Positions 1-64,000 are shown, counted from the first letter of the stretch. The stretch: DNA of 64,000 nt from Squalus acanthias (GCA_030390025.1 CM059432.1:74154001-74218000), one strand, 5' to 3'. Program-made: numbers and translations. Notes: a model not told the origin generated them from the letters alone.

Positions 1-224
1 TGAGCATGTTATCAACTGATCTAAGCTGCAGATTTTTTTAAATATACTTTTCGTGTCCGATACAAAATGAATGGAGTAGAATTAGCATAGGGTGAACCAG
101 AAAGGGCCCAGGGAGTAATAGTGGAATTGTCAGTGTCTAAACAATGTAATGAAGTGAATTTTGAAAAGAAATTGCTGGGATATGCCTGCTGAGGCAGCAC
201 AATGTACTGATTAACCATAACTTG

Positions 225-665
225 AGTAAAGTTCTAGTTAGCACATTGGTGATATACAAGCATTGGGGAGGGTGCAGAGAAAAGTAATAGAAATGATTCC
301 AAGTATAAGCGTCTAACCTTTGAGGAAAGATTCGAAAAGCTCAACCTCTACAGCCCAGAGAGAAGACGGTTAAGGGGATAACTTGAAGTGTATAAAATAT
401 TGAATAATTTGTTAAGATAAATTCTGAATATTACTTTAAAATCTGTTGGGATAGTAGGACTAGAGGTCGTAACTTAAAAACTTGTGAAAAATAAATTTAG
501 ATGTAATAGTTATAACAGCAGGAACTTCTAATGGTGATCAAGGTCTAGCATCATCTTCCAGGCAGGGAAGGTGGACATGCACATTTGGGGATTTCAGAAC
601 TCAATTGAATGCTAGGTTGAGTTAGTTTCAGCGAGCCAACTGGTCTTTTCTTGTAATGAAGTAAT
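225..665 (+). mobile_element. Old, degraded CR1 LINE 3' fragment
   Basis: Decayed CR1 ORF2 C-terminal sequence (gagggtgcagagaa..., gagagaagacggttaagggga = ERRRLRG); ends approximate. Confidence 0.65.
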
Positions 666-859
666 GAAGTGGTCTGGTTCCAGGTGTGTTTTAGCCTTCT
701 GCACTTGTCAAACAAAAAGGTTGTAATTGAAGCAGAGGTTTTTCGTGAAAGTCTCAGTCAAAGTGTTTGTGTCGTACTGCCAAGAGTAACTTTCCATTCA
801 CCATTCAACAAAATCTGTTAATTTTAATATATTCTGCTGTGTAAAGAAATTTCCTTTTG

Positions 860-2500
860 TGGTGCTGGAAATACTCAGGTCAGGCAGCATCTGTGGAGTG
901 AGAAACAATTAACGTTTCAGATCGATTACTTTTTAATCAGAACTGAAAAGTTTGAGATGTAACAGGTTTTAAGCAAGTGCAAAGGCATGGAAGGGGGGGT
1001 GGAGTAGAGGAAAGAACAAATGGGAAAGGTCTGTAATTGGGTGGAAGGCAGGAAAGATTAAATGACAAAAGGGATGATGGTGCAAGGCAAAAGAAACAAA
1101 AGATGGGTCAAGAGGAGATGTAAATGGGGATATCACAATCATCAGGAATAGCTGCCGTCTGGAAAAAATGGGGGCAGAGGTTATAATCTGAAATTGTTGA
1201 ACTCAATGTTGATTCTGGAAGGCTCCGAATAAAAAAAAAAGAGGTACTGTTCCTAAAGCTTATGTTGAGCTTCATTGGGGCAATGTAGGAGGCCAAGATC
1301 AGAGTGAGAATGGGGCGGAGAATTAAAATGACAGGCGACAGGAAGCTTGGGGTCACCCTTGCAGACTGAATGGAGGTGTTCCACAAAGTGGTAACCCAAA
1401 CTGTTTGGTCTTCACAATGTAGAGGAGACTGCATCGTGAGCAGCGAATACAGTATACTAAATTGAAAGAAGTACAAGTAAATCGCTGTTTCACCTGGAAA
1501 GTGTTTGGGGCCCTGGACGGTGGGAAGGGAGGAGGTGAAAGGGCAGGTGTTGCATCTCCTGCGCTTGCAAGGGAAGGAGTGGGGGTTAGGGGTTATAGAG
1601 GAGTGGACCAGGGTGTTGCGGAGGGAACGGTCCCTTCGGAATGCTGAAAGGGGAGGGGAAGATGTGTTGGTGGTGGGATCACGCTGGAGATGGCGGAGGA
1701 TGATACGTTGAATGTGGAGGCTGGTTGGGTGGAAGGCAAGGACAAGGGGAACTCCATCGTGGTTCCGGGAGGGAGGGGAAGTGGTGAGAGCAGAAGTGCG
1801 GGAAATGGAACGGACACGGTCGAGGGCCCTGTCAACCACGGTAGAGGGGAATCCTTGGTTGAGGAAAAAGGAAGACATACCGGAAGCAGTGGAATGGAAG
1901 GTGGCATCGGCGGAACAGATGCGACGGAGACAGAGAAACTGGGAGAATGGAATAGAGTCCTTACAGGAAGTGGGGTGGGAGGAAGTGTAGTCAAGGTAGC
2001 TGTAGGAGTCAGTGAGTTTATAGTGGATATTGGTCAACACCTATCCCCAGAAATGGAGAGAAGTCGAGGAGGGGAAGAGTCAGAGATGGATCGTGTGAAG
2101 GTGAGGGAAGGGTGGAAATTGCAAGTTGATGAAATTTTCCAGTTCGGGGCGAGAGCAGGAAACGGCACCACTACAATCAGCAATGTACTGCAAAAAGAGG
2201 TGAGGGAGGGGACGTGAGTAGGACTGGAACAAGGAATATTCCACATATCCCACGAAAAGGCAGACACAGCTCAGGACCCATGCAGGTTCCCATAGCAACA
2301 CCTTTTATTTGGAGGAAGTGAGTGGAGTCAAAGGAGAAGTTATTCAATGTGAGAACGTGTACAGCCAGGTGGAGGAGGAGGATGGGGTTGGGCCTCCATT
2401 CAAGGAAGAAACGGAGAGCCCTCAGGCTGTCCTGATGGGGGATGGAGGTGTAGATGGATTGGTCAGTCATGGTGAAAAGGAGATGGTTATGGGTCCTAGT
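860..2500 (-). mobile_element. Penelope-like element family A, left arm (RT C-terminal part, GIY-YIG, 3' UTR), frameshifted
   Basis: Minus ORFs give GVAMGTCMGP, YLDYTSSHPTSCKDSIPFSQFLCLRRICS and CKRRRCNTCPF, typical PLE RT and linker motifs. Confidence 0.88.
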
Positions 2501-2504
2501 AATG

Positions 2505-3006
2505 CTTGCCTTTTCCTTGAATATGTGGAATATTCTTTGTTCCGTTCCTACTTGGCTCCCCTCCCTCACCTCAATTCTGGTACATTGATGACTGCATCAG
2601 TGCCATTTCCTGCTCTCGCCCTGAGCTGGAAAATGTCATCAACTTTGCTTCCAATTTCCACCATTCCCTCGCCATTGGGGAGACCAAACGCAGATTGGGT
2701 GACCGTTTTGCGGAACACCTCCGTTCAGTCCGCAAGTGTGACCCTGAGCTTCCGACTGCCTGTCATTTTAATTCTATGCCCCACTCCCACTCTGACCTGT
2801 CTGTCCTCAGCCTCCTACATTGTTCCAATGAAGCTCAACGTAAGCTCGAGGAACAGCACCTCATCTTTCTATTAAGCACTTTACAGCCTTCCAGACATTG
2901 AGTTAACTATTTCAGATCATAAACTCTGCCCCCATTTTTTCAAACGGCAGCTGTTGCTGTTGATTCTGCTATTCCCATTTACACCTCCTCTAGACCCATC
3001 TTTTGT
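2505..3006 (+). mobile_element. Penelope-like element family A, inverted right arm part 1
   Basis: Reverse complement of ~2100-2265 and ~1100-1420; ORF 2695-2901 GDRFAEHLRSV...EAQRKLEEQHLIF is a GIY-YIG C-terminus. Confidence 0.85.
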
Positions 3007-4410
3007 ACCATTGTTTAAAAAGGGAGAAAGGGATAGACTGAGTAATTACAGGCCAGTCAGCCTAACCTCGGTGGTGGGCAAATTGTTGGAAAAATTCTGA
3101 GGGACAGTATTAGTCGTCATTTAGAAAGGCACGGATTAATCAAGGACAGTCGGCATGGATTTGTTAATGGAAGGTTGTATCTGACTGACTTGATTGAATT
3201 TTTTGATGAGGTAACGAGGAGAGTTGATGAGGGTAGTGCGTTTGATGTAGTCTACATGGATTTTAGCAAGGCCTTTGACAAGGTCCCACATGGCAGACTG
3301 GTCAGAAAAGTAAAAGCCCATGGGATCCAAGTGAAAGTGGCAAGTTGGATCCAAAATTGGCTTAGTGGCAGGAAGCAAAGGGTAATGGTCGACGGATGTT
3401 TTTGTGACTGGAAAGATGTTTCTAGTGGGGTTCCGCAGGGCTCAGTGCTAGGTCCCTTGCTTTTTGTGGCATGCATCAATGATTTAGACTTCAATGTAGG
3501 GGGCAAGATTTAGAAGCTTGCAGATGATACAAAATTGGCCGTGTGCTTGCGAGTGAGGAAGAAAGCTGTAGACTGCAGGAAGATATCAATGGACTGGCCA
3601 GGTGGGCAGAAAAGTGGCAAATGGAATTCAAACTGGAGAAGTGTGAGGTAATGCATTTGGGGAGGGCTAACAAGGCAAGGGAATACACAATAAATGGTAG
3701 GATACTGAAGTGTAGAGGAACAGAGGGACCTAGGAATGCATGTTCACAGATCCCTGAAGGTATTAGGACAAGTAGATAAGGTGGTTAAGAAGGCATACGG
3801 GATACTTTCCTTTATTAGCTGAAGCATAGAATATTAGAGCAGGGAAGTTATGCTTGAACTGTATAAAACACTAGTTAGGCCACAGCTAGAGTACTGCATA
3901 CAGTTCTGGTCACCACATTACAGGAAAGATGTGATTGCACTAGAGAGGGTACAAAGGAGATTTACGAAGATGTTGCCAGCTATGAGGAAAGATTGGAGAG
4001 GCTGGGGTTGTTTTCTTTGGAACAGAGGAGGCTGAGGGGAGACTTGATTGAGGTGTATAAAGTTATGAGGGGCCTAGATACAATGGCTAAGGAGGACCTA
4101 TTTCCCCTAGCAGAGAGGTCAATAACCAGGGGGCATAGATTTAAAGTAATTTGCAGAAGGATTCGAGGGGAGTTGAGAACTTTTTTCCACCCAGAGGGTC
4201 GTGGGGGTCTGGAACACACTGCCTGAAAGGGTGGTAGAGGCAGAAACGCTCAGTACATTTAAAAAGTACTTGGATATGCACTTGAAGTGCTGTAACCTAC
4301 AAGGCAACGGACCAAGAGCTGGAAAGTGGGATTAGGCTGGATAGCTCTTTTTTGGCCAGCACAGCCACGATGGGTCGAATGGCCTCCTTCTGTGCTGTAA
4401 ATTTCTATGC
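3007..4410 (+). mobile_element. 5'-truncated CR1 LINE inserted in the PLE right arm
   Basis: RT motifs [32 protein letters not shown]1 3' UTR; PLE sequence (ttttgt...) resumes at ~4415. Confidence 0.92.
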
Positions 4411-4414
4411 TTCT

Positions 4415-4695
4415 ATTATTTTGTTTCTTTACTTGTCCCATTACCATCTCCTTTCGCCTTGCACCATCATCCCTTTTGTCATATAAACTCTCCTGCCTTC
4501 CACCCTTCCTCCCTATCACAGACCTTCCCTTTTGTTCTTTGCTGCCCTCCCCCTTTCCCTGCCTCTGTATTTGCTTAAAACCTGTTGCATCTCGAACTTT
4601 TTCCAGTTCTGACGAAAGGTCATCCTGAAATGTTAAATCTGTTTCTCTCTCCACAGATGCTGCCTGGCCTGAGTGTTTCCAGCATTTTGTTGATT
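4415..4695 (+). mobile_element. Penelope-like element family A, right arm part 2 (3' UTR/pLTR)
   Basis: Reverse complement of ~860-1090; similar to 44290-44540. Confidence 0.85.
4604..4640 (+). ncRNA. Minimal PLE-type hammerhead ribozyme motif (damaged)
   Basis: CTGACGA (4609-4615), AGG-TCAT-CCT stem, GAAA (4627-4630), then TGTT where sibling copies have CGTT. Confidence 0.7.
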
Positions 4696-5065
4696 TTATT
4701 GTCTCTGTTCTTGGCCATGCATGTCTTATAGCCAGGAAGTTTTGTAGCACCCAGACCTGCTGGAGCCACTCTGTGCTGGCTGCTAAATGTGTGCAAGAGC
4801 AGTTGAGGGACAAGACGCTTGTGTTTCTCTCCTGTGGAGAAGCACTTGGTCTTTGGCATAGCTCTTCCCCATAGCAATACAGCTAAAATCAGGGACTCAA
4901 ACGTATGGTATTGAGCTCATGTCTCTGCTGTCATGCAGTGTTGTTGCTCTAAAGTGGTGCTGTTTGATTTTAAGTTTACTGCTTTTCTAATTTTTCCGGT
5001 GATCCAGCTGTAAATGAAAGACATTATGATGTAATTACTACTTACCTCAAATCCATTATCAATTT

Positions 5066-7045
5066 AACATGGCACTTGCACTGCCAAATCTGGCTGGACC
5101 ACATAAAGCATTATCAGGTCCTGCTTTCGTCTGCCAAAACTGCTCACTATTCCAGAATCATTCTGGAATGCAAAGATAACCCCCAGGTTCTTTTCTCTAC
5201 TGCTAACTGTCTTCTTAAACCCCTCTCCCCTGTCTCCTCCACACTCGCCACCAACAAGAAGTTCGAGGAGCTCATGGACTTCTTTGTCTCTAAGATTGAG
5301 GCCATCCGATCAACTGCCTCTTCCACTTCCCTTCCTTCCCCTAGACCACTGGGCCAACTTCTAAGGCTCCCCCCTGCCCTAGCCCTGAACTCGCATCTTT
5401 CTCCAGTTTCTCTCTGAACTCCCCTCATGAACTCTCTGCGCTCATCTTGTCCATGAGACCCACTTCCTGCTCCCTCGACCCTATTCCCACTAAACTGCTG
5501 ACCACCCAACTTCCTTTTCTGGCTCTTATGTTAGCTGACATTGTTAACGGTTCTCTCCTCAGGTGCTGTCCCCCTCTCCTTCAAATCTACCGTCATCATC
5601 CCTGACCCCTCCGTCCTTGCAAACTACCACCCAATCTCCCTTTCCCTTCAAGTCCTTGAACGTGTTGTCGCCTCCCATCTTTCCTGGAACTCCATGTTTA
5701 AATCCCTCCAGTCAGGTTTCCGCCCCTACCACAGTACCAAAACAGCTCTCATTAAAGTCACAAATGACATCCTTTGTGACTGTAACAAATGTAAACTATC
5801 CCTCCTCGTCCTTCTTGACTTGTCTGCAGCCTTTGACATGGTTGACCACTCCATCCTTCTCCAACGCCTCTCCACCATTGTCCAGCAGAGTGGGACTGCA
5901 CTCGCCTGGTTCCATTCTTATCTATCTAATCGTAGCCAGAGAATCACTGCAATGGCTTCTCTTCCCACTCCCACAACGTTATCTCTGGTGTCCCCCAAGG
6001 ATCTATCCTTGGCCCCCTCCTATTTCTCATCTATATGCTGCCCCTTGGCGACATTATCTGAAAACACAGTGTCAGTTTCCACATGTACACTGATGACACC
6101 CAGCACTACCTCTTCTCTCGACCTCTCCACGGTCTCTAAATTGTCAGCCTGCTTGTCCGACATCCAGTTCTGGATAAGCAGAAATTTTCTCCAATTAAAT
6201 ATTGGGAAGACCGAAGTCACTGTTTTCGGTCCCTGCCACAAACTCCATTCCCTAGCCACTGACTCCATCCCTCTCCCTAACATCTGTCTGAGGCCGAACC
6301 ACACTGTTCGCAACCTTGGTGTCATATTTTGACCCTGAAATGAGCTTCCGACCACATATCCGTCGTATAACTAAGACCACCTATTTCCACCTCCATGACA
6401 TCGCCCGTCTCTGCCTTTGCTTCCGCTCATCTGGTGCTGAAACCCTCATCCATGTCTTTGTTACCTCTAGCCTTGACTATTCCAACGCACTCCTGGCTGG
6501 CCTCCCACATTCCACCCTACGTAAACTTGAGGTCATCCAAAACTCTGCTGCCCGTGTCCTAACTCGCACCAAGTCCTGTTCACCCACCATCCCTGTGGTC
6601 GCTGACCAACACTGGCTCCTAGTTAAGCAACGCCTCGATTTTAAAATTCTCATCCTTGTTTACAAATCCCTCCATGGCCTCGCCCCTCCCTATCTCTGAA
6701 ATCTCCTCCGGCCCCACCCCCCCCCCCCCCCCCCCCCGGAGAATAACTGCGCTCCTCTAATTCTACCCTCTTGAGCATCCCTGATTATAATTGCATAACC
6801 ATTGGTGGCCGTGCTTTCAGCTGCTGAGGCCCTAAGCTCTGGAATTCCCTCCCTAAACCTCTCTGCCTCTCTTTCCTCTTTTAAGTCGTTCCTTAAAACC
6901 TACCTCTTTGACCAAGCTTTTGGCCATCGGCTCTAATTTCTCCTTTTGTGGCTCAGTGTCAAATTTCTTGTGTCTTATAACACGCCTGTGAAGTGCCTTG
7001 GGACATTTTACTACATTAAATGTGCTATATAAATACTTGTAGTTG
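5066..7045 (+). mobile_element. L2 LINE, 5'-truncated, frameshifted ORF2
   Basis: QSGFRPYHSTKTALIKVTNDIL, LLDLSAAFDMVDH, FVTSSLDYSNALLAG; L2-type tail (gtgaagtgccttgggacattttactacattaaa...tatataaat). Confidence 0.92.
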
Positions 7046-7079
7046 AAGTAGTACTAACCCCCCCCCCCCCCAGCCCCCA

Positions 7080-7435
7080 ATTTTCTCCACTGAATTCATA
7101 CTAGGATACAGTTCCAGGGACACCATCCACCCCATGCCCCCGCCACTACCTTTGCCCAAGTGGATGTTCTTTTGCGTGAGCCGAGACGGTTTCAGCAAGC
7201 TAAGGAGGAAATTGAAGACAAACCTGGTCCAATCCTTCCCCAATATCCCTATAAGCATCCTTCTGAAGTGATGGGTGCAGGAACTCTGATTTATTTTTTG
7301 TTGCCCCCCAGTAGTCCAAGGATACCAAGAGCAATTATAGCTCTCCACTTGCTACCCTAGCTGAGATCACCTACCATTTGGTTTGTATGGCTTATTATTC
7401 TACTAGGTGGTACCTTTACCCACTAGGCCATTGGA
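7080..7435 (-). mobile_element. Ancient degenerate SINE-like interspersed repeat (unnamed family)
   Basis: Shares blocks (gatctcagc, ctacaattg, cacttgggcaaagg, ggaactgtatcc) with ~10960-11140 (-), ~20210-20500 (+), ~54120-54240 (+) and ~55185-55490 (+). Confidence 0.5.
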
Positions 7436-7570
7436 ATAGTTCACCTTTTCGACAACTAAGTGGATGTGACGTTGATCATCTGTTATGTTATGCATGTGCA
7501 ATGTTTTTAGTGCCCGAATATCATTTTAGAAATGTTTGAATATTGATCTGAAAGACCCAAAATAAAAATG

Positions 7571-8025
7571 AAAAGAAAAGAAAGACTTGCGCCTTTCATG
7601 ACCACCGGACGTCCCAAAGCACTTTATAGCCAATGAAGTAATTTTTTGTTTGAAGTGTTGTAATGTAGGAAACGTGGCAGCCAATTTGCGCACAGCAAGC
7701 TCCCATGAACAGCAATGTGGTAATGACCAGATAATCTGTTTTAGTGATGTTGATTGAGGGTTAAATATTGGCCAGGGCACTGGATTATTCCCCTGCTCTT
7801 CTTTGAAATAGTGCCATAGGATCGTTTACGTCCTCCTGAGAGAGCAAACAGGGCCTCCGTTTTAACGTCTCATCCAAATGATGGCACCTCCAACAGTGCA
7901 GCACTCCCTCAGTACTGTACTGGAGTGTCAGCCTAGATTTTTGTGCTCAAGTCCCTGGAGTTGGACTTGAACCCACAACCTTCTGACTCAGAGGCGAGGG
8001 TGCTACCCACTGAGGCACAGCTGAC
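7571..8025 (-). mobile_element. DeuSINE (SacSINE1-like), near full length
   Basis: tRNA head with B box (ggttcaagtcc), Deu-domain-like gatgagacgttaaaac.gaggccc, L2-like tail; matches 16654-17109. Confidence 0.85.
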
Positions 8026-8364
8026 GCTACTAAAGTTCAAAACTTTCTGCTACATTGAAGATTGATGGTATTTCCTGTTCAACAAAGCAAGCTTTAATAT
8101 CTCATTGATATGACGGTGCAGATATTCTTTCAGCGCTAGATGTCTGGCATTGAATCTTTGGTGGAAAGAAAATGAGTTACAGTCTACTTGAAACTCAAAA
8201 TTTATTTTTAAAATTTGTTTATGGGATGTGGACGTTGCTGGCAAGGCCAGCATTTATTGCCCATCCCTGATTGTCCTTGAGAAGGTGGTGGTGCACTTTA
8301 ATATAGGAATGGGAAAAGGTCATCCAACCTATCTGGGTTAGGGCCTGTTTGGATCTTTTAATAA

Positions 8365-8650
8365 ATCTTGCATTCATATCCTGTTTTATAATATGTCTCA
8401 AAGCAGTTCTTCACATGCAGTTAATTATTTTAAGATGCAGTGACTGTAATGTAGAGAAATGTGGCAGCCATTTTGAGCATAGCTAGATCTCACCATCAGC
8501 TATCAGATGAATGACCCACCTAATCTGTTTTTGGTCAGGTCAGCGGGAAGACTCCCCATTTCTCTTCAAATAGTGTTATATCTTTAACGTCCACATAAAC
8601 TACTGGAACAAGCAGATTGGGCTTCGGTTTAGTGTCTCATCTGAAGGGCA
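8365..8650 (-). mobile_element. Degraded DeuSINE fragment
   Basis: Colinear similarity to ~7590-7880. Confidence 0.6.
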
Positions 8651-9453
8651 GATTGTATTTCTATCCTAAGCCAGTGTCTATTCCCTCCTAAGTCCGGGAT
8701 TGATCCAATTCTCTTTTGAATACTTCAGTTAAGCCATGATCACTACACTAGATGGCACTCTGCTCTATGTTGAATCCAAGTATAAAGTTAATTCACTTCA
8801 ACTATGACTTCTTTAGCTGGTCATCTCTGATTCTCTTAACCTGGTTTTGCACAAAATATCACTTCATTTTAGTTAGTTATTTTGAAAACGTAGATAATAT
8901 TCTTCCTCTTTGTCTCATTAACATTTTCCTGGTAAGCTTCCTCAGCCTGTCCTAATAGCGGAGTCTAAAACCTGGGATAATCTTTACTTTTCTCTGAAAC
9001 TTTTTCAGTACTTATGAGGGAGGGATTGAGGATGAGAGATCTGTTTTTTTTGTTGCTGGTATGTCGCTTGCCACAATACTCCTGGTCTCATTAATACTTG
9101 AATGTACTTCACTGTCGACTTGTATTCTATTCTATCTGACCTGTGGATCTATTTAATCATTTTTGTTCGCAAATGTTGTTGTGCATTGTGAAGCTATTTT
9201 CCAGTTACTATGCCTAGATTTTTTTCTGCCTTATTAGAAGTACTGTAGTCATAATTCCTGTTCCTGTATGTATTTCACTATACTCGAGTGCTAAAATGCA
9301 TTTGTGATCATCTGCCTAATTGCTAACTATCTGTAGATCTCCTGAATTTATACTTTTCTCCTTTTAAAAAAAAAAATCTTGCTTTCTCTCAACTTATCTG
9401 CAAACTTGGATGTTTTATTCGAGTTTTTATAGGTATTGGAAACTGGACACTTA

Positions 9454-10346
9454 GGGGTAAAAATTCACTTGGTTGCGCCACCCGTTAGCGCCTTAAGAGG
9501 GCGCTAATGGGGCGCAAAGCCGCTAACGCCCGGGCGCAGCGATGTTTGCGCCGCTCGAGAACTTAACTTGAGATTGTGCGGCGGCGCTAAAACTTACCGC
9601 TGCGACCACCTGCGCGCGCAGATTGTGACGTCATTCCATGGTGCAACGCCCTTGGGGCGCCCCGTAGCGGAAATTGAGTGGCGCCCCCTGCCTTACCGCC
9701 TGGCGCTTCCAACGACCAGAAGACTGGAACGCTATCAATCGCTGTGGGGCTGGGGGGGGCGCTATTTAAAGGGGGCCTCTTCCTGTCTTTTATTGTTGGT
9801 GGCATTTTTGAACTACGCATTCTGAGAGAGAGAGGGAGAGACTTCTGGAGAGATTCAACGTTGTGTGAAGGAGTTTTGGGTACTGAGCAGCACTTTGCAG
9901 GTTCATTTTGATTTGCCATTCCTTGTATCGATTTAGCAGAGACCGTGTGAGCTGCACTCTGAGCTCTTTGCCTGGTGCTCTCCATTGTTCTTTCCAGCAC
10001 ATTTGATGTGCAAGTCTCTCCAGGCCGAGATTCAAGGCTGCAATGAACAGGATGTGGATGGAAAGCAAGATTAACCATCCCCTTTAAGAACTGGCCCGTG
10101 CCATTGTGTGTGTGTTCCATTGCTGACTGACATTACATGAGCTTCGCCAGCGCTCCGAGTTAGCGCCTCACTGCTCGGCCTTTGCGCCTTAAGAGAGGTG
10201 TGCAGCGCCTGCTTTAGCGCTCCACTCACCTCCCGGGGCGGTAAAAGTGAAGTTTCCCGTCAGTGGCGATAATTAGCGCCAGGCGCTAATATTTGCGTCC
10301 GGACGATATTTGCGCCCCAAATACGGCGCGACCTAATTTCTACCCC
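9454..10346. mobile_element. PIF/Harbinger-type non-autonomous DNA transposon
   Basis: TIRs GGGGTAAAAATT / AATTTCTACCCC; TTA TSD at 9451-9453 and 10347-10349; CpG-rich subterminal (TTA)GCGCC repeats. Confidence 0.82.
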
Positions 10347-10959
10347 TTAAAGTCTGAACCTTGGGGTACTCAACTGATCAGTTATCCAGTTAGAACTACT
10401 ACAAATTACTTTTTTCTTGGTAGCTAACTTGCTGCTTTCTCTAATCTCAAGACCTTTTATTTCAGCAACAAGTGTCTTGTGAGGAACATTACCTGCTGCT
10501 TTCAAAGTCAAAATATATTAGTGCTCAAATACTGGTAATGGAAAAATTGACAAATGTATTAACCTGCCTTAAGCTTTTTGGTAGGAATTTGTTTGCTATT
10601 AAATAAACTTGAATTGCTTTCTTTGTAATAGACTTTAATGTTTTCTCCCTGTAGCCAATGATAATTTAGTATAGTCTAACAAAATTTGTATATTAGCTGT
10701 TTTCTAGTACTATATTTAATAATTTGAAGAAAACATCAGCCGCAGTCCCTCAAGTTTGTGTATTCTATTTGGGCCTCCTGCTTTATGAATATTCAAGTAA
10801 TGTAATGAATCTCTCCACTCGCTCTGTTGCATTTTCCATCCCTCCAGTTATTGGAAAGGACATTGCATTGTTTCCTCACTCTCAGACTTTGGACCTCCTG
10901 TCTTCCTCCAATCCTCCTTCACTTGGCTCCCATACATGCAAACTTTCAGCAGCGTATAC

Positions 10960-11140
10960 TGCCTAGCAATCAGGCTCAGGAACCACAGGTGACTTCCCCC
11001 TCCCTAACTGAGGTAAAGTGAGGCCAATTGTAGCACTCTTTTTTCTCTCCCTTTTTCCCCCCTCCAGCTGCAATCATCTAATTCAACATTGACCAGGGAT
11101 TGAACCTGGTACTATCTTGGCCCAGCTACTCGCTGGACAA
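10960..11140 (-). mobile_element. Ancient SINE-like repeat, 5' fragment with B box
   Basis: gggattgaacctgg = minus-strand GGTTCAATCCC; gctacaattggcctc block shared with the 7080 family. Confidence 0.5.
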
Positions 11141-13165
11141 ACGCGGTGGTAAACTCGGTGTGATTATGTCACAAAATTTGAATGGAAAGAGACAATTGCC
11201 AAAATCCTGAGGGAGAAGTGGGGACAGAATTGGTAGTGTGACTTCTAGGTCAGAAAAGCAGAATCATTTATGAGATACATGTAATTCAAATTGAATCCAG
11301 ATTAATAACTAATTGATTTGAATTGGATCAATTTGCCCAATAAATAAACACATTCAAAATCCACTGAAGTATACTCTGAGAATCTGACAACCCTCCTGTG
11401 AAAATCTGGTTCTGAGTCGATGGCTCAATTCACAAATCAGTCATTAAAAATGTAATTGTCTGGAGTTTTAGAACCCAGAAGAGAATTTCTGTGTTACCAT
11501 CTTGTGCTAGAGGGGTAATATATTGACTAAATATCAATTTGTCTGCGAAGGTTTAATGTAAGTTTATATCGTTCGGCTTCCCTTCCAAACTATGTACCAC
11601 ATTTTTTTTTATTCATTCATGGAATGTGTGCGCGTTGCTGGCAAGGCCAGCATTTATTGCCCATCCCTAGTTGCCCTTGAGAAGGTGGTGGTGAGCCGCC
11701 GCCTTGAACTGCTGCAGTCCGTGTGATGAAGGTACTCCCACAGTGCTGTTAGAGAGGGAGTTCCAGGATTTTGACCTAGCGACGATGAAGGAACAGCGAT
11801 ATACTTCCAAGTCAGGATGGTGTGTGACTTGGAGGTGGTGGTGTTCCCATGCGTCTGCTGCCGTTGTCCTTCTAGGTGGTAGAGGTCACAAGTTTGGGAG
11901 GTGCTGCCGAAGAAGCCTTGACGAGTTGCTGCAGTGCATCTTGTAGATGGTACACACTGCAGCCATGGTGCGCCGGTGGTGGAGGGAGTGAATGTTTAAG
12001 GTGGTTGATGGGAAGCCAATCAAGCGGGCTGCTTTGTCCTGGATGGTGTCGAGCTTCTTGAGTGTTGTTGGAGCTGCACTCATCCAGGCAAGGGGAGAGT
12101 ATTCCATCACACTCCTTACTTGTGCCTTGTAGATGGTGGAAAGGCTTTGGGGAGTCAGGAGGTGAGACACTCGCCACAGAATGCCTAGCCTCTGACCTGC
12201 TCTTGTTGCCACAGTATTTATGTGGCTCGTCCAGTTAAGTTTCTGGTCAATGGTGACCCCCAGAATGTTGTTGATAGATTTGGCGATGGTAATGCCGTTG
12301 AATGTCAAGGGGCGGTGGTTAGACTCTGGCTTGTTGGAGATAGTCATTGCCTGGCACTTGTGTGGTGCGAATGTTACCTGCCACTTATCAGCCCAAGCCT
12401 GAACATCGTCCAGGTCTCGTTGCATGCGGGCATGGACTGCTTCATTATCTGAGGAGTTGTGAATGGCGCTGAACACTGCGGTCATCAGTGAGCATCCCCA
12501 TTTCTGACCTTATGTTGGAGGGAAGGTCATTGATGAAGCAGCTGAAGATGGTTGGGCCTAGGACACTGCCCTGAGGAACTCCTGCAGCAATGTCCTTGGG
12601 CTGAGATGATTGGCTTCCAACAACCACAACCATCTTCCTTTGTGCTAGGTATGACTCCAGCCAGTGGAGTTTTCCCCGATTCCCATTGACTTAAATTTTA
12701 CTAGGGCTCCTTGATGCCACACTCTGTCAAATGCTGCCTTGATGTCAAGGGCAGTCACTCTCTTCACCTCTGGAATTCAGATCTTTTTCCCATGTTTGGA
12801 CCAAGGCTGTAATGAGGTCCGGAGCAGAGTGGTCCTGGCGGAACCCAAACTGAGCATCAGTGAGCAGGTTATTGGTAAGTGTCGCTTGATAGCACTGTCG
12901 ACGACACCTCCATCATTTTGCTGATGATTGAGAGTAGACTGATGGGGCGGTAATTGGCCGGATTGGATTTGTCCTGCTTTTTGTGGACAGGACATACCTG
13001 GGAAGTTTTCCACATTGTCGGATAGATGCCAGTGTTGTAGCTGTACTGGAACAACTTGGCTAGAGGCGCGGCTAGTTCTGGAGCACAAGTCTTCAGCACG
13101 ATAGCTGGGACGTTGTAGGGGCCCATAGCCTTTGCTGTATCCAGTGCGCTCAGCTATTTCTTGAT

Positions 13166-15235
13166 ATAGAGTCATAGAGTTATACAGCACAGAAAGAGGC
13201 CCTTCGGCCCTTCATGTCTGCGCCGGCCATCAAGCCCTGTCTATTCTAATACGATAGCAAAATACTGCGGATGCTGGAAATCTGTCATCGACCTGAAACG
13301 TTAACTCTCTTTCTCTCTCCACGGATGCTGCCTGGCCTGCTGAGTTTTTCCAGCGTTTTCTGTTGTTATTCCTGTCTATTCTAATCCCATTTTCCAGCAC
13401 TTGGTCCGTAGCCTTGTATGCTATGGCGTTTCAAGTGCTTATCTAAATGCTTCTTGAATGTTGTGAGGGTTCCTGCCTCTACCACCCTTTCAGGCAGTGA
13501 GTTCCAGATTCCAACCACCCTCTGGGTGAAAAGGTTTTTCCTCAAATCCCCTCTAAACCTCCTGCCCCTTACCTTGAAACTATGCCCCCTGGTTATTGAC
13601 CCCTCTACTAAGGGGAAAAGTTACTTTCTATCTACCATATCTATGCCCCTCATAATTTTGTACACCTCAATCAGGTCCCCCCTCAGCCTTCTCTGCTCTA
13701 AGGAAAACAACCCCAGCCTGTCCAGTCTCTCTTCATAGCTGAAGCGCTCCAGCCCAGGTAACATCCTGGTGAATCTCCTCTGCACCCTCTCCAATGCAAT
13801 CACATCCCTCCTATAGTGTGGTGACCAGAACTGCACACAGTATTCCAGCGGTGGCTAACTAGCGTTTTGTACAGCTCCATCATAACCACCCTGCTCTTGC
13901 CTTCATTAGCTGAGGCATAGAATATAAGTATCCCATATGCCTTCTTAACCACCTTATCTACCTGTCCTGCTGCCTTCAGGGATCTATGTACATGCACACC
14001 AAGGTTCCTCTGTCCTTCCTAGGATCCTACCATTCATTGTGTATTCCCTTGCCTTGTTAGTCCTCCCAAAATGCATCACCTCACACTTTTCAGCGTTAAA
14101 TTCCATTTGCCACTGTTCTGCCCATCTGACCAACCCGTCTATATCGTCCTGTAGCCTGAAGCTTCCCTCCTCGCTATTTACCATTCCACCAATTTTCGTG
14201 TCATCTGTGAACTTACTGATCATACCTCCTACATTCATATCTAAATCATTAATGTACACTACAAACAGCAAGGGACCCAGCACCGATCCCTGCGGTACAC
14301 CACTGGACACAGGCTTCCAGTCACAAAAACAACCTTCGACCATCACCCTCTGCCTCCTGCCACTAAGCCAATTTTGGATCCAGTGTGCCAAATTGCCCTC
14401 GATCCCATGGGCTTTTGCCTTCTTGACCAGTCTCCCATGCGGGACTTTGTCAAAAGCCTTACTGAAGTCCATGTAGACTACATCAACTGCACTACCCTCA
14501 TCCACACACCTAGTCACCCCCTCAAAATTCAATCAAATTGGTTAGACATGATCTCCCCCTGACAAAGCCATGCTGACTATCCTTGATTAATCCTTGCCTC
14601 TCCAAGTGGAGACTAATTCTGTCCCTCAGAATTTTTTCCAATAATTTCCCTACCACTGATGTTAGGCTCACTGGCCTGTAATTCCCTGGTTTATCCCTAC
14701 TACCCTTCTTGAATAATGGTACTATGTTAGCTGTTCTCCAGTCCTCTGGCACCTCCCCTGTGGCCAGAGAGGTTCTGAAAATTTGTATCGGAGCCCCTGC
14801 AATCTCCTCCCTTGCCTCACACAGCAGCCTGGGATACATCTCGTCTGGGCCTGGGGATTTATCCACTTTTAAGCCCGCTAAAACCGCTAGTACCTCCTCC
14901 CTCTCGATACTAATTTGTTCAAGTATATCACAATCCCCCTGCCTGATTTCTATGCCTACATCGTCCTTCTCCATAGTGAACACAGATGCAAAATATTCAT
15001 TTAAAACCTCACCTACATCTTCCGGCTCTACACACAGATTGCCACTTTGGTCCCTAATGGGCCCTACTCTTTCCCTGGTTATCCTCTTGCCCTTAATATA
15101 CTTATAAAACACCTTGGGATTTTCCTTTATTTTGCCCGCCAGTGTTTTTTCATGTCCCCTCTTTGCTCTCCTAATTTCTTTAAGTACCCCCTGCACTTTC
15201 TATACTCCTCTAGGGCTTCCACTGTTTTTAGTCCT
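13166..15235 (-). mobile_element. CR1 LINE, 5'-truncated, nested
   Basis: KSPGPDEMYPR, NYRPVSLTS, DFSKAFDKVPH, TDDTK; tail repeat tagagtcatagag. Confidence 0.92.
13251..13370. mobile_element. 120-bp permuted micro-Penelope insertion
   Basis: 15-bp TSD cctgtctattctaat at 13236-13250 and 13371-13385; content matches 44455-44577. Confidence 0.85.
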
Positions 15236-15657
15236 TAATCACGTGGAGTGAATCGAATTGGCTGAAGATTGACTTCTGTGATGGCGGGGACCTCCGGAGG
15301 ATGGATCATCCACTTGGCACTTCTGGCTGAAGATGGTTGCAAATGCTTCAGCCTTGTCTTTTGCACTCACGTGCTGGGCTCCATCATCATTGAGGATGGT
15401 GGAGCCCATGTACATATACAGGCATTCAAAAGCTCCACTTATTCACCTCAATTTTGTTAGCGTGTCAATATTGTTTGCACATAACATGGTGATATGAGTG
15501 CTTTAACTTATTCTACAAATCTTTTTTGTAAAATTTTGAAACTGGATCATTGTTCTTATTGGAAATGCCACACAGTTGTAATTAGCAACTGCTGTATCTC
15601 CATTTACTGCATAATATCTGGGCCTCCTGTTGTTTTCATGAACTTAAAGTTGACTCT

Positions 15658-15770
15658 ATGGGGAAAGAGCAGGGGAGTGGGATTAATTGGATGGCTCTAA
15701 CTAAGAGCGGGCATATACACGATGGCCTGAATAGCCTCCTTTTGTGCTATATCATTCTATGATTCTATGA
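15658..15770 (+). mobile_element. CR1 3' terminal fragment
   Basis: gcaggggagtgggattaattgg...gcctccttttgtgct followed by a (ATTCTATG)2 tail. Confidence 0.7.
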
Positions 15771-16653
15771 CTTGTAAGTGCCTTTCTGTAGTTGCTAATG
15801 CCAACCATGGCATCATCTTGGGCATTTCTAATTGAAAATGGTGACAATTTGTTTTGAGAAATGCATACTGTTAATTAGATTGGATTATTTAGCTCCTCTG
15901 TACCAACTAATTTAATATAGGAAATTGATGAACGTTACACCACCAATAGAATCATAGTAGTCAGTGCTAACTGTAAAATCCTGACTTAAGGAAAATGGCA
16001 CCTCACTTATTTAACATTTACTCTGAGTCCCAAGGCCTTCCTTGTCTGCTAATCAACAGGTCTCGGAAACTTGTCAGGTTAGGATTTGGTCTCGAGGAAT
16101 CTTCAACATTCCACTAGCTACACATAGTTTGAATACTGAAAGTGAACTTTTGTACTTTGTTGAATCCTTTATGACAAATGATCCATGTAGTATTCTAATA
16201 GAATGCTTTGAGGAAAGCTTTCTTGAACTGCATGTAGTTGTGTGTTAAAAGGTAGTTTCAACCAATCTACTTGCTGTAGCATGTGGATTGTAGCACAAGG
16301 CTGCCAGATCATAGTCGAAATGATTCTGAGAGTCTGAAGATAGATGACACTGTTTTCAGCTTCAGGCTGTTCATTATTCAAGTATGTAAACTTTGAAGGG
16401 CAGTGCACCAACCTATAAAATCCTGTTTGATCCATCTGTTTGGTAGGCTATTAAAACCGATGCTTGGTGATTCCCAAATAGTGCTGTTTCTGAGAAGTTG
16501 GGAACATTACAATGCATTTGGCAATGGTTGCTCCTGCATTGCTTGTTATAGCTCAGCCAACTTGCTGCCTAATGAAATGATTAGAATGCAGTCTTTTCTG
16601 CGTATAGATTGTGATTTTGTATCTACTGCTGTTGACTTTACCTTTTTCAGAGT

Positions 16654-17109
16654 GTCAGCGGTGGCTCAGTAGATAGCACTCTTGCCTCTGAGTGAGAAGG
16701 TTGTGGGTTCAAGTCCCACTCGAGACTTGAGTACAAAAATCTAGGCTGACACTCCAGTGCAGTGCTGAGGGGGTGCTGCACTGTCAGACGTGCTGTCGTG
16801 CTGTCTTTCAGATGAGACGTTAAAACCGAGGCCCCGTCTGTTCTCTCAGGTGGACGTAAAAGATCCCATGGCACTATTTCAAAAAAGAGCAGGAGTGTTA
16901 TCCCCGGTGTCCTGGCCAATCAACATCACTAAAAAAGAAATGTTATCTAGTCAATATCACATTGCTGTTAGTGGGAGCTTGCTGTGTGCAAATTGGCTGC
17001 CATGTTTCCTACATTGCAACAGTGACTACACTTCAAAAATTGGCTGTAAAGCGCTTTGGGATGTCCTGAGGACGTGAAAGGCACTATATAAATGCAATTT
17101 TTTTCTTTT
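16654..17109 (+). mobile_element. DeuSINE (SacSINE1-like), full length
   Basis: A box tggctcagtag, B box ggttcaagtccc, Deu-like core, L2-like tail. Confidence 0.88.
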
Positions 17110-17630
17110 ACATTACACCAGATTTCTTGCTTCAAAACAAACATTGCATTTTTCTAGTCCTTTATTTGAGCCCTTGTGTCTCAAAACACTACTCAATAGT
17201 TCGGAACATTTTCCCATTTGTCCATGATGAATCTTCGTTCGCCCAAATCTCTCAGGCATTCAGGATGACTGTACAATAAAAATGACTGCAGATAGCTTTT
17301 TTATTAGCTTTGTTGGTTCCAGAATTGTAAAGCCATAGTAGCTAGTTCCATTTTTCCCCCTTGCATTGAGATACGTGTTAGGAAAGCTGAGCGTCATTTC
17401 TATAAAGATTGGCATGTCTTGTCAGGGTTGCTAATGGTGCTGGCACTGGTTGTTACAGAGGCAGGTCCAGGTGAACACTACAGGTCCTTGGCCAAAGCTC
17501 AGGATGAGATCAGGCCCTGGCCAAGGTCTAGGGCACATCTGGTATGAAGGTGCAGGCTAGGGTGGAGTGACAGCTTCAATTTGGAGGTTAGGTTGCACTG
17601 TGGGCTGAGGAAAGCGAGAATGGAGCCTAT

Positions 17631-18139
17631 GGGCTGGATTTTGATACTGGGGTGGGTTGGGGTCGTGTCATCCACCCGACTGCAATTGGATGTGGGAGAT
17701 TGATGTGATTTTCACCTAATTGGGCAATTGAGTTCCAGCATGTGGGAACCCATGACACAATTAGTGTTTTCAGTCTGAAAGTCGCCTCTGATGATGTCAT
17801 CATTGCTGTTGCATTGAAGGGAGAGAGAGAGCTCCTGCAGCTGATAGTCAGCCTCCCGCCAGGTTTCTCAATCGTGGTTGAGAACAGGCGTGCTTCACGT
17901 ACAACAAGGGTTAAAATCTCACACGCCTTTCAAAATGGCATTATAGAGCCAATTTAGTGCTTGTTAAGGGTCTTAACAGCCTATCCCGCCTCTTAAAGGC
18001 GGGACGGAGTCGGGACCAGCAGACACGATTTAATGAAAATTGCGTGGAGGCGGACTTGTGCCCGCCCGCCAGTTTTCGCAATTTTAACCCCCCCACAAGC
18101 CTCCAAACCTGCCTCCACGGGTCAATGAAAATCCAGCCC
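17631..18139. mobile_element. PIF/Harbinger-type MITE
   Basis: 12-bp perfect TIRs GGGCTGGATTTT / AAAATCCAGCCC; TAT TSD at 17628-17630 and 18140-18142. Confidence 0.85.
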
Positions 18140-19799
18140 TATGACTTTGTAGGGGAGTGGGAACAGGTCAGAAAGGGATGGGAGCAAGAACTGTGATTTG
18201 GATTCTGTAGTTCCCTAGCTCTGCCATCGAGATCATCCATAGTCACACTTTCTAAAATGATGTAACCTTCCACTGTGCTCCATTGGAGGAGTTTTGTCTG
18301 GTTTCTAGAATTTGGTCATATTGGTGCTAGAAAGTGTGAAACAGGTAATTCAGTAGGTGAACCTGATCACTAGAGAAAATTGTACATTCCAGACACTTAA
18401 CAAATCAGACAAAAATTAGATATTGGGCAAACAAATTATTATAAAGATAATGGTGATTTGAAGCAGAGATGAATTGTGCGTGTACATGTGCTGCAGTATT
18501 TAGTTATTCGTTGATCACACTACCAGAATCAAAGGACACGGAGGTTAGTAGCATGTCACAATTCTTGAAATCTGCTGCAAAAATAATTGTTTTAAAATTT
18601 TTAGGTCACCTTATTTAGAGATGGGGGACAAAATTGCAGAACTAAATGTGCACCAACTTTTAAAGTCAGACTTTATTTAAACAAGATAAAACCATAGAAA
18701 CTGAGCATTATTTTGGGTAAAACAAATGCTCATAATTTCCACCAGGACCCATGTGAATTTATTTTCCTGTGACAACAAGCCCTGCTTTATTATTTAAAAA
18801 AAAACATCTTTATACCCCAAGTACTTTCCTCCCTTTTCATCCCCACCCCATGTACATAGAAAGACTTGTGCCTTTCGCAAGGACATTCCAAAGGTATGTT
18901 CACCAGGTGAGATTAATGAAGAGTCTGTGTTTTTTATAAACTTGAAAGCATTGGACTCCAAAGAGACAGGTTTGATAATGAGCCAGATCAAGTAGTTCAA
19001 ACTGGTGGTCTTGTTGAAAGTGAGAGGCATGGTGCCTCTTGGGATGGAACCATTTGTAATATTGCCTCGCATGGAGAGAGCAGAAAAGGAAGTTCCATGG
19101 TCAGGAATTTAATGGGATTGGAGTTGAGGGAGTAGGAGGTGGGTCTCCTGCATGATATGAGCTTGGTGACGGTAGAAGAGAGATGTGGAAGAAATTAGAA
19201 AGAGACCATGGTTCAGGGATAGAGAGGATGGCGGGGTAGGTTTGGTTTGGTTTAGAGGGGAAGGGGGCTGTGCTTAACATGTTCAGTCACTGTGAAGCAG
19301 TAATGAACAAAGCAAACAACGATGTAGAAATCCATAAGCCATCATCCAATTTTTTTTTGAGAGGGGTATGGCACAGTTTGAGAGACCACACAGATAGCAT
19401 CTCTAAAGCCGCATTATTGGTGCTACATTTTTTTTTTCAGATTCCCAGTTTTTAGTGGGTCTACAAGGCTCTTAGAGATGAGAATCAGATTTTGTAGCAT
19501 AGATCATGAGATCTGGAACCTGAACTAAAACAGCAATATAAAAGCAGTTTAAGAATTTTAACATTATATAGAGGCGATCAGGTGTCAAGTCATCTTCACC
19601 CACCTTCCCCTGTATATATAGCCTGTGCTCCAGAACTGAGTTATTTTTCAAACTGTTGGAAGCTGTGCTCACTATTAGTACAGCAGGAAAAGTTTGTCAC
19701 CTTGTTAATTGGTCCTTTTATGTTCTAATTTGTATTGTCTTATTTAATTTTCTGTTGGGGTTTCCTGCTGGTTTAATGCACAAACTATTGCGATTTTAT

Positions 19800-20170
19800 T
19801 TTTTAATAATTTCTTGGGATATGGGTGTCGCTGGCAAGGCCGGCATTTCTTGCCCATCATAGTTACCCTTGAAGATGGTGGTGAGCTGCCTTCTTGAACA
19901 GCTGCAGTCTGTGTGGTGAAGGTGCTCCCACAGTGCTTCTTAAGTAGGGAGTTCCAAGATTTTAACGCAGCGACGATGAAGGAAAGGCGATATATTTCCA
20001 AGTCGGGAGGGTGTATGACTTGGAGGGGAATTTGGAGGTGATGGTGTTTCCTTGTGCCTGCTGCCATTATCCTTCTAGGTGGTGGAGGTTGCAGATTTGG
20101 GAAGTGCTGTCAAAGTAGCTTAAGCGAGTTGCTGCAGTGCATCCTGCAGATAGTATGCACTGCAGCCAGT
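19800..20170 (-). mobile_element. 3' fragment of the second CR1-group LINE family
   Basis: Colinear with ~11610-11965; a shorter piece lies at ~8215-8295. Confidence 0.8.
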
Positions 20171-21974
20171 GTGTGTTAAGTCGTACACACTAGATTCAGT
20201 TCTTTATCTGCGTTAACTGACCTCAGCCAGGGTGACACTGGAAGGGTACGTTGACCATGGGATTCGCAGACTAGGAAACAAACCATTTTCCACCTTTTCT
20301 GCTATGATGCGCTTCCTAGCCTGATTCTGTTCTTTTCTCTTTCTCTCATTCTCACACATGCACACTTTCCCGTGTGTCTGTATAGGAACGAACACCAGGC
20401 TAGGCTAAAATGGTGGTTTGCAAGCAGAAACCTCTTGTCTAGGCTCAAATTAAGAATATCCATTCAGCAAGGTGCTGGAGAGTTGCTGGTACTTGACTGT
20501 ACAAGTTAGTCTCTTGAGAGAGAATTCTTTCCAAAGCTGGGCCTTAAAATATTAGTATTTATAAAGATTAGTTTGCATTGCAATATTTGAGCGACCTATG
20601 ATAAAAGCAAATATATCTAATCTGACTCGTATCTTTTCAGATAAGCAATTTGAAAGTTTAAGTTTATTTCTGAGAACTTTTATCCCAGTGCAAGCCTTCT
20701 ATTGTTACAGCATACATGTACTTAACATTGCTTCCAGGATCACTCCGTGTTCCCTATAGTTTTATTCTGAACTATAGTTTTTCCCATTAACAATTACAAT
20801 TTTGAAGATTATTATTTGTAATCTGGAAATTTTGATCAGGTTACAGCCTTGCAACTTCTAGGTGTATCCATGTGGTAAATGCTTTATGGTAGCCAAAGCA
20901 TCCAAGATGCTGATCAAAGAAATTGTAGAGGCATAGTCACCACATATATAAACAAACTGCACCTAAAGAGATGAGGACTCTAAGCTTGCCAATTACTCTG
21001 CCCTTTATTTCAGAACAGTGTTGGGGTTCTGCTTTTGTGGAGGTCTGACTTTGTTTCACTGATCAGTGGCCAGTTTCTGATATGACGAGCATTCAACAGA
21101 TATGATCCCTCGTGACTGGAGACCGGCATTGCATTAGTAGTATTGAGAAAGTTGTTATTTAAAAATAAAAGCTGAGAATTCTTAATTGGGTAGAGGCAAG
21201 TATTAAAGTGAACTGCAGTGCATATTTAAATCACTTATGGGTTGTCAAAAATCAAGTGAGCCAGTTGTACAAATGTTTGCCGCATATTTCCAGATCTCTC
21301 CAATTCATAATATATCTTGATGTATAAACTATCTCAACAAATTGAAAGTGACTTAAAAGGAAGTGTATTCTACTGAATTGTCACATAATCCTAAATCTTA
21401 TTAAGGGAGATGTATTGCTTGCCTTTATTTCTGTGCTTTCTTATTCTTCAGAACTGTGTGCTGGAGGCACCTAGGGAGGAGATGTTTGGTATGGAACTCA
21501 ACATTCTGTCAGTCTCCTGGCAGGGAATGTTGCTGTATGCATTCCAGACCTGGTAAAATGAAGCTTGTATTACTACCTTTTAACTCTGAAGCCAATTATT
21601 TTAATAATTGTGTGTATGCAGTTGTTTTCAGTTTGGAAATTATCTTTGATTTACCATGTACAGAGCTTTGCTGGGCTCTTGTGCTTTGGATCCGAGAGTG
21701 GAGATTGCAAGCATTGTGATCAACATTTAATGATCACTGGCAAATTTCCCACAGCGTTGCTCACTAAGTTGACGGATACACTGTTTATAACAAGATTGTT
21801 TACACCATGTAGAGAATATCAGGGCCACAGATTTACAGTGACTGAATAAGTTGTTCTATTTTTACTAAAGTATATGTTAAGATTTTTACTGGGGTTTTGG
21901 GATTGAATTCCATGACTGTCCATTATTCTGCAGACATCATAAATGAGTGGCCATTATAGTATGTATAAATATTC

Positions 21975-24425
21975 CATAGGATTACACAGGATATACGGCG
22001 CAGAAACAGGCCATTCGGCCCAACCAATCCATGCTGGCGTTTATGCTCCACTCGAGCCCCCTCCCGTCTTTCCTCATCTAAATTTATCAGTGTAACCCTC
22101 TATTCCCTTCTCCCTCATATGTCCAGCCTCCCCTTAAATGCATCTATACTATTCGCTTCAACCACTCCGTGGTAGCGAGTTCCATATTCTCACCACTCTT
22201 TGGGTAAAGAAGTTTCTTCTGAATTCCCTATTGGATTTCTTGGTGACTATCTTATATTGATGGCCTCCAGTTATGCTCTTCCCCCACAAGTGGAAACATT
22301 CTATCTGTATCCACTCTATCAAAACCTTTCATAATTTTAAAGACCTCTATTAGGTCACCCCCTCAGCCTTTTTTCAAGAGAAAAGAGACCCAACCTGTCC
22401 ATCCTTTCCTGATAGGTATACCCTCGTATTTCTGGTATCATCCTTGGAAATCTTCTCTGCACCCTCTCCAGTGCCTCTATATCCTTTTTAGAATATGGTG
22501 ACCAGAACTGCACGTAGTACCCCAAGTGTGGTCTAACCAAGGTTCGATACAGGTTTAGCATAACTTCCCTACTTTTCAATTCTATCCCTCTAGAAATAAA
22601 CCCTAGTGCTTGGTTTGCATTTTTAATGGCCTTGCTAACCTGTGGCGCAACTTTTAGTGATTTGTGTATTTGTACTCCGCGATCCCCTTGTTCCTCTACC
22701 CCACCTAGACTCCCACCCTCCAAGTAATAAGTGACTTCCCTATTCTTCCTACCAAAATGTAATACCTCACATTTGTCTGTGTTGAACTTCATTTGCCAAT
22801 TATTTGCCCATTCTGCAAGTTTATTAATGTCCTCCTGTAATTTGTTGCAGTCCTCCTCAGTATTGACTATCCCCTCCCCGCCCCCCCCCCTGCAATTTGG
22901 TGGTATCCGCAAATTTAGAAATTGTGTTTTTGATTCCAAAGTCTAAATCGTTAATGTAAATTGTGAACAGCAGTGGTCCCAGCACTGATCCTTATGGAAC
23001 ACCACTACCCACCTTCTGCCACTGTGAATAGCTACCCTTTACTCCCACTCTCTGCTTTCTGTCTTGAAGCCAGCTAGCAATCCATTCTGTTACTTGTCCC
23101 CTCACTCCGCATTCTCTGACCTTATTAGTCTATTATGGGGTACCTCATCGAAGGCGTTTTGAAAATCGAGATAAATTACATCTACTGCATTACCATTGTC
23201 TATTCTCTCTGTTACCTCTTCAAAAAATTCAATGAGGTTGGTCAAGCACGATTTTCCCTTTTGAAATCCATGCTGACTATTCATTATTTTACTTTTCGTT
23301 TCTAGATGTTTTTCTATTCTCTCCTTTTAGTAGATTTCCATTATTTTTCCTGCCACCGATGTTAAGCTGACTGGTCTATAATTCCCTGGACATGTTTTAT
23401 CCCCCTTCTTAAATATAGGTATTACGTTAGCTATCCGCCAGTCCTCTAGCACTACACCTTTTTCTAATTAATTATTAAGTATGTGTAGTAAAGCCTCTGC
23501 TATCTCTTCCCTAGATTCTTTTAAAATGCATGGATGCAATCCATCCGGACCAGGGGTTTTATCCTCTTTGAGTTTGATTAGTTTATTTAATATATCCCCT
23601 TTTTTATTTTAAAATGCACTTATCTCATTACTCATCTCATCATCCAATGTCATGTCCACCTGTTCTATCTCCCTGGTAAATACTGAAGCGAAATAATGGC
23701 TTAATATTTCTGCCATCTCCCTATAGTTACCTGTGGTATTGTCCTGTCTATCCCTTAATGGCCCTATTCGCATCCCAATCTTTTTTATTGATGTGCCTGT
23801 AAAATATTTTACTATTTTGTTTTATGTTCCTTGATAATTGAATTTCATAGTTCCTCTTTGCCTTCCTAATTGTTTTTTTGACTTCTCGCCTAATCCCTTC
23901 GTATTCTCTCTTATCATGCACTCCTCTGCTGTCTATGTACTTAATGTATGCCTCTTTCCTTACCCTTAATTGTTCCCTTATGTCTTTATTCATCCATGGA
24001 GTCTCATTAGTGTTTAGTTTGTTATTTCCTTTTAGCGGAATATATTTTTCCTGCACACTGTTGAACACCATTTTAAATGTCCTCCATTGTCGTTCTACAT
24101 CTTTATTTGCCAATATTGTTGCCCATTTTATCTTCCCAAGTTCTATCCTCAGCCCCTCAATCAGCTTTTCTCCAATCTATTAACCTGGTTTTTGTCATAC
24201 TTATGTCCTTCTCTATTATCATCATAAAACATATATTATGGTCACTATTGCCTATATGTTCCCCTAATTTTACTTCTCTTATCTGCTCTGGCTCATTCCC
24301 CATAACTAGATCCAGTAGCGAATCCTCCCTTGTTGGGCTTTTTATATATTGGGTTAGACAGAAGTCCTGTAGACATTGTAGGAACTCCAATCCCTTATCC
24401 CCTTTACCTACCTCTTCTGTTCAAT
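21975..24425 (-). mobile_element. CR1 LINE, 5'-truncated
   Basis: ORFs EFLQCLQDFCLTQY, SQHGFQKGKSCLTNL, LVRPHLGYYVQFWSP; CR1 3' UTR. Confidence 0.9.
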
Positions 24426-24829
24426 TTCTTTATGCATATCATCCCCCATGGGGTGGCTGGGATTGCTGTTCAGTATGTGGGGGGGGGGGGGTTGAAGATA
24501 TTCATCTGGGGGGAGGGGGGAAGGAGGATGTGGCTGTAACTTGCTCAGTGGGAAGGGGGGTCCTAAGAAGTGAGCATGCTCACTGGTGGGGTGGTTGGCA
24601 GATAAAAAGTTTCAGCTGGGGTAAGTGGGGGGGAGGTGGAAGGGATTGGGTCTCAGGGAATGTTTTTGCTGACGATGACACTTAAAGTGCTGTAGCTACA
24701 AGAAAGCTCCAGCTGTCTCTGTTTTGACAAGTGAGTGCGAACAGCATTTTTATTTCAGAAAGGGGAAGGGAAATTTTATGGGGGCAAGGGTATGTTTTAG
24801 TATCTGGGGTGGAAAAGCTTCCTTTGCTG

Positions 24830-25022
24830 TAGAGTCATAGTCATATCGGCACAGAAGGAGGCCATTCGGCCCATCGAGTCCATGCCGGCTCTCTGTAGAG
24901 CAATCCAGTCAGTCCCATTCCCCCGCTCTATCCCCGTAGCCCTACAAGTTTATTTCCCTCAAGTGCCTATCCAGTCTCCCTTTGAAAACATTAAGTGTCT
25001 CCTTACCACTTCCGTCGGCAGC
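24830..25022 (-). mobile_element. CR1 3' terminal fragment
   Basis: Highly similar to ~51161-51355. Confidence 0.8.
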
Positions 25023-25405
25023 AAAAAAATTTTGTACTTGATTTTCTTTCTTTGTTCATGTGCCCTTTCAAAGAGGTTGCTGATTTGAACAGGTTTGGGT
25101 TTCAGCTGATTATTGCAATGGGGACCAAGATTAGCTGTTAATTAGCAAGGTTCATGGAGGAAGGATAAAATGTTACTTGGATTTATTAGGCATCTACATA
25201 TATCAGGGAAGTATTGAGAGACAGCAATTCAGGTGGAGTTCTAACGGTGATGACTGAAAGGTGAGTTTGCGTCATTACAGGGGGGGCTATCTGATTACTG
25301 GCTCCGGGGGAGCGGGGTGCAAGGATCTATTAACTTGCTCAGTGGGGAAGGGTTATTGGAAAGTGTCTGACTTGTGAGAGGGGGTTGAAAGCAATTGGAC
25401 AATTT

Positions 25406-25797
25406 GAAAGAAAGACTTGTATTTATATCGCTCATGAACTCAGGATGTCCCAAAGTGCTTTACAGCCAATTAAATACTTTTTGAAATGTAGTCACTGATG
25501 TAGGAAACGTGGCAATTTGCGCACACCAATGAGATCTATTTTTGTGATATTAGCCAGGACACCGGGGGTAAGTCCCCTACTCCTCTTCGAAATAGTGCCA
25601 TGGGATCTTTTACATCTACCTGAGAGAGCAGACATAACATCTCATCCGAAGGACCACACCTCTGCCAATGCAGCACTTCCTCAGTACTTCAGTGAAGTAT
25701 CAGCCTGGATTACGTGTTCAAGTCTCTGGAGAGAGACTCTAACCCACAACATTCTGACTCGGAGGCAAGCGTGCTACCAACTGAGCCACAGCTGACA
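25406..25797 (-). mobile_element. DeuSINE copy with internal deletions
   Basis: Colinear with 7571-8025. Confidence 0.8.
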
Positions 25798-26174
25798 CCT
25801 TGCTCAGAAGGAGGTTGATTTGAAGTGTTTGATAACCCAGTCAGTGGGCAACTTGCCCGAGACTCCAGTTTTGACACTGTTTCTCTGTGAGGAGTAGGCT
25901 TTCAATCATTTCTACAAGTTCTTTTCAAAAAATATTTGCTTTTTAGTTTTTTTTCTCATGCCATTTACAGTGATTGCTCATACTGTTTGCCAGTAATGCA
26001 TGCTTGTTTTAATAGTTCTGTCAAAATCACTGATTATTTTGGTGGAGGGGGGAAAATAGATGGGACCTATTCAAGGCGCCGTTTGGCCTGCCCTGTAACT
26101 TTAGGTAGGTTCCTATTGTCATGTAATGTGTCGTGGATAGTCGAGATCAATTTGCATTTTCAGGTCAAGCAGGG

Positions 26175-26510
26175 TTAGATGGTGGGGCGAAGATTGGGCA
26201 GGAAGGGACGGGGAGGAGAAAAGGAAGAGAGTGCTGAAGAAGGGGAATTTGGATTAGTAGAATTGGGGGGTGGAAGCAAGAAGCAGGCAACTGTTAGTAG
26301 AGGAGAAATACAGCCAGTGTGAGGGTTCTGTGGATAGGAAATGCAGTTAAGGGGATTACTATGAAGGGAAAATAAAGCAGGGTTGTCTGTGAGGGAGAAT
26401 TGCAGCCAGTTGAGGGAGTGGGGAGGGAGGAGGAGATAGATTGACAGCCAGTAGGTGGGTTGGAAGAGAGTTGCAGCCAGTGGTGAATGAATGGGAGTTA
26501 GAGCCATTGG
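26175..26510 (-). mobile_element. Old L2 fragment
   Basis: Purine-rich reverse complement of L2 sequence like ~5330-5600 (ttgacagccagtagg, gggattactatgaaggg). Confidence 0.45.
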
Positions 26511-27609
26511 GCGTTTATTGAATCCATGACATTGCTTGTCTCAGGGAGAGGTTCATAGTTGCTGCTCAGTGTGGGGATGAAGGGAGCCGCAAACTTGCTG
26601 AGGGAAGAAAGGGGCTACAAGCTTGCTCAGCTGAGGGGGAGGGGCTAAAAAGTTGCTCAGCAATGGGAAGCGGGGTCTGAAAACTTGTATGTGGTGGTGA
26701 GGAAGGGAAACTTGCTTGGTGAAGGTGGCTCTGCTACTCAGCGACCAGCTGCACTTTTAGCTAATCAGTTTACATGACTTCGGCACTTCCATTTGTTTAC
26801 ACTTGTTTACTCGCTATCTACCGCTGCCACGTTTCTGATGATTGGCTTTTCAACTAATTAGGAATCCTTTACTTTTCACCTTTTGCTGCTTGTCCATGTG
26901 GACCCTTTTACTACTTTGATTCACTTACTTTCCCACACTACCACCTTTTCACTTTTGTTTCATGGACCTCACTTCAGTCATTCAAGATCGCACTTTTTGT
27001 GATGCATTTTTAGTTTTGATTTTAATTTAAAGGATGAACACATTGCAATCGGTCATTTAGATTGCCAATACGATCTGCTTCATTTGACGATTCTTTTTAT
27101 TCCACAGACACTGATTCTTTTTTGGAATAAACACGAATTATTCAGAGTACAGTTTGGGGCTGTTGCATAACATTGGGTGACCCATTGTTTTCAGTTGGTC
27201 ACGTGAAGCTATATTACGTGATGTCTACTTGTACTCTACTGTTGGAATCCTGAGATCACTGACCATTTTAAAAATATACTAGATTAAAATATTTTGTGAA
27301 AGAGAGGGGAGGGGGGGGGGGGGAAATCAATGCTCTTGTTAAAAATTTCTTAAACAAAGGAGAGGAGAGGCCAGCAAGGAGAAGCTTTGGAGGCCTCATC
27401 TGGTACATTATTTTTCGAGTGTACATGGGTCCAAGGCCCAGTATTAGACATAGAATGATTTTTAAGTGGAAAAAATAAAGCAAATTGAATCTTTCACTGG
27501 AATAAAAAAAAAGAAAAAAATGAGGCCAGCAGGAATGGGGATGGACCCAAAGGCCTGAATTGGCAAACTAGTGGAAGGTGGGAAGGAGGCTATTGATAAC
27601 ATGTGCTGT

Positions 27610-28795
27610 GGATAAAGGGGAACCAGTGGATGCACTGTACTGTACTTAGATTTCCAGAAGGCATTTGACAAGGTGCCACATCAAAGGTTATTGCGGAAAA
27701 TAAAAACTCATGGTGTAGGGGGTAACTTTACATATTGGCATGGATAGAAGATTGGCTAGCTAACAGGAAACAGAGAGTAGGCATAAATGGGTCATTTTCT
27801 GATTGGCAAGATGTAACGAATGGTGTGCCACAGGGATTAGTGCTGGGGCCTCAACTTTTTACAATTTATATAAATGACTTGGATGAAGGGACCGAAGGTA
27901 TGGTTGCTAAATTTGCTGATGACACAAAGATAGGTAGGAAAGTAAATTGTGAAGAGGACATAAGGAGGCTACAAAGGGATATAGATAAGTTAAGTGAGTG
28001 GGCAAAGATCTGGCAAATGGAGTATAATGTGGGAAAATGTGAAGTTGTCCATTTTGGCAGGAAGAATAAAAAATGAAGCATATTATCTAAATGGTGAGAG
28101 ATTGCAGAGCTCTGAGATGCAGAGGGATCTGGGTGTCTGAGTGCATGAATCACAAAAGGTTAGTATGCAGGTACAGCAAGTAACTAGGAAAGCTAATAGA
28201 ATGTTATCGTTTTATTGTGAGGGGAATTGAATACAAAAGCAGGGAGGTTATGCTTCAGCTATACAGGGCATTGGTGAGACCACATCTGGAGTACTGTGTA
28301 CAGTATTGGTCTCCTTTATTAAGGAAGGATGTAAATGCATTGGAAGCAGTTCAGAGAAGGTTTACTAGACTAATACCTGGAATGGGCGGGTTGTCTTATG
28401 AGGGAAGGTTGGACAGGCTAGGCTTGTATCCGCTGGAGTTTAGAAGAGTAAGAGGTGACTTGATTGAAACATATAAGATCCTGAGGGGTCTTGACAAGGT
28501 GGATGTGGAGAGGATGTTTCCTCTTGTGGGAGAATCTCAAACTAGGGGTCACTGTTTAAAAATAAGGGTCGCCCATTTAAGACAGATGAGGAGAAATTTT
28601 TTCTGAGGGTCGTGAGTCTTTGGAACTCTCTTCCTCAGAGGGCGGTGGAAGCAGAGTCTTTGAATATTTTTAAGACAGAGGGGGTGAACGGTTATTGGGG
28701 GTAGACAGGAATGTAGAGTAATCAGATCAGCCATGATCTTATTGAATGGTGGAGCAGGCTCGAGTGGCCTGCTCCTAATTCGTATGTTCGTATGA
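27610..28795 (+). mobile_element. CR1 LINE 3' part
   Basis: DFQKAFDKVPH, FADDTK, LVRPHLEYC; tail cgtatgttcgtatg. Confidence 0.92.
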
Positions 28796-28899
28796 GCCTG
28801 GAGGCCTGATTCAACATCATTAAAAATTATTTCTAGTTTTACAAAGAAAAGTCTTAAAAAATTGAAAATAGTAAGCAGCACACCCCTCCATGTAGCATT

Positions 28900-31290
28900 G
28901 ATAAGAACATAACATAAGAAATAGGAGCAGGAGTAGGCCATTTGGCAACTTCGAGTCTGCTCCACCATTCAATAAGATCACGGCTGATCATCTACCTCAT
29001 CTCCACTTTCCTGCACTATCCCCATATCCCTTGATTCCCTTAATATTCAAAAATCTATCGATCTCTGTCTTGAATATACTCAACGATTGAGCCTCCACAG
29101 CCCTCTGGGGTAGAGAATTCCAAAGATTCACCACCCGCTGAGTGAAGAAATTTCTCCTCATCTCAGTCCTAAATGGCCGACCCCTTATTCTGAGACTGTG
29201 ACCCCTGGTTCTAGACTCCCAGCCAGGGGAAACATCCTCCCTGCATCTACCCTGTCGAGCCCTGTAAGAATTTTGTATGTTTCAATGAGATCACCTTTCA
29301 TTCTTCTAAACTTTAGAGAATATAGGTCTAGTCTACTCAATCTCTCCTCATAGGACAACCCCCCCATCCCAGGAATCAGTCTGACGAATCTTTGTTGCAC
29401 TCCCTCTATGGCAAGTAATATCCTTCCTTAGGTAAGGAGACCAAAACTGTACACAATACTTCCAACTGTGGTTAGGTACTATTTGCTTTCCTAATTGCTT
29501 GCTGTACCTGCATGTTAACTTTCAGTGATTCGTGTACAAGGACACCCAGGTCCCTCTGAACACCAACTTTTCCCAATTTCTCACCATTTAAAAAATACTC
29601 TGCTTTTCTATTTTTCCTACCAAAGTGGATAACTTCACATTTCTCCACATTATATTCCATTTGCCATGTTCTTGCCCACTCACTTAGCCTGTCTATATCC
29701 CCTTGAAGCCTCCTCACAACTTATATTCCCACCCAGCTTTGTATCAGCAGCAAACTTGGATATATTACATTTGGTCCCCTCATCCAAATCATTGATATAG
29801 ATTGTGAATAGCTGAGGCCCAAGCACTGATCCTTGCGGTACTCCACTAGTTACAGCCTGCCAACCCGAAAATGACCCGTTTATTCCTACTCTCTGTTTTC
29901 TGTCTGTTAACCAATCCTGAGTCCATGCTAGTATATTACCCCCAATCCCATGAGCCCTAATTTTGTTTAACAACCACCTTATCGAATGCCTTCTGAAAAT
30001 CCAAATACGCATCCACTGGTTTCCCCCTTATCTATTCTGCTAGTTACAACCTCAAAAAAACTCAAACCGATTTGTCAAACACGATTTCCCTTTCATAAAT
30101 CCGTGTTGACTCTGCCCAATCTTATTATTTTTGAAGTGCCCTGTTCTCACGTCCTTAATAATAGATTCTAGCATTTTCCCTACTACTGATATCAGGCTAA
30201 CTGGTCTGTAGTTCTCTGTTTTCTCTCTTCCCTCCTTTCTTAAATAGTGGGGTTACATTTGCTACCTTCCAATCCACGGGAACCGTTCTAGAATCTCTGG
30301 AATTTTGGAAAATGACAACCATGCATCCACTATCTCGAAAACCACCTATTTCAAAACCCTAGGATGTAGGCCATTAGGTCAAGGGGATTTATCGGCTTTC
30401 AGTCCCATTAATTTCTCCAGTACTACTTTTTTACTAATACTAATTTCTTTCAGTTCCTCAATCTCGCTGGACCCTTGGTTCTCCACTATTTCCAGGAAGT
30501 TTTTTGCGTCGTCTTCCGTGAAGACAGACACACAGTATTTGTTTAATTTCTCTGCCATTTCCTTATTCCCCATTATAATTTCTCCTGTCTCAGCCTGTAA
30601 GGGACCCACATTTACTTACGCTAATCTTTTCCTTTTTACATACCTATTGATGCTTTTACAGTCTGTTTTTATGTCTCTCGCTAGTTTACTCTCATTCTAT
30701 TTTCCCTTTCTTTATCAATTTCTTGGTTGTCTTTTGCTGAATTCTAAAATCCTCCCAATCCTCAGGCTTACTACTCTTTGGCAACATTATAAGCCTCTTC
30801 CTTTGATCTATTACTATCTTATAACTTCTCTTTTTAGCCAAGGTTGGACCATTTTTCCTGTGGGGTTTTTGTGCCTTAAAGGAATGTATATTTGTTGTAA
30901 ATTATGTTTTAATTCTTTAAATGCTAGCCATTGCTTGTCTACCATCCTACCTTTTGATGTAGTTTCCCAATCTACCTTAGCCAACTCGCCCCTCATATCC
31001 ACGTAGTTTGCTTTGTTTAGATTTAAGACCCTAGTTTTGGATTTAACTAAATCACTTTCAAACTCAATATAAAATTCTATCATATTATGGTCACTCTTCC
31101 CTAAAGGCCCCTTTACTACAAGGTTATTAATTAACCCTTTCTCATTGCACAATACTAGATCTAAAATAGCCTGCTCCCTAGTTGGTTCCTCAACATACTG
31201 ATCTAGAAAACTATCATACATTCCATGAATTTGTCCTCCACACTATTACTGCAAATTTGGTTTGCCCAGTCTATATGTAGATTAAAGTCT
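28900..31290 (-). mobile_element. CR1 LINE, 5'-truncated, tail-to-tail with the previous copy
   Basis: [34 protein letters not shown]; (CATAAGAA)n tail at ~28900-28920. Confidence 0.92.
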
Positions 31291-34200
31291 CCTCGCCTTA
31301 CAGCAAACAGGTGTTCCCAGCGCACCATGCACCCTAAACTCAGGATGCATCTCGTCAACCCTTGCTATTTTTGTTTGCATTCATTGACATTTACCACGGG
31401 GATGCTATGTAGTGGTTTAGTCTGTATGTCCTTGGTGCTTTCTGCTTATCCTCTGGTCCTAGTTTTGTTTGTGGTGCCTTTGCTGTTTTTGCACAGTGGG
31501 TGGTTTGAAGAGGACGTGGAGGGGGAGGGGAGAGTAAACAGGGAAGGCACATTTGGGACATTACGGCAGAGAGCAGTGGGTTTTGGGGGGAGGGGAGAGA
31601 GAGACCCAGTTGGGAGCAGGAGCTGCAGTAGTTGCAAGTCGAGCAAAAGTAGATCGTGCCCATTAGCGGTAGCCGCGATACTCAGCTGAAAGAATGGAGG
31701 TTTGAGAAGAAAGTTAAAATCTCTTTCATGCAAGAGCAGCCGCCTCCAGATAATCAGATATACAGATAAGCAGCTTGGCAGTTGTACTTTAAGACAAAGC
31801 AGGCAATAAAAAAGAAAGCTGTATACCTATACAGATAGCACTGACTGTGTGATGCCAGGTGTGGATCAATTTGTGTTCGGCAAGGTGTGACCTCTCATTG
31901 AAAAATCCTATCAGTGTCATCTATAGGCATTACAGTTACTATAATGAGCTCCAATAAGAGCAAGCTTCACATGAATGTTTTTGACAAAATCCATGTCCCT
32001 GGCACCAAATTTACTATATAACTGGACTATTTCCTATGGTGTTGTACACAGTAAGTTGGCGAATATGGTCACTCGTCGTCTGATATCTTTGTGTTGCTAT
32101 TTCTCGCGCACTCGTCTCCCTCTCCTGCATGCTCCCATCAGTGGTGGGAGCAATTTGAGGTTCTATTCATCTTGTAATTTGGATTCTAGGCCTTCTGCAT
32201 CCAGGAAACAGCTCAAGAACTCCAAGCTCCCAGGACCCAAATTAAGAGACCAATATAAAAGTGGTTTAAGAGTATTACGCACCACTTAAACTTGAGTATA
32301 TATATTTTTTCTATGGTGTATTGATACCAATAGTCTAAACAAGCCTGGTGTGAGCATAAAGGGAGCTTCACTCTGCATCTGGCTATGTGTTTAACAAGCG
32401 ATCGCTGCTTTTCAGTGCCTAAATTGGCAGTGTTCCATTCTCCAGCAGTGACATCCTCACCTTGAAAAACTACAACACATGAAAACCCAAGAAGAGAAGG
32501 TAGCTAAAAATGAAAAAGCTGTTAACATAATAACCATGTTATGGAAACCTGATTGGTGCAATACAGTAACAGCTGAGCGGTTCAGGTCGCTTTTGCGAAG
32601 ATTAGTGACTAACTAAAACCCAAAGTTATAACATTTACCCATTCCCACTAACTAGAATAATTTTTGTCTCTCTTATAATTCCTCAACTGAATTGCCAGTA
32701 TATTTATTTTCATGATAAGGACCTATACAAACTTTGTGAAAAATGATTGTGACTCATTATTTTGCAGTGATACCTAGGGTCTTGTGTAGTTCCATTTTAC
32801 AACTTCAACTATGAACTCTATGCACACCCATAATTTGGATATATTTGGGTCCAGATCAAACTGAAGTTGAAGTTAGTTTTTATGAACATCAAATTAATTT
32901 TCAGATGAGTTTTTTCAAAATTCAAATGTATTACCATTAAAAAGCTACAGGTTTTTGTATATGATCAGGTGGAAAATATAATTTGCTTTGCAGTGACCAG
33001 CTAAAAAATACTGAACATTGCTGTAGCAACCCAAAAGTGACATGGAATGGTTGAAGTGCTCTGAAATAATTGTTTTGGAATAACAGGTGTTTTGAAAGAT
33101 TATTGGTCAACTTGTTGAGCCTGTATAACAATAATAGGCTAGTGCTTTCTTACAGGTTGGCAGTTGGGAAACATAGGCAAATCTGTACGGATTAAATACA
33201 TATGTGCCTGTACCTATTATAAATAGGTAACTTGTAAAACTTGAGGGTTTTCCCTGCGTAAAATGGTAAACTACAGCAAATGAGCTGTGAAATAATACTT
33301 CTGTTTATGTACTGCCTTGTCGTGTTGCAACATCTTAAAGTGCTTCACAATTAATTAGTTTGAAGTACAGTGACCTATGTAGGCAAGTACGCTGTGCAGA
33401 ATTTATAACTGTTCACATCGCTCATTGAAAATAGTGAGAGTACAAGAAGGATCTATTTCGTCCAGCGTGGAAGTATAAACTCAGCATTTCCAAAATGGGA
33501 CTTGCAATTAATTCTAATGTTGAATACAGTAAAATCCCAAAATTCTCTTGAACTCTTGTTTACACTTTAACTTGGAAATAACACTTCCCATTTTCAATGA
33601 TGCACACGCCCATTTCTTTGTAAAGCAGACTTGCATTGGTAGTCCAAATTCAACTTCAGGAAGAACTGGGAATAGTACTGGATCCACCCATGTTGGGAAA
33701 AAAATGTAAAAATGGCATTACTTCAGCACGTGAAACCTGTTTTGAACCTTGATACTGTGACATTGGACTTATTCTTTCTCTTATCCTCCATGCAGATCCT
33801 TGCATGATACTTAGATTCTGGATTTGTTTAGGGTAATTCTAATAGAAACATTTCATCAAGTATTAGCCCATCTTATTTTATTATGATTTGTGTTTGGACT
33901 TTTATGTGCTGTTGAACTCCCAATCTGTTCTATATTAAATTCAGTACATAAGGCTCACGTTTAATTGAAAACTCATAACTATTTTGTATCTGGTACTCCT
34001 GTAGGTGATGGTATGATGGGTATCTTCAATTTTAAAGGTGTTTCACAACAATAGCTGCTATTTTATAGTTTGAGTACATTACCGAGTGTAAAATCTGGTC
34101 ACCAGGATCTCACAAATCGAAAGAGAGACTGGTATCACAGAGAGAGAGGTGAGGGAGAGTGTCTCTGTCTTTATTAAATGTTACTTCAATTTTGGAGGGA

Positions 34201-34399
34201 AAAAAAGTTGGATTTTGAAGCCAACTAATTATCTCCCTATTTTGTTGACTGAATAGATCAATGGTAGTCATGTGCATCTGTAAGACGGATTTGATTTCTG
34301 ACATCTATGAGACAGAGAAGCAGTTTATTTCCCCTAGTTTTAATTTAATTTTTTTATTTGAATCTTGAAAGCAAACAAAGCCCCTTTGAGGGGAAGCAA

Positions 34400-34700
34400 A
34401 GAAGAGGATAAGAGGAGAGGAGTAAGAACGCTGAGGGTGAGGGAGCCTCTGACCTCAGCACCCACCTTGCAGGGGCGGGGTGGGGGATGTAGGTGACCTA
34501 GTAGGAGTGGAGGTGAATGGATGTGGGGTGAGTGACAGTGGAGCAAAGCAAAGGGGAGGATAAAGGAGTTTAGTGTGTCATTCAACGAAGTAAATGTAGT
34601 TGTGGTAGGAAGGAGAATGCGTAATGGGAAGGTGAAGAGGTATGGGGCATGATTGGAAAGGGGGTGGGGGAAGTACAAGTGATTAGGGAAGGGAGACACT
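34400..34700 (-). mobile_element. Probable old L2 fragment
   Basis: Purine-rich strand whose minus translation is L/S/P-rich (LNDTLNSF); weak. Confidence 0.3.
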
Positions 34701-36164
34701 GTCAGATTCTCCCCTTAATCCCTTCCTCTGCTGCAGCCTGTTCCCATTGTTGGCGCTTTTCCCCACCACACCATGCCTTACTACCCACCACCTCCCACCC
34801 GAAAGAAAATAGCGTGGAACAGAACAGTGAGAAGCAAAAGAGTTAAGTAGAGAAGAGCAGACGAGAAAGAGAGACACAAATAGAAGAGTCAGGGAATCGG
34901 GCAGGCAAGAGAGTGACCATATTATCTAACTTAGTATGTGTAATGTCACAGGAGATTGACAAGTATTTTAAATGAAAACTAGTAAACCTGCACTTCATTA
35001 AATGGAACTCAGATGATGTCATGTTGATAAAAGCAATGTATTGCTTTCAGTGATATTAGAAGAATTCAGTGTTGCACATGGTCTATCATAAGCTTTATGC
35101 CATTCATACTCTGTTAATTAATGGTTATAATTAGATAATTTATGACTTCTGCAGCTATCATTGTTGGATTCTTTTGGAAGTCTTATGCATCTATTATTTG
35201 AAAAACATTACCTGTATATATTCTGTCATAGATTTTTTTTCTTAAATGCTGCTTTGCTCTACATAATCAACCACTGAAAGGAAGACAATATTTGTTTCAC
35301 TTTGCATAACACTATTCTTGTCTCTTGGTTTAAGTGGAATTGCACAGTTTGTAGTTGCAGTTATCATTATCAAAACAGTTGTTTACAGGAAATCACACTT
35401 AACCTTGCAACTTGATTTTCTATTTCATTTGCAACTTTTTCATATAGGAGCATATGTAACTTCAGCTTCCATTAGAACTATTTACATAAGGTTTGCTTTG
35501 TTCAAACATTGATTTATGCAAAACCTTTGAATATGAATTCATGGAAGCCAGGATAGGAGATGATTGTGATGGAGCAAGGTCTGTCCTGTTTTGAATTACA
35601 GTATGGTTATATTGTATATTTTGATTTGTACATTTTAAATTAGATATTAGTTTTTAAAAATCTTAAAATTTCACAACTGGCTAGTGTTATAGCGAACATT
35701 GCCTTTCTTTCAACATGAGCAGCTAAGAAAAGTCAGGCTGTGAAAGCAGACCTGATTGTTTGATCTGATTATCAATCAGATAAGGAGACATTGTGCTTGT
35801 AGGATGGGGCAGGCAATTGTCAGCATTAGCATTTCCTGAACATTGCAAGTGCAGGGCGTTATTCATTAATGTGGTATGCTACCATTGTGTCTTCATTCTG
35901 ATATTGATTGACAGTTTTGGAGGTAGAAACTACCTGAATTTAGGAATAAATGTAACAAACTTTCATAAGTTCTTCAGTTCACCTTACGCAGTTCACTTGC
36001 TTGCATTGCATGTTAGAATCACTGAAGCAAGGTTGGGCTCCAAGGAGGGCATCCATGATTACATATTTCTAAAACCCTTGTAAAGATCCTGAAAAATAAT
36101 TAACAATTATGCTGGAACTCCAAAAACCTGTTTATGTACCAGTGAAAGTTAAATGTATTGCTAT

Positions 36165-39100
36165 CAAATCAAGGATGTCTCAGAGCGACTGCAGAACATT
36201 TTGGAAGGGGAGGGTGAACAGCCAGTTGTCGTGGTGCATATAGGTACCAACGATGTAGGTAAAAAAACGGGATGAGGTCCTAAAAGCTGAATATAGGGAG
36301 TTAGGAGATAAATTAAAAAATAGGACCTCAAAGGTAGTAATCTCAGGATTGCTACCAGTGCCACGTGCTAGTCAGAGTAGAAATAGAAGGATATTTCAGA
36401 TGAATACGTGGCTAGAGGAATGGTGCAAGGGGGAGGGATTCAAATTCCTGGGACATTGGAACCGGTTCTGGGGGAGGTGGGACCAGTACAAATCGGACGG
36501 TTTGCACCTGGGCAGGACCGGGACCGATGTCCTTGGGGGAGTGTTTGCTAGTGCTCTGGGGGAGGGTTTAAACTAAAATGGCAGGGGGTTGGGAACCTGA
36601 GCAGGGAGACAGAGGAAAGGGAAACAAGAATAGAAGCAAAAGTCAGGAAGGAAAAAAAAAGGTGTCAGTCAGAGAAATCAAGGGTTTAAATCAAACGTGG
36701 CCACAGTAAATAATAATTCTAAAAGGTCTAAGAGCGTTAAAAAAACAAGCCTGAAGGCTTTGTGTCTTAATGCGAGGAGCATTCGTAATAAGGTGGATGA
36801 ATTAGCTGTGCAAATAGAGGTAAACCAATATGATCTGATTGGGATTACGGAAACATGGCTCCAGGGTGACCAAGGCTGGGAACTCAACATACAGGGGTAT
36901 TCAATATTCAGGAAAGATAGGCAAAAAGAAAAAGGAGGTGGGGTAGCATTGCTGGTTAAAGAGGGGATTAACACAATTGTAAGGAAGGATATTAGCGCTG
37001 ATGATGTGGAATCTGTATGGGTAGAACTGAGGAATACCAAGGGGCAGAAAATGCTAGTGGGAGTGGTGTATAGACCCCCAAACAGTAATACGGAGGTTGG
37101 GGATGGCATTAAAAGGGAAATTAGAGAAGCGTGCAATAAGAGCACAGCAGTTATCATGGGCGACTTTAATCTACATATAGATTGGGCTAACCAAATTAGT
37201 AACAATACTGTGGAGGAGGAATTCCTGGAGTGTATACGGGATGGTTTCCTGGACCAATATGTCGAGGAACCAACTAGAGATCAGGCCATCTTAGACTGGG
37301 TATTATGTAATGAGAAAGGATTAATTAGCAATCTTGTTGTGCGAGGCCCCTTGGGTCGGAGCGATCATAATATGATAGAATTCTTCATTAAGATGGAGAG
37401 TGAAGTAGTTGACTCCGAGACTAGGGTCCTGAATTTAAATAAAGGAAACTACGATGGTATGAGGCGCGAGTTGGGTAGGATTGATTGGGGAATGTCACTC
37501 AAAGGGTTGACGGTGGAGAGGCAATGGCAAACATTCAAAGATCACATGAATGAACTACAGAATTTGTTCATCCCAGTTTGGCATAAAAATAAAACAAAAA
37601 AGGTGACTCAACCGTGGCTAACAAAGGAAATTGGGGATAGCATAAGATCCAAGGAGAGGACATATAAATTGGCCAGAAAAAGCAGCAAACCTGAGGATTG
37701 GGAGCAGTATAGGATTCAGCAAAGAAGGACAAAGGGATTAATTAAGAGGGGGAAAATAGAGTATGAGAGTAAGTTTGCGAGGAACATAAAAACTGACTAA
37801 AAGCTTTTATAGATATGTGAAGAGAAAAAGATTGGTGAAGTCAAGCGTAGGTCCCTTGCAGTCAGAATCAGGGGAATTTATAATGGGGAACAAAGAAATG
37901 GCATGCCAATTAAATACATTGGTTCTGTCTTCACAAAGGAGGACACAAATAACCTCCCAGAGATGTCGGGGAACATAGGGTCTAATGAGAGGGAGGAACT
38001 GAAAGAAATCAGTAATTGTAGGGAAATAGTGTTAGGGAAATTGATGGGATTGAAGGCTGATAAATCCCCAGGGCCTGATAATCTACATCCTAGGGTATTT
38101 AAGGAAGTGGCCCTAGAAATAGTAGATGCATTGCTGGTCATCTTCCAAAATTCTATAGACTCTGGAACAGTACCCATGGATTGGAGAGTAGCTGATGTTA
38201 CCCCACTATTCAAAAAAAGGTGGTAGAGAGAAAACGGGGAATTATAGACCGGTAAGCCTGACATCGGTAGTGGGGAAAATGCTAGAGTCCATTATAAAAG
38301 ATGTAATAGCAGAGCACTTGGAAAACAGTGACAGGATCGGACAAAGTCAACATGGATTTACAAAAGGTAAATCGTGCTTGACTAATCTACTGGAATTTTT
38401 TGAGGATGTAACTGGTAAAATAGATAAGGGAGAACCAGTGGATGTGGTGTATTTGGACTTTCAGAAGGCTTCGATAAGGTCCCGCATAAGAGATTAGCGT
38501 GTAAAATTAAGGCACATGGGATTGGGGACAAGGTATTGACTTGGATAGAGAACTGGTTGGCAGACAGAAAGCAGAGTTGGAATAAATGGGTCTTTTTCCG
38601 AGTGGCAGGCAGTGACTAGTGGGGTACCGCAGGGATCGGTCCTAGGACCCCAGCTATTCGCAATATATAGTAATGATCTAGACGAGGGAATTGGATGTAA
38701 TATCCAAGTTTGCAGACGACACAAAGCTGGGTGGGAGTGTGTGCCGTGAGGAGGATGCTGAGAAACTCCAGTATGATTTGGACAGGTTGGGTGATTGGGC
38801 AGAAGCATGGCAGATGCAATATAATGTGGATAAATGCGAGGTTATCCACTTTGGTGTCAAAAACAGGAAGGCAGATTATTATCTGAATGGCAATAGATTG
38901 GGAGAAGGGGAAGTGCAACGAGACCTGGGTGTCCTTGTGCACCAGTCGCTGAAGGTAAGCATGCAGGTGCAACAGGCGGTGAAGAAGGCAAATGGTGTGT
39001 TGGCCTTCATAGCAAGAGGATTCGAGTACATAAGAACATAAGAACATAAGAAATAGGAGCAGGAGTCGACCAATCGGCCCCTCGAGCCTGCTCCGCCATT

Positions 39101-41385
39101 CAATGAGATCATGGCTGATCTGATCCAACCTCAACTCTAAAGAACACAAGGAGCAGGACCAGGCCCCTAGGCCCGCTCCGCCACCCACAGGGCCTTGACC
39201 GATCCAAACTCAAACTCATGTCCAATTTCCAGCCCGCTCCCCGTAACCCCTGATTCCCTTTACTTCTAGGAAACGGTCTATTTCTGTTTTAAATTTATTT
39301 AATGAAGTAGCTTCCACAGCTTCCTGGGGTAGCAAATTCCACAGACCCACTACCCTCAGTGAAAAAGTTTCTCCTCATCTCAGTTTTGAAAGAGGAGCCC
39401 CTTATTCTAAGATTATGTCCCCTAGTTCTAGTTTCACCCATCATTGGGAACATCCTCACCGCGTCCACCCGATCAAGCCCCTTCACAATCTTATATGTTT
39501 CAATAAGATCGCCTCTCATTCTTCTGAACTCCAATGAGTAGAGTCCCAATCTACTCAACCTCTCCTCGTATGTCCACCCCCTCATCCCCGGAATTAACCG
39601 AGTGAACCTTCTTTGTACTGCCTCGAGAGCAAGTATGTCTTTTCTTAAGTATGGGCACCAAAACTGTATGCAGTACTCCAGGTGCGGTCTCACCAATACC
39701 CTATACAACTGCAGCAATACCTCCCTGTTTTTATATTCTATCCCCCTAGCAATAAAAGCCAACATTCCATTGGCTTTCTTGATCACCTGCTGCACCTGCA
39801 TACTAACTTTTTGATTTTCTTGCACCAAGACCCCCAGATCCCTTTGTACTGCAGTACTTTCCAGTTTCTCGCCATTAAGATAATAACTTGCTCTCTGATT
39901 TTTCCTGCCAAAGTGTATAACCTCACATTTTCCAATATTGTATTGCATCTGCCAAATCTCTGCCCACTCACCCAGCCTGTCTATATCCCCTTGTAGGTTT
40001 TTTATGTCCTCCTCACTCTCTACTTTCCCTCCCATCTTTATATCATCTGCAAACTTTGATATGTTACACTCGGTCCCCTCCTCCAAATCGTTAATATAGA
40101 TTGTAAAGAGTTGGGGACCCAGCACCGACCCCTGCGGAACACCACTGGCTACTGGTTGCCAGTCCGAGAATGAACCATTTATCCCAACTCTCTGCTTCCT
40201 GTTAGATAACCAATCCTCCACCCATGCCAGAATATTACCCCCAATCCAGTGATTTTTTTATCTTGAGTAATAATCTTTTATGTGGCACCTTGTCGAATGC
40301 CTTCTGGAAGTCTAAATACACTACATCCACTGGTTCCCCTTTATCCACCCTGTACGTTATGTCCTCAAAGAACTCGAGCAAATTTGTCAGACATGACTTC
40401 CCCTTCATAAAGCCATGCTGACTTTGTCCTATTAAATTATGTTTATCTAAATGTTCCGTTACTGTCTCCTTAATAATAGACTCCAAAATTTTACCCACCA
40501 CAGATGTTAGGCTAACTGGTCTATAATTTCCAGCCTTCTGCCTACAACCCTTTTTAAATAAGGGTGTTACATTAGCAGTTTTCCAATCTGCCGGGACCTT
40601 TGCTGAGTTCAGGGAGTTTTGGAAAATTATTACCAAAGCATCCACAATTCCTACTGCCACTTCCCTCAAGACCCTAGGATGTAAGCCATCAGGTCCAGGG
40701 GATTTATCCGCCTTGAGTCCCATTATTTTACTGAGTACCAATTCCTTAGTAATTTTAATCGTATTTAGCTCCTCCCCCACTAGAGCAAGGATGTCTTGCT
40801 GCAGTTGTACAGGGCCTTGGTGAGATCACACCTTGAGTATTGTGTGCAGTTTTGGTCGCCTTATCTGAGGAAGGATGTTCTTGCCATGGAGGGAGTGCAG
40901 CGAAGATTCACCAGGCTGATACCTGGGATGGCAGGAATGACGTATGAGGAGAAATTGGGGTGATTGGGCTTATACTCGCTGGAGTTTAGAAAAATGAGAG
41001 GGGATCTCATTGAAACTTATAAAATTCTAATAGGACTAGACAGACTAGATGCAGGAAGGATGTTCCCGATGGCCAGGGGGTCCAGAACCAGGGGTCACAG
41101 TCTAAGGATAAGGGGTAAGCCATTTAGGACTGAGATGAGGAGGAATTTCTTCACCCAGAGAGTGGTGAACCTGTGGAATTCTCTACCACAGAAGGCAGTA
41201 GAGGTCAATTCATTAAATATATTCAAGAAGGAGTTAGATATATTTCTTAAAGCTAAAGGGATCAAGGGATATGGAGAGAAGGCAGGGACAGGGTACTGAA
41301 TTTGGATCATCAGCCATGATCTCATTGAATGGCGGAGCAGGCTCGAGGGGCTGAATGGCCTACTCCTGCTCCTATCTTCTATTCT
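36165..41385 (+). mobile_element. Long CR1 LINE (ORF1 SGNH-esterase end, ORF2 APE and RT, 3' UTR), split at 39030-40780
   Basis: VVVHIGTND...DGLHLG...GEGLN (ORF1 esterase); LNARS, ITETW, MGDFN, SDH (APE, ORF 36697-37800); rejoins as ttcgagtaca|..gagcaaggatgtc. Confidence 0.93.
39030..40780 (-). mobile_element. Younger CR1 LINE nested in opposite orientation
   Basis: 308-aa and 181-aa RT ORFs; (CATAAGAA)3 tail at ~39028-39051. Confidence 0.93.
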
Positions 41386-43499
41386 TGCTTACAATAAACG
41401 TAGTCTTAAGTACATGATCTTGTCAGCATGGTGTTTTCCCTCTGGTTTGGAGAGATCAGAATGTGCAGTGGCATCCCATATTTCTGCTTTTATCCCAATG
41501 GTATAAGGGTTCATTGTTCACACTGAGGCCCATTGTCCTAGATTTGCAGCATAAAGTCAAGTTTTGGTTCACAAGAATTGCACGCTTGCCTATGGAAGCT
41601 GACTTTGAGAGAATAAGCAATATTGGGCAGTAGCCTGAATTGGAACAGTGGGTATAATTGTGGTTCTCCACTCTTTCACCACTGTTGGCTGTTACTGCTT
41701 GGAATTGCAGAAAGCCTACTAGAATAATTGCACAATGTTTTTTTTCCTCAATTATCAAATTGGCCAAACCTGTGGAGAAAGACTTACAATGATTTGAGGT
41801 CTCGGTAGCCTTGGGATTTGAAGTGCCATCCCTGATGAGCCACAAAGTCTAATTTTATATTTGGAGAAAATCCTGTGTTGGACATTTCATGGAAATATAA
41901 AAAAATTTGGTTGTCTTTTAAAATTACATTTGTTTAAAAAAAAAAAAAAAAAAATTGTAGAACTGATGACAAATGTCTTACAGGCAGATTAGAGGATGGA
42001 ATTAGAATTGACTTTTTTTAAATGGACATAGTTTGAAAATTGCTGAATATTTAGATCATTGCTATGATAAAAGAATAGATCCCATTTTATTTTTTCTTCC
42101 TATAATTAAAGAACATGCAGAGCGAATAATGGATCTATTTGTGATTTTTTTTTTTGCTACATTTTTAGTTATATCATCAACTGCTCCTATAAATGTAAAT
42201 GGAATCCAGAGACCAGTGTAGCTAAAGTTCCAATTTAAAGGGAGTAATTATCCTGGTTGAGATGGGGTAATTCTAGTGTAAATTTCTTGCCAGTCTTTTA
42301 AAGCAATTCATGGCAAGTTTGTGTTCTTGACTAACAGATTCTGAAGTTCAGTTACTTTCTCAAGTTTAGAACTTAAAGGGATGTGGAATGCTTTGTGTGG
42401 AGGAGCAGTTTTCAGAGCTGCAACCATTGTAGTAAACTCCTGTGATTGCCAGTGATGAACACTACTTCTGTGTGGATTTTTCCCTATTTGTTTTGACCAT
42501 AAACTTCTAAATTAGCCAGTGGTATGATCTGTTACTTCAGTCACATTGTGCACCAAGTTTACAAATCAACGCTGAACCAACTTTTAAGAGTACATTCTGT
42601 TTTTGAAAACTCCTCGCCAGGAAATATAATTTTCTCTTTGGGGTGGTAGGGATTTATTCAAATTATTCACCTACTTTAAAATTTAGAGATTTCCCTGCTA
42701 TAGTTGCCAACAGATAAACTGGCATGAAGCAGAATGGCCTGTGGAAAAGGAAATGGCTTCTTGTAGTTCAAATGTTAACTATCCCTATTAAGTATCAAGC
42801 AGCAGAAATTGACAAGAAAAATGTACAATAGAGAAGTAAATGGTGCTGAAGGAGAGTGTACTGTTTGGCTGATTAAGGGAAGTGACTGAAGAACTCTCAC
42901 TACTAATGTACCGTGACTGGATCTAGCATACTCAGCTGATTGGCCTTTAGCCATCTGTTCTTGTTTACAAAAAACTTTTTTTTTTCTTCAAAAATATTTA
43001 CACTTCTGGGATCCATTTCAGAACCTGACCGAAAAATAAGGCTTCAGCAATAGCAAATGCCCCCTTTTAAAATTGTAGTGATACACCGTTGAATATCAAC
43101 ATGCAAGATTGACCCTAATTGTAAATACGAGCATGGACCCATTGACTGAGAGAATTATTGTATTGATTTTTTCCATGTAAGTGCTGAATCATCCAGGTTT
43201 CATGAAGAAGAGTTGTCTGGGTTCTAATTTCTCTCCTTCCCTCTTTATTGCTAGAAAATAAAATTCAAGCAGGAACAACGTTGGTGTGAATGGGCAGCCA
43301 AATTATATTGGCTGTTCACTCAACCCTGGTGTCAGGGAAGTATTTTACTATGTATGCACATTATTAAATGCATGTGTACAGCTTTACTTATTAATTTCTG
43401 ATGTGTGAGTGACATTTCTAAAAGTTTAAACAAATAACATGGACAATCTTTAAATTTTAAATTTAAACTGAAGTTAAGATAACCCAGAGCTGAGCTGCA

Positions 43500-44670
43500 A
43501 CTCTCATTACCTGGCCACTGCCAAGATCCCTTCCATCTCTGCAACATTGCACTCCTGCCCCCTACATCACTCCCACTGAAGCCTAAAATCTAATCCATAC
43601 TTTTTTGTCACTTCCAGACTTGATTTCTTTAAAACTGTTCTTGCTGCCTGCCCAAGCCCAGCCTCACCTCACCAAAATTCTGTCACCCACATCATGTCCT
43701 GCACTAAATCCTAGTTGACTTGCATTAGCTCTCTATCACTCAATGCACAAATTTCAAAGCCCTTTTCCTCATACACATCCCTCCATGGCCTCATGCCAAC
43801 CCCTGTTAACCCCCTTATACTTTGTCCTAAGATCTTTTTCTCTAATTCTGGCCTCTGCACCACTCCTCTATTCCACTATCTGCAGCAGAGCTTTCAGCTG
43901 TCTGAGCCCTGCTTTCTGGAGCTTTTCCCTCCCTAAAGCTCCCTGCATCACTTCCCTGCTTCCCACCTTTAAAACCTACTTACCCAACCATGCGGAACAC
44001 CTCCGTTCAGTCCGTAAGGGTGACCCCGAGCTTCCGGTCGCTTGTCATTTTAATTCACCGCTCCACGCCCACTCAGACCTCACCGTCCTCAGCCTCTTGC
44101 ATTGTTCCAAGGAAGCTCAGCGTAAGCTCGAGGAACAGCACCTCATCTCCCGATTAGGCACTTTACAGCCTTCCGGACTCGATATCGAGTTCAACCCCTA
44201 CTATATATATATTTTTTTTCTCTCTCTCCCCCACGGCAGCTGTCTCTCATTCTGCCAGCATTTCACACTTCACACTTCTGAGCCACCTTTTGTTTCTTAA
44301 CCTGTCCTATTACCATCTCGTCTTGCCTTGAGCATCTCTTAATGTCTCTACTTACCATAGACCACCCCTTTTGTTCTTTTATTCCTCCCCCCAGCCTCCC
44401 ACTTGCTTTTTTATCTGTTTCATTTCCTGCTTTTTTCTCAGTTCTGACTAAGGGTTTTCGACCTGAAACGTTAACTCTGTTTCTCTCTCCACGGATGCTG
44501 CCTGGCCTGCTGAGTTTTTCCAGCGTTTTCTGTTGTTGTTTCAATTTTCCAGCGTCCGCAGTATTTTGCTATCGTTATGTATTTCTTTGTTTGCTGTTTA
44601 TTTTTATCTCCTCTGTGAACCAAGTTGGGATGTTTCTCTGCATTTGAGGTTGCTATATAAATGTAACTTT
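43500..44670 (+). mobile_element. Old L2 3' fragment, split by the PLE at ~43990-44577
   Basis: Similar to 6360-6910 (ccctccatggcctc, ttcagctgtctgagccct, ccctccctaaa); tail ctatataaatgt at ~44655. Confidence 0.65.
43990..44577 (+). mobile_element. Penelope-like element family A, 3' fragment
   Basis: AEHLRSVRKGDPELPVACHFN...EEQHLISRLGTLQPSGL (GIY-YIG end); 3' UTR with hammerhead-like motif at 44440-44476. Confidence 0.88.
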
Positions 44671-45000
44671 GCATGGGCTAGAATATAGCCTACCGACGTA
44701 TATTGTTTAGGTTTGGAAGTGGAAAAATGGCCACTGGGTGTGGTATTGTCATCATAAAGTCCCTTTTATATTTAAAAAAAAAAGCTACTCTTGACCCCTC
44801 TGTCCTCTTCAACTACCATCCCACTTCTGACTTCTCTCCTTTCTGGTGTACCCAATTTCCTCCCTATCTTTCCTAGCACACTCTTATTATTTGTTCTTGG
44901 AATGTGGGTGACACTGGCAAGGCAGTATTTCCTGCCCATCACTACTATTTACTGAGAAGTCGCACAACACCAGGTTATAGTCCAACAGATTTATTTAAAA

Positions 45001-45040
45001 TTACAAGCTTTTGGAGCTATCCTGCCCCTTCTTCAGGTAA
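45001..45040 (-). ncRNA. Minimal PLE-type hammerhead motif (GAAA mutated to AAAA)
   Basis: Minus strand TTAC-CTGAAGA-A-GGGGC-aggata-GCTCC-AAAA-GCTT-GTAA: stem I TTAC/GTAA, stem II GGGGC/GCTCC, palindromic AAGCTT. Confidence 0.72.
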
Positions 45041-45309
45041 AGTTACACTGAGTGAATCTACAAAAGTTCTTAGAATATAAACACAGATACTACAGAGATA
45101 CAATCTTTCCTTACATCAAAGACACACCAAGAGCACAGCCAAGACAATGAGATGTGTCCCAGGGGGTCCAATGTGTCAAATCCTGCTGACTGCAGCAGAT
45201 CTCTCTCCATATCCCTTCCTCTCTCTCCGTCTTTTTAGGGGTTTGTTTTTTGTGTTTGTTTTTTTGTGTTTGTTTTTAAAAAACTGGAAAGACAGACAAC
45301 GATGTCAAG

Positions 45310-46701
45310 TCACGTTCTGTAGCGTGACATGAACCTGATATCCCTATTGAGGCCGTCCTCATGAGTGCGGAACTTGGCTATCAGTTTCTGCTCGATGATT
45401 TTGCGTTGTCGTGTGTCTCGAAGGCCGCCTTGGAGAACGCTAACTCGCAGATCCGAGGCCGAATGCCCTTGACTGCTGAAGTGTTCCCCGACTGGGAGGC
45501 AACTATCCTGCCTGGCGATTGTTGCGCGGTGTCCGTTCATACGTTGTCTCAGTGTCTGCATGGTCTCGCCGATGTACCATGCTCTGGGGCATCCTTTCCT
45601 GCAACGTATCAGGTAGACAACGTTGGCCGAGTCACATGAGTACGTACCATGTACCTGGTGGGTAGTGTCCTCACGTGTGATGACGGTATCTGTGTTCATG
45701 ATCTGGCATGTCTTGCAGAGGTTGCCGTGGCAGGGTTGTGTGGTGTCGTGGTCGCTGTTCTCCTGAAAGCTGGGTAATTTGCTGCGAACGATGGTACTTT
45801 TGAGGTTAGGCGGCTGTTTGAAGGCGAGTAGTGGAGGCGTGGGGATGGCCTTAGCAAGGTGCTCGTCGTCATCGATGACCTGTTGAAGGCTGCGAAGAAC
45901 ATGGCGTAGTTTCTCCGCTCCGGGGAAGTACTGGACGACGTAGGGTACTCTGTTGGTTGTGTCCCGTGTTCGCCTTCTGAGGAGGTCTATGCGGTTTTTC
46001 GCTGTGGCCCGTCGGAACTGTCGATCGACGAGTCGAGCGTCATATCCCGTTCTTACGAGGGCGTCTTTCAGTGTCCGTAGGTGTCCATCGCGTTCCTCCT
46101 CGTCTGAGCAGATCCTGTGTATTCGCAGGGCTTGTCCATAGGGGATGGCTTCTTTAACGTGGTTAGGGTGGAAGCTGGAGAAGTGGAGCATCGTGAGGTT
46201 GTCCGTGGGCTTGCGGTAGAGTGAAGTGCTGAGGCGTCCGTCTTTGATGGAGATTCGTGTGTCCAAGAATGAAACCGATTCTGAGGAGTAGTCCATGGTG
46301 AGTTTGATGGTGGGATGGAACCTGTTGATGCTATCGTGTAGTCCTTTCAGTGATCCTTCGCCGTGGGTCCAAAGGAAGATGTCGTCGATGTATCTGGTGT
46401 ACAGCGTTGGTTGGAGGTCCTGTGCAGCGAAGAAGTCTTGCTCGAACTTGTGCATGTAGATGTTGGCGTATTGGGGTGTTTGGGTAAAAAACTGGTTGTC
46501 GAAGGTGAAGACATTGTGGTCAAGGATGAAGCGGATGAGTTGTAGGATGGCGTCTGGAGATTGGCTGTTGTTGGTGTTGAGTACTGAGGCTGTCGCAGCG
46601 ATGCCGTCATCGTGGGGGATACTGGTGTAGAGTGCCGATACGTCCATCGTGGCGAGGAGTATTCCTGGTTCATCTGGTCCATGGGTGCTGAGTTTCTGCA
46701 A
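45310..46701 (-). pseudogene. PLE RT/GIY-YIG ORF (463 aa open, 5'-truncated, motif B deleted)
   Basis: MDVSALYTSI, RYIDD, FLD, LYRKPT, CKTC, VVYLIRC...YIGET...R..GH; FFTQT-PQYANI lacks the usual GxAMG segment. Confidence 0.88.
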
Positions 46702-47997
46702 GAAGTCTGTAGTGTCGCGACAGAAGCTGGGGGTTCCCTGTACGATGGGTTTCAGGATGCCCTCGACGTACCCAGAGAGGTTCTCATTACTATTTACTGC
46801 CCATTGCTAGATGCCCTGAGGGCATTAAGAGTCAACCATGTCATATGAGACTGGAGTCACATATAGGCAAGACTGGGTAGGGGTGGTAGATCCCGTCCCT
46901 GAAGGACATTAGTGAATCAGTTGGGTTTTATGATCTGATCATTTTGTCTGGTGCCAACCCACAAATTACAGGATTTATTGAATTCATTTTCCCAGCTTGC
47001 CATCATGAGATTTGAACTTGTGACTTCTGGGTTGGTAGTCTTATAGCACTCGTCAAGGTCACTAACATTCTGAGCAACTGCAATCACGGGGTTCTCCCCC
47101 CTCAACCCCTCCTAAGCTTCTATACTGTTGACCATTCCTTTCACCTCTATCACCTCTCCTCATTGATACTGCCATTGGCTACTGCATCGTCCTTACTTTC
47201 AAAAGCCTGCTCTAAACCTCCCTTCTGTAACTATGCCTTTGGTCGCCTCTGCTTACTGTCTCCCTGTCTTGTCTGCCCCTTTGTGAAGCATCTTGGGATT
47301 TTTGCATTTAAGGTGTTGTGCCTAAGTAGTACATGTGGACTACTGACATCTTTTGGAGTCCTAGATCAGGATGTGCCAGTACCTTCAGGCGAGGAGGTAA
47401 AATTTAGAACAGAAAAATTAAATATGATGCAATGGCTCCTTTGATTTTTTTTTCAATGTCAGCTATACACCAGCAAGAATTATGCAGTAGCTGATATACA
47501 GTGCTAGCAGTGTGAGGCCAGTTCTTCAGGTCATGTTGCTAATGTCAAACTACCAAATTATATTAAAATCAGAGCTGTACTGCATGTTTTGGCACTAGTA
47601 TGGTGAAAAAATGATGCTCTGCCAATGCCAAACATGCAAAGTAATGGGAACAAAAGTCACTAAACAGGCATAATGGTTACAATTAGGATGTAATATAGCT
47701 TTGCTTTGAGAATTTTTCAGGATAATGTAAATTGAAAATGCTGCATCAAAGACCAATCCAGGTCCAGTTGTGCCTTTCCTGGTCTGTTCGATTTATCTCA
47801 CCGATTTGATTTCAATCTGGTTTAACAATTGGGCTGAAATTTTTGTGTTATAAAAATGAAAAGCTCTAGGGCTACTTCTTAAATCTAATACTTGCACCTC
47901 ATTGCAAATAAGATGAGATGTAATGATGCTGTAATTATTTTGTTCAAGCAATTTCTTTAAAAGATTTTAATTTGTCTTTTTTCCTCCTACCTTTTAG

Positions 47998-48359
47998 TCG
48001 CTTTCAAATACGTTGGCTGATACTCAGTCAGACATGACTCAGATTGGTGGACAAAATTCTCAGTTAGCAAGTGGAGAAGAGCGACAGAAGTCACTGGACC
48101 AGCAGCGCATGCAAGAGAAGGCCAATCGCATTGTGGCTGAGGCCATTGCTAAAGCTAAAGCTAGGGGTGAGCAGAATATTCCCAAGGTGATTGACCAGCT
48201 GGTGATCTCTAGCACTGCAGTGGATGGTTCAACTGAAGAGAAAAAGAAAAAGAAGAAAAAACCAAAAGAAAAGAAAGACCCCAAGGAGCCCAAAGAAGCC
48301 AAGGAAAAAAAACCCAAGTCAGCAGCGACTGCTAAAATCAAAAGCAACAAGAATGCAAG
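47998..48359 (+). CDS. CHD7: Internal coding exon of a CHD6-9 chromodomain helicase, most likely CHD7 exon 3
   Basis: Polypyrimidine tract plus TAG acceptor ending 47997; AG|GTAGGA donor; phase 0 to phase 2 as recalled for human CHD7 exon 3; SDMTQIGGQNSQL and DGSTEEKKKKKKKPKEKKDPKEPKE resemble recalled CHD7 PDMTQVSGPNAQL and DGSQEEKKKKKRSKAKKDPKEPKE. Confidence 0.8.
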
Positions 48360-51300
48360 GTAGGAAAAGTTAATCTTGTTTGATCACAGGATTGGAATTT
48401 TAGCATTTTTGTTTTCTGGCAATGTTGAAGTGCTGCACTTTTGTCATATAACAATCCAGAGGCTGTTTGAGATATTTGTGTTTGGCTTCGGTTTCATTGG
48501 GGAGTGTTCCTCCAATCTACTAATTATTGCAGATGTAATAAGATGTCAGAAGAAAAGTAATATCCTGTGTACATAATTCAGCATTGCATATAGTTGCCAG
48601 AAGTGAAAGCTGCTGAAACAACATAACTGTGGAAAGTCAAACATTTTAATATAAATTTGATATCCAAAAAGGAATTGACCCTGGCCCAATCAAAGGTTCA
48701 GAATAAGGTGATGTTCATAAAGTACCAGAGAGACACTATGATAAACAACCTCTTCTAAACAAGTTGGTGCTTTCAGACATGCACCTGGATACCCACAGTA
48801 GATCAAGATTGGCAAAACTATTGTTAGACCCAATATATACAAGAACAACTGTATTGGGGAGGGGGAGGAAGGAAGGGGAAGGCTGCATCAAATTCAGATT
48901 TTCTTGTATGTTGAGTTATGTATGAGTTGCAGTTTCACGAAGTAGATTCTCTTAATTAGTTACTATTGTCCTTTCAGTATTTTGTACAGAAGTAATGGCA
49001 CTTTAACAGTGACGGTAATTTTGACATTGTATCGCCACTGCGTACAGTAAAGACATCAATTCAACGTTGTAAATTTACGGAAGTGATTTTATTCTCGCGG
49101 TATTTAAAGCAAGGCAGGGATAAAACAGATATGATCTGAAGTAATTTTTCTTTTTGTGTGATTTTGTTTGCACATTGATCACCTTTGTGGGTGGTAAAGG
49201 TAACTAGTTTCCTGAAGGCTGTAACAATTTAAATCAGGTGTTTCCAACCTTTCAGAGCTGTGAGCTGGATCCATGAGATGTGGTTAAATTGCTTTTGGCT
49301 CAGACAGAATCATGATTTCCATGATCAATAAATTACTTAAATTGAAAGGAATATACATCGAATTTGTTGCTGGAATGAAATTTACTTGTTACTTTGTTTA
49401 TTTTTTCTCTACTATAGCTTTGAAGATCCAGCACAGTGCTAGGGGATTGAAAAAATCTTCCTCCATGCTTTCTAATTATTTTGTATTGACTATATAATGT
49501 ATTGAAGTTTCTAAACTTGCTATTTAAAATGAATTAATATTCAAGGAAATATGTCTAAAATATGAACTGAAACAACTTATGACACAAATTCTAGCTGTAC
49601 AAATCAAATGCATACATATTTTATAGAACAGTTGACATTTGAGTAGCTAACCTTAAGATTTACAGTTACCAGCATCATTGATGTCTGTTCCTAATTCCTC
49701 GGCTGTATCTCTCTTTCACTATGGAATAGGAAACACTTCAGTTAAGCACCTATGGATAAATGGCAGCAAACCTGTTTTTCATCTGCTGTAATTGGAACAA
49801 AAATACTCAACTTGATAAATTAAGACACAAGTACTTTGTTACACAAAATTCAGTACAGGTTGCTGCAAATGTCTAATGGCCTCAATAAATTGAACAGTAT
49901 GAAAACACTGTTCATCTGTTCAGAGTGATTCAAAAAATGTTAGTGGGTTTGTTTAACATTTTTTTGTTAGGTCCTCCCCTTGCACATAATTTGGCCAAAC
50001 CTGTTGATGGGCTTCAGGAAAACAGCTATTCAATGAAATTTGTACTTTAGCTAGAAAATTTGAAGCTCGACCATTTAAATTTCATTGCTGTGTGCCACAA
50101 TTCTGCCTGATGTGGACAGGACTCAGCACTGTAGCAGAGTTGACATTCAAATGTGAGAGGAATGCACGTTCCAGCCCCAGAAACCCTACAGTTAGAAAAG
50201 AGAACCTGAGTAACATTCTGGGCAGTGTTTATTTGCAACACCAGTGGGTTGGACCAAATTTCTGATTGGTCCACTTGGAGGACAAGACACACTGAACAGC
50301 TTATCTGGAATTTGATCCTGCCTGCTGTAGAGCAGTCTGTGATGTAATTTGATCCAGTCTTGTCGTGCAGCCTACAGAAAGTGGAGCTGTAATTAGCTTT
50401 GTGAAGTTCCTCTGTTATCGAGTGTTACTGACCACCTTCCACCCCCAAAAGCCAAGCCCCTGGACTTCTCCACCCCCCCCCCCCCCCCCCCCCCCCCCCC
50501 GGAGCTCCTCTCCTTCTGCCCACCCTCTCCGAGCTCCGATCCCCTGACCACCTCCACAGGGAGCCGAGGGAAGCGTGGTTGAGGCCGCTCGGCCCGTGCG
50601 CGTTCGGAACCGCCGGTGTACATGCGCAGCTGCAACGTCCGGTGCACATGCATGTTTCCGCTGGTGCGGGGCGGTGTTTAGAGTCCGCCTCCCAAACAAT
50701 GCGTTGGCGCAGAAGACCCTGTGCAAATAATCAGTGAACAATCTGTCACTGTCTTGTATCTTAATAGGCACCCATCTCCCCCATGTTCCTTAAACTCTGG
50801 GCCAATGCTCATCGGAGGACAGTTTGTATCTGCCCAATCTTAGTCACAATTGTATTTTTTTGCCTGTCTGCCAGTTTTCCCCCGCTTCCTTGCTCCAGGT
50901 CCATTCCCTAGCCCCACAACCCCTGGGTCTGCATGGTTCCATCCCTGCCTAGTCCCATCTCTTGTGCTGCTCGCTGCTTCTCTCATGCACATCCAAAGAG
51001 ATAGCCACTCTGCTGTATAGCATGACCTCTCTTTCCTACACATTCATAGCAGGAACAATTAAAATTGTTCAAAACTTGCTTGCCATTCCTGAATGCTGAC
51101 TCAAACTAAATAGTTGGCATATGTAGTCAACAAATAGGAGGTTGGGGGCAGAGCAGTTTATAGAGTCAGAGTCATAATGGCACAGAAGGAGGCCATTCGG
51201 CCCATCGAGTCCGTGCTGGCTCTCTGGAGCAATCCAGTCAGTCCCATGCCCCCGCTCTATCCCTGTAGCCCTGCAAGTTTATTTCCCTCAAGTGCCTATC

Positions 51301-51704
51301 CAGTCTCCCCTTGAAAACATTGAGTGTGTCCGCTTCCACCACTTCCGTCGGCAGCGAGTTCCAGGTCCATACCACTCGCTGCATAAAAAAGGTTTTCCTC
51401 ACGTCCCCCCTGTGTCTCTTGCCCAAAACCTTAAACCTATGTCCCCTCATCCTTGTACCATCAATTAGTGGGAACAGCCTTTCCCCGTCTAGCCTATCCA
51501 AACCCGTCATAATCTTGTACACCTCTATCAAATCACCCCTCAACCTCCTTTGCTCTAATGAAAACAAATCCAGCTTCTCCAACCTGTCCTTGTAGCTAAG
51601 ATCCCCCATCCCTGGAACCATTCTGGTAAATCTCCTCTGCACCCTCTCAAGTGCCTTCACATCCTTCCTAAAGTGTGGTGACCAGAACTGGGCGCAATAG
51701 CGGC

Positions 51705-51790
51705 CCTTCGATAGCTCATCTGGTAGAGCGGAGGACTGTAGGGCTCACGGAGACATCCTTTGGTCGCTGGTTCGATTCCGGCTCGAAGGA
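51705..51790 (+). tRNA. tRNA-Tyr(GTA) with 13-nt intron (51742-51754), probably a retroposed pre-tRNA pseudogene
   Basis: CCTTCGATAGCTCATCTGGTAGAGCGGAGGACTGTAG-intron-ATCCTTTGGTCGCTGGTTCGATTCCGGCTCGAAGGA; anticodon 51738-51740; G15>T and A44>T versus the recalled vertebrate sequence; no CCA. Confidence 0.93.
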
Positions 51791-51797
51791 CGCCAAC

Positions 51798-51801
51798 TTT
51801 T
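51798..51801 (+). terminator. Pol III terminator-like TTTT ending the tRNA trailer
   Basis: 7-nt trailer cgccaac followed by TTTT. Confidence 0.6.
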
Positions 51802-51810
51802 GTTCTTATG

Positions 51811-52001
51811 AGGGCTGTGGAGGCTCAGTCATTGGGTATATTCAAGACAGAAGTCGATAGATTTCTGACTAGTAAGGGCATCAAGGGATATGGCGATAGG
51901 GCCAGTGAATGGAGTTGAGGCAGAAGATCAGCCATGATCTCATTGAATGGCGGAGCAGGCTCGAAGGGCCGAATGGCCTACTCCTGTTCCTATTTCTTAT
52001 G
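51811..52001 (+). mobile_element. CR1 3' terminal ~190 bp fused to the pre-tRNA
   Basis: Similar to 41190-41380; ends cctatttcttatg. Confidence 0.9.
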
Positions 52002-55000
52002 TACTCCAGTTGTGGCCTAACCAGCGCTTTATAAAGGTTCAGCATAACTTCTCTACTTTTGTACTCAATACCTCTATTTATGAAGCCCAAGATCCCATAT
52101 GCTTTACTAACCACTCTCTCAATATGTTGGACAAGTATATTGAATTGCAAAATGGGCTGAATCTGAGCTGTGGTTTGGCCACTACGGTTCTAATGATTGT
52201 TAGAGAACCTGAGTGTTCAACCTGTAACATTCTTGCAGTGCATTTAATGGCTTTATATACACTTTGATAGTTTTCAGAAGTAAATTTCTTTACCCATTTT
52301 GTGATGGTAGTGAATTCTGTTTCATCAAGCAAGTTAGTTTGCAACAATGAAATCTCATGTGACTACTGCTTAGTGAATTGCTGTTAGGACCTCTATCCAT
52401 GTGTGTATACATCATGTAATAGATTCAAAATTACATGCTGGCTGATGGTTACAAACCTAATCATTTTATTATATATGTTGTAATTCAGAACTGATATTTA
52501 AATGCAAGGGTAAATGAATAATGCTCATTGTGATATTTTACATTTTGTCACAGTTATAATGGACATTTTTCACATACCCTCCTTCTGCTGCAGAATGCAT
52601 CATCTCCTTACTGAGATGGCCCTGTATGTGATAGTATGAGTTGACCCTATCCTTTCTCCTCTTCCTTCCTGTTGGGAAACCTCTGCAACAGATGGCCCAG
52701 CTGAGATTGGAATGTCACCATTTAGGGAACTGAACACACACCCGCATCCTACTGTGTTAGTGTGCAGACTCACAGCCAACATTAAATATATTTTAAAAGT
52801 ATTACCACAGACTTGTTTTTTATCAGCATTCCCTAATGGGTGCAAGTCCATAGCATAAAATATTCATAGTTTGGCTTTAACTTAAAATCTGTCTTGCCTG
52901 TCACAAAGATGCCTGTAATGAGAAATGGAGGTGATGCTTCGGTTTGAGTTAAGACACAGGAGAATGAGCTGTACTCTGTGACCCAGACTATGCTTGATTT
53001 ACATGTTAGCACTCATTGCTAATTTAATTGATATCTTTTTGATATCCATTTCTGAGTTGCATATTTATACCTGCAATGACTCTTTACTTGTTAACTCTCC
53101 AAATAAAAATGATATTGCACTTCCGTTGTGCTGCTCAATTTCTCTTGTTTGTGCCTGCACTCACTCGCTCTCCTGTGGTTGCGCACACTTTGACACTAGC
53201 ATGTGAGCTTTTTGCAAAATCAGTTGTTTGTGCTTTTTCACTCTCTCCAGATGTTCCCTCTCTCCTTGGGCATGCACACCCGCGTGGCAGCCCCCCCCCC
53301 CCCATCAGCTGTCTGTCTCTGTCGCACTATTGCTCACTCGCACACGTCACCGCCCACCCTCTCTCTCTCTCTCATGCGCACCCCTTCTCTGCATGGGAGA
53401 GAGTATGAACGCCCCTTCTCTCGTGCGCACATCTCCCAAGTCTTGCATGCTCGTGGTCCCCCTTCTCTTGCGAATGTTTGTGCCCATTTTTCTCTCGCGC
53501 ACTTCTGACCCCTCATGCCTGCTCTCCAGTGGTGGAATTGCTCTTGAGGACACTATTATTAAGGGAGAAAGACGGTAGCGTGATTTTGATATTTTTTTGC
53601 ACTCTGGGTCTTTTTCCTCCACCGTCAGCAGAAGATTCCTGTTTTCCACACAGAACCCACATGACCACATCCAGTGTTTGTTGCAATTTAGCGCAATGAG
53701 TATACTTAACTTAAAGTCAGACTTAAGTTCTACAAAGGTGACTAAAGTATCCAGGTTGCTTACTAGTACTCGGGTGATTTCGGTACTCTGTTGTTGCCAT
53801 CTTCACTGCCCAATATAGGCACTTTGACTCTGAAACTGGTGTCTATCCAGGTTGATTGATAACAAATGTCAGCAGACTGACATTAGCCTACTTCTCAAAG
53901 GAAGACTTGCCAGGGAAAGTATAGTCCAGTACCCAGTTAGCTTTAAAACTTGAGTATCCCCCCACCCATGGATGGCATCTTGTAAACCTTGTCCCTAGTA
54001 CCAATACCCGAATCAGAAGGTTCCAGACTAGTTTCAGCGTAGTCCAAGGCAAAACAGCCTATGAATTGAAGCAAGTTGCTTAAGACAAGTGGATAATTTT
54101 CACAAGACCAATGGCTTTCCTGCTTCTTGGCGAGGGTCACGCGTGAATAATGGCTACTTGGGTAAGGTAGCGGAAATGCGTTTGGAACTGTATCCCAGTT
54201 AGAAGTCTAATGAATGAGGACAAATCTGGTGAGGAAAAATTGTGAATTTGACCATATGCAGAGTAGCTGTATTAATGTGTGTTGGTACTAGGAGAAATAA
54301 TTACTATTCATTGACGGATTAGGAAGGGGTGGCAGGTGTAAACTATTGAATCGGGGATCATGAAATAGTACAATGCTATTTCAGTCTTAGAAATTTAAGG
54401 CGACAGAAGGAACAGAATAGATGATTAGGATTTTATTTATATTTGACCACAGCTTCTATCATTTCCCAAGCCTGCAGAATGTTTTTTTCAGCAGTAGCTT
54501 TTTTTCTGTTGGATTCCATATGGCACATTTGTAGGTATGTATTCACTGAAAAAAAACTATTCAGCTACTGTGGCTGAATGGTTGGTTGAAATTTTGATGT
54601 ATAAAATGGGTGTAAAGTAGAAGATTGTTGAAGTTGTTTGCTGGTGGTAGCGGATACTCTGGTGCTATACTCACTGTTTACAAACAAATTTTACTGGACT
54701 ATTTAATGCTGTCTCATCAGTGTGCATTCAATCAATGCTCAGACAAGGATTTCCAGGGTGAGAGGTGTTAAGGTGGCAGTAAAGCTAATGCAGGATTGGT
54801 GTAATTGGCAACAAATGGTTTTGGGCTACTATGAATTCAATAACTTTTTTAAATAATCCATCTAGCCTGAGCACACTATTTTCAAATTTACACATCGAAA
54901 TAAATATAACCTGTTCAGTACTTGTTTCTTCTAAATATTTTAAAAATGTAATAATTTTTTAAAGCCTGGCCTCTTGTTTAATTTTACAACGAACGCAGCT

Positions 55001-56599
55001 CGTTTCTTGGAGCAGACGCGTGAAGGTTCTGCTCACTTCATTAAATGCACGTCCTTTGAATTGCTGTTTGCGCCTAGATTTGTGGCAGACTTTCACAAAA
55101 ATTAGATTTTAAATATTTTATAAAGAAAAGTCAGTGTTCTAAAATTGGTGTTGAACACTGAACTTTCTGTTGGTTAGGTTAGATCCTGAGCCTTGGCTGA
55201 TCTTGACCAGGGTGACATTAAGGATGCTGCAATTGGTCTTGGCATCCCTGAGCTCTCAAAGAGCAAAAGCAAATGAACTAAAGTTTCCACTTCAGGTCAC
55301 TGGTCTGTTGGAAAATACGCCATCATGGACAAGATTGGGCTTGGTTGTGATTCCTACCCCACCCCCGCCACAGTTGAATTGTTTGCTGGTACACGCTGCC
55401 TAGGCTCCTGGAAAATGACCATGTGTGTAGGGTACTCGGGGACTACCCTGATGTGAGAGTCATTGTTTGGAGAAGAAAATTCGGGGGAGGGCAGATAAAC
55501 AATTTGATAAAAGGCTCTTTGTAGACATTGCTCTACTGGCAGTTTATTATGCTGTTATTTTTGATTACTCCTTTATTTTAATCAAGCATTATTAATTTCT
55601 GTAACCTTATCTGTTCTCTTGAGTCAACCCTTTTTCTTGTTTATCTTTTTGTACTCTGACCTTCACTCTGTTTCCTTTTCTTATCTTTAGGTTGCTATTA
55701 TATCCACCTGAGCCCTCTTCCCCCCCCCCCCCCTCCCCCCCTAAACTTCCCTTTATTAGTTTAAAACCCTATGTTAAATGGTGATTGACATTGGAAGGAG
55801 AAAGGAGTGAACTGGTTTGAAGTAGTACCTAATGATGCACCTTGATTATTACCCGTGGTATTTCTAGGGAGTTTTTATTGCAACTCTTCAATTTCTTTCA
55901 CATTATTGGCTCTAACACTCCTAAAGTCAGCAGGTATCATGAAGGAGCAATTTCACTCTGCTATTTATAACAAAATCATAAATGCATTTTTTACATACAT
56001 TTATGATTTTGCTATAAATAATGAGCAGTTGAACTCTTCCTCTGTTTTTTTAAATCTGTAGAAGTAAGTACAATGTGGTGAAGTTACTGCTTTTTGACTA
56101 AGACAAATAGTCGTGATGGTAAGACTCCTTATTTAATTGGGTGAGTAGTTAGCCCTGGCTTTTTTTTATATACCCATTTTGGTTGTAGTGTTTTTACAAG
56201 GCAAATTGCAGAGCAACTCCGACATTAGTGTATTTTTTTTAAATCCTCATTTACAGGACACCTTTCAGGAGCCCTGAATTCCATTTCAGGAAACAGAGTG
56301 GAAATAACATTTTGGAGTGACAAAGGGGATCCCTTTGCCGCACATCCACTCAGTTAAGGGAAGTGTTCTGTGGGCAAGTAATTATATTTACTTATAAACG
56401 GTTACATTTTTGGTTACTATGAAAATGTTTAGATTCTATCTTTCTGATTGGTATTCTGTGGATCTCTCCTGTAGTAGTTTGCATGAATGGAAAACTTGCT
56501 GATGAAACATTTAGAAAAATTATGTTTTGGAGATTGTCTAAATGGCCAGCAAATTCATGTATCTAACTCAATCCGGAGAAATATTGTTTAACAACCCTT

Positions 56600-57630
56600 C
56601 CTCCATCTTTGCCCTTTTTCTCAGCAGCACTCACTGTCTCCCATCCTTATCATTCCTCTGGTCTGGCCACATCTTTGGTCCCTCAAACCTGAGGGATATA
56701 AACTATATTGTACTTGGCACAGAACTGGCCAAGCCATCCATCGTGCTTTGCTCACCTCAGCCAAAACACCCCATAATTCCAACTGCCTCTTTAAACCCCT
56801 TTCCTCTGCCCTGTCCACCGTGATCCCAAGCAGCAACTGTGAAGTTGGTGCACGGATTTCATTGTCACTGAGGTTGAAATTATATATTCAATTGCCCCTG
56901 CTGTATCCTACCCTTCCTCTTGCTCTAAGGCAATACCCTCCCATCTTTCATCCACTCTAACCCTGAACCCACACTTCTCTGGCTTCTCCCCCTTCATCCC
57001 CTGCTCATCTTGCCTGAGAGCCATCTACTATTCCCTTGATCCATTTCCACTTACTGACCACCCGACTCTCCTTCCTGGATTCCATGCTAGCTGACTGTCA
57101 ATGCTTCCCTCTCCTACCCCTGCCTCAACCCATTACACGTGCCTTTGTCACTTCTGAACTCAATTACTCGAATGCTCTTCTTGCTGGCCTCTCATTCTCC
57201 ACCCTCCATAAACTCTCAACTTGTCAAACACTCGAAGCATGTATCCTGGCACCTACAATGCTCGCCGATCGCTTTTATCTACGCGGATCAGCATTAATCC
57301 TCCTCCCCAACGGCTCAAATTTAACATTTCTTAGTCTTGAAATCTCATCACGGCATCACCCCAATCTATATCTGCAATCTTCTCCAGACCTGTATTTCCT
57401 GCCCACAAATTAATTTCTCTCTTCCTCTGACTCTGGTCTCTTCTGCATTCCTGTCCTTTGCCCCAACATTGGCAGATTTTTCAGCTGCCTTGGTCCTACT
57501 CACTAGAATTCCCAGAGAGAGGTATAAATTATAAAATCAATCTCCCTCACTCGGTCTCAAACTTCCTCAACCATCTCCTGGGAGTTTTGGGACTTTTTTT
57601 AAATGTTAAAAGTACTACATAAGTATAATT
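56600..57630 (+). mobile_element. Old degraded L2 with internal deletions
   Basis: RAFVTSELNYSNALLAGL; similarity to 5440-5540 and 6440-7040. Confidence 0.7.
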
Positions 57631-60600
57631 TGTTTGCAGTTTAACTTGTGCATTGACATTGGAGATGGGGAGGAGGTGCAAATTCAGAATTTGTGTATAG
57701 CTTATTGGTTGAAACAGATTTTCATAGGCAATTGCATAAAAATCGTTTAGATTTACCTAATATTGTTACAGTTGGTGTATTCTTTGTATGCTTAGCTTTG
57801 GTTAGGTAGTGAAGGTTGTATTATTGGCACAAGATGGCTGTGTGTTGCTAGGCAAAGTGGCAGCTTGAACTGAAGGTGACTCATCGTTCCCAGCAGGTGC
57901 TATCAGTAATTTTAACCACATGGGGTGCTGGCTTTATTGTAGGTAATGGTTAAACAAGTATTTGGGCTTCACATGTTCTTAAACATATTAGTGATTTTTT
58001 TTGCAGTAGCAGCAGTGTTTTCAAACTGCTTGTCTTTGCCAAATGTGTAGGTTTGTTCATACTCTAACTGTTGCAAACTATCTCCAGTATTCCAAAATAA
58101 TCATAGTGTAACGTCAAATTTAAAAATGTTTTATGGAAAAGCTTCCTAAGTTTTTTTTTTCAGGTTTCAAGTTATGAAAATATCCATTAATGTGCATGAA
58201 AAGATTTACTGTTAGGCATGTGACATTAGTAAATCAGACCTGTAATACGTTCACCCCAGGAAAGAAAATGGCGTACATGGAAGCATTTTCAGTTTTGTGT
58301 TTCAATTTGATATATGTGAAATAAATAAAGCAACTACAGATACATTTAAAACTTAAGCAAAAGTTGTGGAGAACTGAGTTGGCTCTACCAGTTACTAGCA
58401 GGTATCCCTGGATTAATGTTTCTCTTTCAAATTTGAATATTTTGTAACGGATTAGTTTGCTGTATAATTACTTTAGTATGGTAGTGATGGGAGAATTTTT
58501 TTTTTGACTGCAGTATGCTGCCAGGTAGAGGCAGCTTGAGATGAAGGTGACTCATCACCAGGAGGTGCTCTGTTAACCTTAGCCACAGGTTATCAGATTA
58601 TGCCTTTCTTGATATATACAGCATCCTGTGTTACTACTGAGTGATGAGTTGGACAGTAGTTTCATCGACGTTCGCTTTTGTTTCAGAAACTATAACAGAG
58701 GTAAAATTATCTTCCCACCCTACTGGAGTTTCTAAAATTAATATTGGATGATAACTTCCAGCATTTAAACTTTTAATTCCTGATAACTGAGTATCATGAG
58801 AAGCTTGTTTATTGTGTACTACAGCCTTTTAACAGAGCATGGCAAAAGCATGCTCATATGGTAGTTACTGAGTTTATACGGTAACCCCTATAGGGATTTA
58901 ATTCTGTTTGGCCTGATATGAATGCCTTCCCTTTCTGCTAAGTGATACCCAGATAAATAAATATGTTGGGTGGTATTAAATTACAGCATGACATGTGCAT
59001 AATTCTCATTGCCCCATAAGCAAGAGACATGCATCTGCTGTTTACAACAGCCTGATGGGAATCTCTTGCTTTGTGTCCCAGACCACTGGTCATGAAAGTA
59101 GGAGAGTGGAGATGTTACTGGCTGTGCACAGATGCATCCCAAACCAAATTAGTTCCTAGTTTTATTTCCTTGGAATGCTTCACCTATTTTGCAAAGCTAA
59201 CTGAATTATTTATCCTTAGGATACAAATATAAATTGTTGTAATCCCATACCTAAGAAACAATTCCATTATGAAGCGTCAACCCTGGATGTCATAAAACCA
59301 CCCTTCATTGCATTCTATCATGACTTTTCCACATATCGCACCTCTTCTACATTCAGCACGTGGGATTAACACGATCAACTGAATCATAGGTAGGAATCCC
59401 AGAGATCAGAATGTTAATTTTGTCTCAACACAAGGATGAGGTCTGGATCAGGCTCAACAAACCACTTATCCACTCCCGGATCAAAACCGGGAAACCGAAT
59501 GACATCTTAAAAATGCACTAGTTGCTCCATACTTCACATGAGCTGCTACAGCTGAATAAGTTTTTTTTGAGTCTTGCATCATCTCCTCCAGCATCAATCA
59601 CAAAGTGGCTTGACCTCTATCTTTGGTTCCTGCGCCAGTGTCAATTGACGACTGTCCACCGAACAGAACATCTAGTCTTTGATCAGCACTCCGCTGTTTG
59701 CCCTTGCAGTGTTGCCTCTTGTATCACCTGAAGCAGTTGTTTTGCTTTCTGAACCAGTACTGATCCAAACTCGTGTTCATGCCTTTCCAGAGGTTGGTGA
59801 ACATGCCACTGATTTACAGTGCCTGAATAAACCAAATTCCATTTGTTTTAAGAGATTCTTGTGAATTGTATTATATTTTGTGGCTCACATTTCCAAATTC
59901 TACCTGGTTACAATTAGCAGCGTTGGTTTATTGTAATCAATTGCCATTGGTTTATAACTGAATTAAGTCAAATTATGTTTTCAATTAAATTGATTTATAC
60001 TGGTATTTTGGGGATTGGATTCTGCAATTGTATTTTTTTTCCATGGAAATTGTAAGTCTGTGGCTTTGTTGATAAATCAGCAGGGCAGAAAGAGATAAAA
60101 ACAGATCCCATTTTGGGAAGGTCCTTAAGCATCTGCAGTTACCCCCAAGACACGAGCTAATTGAGGGAAAATTATCTACCAGTCAGTTTTTAAGATACCG
60201 ATTACCATCCCTCTTTGTCTCTTCCTGGATCCCAGTACATGCTGGGAAAACTCGCTCTGGAGAGCCATGGGATTTCCCTGTGAAACTGTTAATTTTTATA
60301 GGCACACCTGTGGGAGCCTGAATGTTTTTGAAGAAAATAACTACTCCTTTACCTTGACTCTCTTCCCCGTCCCCCTTAAAAATAATCTCCCAAGTGCAAT
60401 TGACCAATTTAAACATAAGTACATCGAAAGGGCTGTGGTTTAAAGCTGGGTGGGGGGCGGTGGGGCGAAGGAGACACAGAACCCAGCAGAGTAGTTATCT
60501 AGTGTAAGGAGGCCCTGCAGTTCAGTACCCGGTTGTATGGTGAATTGCAGTTTGGGCTTAAGGGTTCCGTGACCAGAAGCTGCCAAAGATATTTTATGTA

Positions 60601-60679
60601 GATTCCAGTGACTAAACCAGATTGTTGTAGCTCATTTGGGCAGGGAGCATGGTGTCGTCCAATCCTTAGAGTCGGGTAA

Positions 60680-60888
60680 TCTTTCGGATGGGATGTTAAA
60701 CCGAGACCCCATCTGCCCTCGAGGTGGATGTAAAAGATCCCATGGCGCTATTCAAAGATGACCAGGGAAGTTCACAGATTATCTGGTCATGATATCATTG
60801 CTGTTTGTGGGACCTGGCGCTTTGCAAATTGGATGTAAGGCGCTTTGGGATGCCCTGAGGTAGTGAAAAGCACTATATAAATGCAGCT
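60680..60888 (+). mobile_element. DeuSINE core and tail fragment
   Basis: gatgggatgttaaaccgagaccccatctg...aaagatcccatggc...cactatataaatgca. Confidence 0.78.
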
Positions 60889-60891
60889 ATT

Positions 60892-61852
60892 GGGCCGTAA
60901 TTTGCGACCCCTACGGGTGTGTACGAGGTGCACATGCACCCATAGGGGCCGCGCAAGTTCTGGGTTTAGGCATGCGAAGCGCATGCGCGAAAACCCGGAA
61001 CTTGCGATCTGTCAAGAATTCTCTTGACAGATCATCCGCCTGCCCGGGAGAAGGGCCTCCGTGCAATTTTGGTCTGGAAGATGAACAAAATAAGAAGTGA
61101 CTGTGTGGCCCGTTAGATACCTGGGGAACACCGTGGAGCATTATCTGATAGGCCATGACTAACTATAAAAGACAATGGCCCAGAATTTGCAGTCGGAGGC
61201 TTCCCGCGCGGGCGGATGCCTCCGACCTGCAAAAAATCTACGAATTTATCTGGTGGTCTGGGAGGTAGGGAGATTCGTGCTCCTGGGTCTCTCTGGGTAC
61301 CCGCGGGTAGAGGCCCACGTATCTCAGGAGCACACGCGGTTCGCAAGCGCCCCGGGATCACGTGGGCTGGCCCAACCAATGAAAGAAGGGGAATCCCAAC
61401 TTCTGCCAGCGAATGCCCTTGAAATTCTTACGCCTGGTAGAGTTTTAAAATATAGAAAAATAAAATTTTATCACTATTTATATATTAAAAACCCTGTCCA
61501 ATAAGGTAAGTTTATTTTTAGCCCTGTTAAAACATATAAAAATATTTAAATGGCATTTTAATTAATTTTAAATGTAATTTTTTTATTTCATGGGTTTGTG
61601 TATTTTTTAAGTGATCCCCATTCATACTTATGGGGATCCCATACGGAATCCCCATAAGTATGAATGGGGATCCCCTTCTTTCATTGGTTAGGCCAGCCCA
61701 CGTGATCCCAGGGGCACTTGCGAACCGCGTGGGCCAATACCCCGTGGATACCTGGAGAGGCCCAGGAGCACGAATCTCTATTCCTCCCGGACCACCAGGT
61801 GAATTTGTAGATTTTTTGCAGGTCGGAAGCCTCCGACTGCAAATTTTGGGCC
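60892..61852. mobile_element. PIF/Harbinger-type MITE A, containing an inverted duplication at 61067-61398
   Basis: Ends GGGCCGTAATTTGC / GCAAATTTTGGGCC; ATT TSD at 60889-60891 and 61853-61855; several internal hairpins. Confidence 0.78.
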
Positions 61853-62046
61853 ATTATCTTTTCTAGTTAGTCATGTCCTATCTGATAACGCTCTACTGTG
61901 TTCCCCAGGTATCTAACGGGCCACACAGCTACTTGTTATTTTGTTCATCTTCCAGACCAAAACAGCTCGTCCCTTTTACAGGGAAAGATTATCAGTCCTT
62001 CCTAAAAAGGAGTCCAAACAGCTAGATGCACAAGGTTAAAAGCTTT

Positions 62047-62726
62047 CTTCTTAGGCAGTCCCTCAGAACCGAGGATGACTTGCTTACACATTAAAAATGA
62101 GTTCTCAGGTGACTGATGAGTCCAATGCGGGACCTACAGTCTCTGTCACAGGTGGGGCAGACGGTGGTTGAAGGGGCGGGTGGGTGGAGTGGTTGGGTTG
62201 ACGTGCGCTCCTTCCGCTGCCTGCACTTCGCTTCCGCTTGCTCCCGACGAAGAGACTCGAGGTGTTCGGCGCCTTCCCGGATGCTTCTCCTCCACTTTGT
62301 GGGGTCTTGGGCCAGGGATTCCCAGGTGTCGGTGGGGATGTTACACTTTTTCAAGGAGGCTTTGAGGGTGTCCTTGAAGCGTTTCCTCTGCCCACCTGGG
62401 GCTCTCTTGCCGTGTCGGAACTCTGAGTAGAGCGCTTGTTTTGGGAGTCTCGTATCGGGCATGCGGACAATGTGACCCGTCCATCGGAGCTGATCGAGCG
62501 TGGTCAAAGCTTCGATGCTGGGGATGTTGGCCTGAGCGAGAACACAGACGTTGGTGCGCCTATCCTGCCAATGGATTTGCAGGATCTTGCGGAGGGCAGC
62601 GTTGGTGGTACCTCTCCAGTGCTTTGAGGTGCCTGCTGTACATGGTCCATGTCTCTGAGGCATACAGCAGGGCGGGTATCACTGCTGCTCTGTAAACCAT
62701 GAGCTTAGTGCCGGGTTTGAGGTCCT
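62047..62726 (-). mobile_element. RTE-clade LINE, 5'-truncated
   Basis: LLYASETWT, QLRWTGHIVRM, GGQRKRFKD, CPTC...RIGLISHLRTH; (AAG)n tail; 13-bp TSD ggttaaaagcttt at 62034-62046 and 62727-62739. Confidence 0.92.
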
Positions 62727-63091
62727 GGTTAAAAGCTTTACTTGCAGTTAACACTCCAGTTGCTTATGAAGGTTGCACCGCACACAATCCATCCAGATTT
62801 GGTTACCGTACAGTCATTTATAATTGAGAACTGCTGTGGTCAACATTGCACGACACTAACCAGGCAGCAGAACTGCTGCAGTGAATGTCCTAATTAGTGG
62901 TCCATCGACAAGGGCGTTATGTTTTGTGTGGTTGGAACTCCCCTTTGGGCTAAAGTCTGGGGATCATGTTGAAGGTATCCTGTAATCTTAAAATTGTACA
63001 GCAAATCCTGTGGGCAGTTTCAAGGATGCTCCAAAAGGCCCAGATAGTGTCAGATTAGGCCAACAAAAAGCAGTTGCCCTTTCAGAGAAAT

Positions 63092-63832
63092 GGCCCAGAA
63101 ATTGATCTCGCTCTGTTCCCGCGGGGGTAAGCCTTCCCCGCGATGTCTCACCTCGCTTATGCTTTTTCTGATCCAGCTCGCACGAACTTGATGTTCCAGA
63201 CATCAGCTGTGCTGGGCTTGCGTATCCCAGCGGCGTAGTGAATTCGTGCGAGCTGTGGGATCACGTGACTCAGTTAGAGCCAATGGCAGCACACCATCTT
63301 CCATTCATAAGTCTCACAGCATGGCTGTGAGACTTATGAATCTTACACCCCCCCAAAATAACAGCTAAACCTCAATTAAATTTAAAAAAAAACCCATCAC
63401 ATTAATAAAATAAGTATAGTTAATTAAATTAACCATTTTAAATAAAAAATTAAATTTTTGAAAAAAATTAAAATCTTTTAAAAAGTTATAAAAATAAACT
63501 TACCTGTCTTTAAAGTCTATAAAAAAGATATACCTGTAAAAAAAAATTCAAAAAAATACTTAATTCACTACTTACCTTCTTAAAAGCGGGTCTTACTCCT
63601 TTTTACATTTCCAAAATCTTCCCTACTTACCTGCGCGTCCAAAGCATGAAGTGCACAGCGTGCGCGCAGCCTGTAGCGCGCACGCGATGCACCCAGGCCC
63701 CGCCCCCTTTTCGGAAGAGCAATTGCCGGTTTTCAGTGCATGCGCAGGGCATGCAGAAAACCGGCAATTGGAGTGGGAATACGCGAGAGTATGCAGTGCG
63801 TACTCTCGCGTCCCGGGATCAATTTTCGGCCC
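63092..63832. mobile_element. PIF/Harbinger-type MITE B (relative of MITE A, opposite orientation)
   Basis: Ends GGCCCAGAAATTGATC / GATCAATTTTCGGCCC; flanks AAT / ATT (1 mismatch); AT-rich centre and hairpins. Confidence 0.75.
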
Positions 63833-64000
63833 ATTAATTTCTCTGGAACTAGATACCTACAGCAGATAGGCTAGCAGGGACCCTGAAAAGAAACCTGCTT
63901 AACTCTTGTTTGCTCATCTGTCTGCAATCTGACCCCCTGCCGCCAAACTGTAGGAGAGGACTTGAGGGAGGGACTGTGCCAGTTGTTTCTCAGTGAATAG

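Follow-up and report, generated by a model that had tools for sequence, protein, structure and literature searches.

A single-copy chimeric retrocopy in which an unspliced pre-tRNA-Tyr is joined to a truncated CR1 3' end

Template switching of the reverse transcriptase is the published model both for U6-LINE chimeras (PMC4476161) and for the heads of CR1-tailed SINEs, the birth of PittSINE included (PMC5729268); here and below, statements on published systems refer to the accessible parts of the sources. U6 chimeras have been described with L1, L2, and RTE and, for CR1, one inconclusive copy from turkey, and the same paper cites pre-tRNA retropseudogenes made by L1 (PMC4476161). In primates, 21 tRNA/L1 chimeric loci are reported, which mostly contain antisense tRNA halves (10.1101/2025.02.02.635956). 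The SINEs HE1/HER1 and the tortoise PolIII SINE are tabulated in PMC3747384. End-to-end jumping by R2 appears as a reference title in PMC4494074, and tRNA does not occur in the accessible main text of PMC13343379; further background is found in PMC7245038 and PMC5499810. No description of pre-tRNA/CR1 chimeras or of tail spacers was found in the literature searched, which comprised openly accessible main texts.

The locus considered here lies in a stretch of 64 kb (CM059432.1:74154001-74218000; locus label G000:C8:74154001-74218000) within a 3.7-Gb assembly; this whole stretch is called the window, and positions are counted from its first letter. The locus is a single-copy chimeric retrocopy, made up of a pre-tRNA-Tyr that still has its intron and the 3' end of a truncated CR1, for which the three parts, their sources, the copy number, and the rejoining host are established. 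The host is an older CR1-type LINE on the minus strand (approximately 51168-52127) that is split by the insert. Its left part (51168-51699) carries the host 3' end and is 96% alike to the paralogs L234 and L036 over the last 260 nt; its right part comprises 52002-52127. The two halves rejoin in 27 paralog pairs, in the best three of them with a 2-nt overlap (subject gap -2). When the insert is removed, 51168-52127 aligns with paralog L234 at 93.6%, and in contigs from other host copies (runs X5, X6, and X7) the host sequence leads straight into 52002. This rejoining of the host shows that both parts of the insert are at one site. An earlier, sequence-only reading had the insert splitting a host CR1 with TA duplicated, of which the split stands and the duplication is ambiguous: the TA at 51698-51699 (no strand assigned) is common to the host, to the bases upstream of the source gene, and to the right junction. 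A 2-nt duplication is indistinguishable from a blunt insertion between T and A with 1-nt overlaps, because the tail repeat would itself continue with a T, which can account for T52002, and transcription of the pre-tRNA probably began at A51699.

The downstream flank is orthologous in the related organisms B and C, with 10 substitutions in about 460-480 nt (as judged from reads on this flank and on the insert's 3' part), and in the related organism D, with 29 substitutions in 485 nt. Contigs of all three organisms reach the right part of the host, which is therefore older than these splits. They break off within the repeats, and no orthologous empty site was seen in them. One kb upstream of the insert, at 50473-50700 of the window, 28 consecutive C's precede a stretch rich in CpG (o/e 0.62 for 50501-51000), which is possibly a promoter-like or a repeat-derived island.

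The head of the insert lies on the plus strand. It consists of the 5' leader (51699-51704), a tRNA-Tyr(GTA) copy without CCA (51705-51790) that retains a 13-nt intron (51742-51754), and a 7-nt 3' trailer (51791-51797) with a T4 Pol III terminator (51798-51801). ARAGORN, run with intron search, calls tRNA-Tyr(GTA), i(38,13), at this locus (L149). The source gene was sought by a DNA search of the genome in which 40 of 149 candidates were scored; among these 40 there is one gene with the same intron, L002, on another contig (C1:52790876). It matches 51698-51801 at 100 of 104 bases, through leader, intron, trailer, and T4, the trailer and terminator being identical. The four differences are in the leader (51700), at tRNA position 15 (A box), in the intron, and at position 44; the B box is intact. 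The flanks of L002 are unrelated to the window on both sides, and downstream there is an A-run and A-rich DNA rather than a tail or CR1. Since the part from leader to T4 is common to both loci and the flanks are not, the head is the copy of a primary transcript from its start to its terminator.

These results bear on much of what the sequence-only reading had proposed for the head. A complete tRNA-Tyr with a 13-nt intron, followed by a 7-nt trailer and T4, agrees in coordinates with the ARAGORN call, and the supposed extent, that of a primary Pol III transcript with the intron kept and without CCA, matches L002 from leader to terminator and no further. L002 is also the source gene, with the same leader, intron, and trailer in other flanks, that the reading had said should be looked for; a source locus running on into tail and CR1 would have spoken against retroposition, and L002 continues into unrelated DNA. 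The leader was indeed copied, but its length, given as 5 nt, has to be corrected: the match to the source starts at 51698, and the leader is probably 6 nt long with a putative start site at A51699. A modification signature was sought in the four substitutions of the head, with nothing convincing found, and minimum-energy folding of the spliced form gave no clean cloverleaf for either the copy or its source. A CR1 piece 900 bp downstream of the source gene was ruled out as donor, being antisense and 83% alike. Intron-bearing tRNA-Tyr genes also occur, together with tRNA-Ala, in tandem arrays with a period of about 1.25 kb at G000:C8:37407443-37442347 and on C3821.

The 3' part of the insert (51810-52002, plus strand, 193 nt) is a 5'-truncated young CR1 with the last 35 codons of ORF2 (stop at 51916-51918), the 3' UTR, a tail hairpin predicted to fold at 51952-51990, and one tail unit (51994-52002). 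It is 98-99% alike to 29/29 fetched copies, the closest among 2403 candidates. These 29 copies extend upstream of the equivalent of 51810 by 0 to more than 1500 nt, and a long one (L033) encodes RVT_1 (E 1.4e-34) in the same frame as the ORF2 end of the insert. We take the donor LINE to be a CR1 on account of its ORF2 end, hairpin, and octamer tail. At non-CpG sites the copies of this family diverge from their own majority by only 1.3% (14/29 copies usable), and the insertion is therefore young.

Between the head and the CR1 body there is a tail unit. The octamer TTCTTATG occurs six times on both strands of the 64-kb window, four times as an ordinary CR1 tail and twice in the insert: once at 51994 and once, preceded by G, at 51802-51810, directly after T4. 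The eight nucleotides 51802-51809 (GTTCTTAT, plus strand) are not present in the 3' flank of the source gene, and they are out of place because a tail unit in front of the CR1 body at this position is lacking in all 29 close copies. Thus the sequence-only reading was right about some 190 bp of CR1 3' end and about a tail unit between tRNA and CR1, but not about the extent of the latter (51803-51810): G51810 is also part of the CR1 body, and the true spacer has 8 nt (51802-51809), or up to 10 nt if shared bases are counted.

That reading had left it undecided whether the chimera is a one-off or belongs to a SINE family. In the genome, the intron pattern with up to two mismatches is found at 2 places only, the source gene and the window, and the pattern of B box plus tail junction at 1 place, the window, which resolves the matter to a one-off. 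A tRNA-derived SINE (SINE2) was ruled out, there being no dispersed copies with the same head-tail junction. Like a SINE, the insert has a tRNA head with an A box (one substitution, at position 15) and a B box, and it shares with its partner LINE the hairpin and the tail of the 3' end, which is 98-99% alike to young copies of CR1; however, it also has T4 at 51798-51801, where a SINE has no Pol III terminator between head and tail, and it lacks the V-domain core that follows the head in V-SINE/HE1. As in a chimeric retrocopy, the head is the small-RNA transcript of a gene elsewhere with which no flanks are shared, and it is fused in sense orientation to a 5'-truncated LINE 3' end. A tailless retropseudogene would be a 3'-truncated RNA with a clear duplication and with neither LINE nor tail, whereas here the 3' end is complete and CR1 follows.

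The window insert is not the only fusion of its kind. When the whole genome was searched for the CR1 hairpin motif at no more than 300 nt downstream of a tRNA B box, 76 matches were obtained, and none in the reversed control. Thirty-one of the 76 carry a common SINE core, which we presume to be that of V-SINE, and of the remaining 45 we examined 39. Fourteen of the 76, the window included, are separate tRNAs with a 3' trailer and a T-run fused to a truncated CR1, all in sense orientation and all ending in a T-run of at least 2. They represent 8 isotypes (Ser three times; Tyr, Val, Asp, and Pro twice; Glu, Ile, and Gly once), and each has its own breakpoint. Of the 13 sisters, 9 contain a tRNA that scores above the Rfam threshold and 4, which are 5'-truncated or worn, do not; trailers could be matched to source genes in 7 of the 14 and split hosts rejoined in 6. 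The three Ser fusions have a common trailer, but because their flanks and breakpoints differ they are independent events. In the antisense control (233 matches), no such tRNA end was seen by eye in the 100 rows listed. A second copy of the L131 junction was sought and none was found. Mature-tRNA copies that stall at modified bases near the 3' end would escape the class search. CCA, which is present in 0/14, is for this reason not a fair test of a preference for precursors. The number 14 is a lower bound, as the search requires the exact motif, a fragment shorter than 300 nt, and one of some B-box types only. Besides the V-SINE-like and chance rows, L199 (Cys; about 40 nt unexplained, CR1 81%) and L122, L191, and L192 (a common Ile-like head and body, probably a SINE) were left out. 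It should be mentioned that L122, L191, L192, and L279 share a head resembling tRNA-Ile and a short, GC-rich body. The point at which these are joined to LINE 3' ends varies, and they probably represent a SINE that has no name as yet or a source that entered into fusions repeatedly.

A further pattern search gave four matches: the window, L119 (= L146; G000:C8:3711601), L117 (an old Leu, ambiguous), and one chance match. L119 contains at 1432-1700 a pre-tRNA-Val(TAC)-CR1 fusion with an extra partial tRNA 5' end stacked in front; the host of this fusion is a young CR1 in antisense orientation, and the duplication measures 3 nt. Of the 7 scattered U6 copies that we looked at, two are fused to LINE 3' ends. 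In L112 (1029-1267; G000:C13:66044428) the T-run of a full-length U6 is followed by a CR1 3' end of 134 nt that has the octamer tail, which is a clear U6-CR1 chimera. In L113 (1004-1410) a 7-mer resembling the tail, with one mismatch, links a U6 to the 3' end of another LINE, of which about 300 nt are present; a pattern search for U6 plus hairpin found L112 only. Other small-RNA arrangements were also seen. At L114 (942-1169; G000:C17:68357462, minus) a 5'-worn U6 directly adjoins a complete copy of 5S rRNA, which has a T-run at its end and no CR1 tail in the next 100 nt, possibly a jump from small RNA to small RNA. At L108 (G000:C1:125673460) an inverted partial self-copy precedes a U6 copy, and at L268 (G000:C9:107023780, minus) an intact tRNA-Ser(AGA) with gene-like leader and T5 directly abuts a SINE-type tRNA head; either this is the source gene and the insertion came later, or a pre-tRNA and a SINE have been fused.

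How frequent are tail units at the 5' junctions of CR1? In 600 kb of evenly spaced genome, 30 CR1 5' junctions were visible, and 0/30 has a tail unit. Among the 14 fusions there are two with one, the window and L189 (tail piece of 6-7 nt), an excess that is not significant (2/14 versus 0/30, p = 0.10; 1/13 without the window, p = 0.30). L278, which came from a search selecting for tails (11 matches versus 9 controls, with one relevant case among the 2 fetched), repeats the three-part structure of the window insert with another LINE subfamily: the 3' part of a tRNA-Pro, its trailer, a 20-nt terminal piece beginning at the first unpaired base past the predicted hairpin, and about 175 nt of LINE end. 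At L136, three terminal pieces of 17-18 nt that start within 2 nt of the hairpin base are stacked, without a tRNA. Three other searches for tRNA plus tail were made in the genome: a tight one gave 6 matches (4 CR1 ends with a chance B-box and 2 SINE heads joined to CR1 ends), another gave 12 matches versus 7 controls with the window alone relevant, and a further tight one gave 0 matches. Because copying runs from tail to head, the tail pieces were made after the long fragment. End-to-end jumping is known for R2. From these junctions we infer that the enzyme may restart on the free tail of the RNA, stop at or before the hairpin, and jump again.

We consider it likely that the insert arose in one event with two template jumps, from the CR1 body to a CR1 tail and from there to the U-end of the pre-tRNA; that both parts were inserted together is our inference. 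The CR1 reverse transcriptase would nick the older CR1 for target-primed reverse transcription, copy from its own RNA the tail plus some 190 nt, and then lose its template. The new cDNA would re-engage as primer with the 3' tail of a CR1 RNA, of which 8-10 nt would be copied, and the enzyme would jump, with an overlap of at most one T, to a nascent pre-tRNA in the nucleus, where it would start from the oligo-U end and copy as far as the 5' end, yielding a SINE-like layout of head and LINE tail. In essence the sequence-only reading had already proposed that the CR1 enzyme copied its own 3' end and then jumped via a tail repeat onto a nascent pre-tRNA, and this proposal is supported by the source match and, independently, by the tail pieces at L278, L189, and L136. 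Against it count the non-significant excess of tail spacers, with L278 drawn from the tail-selecting search, and the divergence of the head, which would fit an older head: the head differs from its source at 4/103 sites and the CR1 part from the family majority at 2/193 (Fisher p = 0.19), or, since both CR1 differences occur in other copies and the private count may be 0, with p = 0.014.

The same difference in divergence would also be expected from two nested insertions, which is unlikely as an explanation but the best of the alternatives: a pre-tRNA copy ending in one tail unit, on which a truncated CR1 was primed later, so that the TTCTTATG copies at 51803 and 51994, one on each side of the CR1 piece, are an 8-nt target duplication. 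The 3' tail of the insert, 9 nt as compared with 13-27 nt in most of the 29 close copies, would be accounted for as well. Stand-alone copies of pre-tRNA plus tail should then be far commoner than nested ones, but none was seen in four genome pattern searches, and the tail-bearing cases (window, L189, and L278) all run on into a LINE piece with the same tail. Furthermore, the head has lost none of the 8 CpGs of the source, although in this CR1 family the rate of change at CpG sites is raised about 3-fold, and duplications in the CR1 clade peak at 3-5 nt (PMC4245944, accessible part).

Quite improbable is a joining at the RNA level, in which pre-tRNA, tail fragment, and CR1 3' fragment were ligated (RtcB-type) and then reverse transcribed as one molecule. 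Ligation is named as the alternative to template switching for U6/L1 (10.1101/2025.02.02.635956, accessible part), and the common orientation and the end exactly at the U-run would fit. However, two ligations would be required, and T overlaps with CR1 in the sisters L128, L182, L186, and L187 as well as local junction duplications in L131, L187, L188, and L146 point to jumps of a polymerase. Pre-tRNAs end in a 3'-OH and not in a cyclic phosphate, which likewise counts against ligation.

A patch at the DNA level, i.e., a 104-nt piece of tRNA gene DNA or stray cDNA captured by end-joining at the 5' end of the CR1 insertion, is very doubtful. The match to the source runs 1-2 nt past the likely start site, L189 passes its first T4 to reach a second T-run, and extra nucleotides are common at the 5' junctions of L2/CR1-group elements (PMC4245944, accessible part); but the borders coincide with transcript ends, and 14/14 fusions are in sense orientation with a T-run of at least 2 at the end, without an antisense counterpart among 100 of the 233 control rows. 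That the insert is a member or the master of an undescribed family of intron-containing tRNA-Tyr SINEs has hardly any probability left, since despite a layout of head and CR1 tail as in TguSINE1/PittSINE and HE1 there is one copy in 3.7 Gb, with an internal T4 and without diagnostic changes in common with other copies.

The reading with one event and two jumps can be extended to the genome as a whole. The CR1-type reverse transcriptase would then routinely restart on its own tail, stall at the recognition hairpin, and jump end to end onto nascent Pol III transcripts, leaving dozens of independent proto-SINEs, a generalization whose chances of being right or wrong we hold to be even. Within it, some fusions would be born without a terminator, for example L182 (Ser) and L183 (Asp), because the enzyme copies only those U's that are present on the transcript. 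If it is true, the supply of head-tail fusions is not limiting for the birth of SINEs, and the filter (terminator loss, promoter, and site) can be measured in one genome.

The window copy itself is probably a dead end or a weak SINE seed. From the trailer to the tail, four or more T's in succession occur at one place, T4 at 51798-51801, and by the general rules of Pol III a transcript would end there, before the hairpin. With transcription likely cut short in this way and a substitution in the A box, the copy is likely unable to spread, terminator strength and promoter damage being judged by the same general rules. None of the sequencing runs listed as containing the sequence is recorded as RNA, which carries no weight as to expression. 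Four sister fusions are without T4 between tRNA and hairpin (L129, L182, L183, and L188). Two of them, L182 and L183, have full or near-full heads and no terminator and are, to judge by their sequences, better SINE seeds than the window copy.

That SINEs originate by template switching is usually deduced in retrospect, from families already amplified. In the present case the founding step itself is preserved, as are its source gene and the leader, intron, and terminator; with no fewer than 13 sisters in the same genome, the fusions form a countable set for asking why most never spread; one-off fusions like that of the window elsewhere in the genome would be raw material for new SINEs. The CR1-type enzyme appears to capture nuclear precursor RNAs, and an overlooked step of restarting on the tail is indicated. 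The main weight of the finding thus lies in the genome-wide class of fusions and in the signature of tail restart.

Among the described systems, the U6/LINE chimeras (U6-L1, U6-L2, and U6-RTE) resemble the window insert in being single copies of a complete Pol III transcript, up to its U-run, fused in sense orientation to a 5'-truncated LINE, with a short or no target duplication in the case of stringent LINEs; the window insert differs in that the head is an unspliced pre-tRNA, the LINE is of CR1 type, and a tail unit lies between the parts (PMC4476161, accessible part). In the primate tRNA/LINE-1 chimeras, too, tRNA sequence was inserted along with a LINE 3' end, but with duplications of 9-19 bp and by a process ascribed to twin priming, whereas the tRNA of the window insert is a precursor, complete and in sense orientation, in which leader, intron, and trailer are present (10.1101/2025.02.02.635956, accessible part). 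Tailless (pre-)tRNA retropseudogenes are likewise copies of unprocessed nuclear tRNAs by a LINE enzyme; unlike the window insert they are made by L1, 3'-truncated, free of LINE sequence, and flanked by long duplications (PMC5322556, accessible part). With TguSINE1/PittSINE (PMC5729268), HE1/HER1, and the tortoise PolIII SINE (PMC3747384) the window insert shares, as far as the accessible parts go, the tRNA head and the CR1 3' end with hairpin and 8-nt tail repeat, but these are amplified families, and the insert is one copy that keeps intron, trailer, and terminator and is without the V-SINE core. The window insert is a variant of the known small-RNA/LINE chimeras, and it resembles the founding step of a SINE rather than a member of a SINE family.
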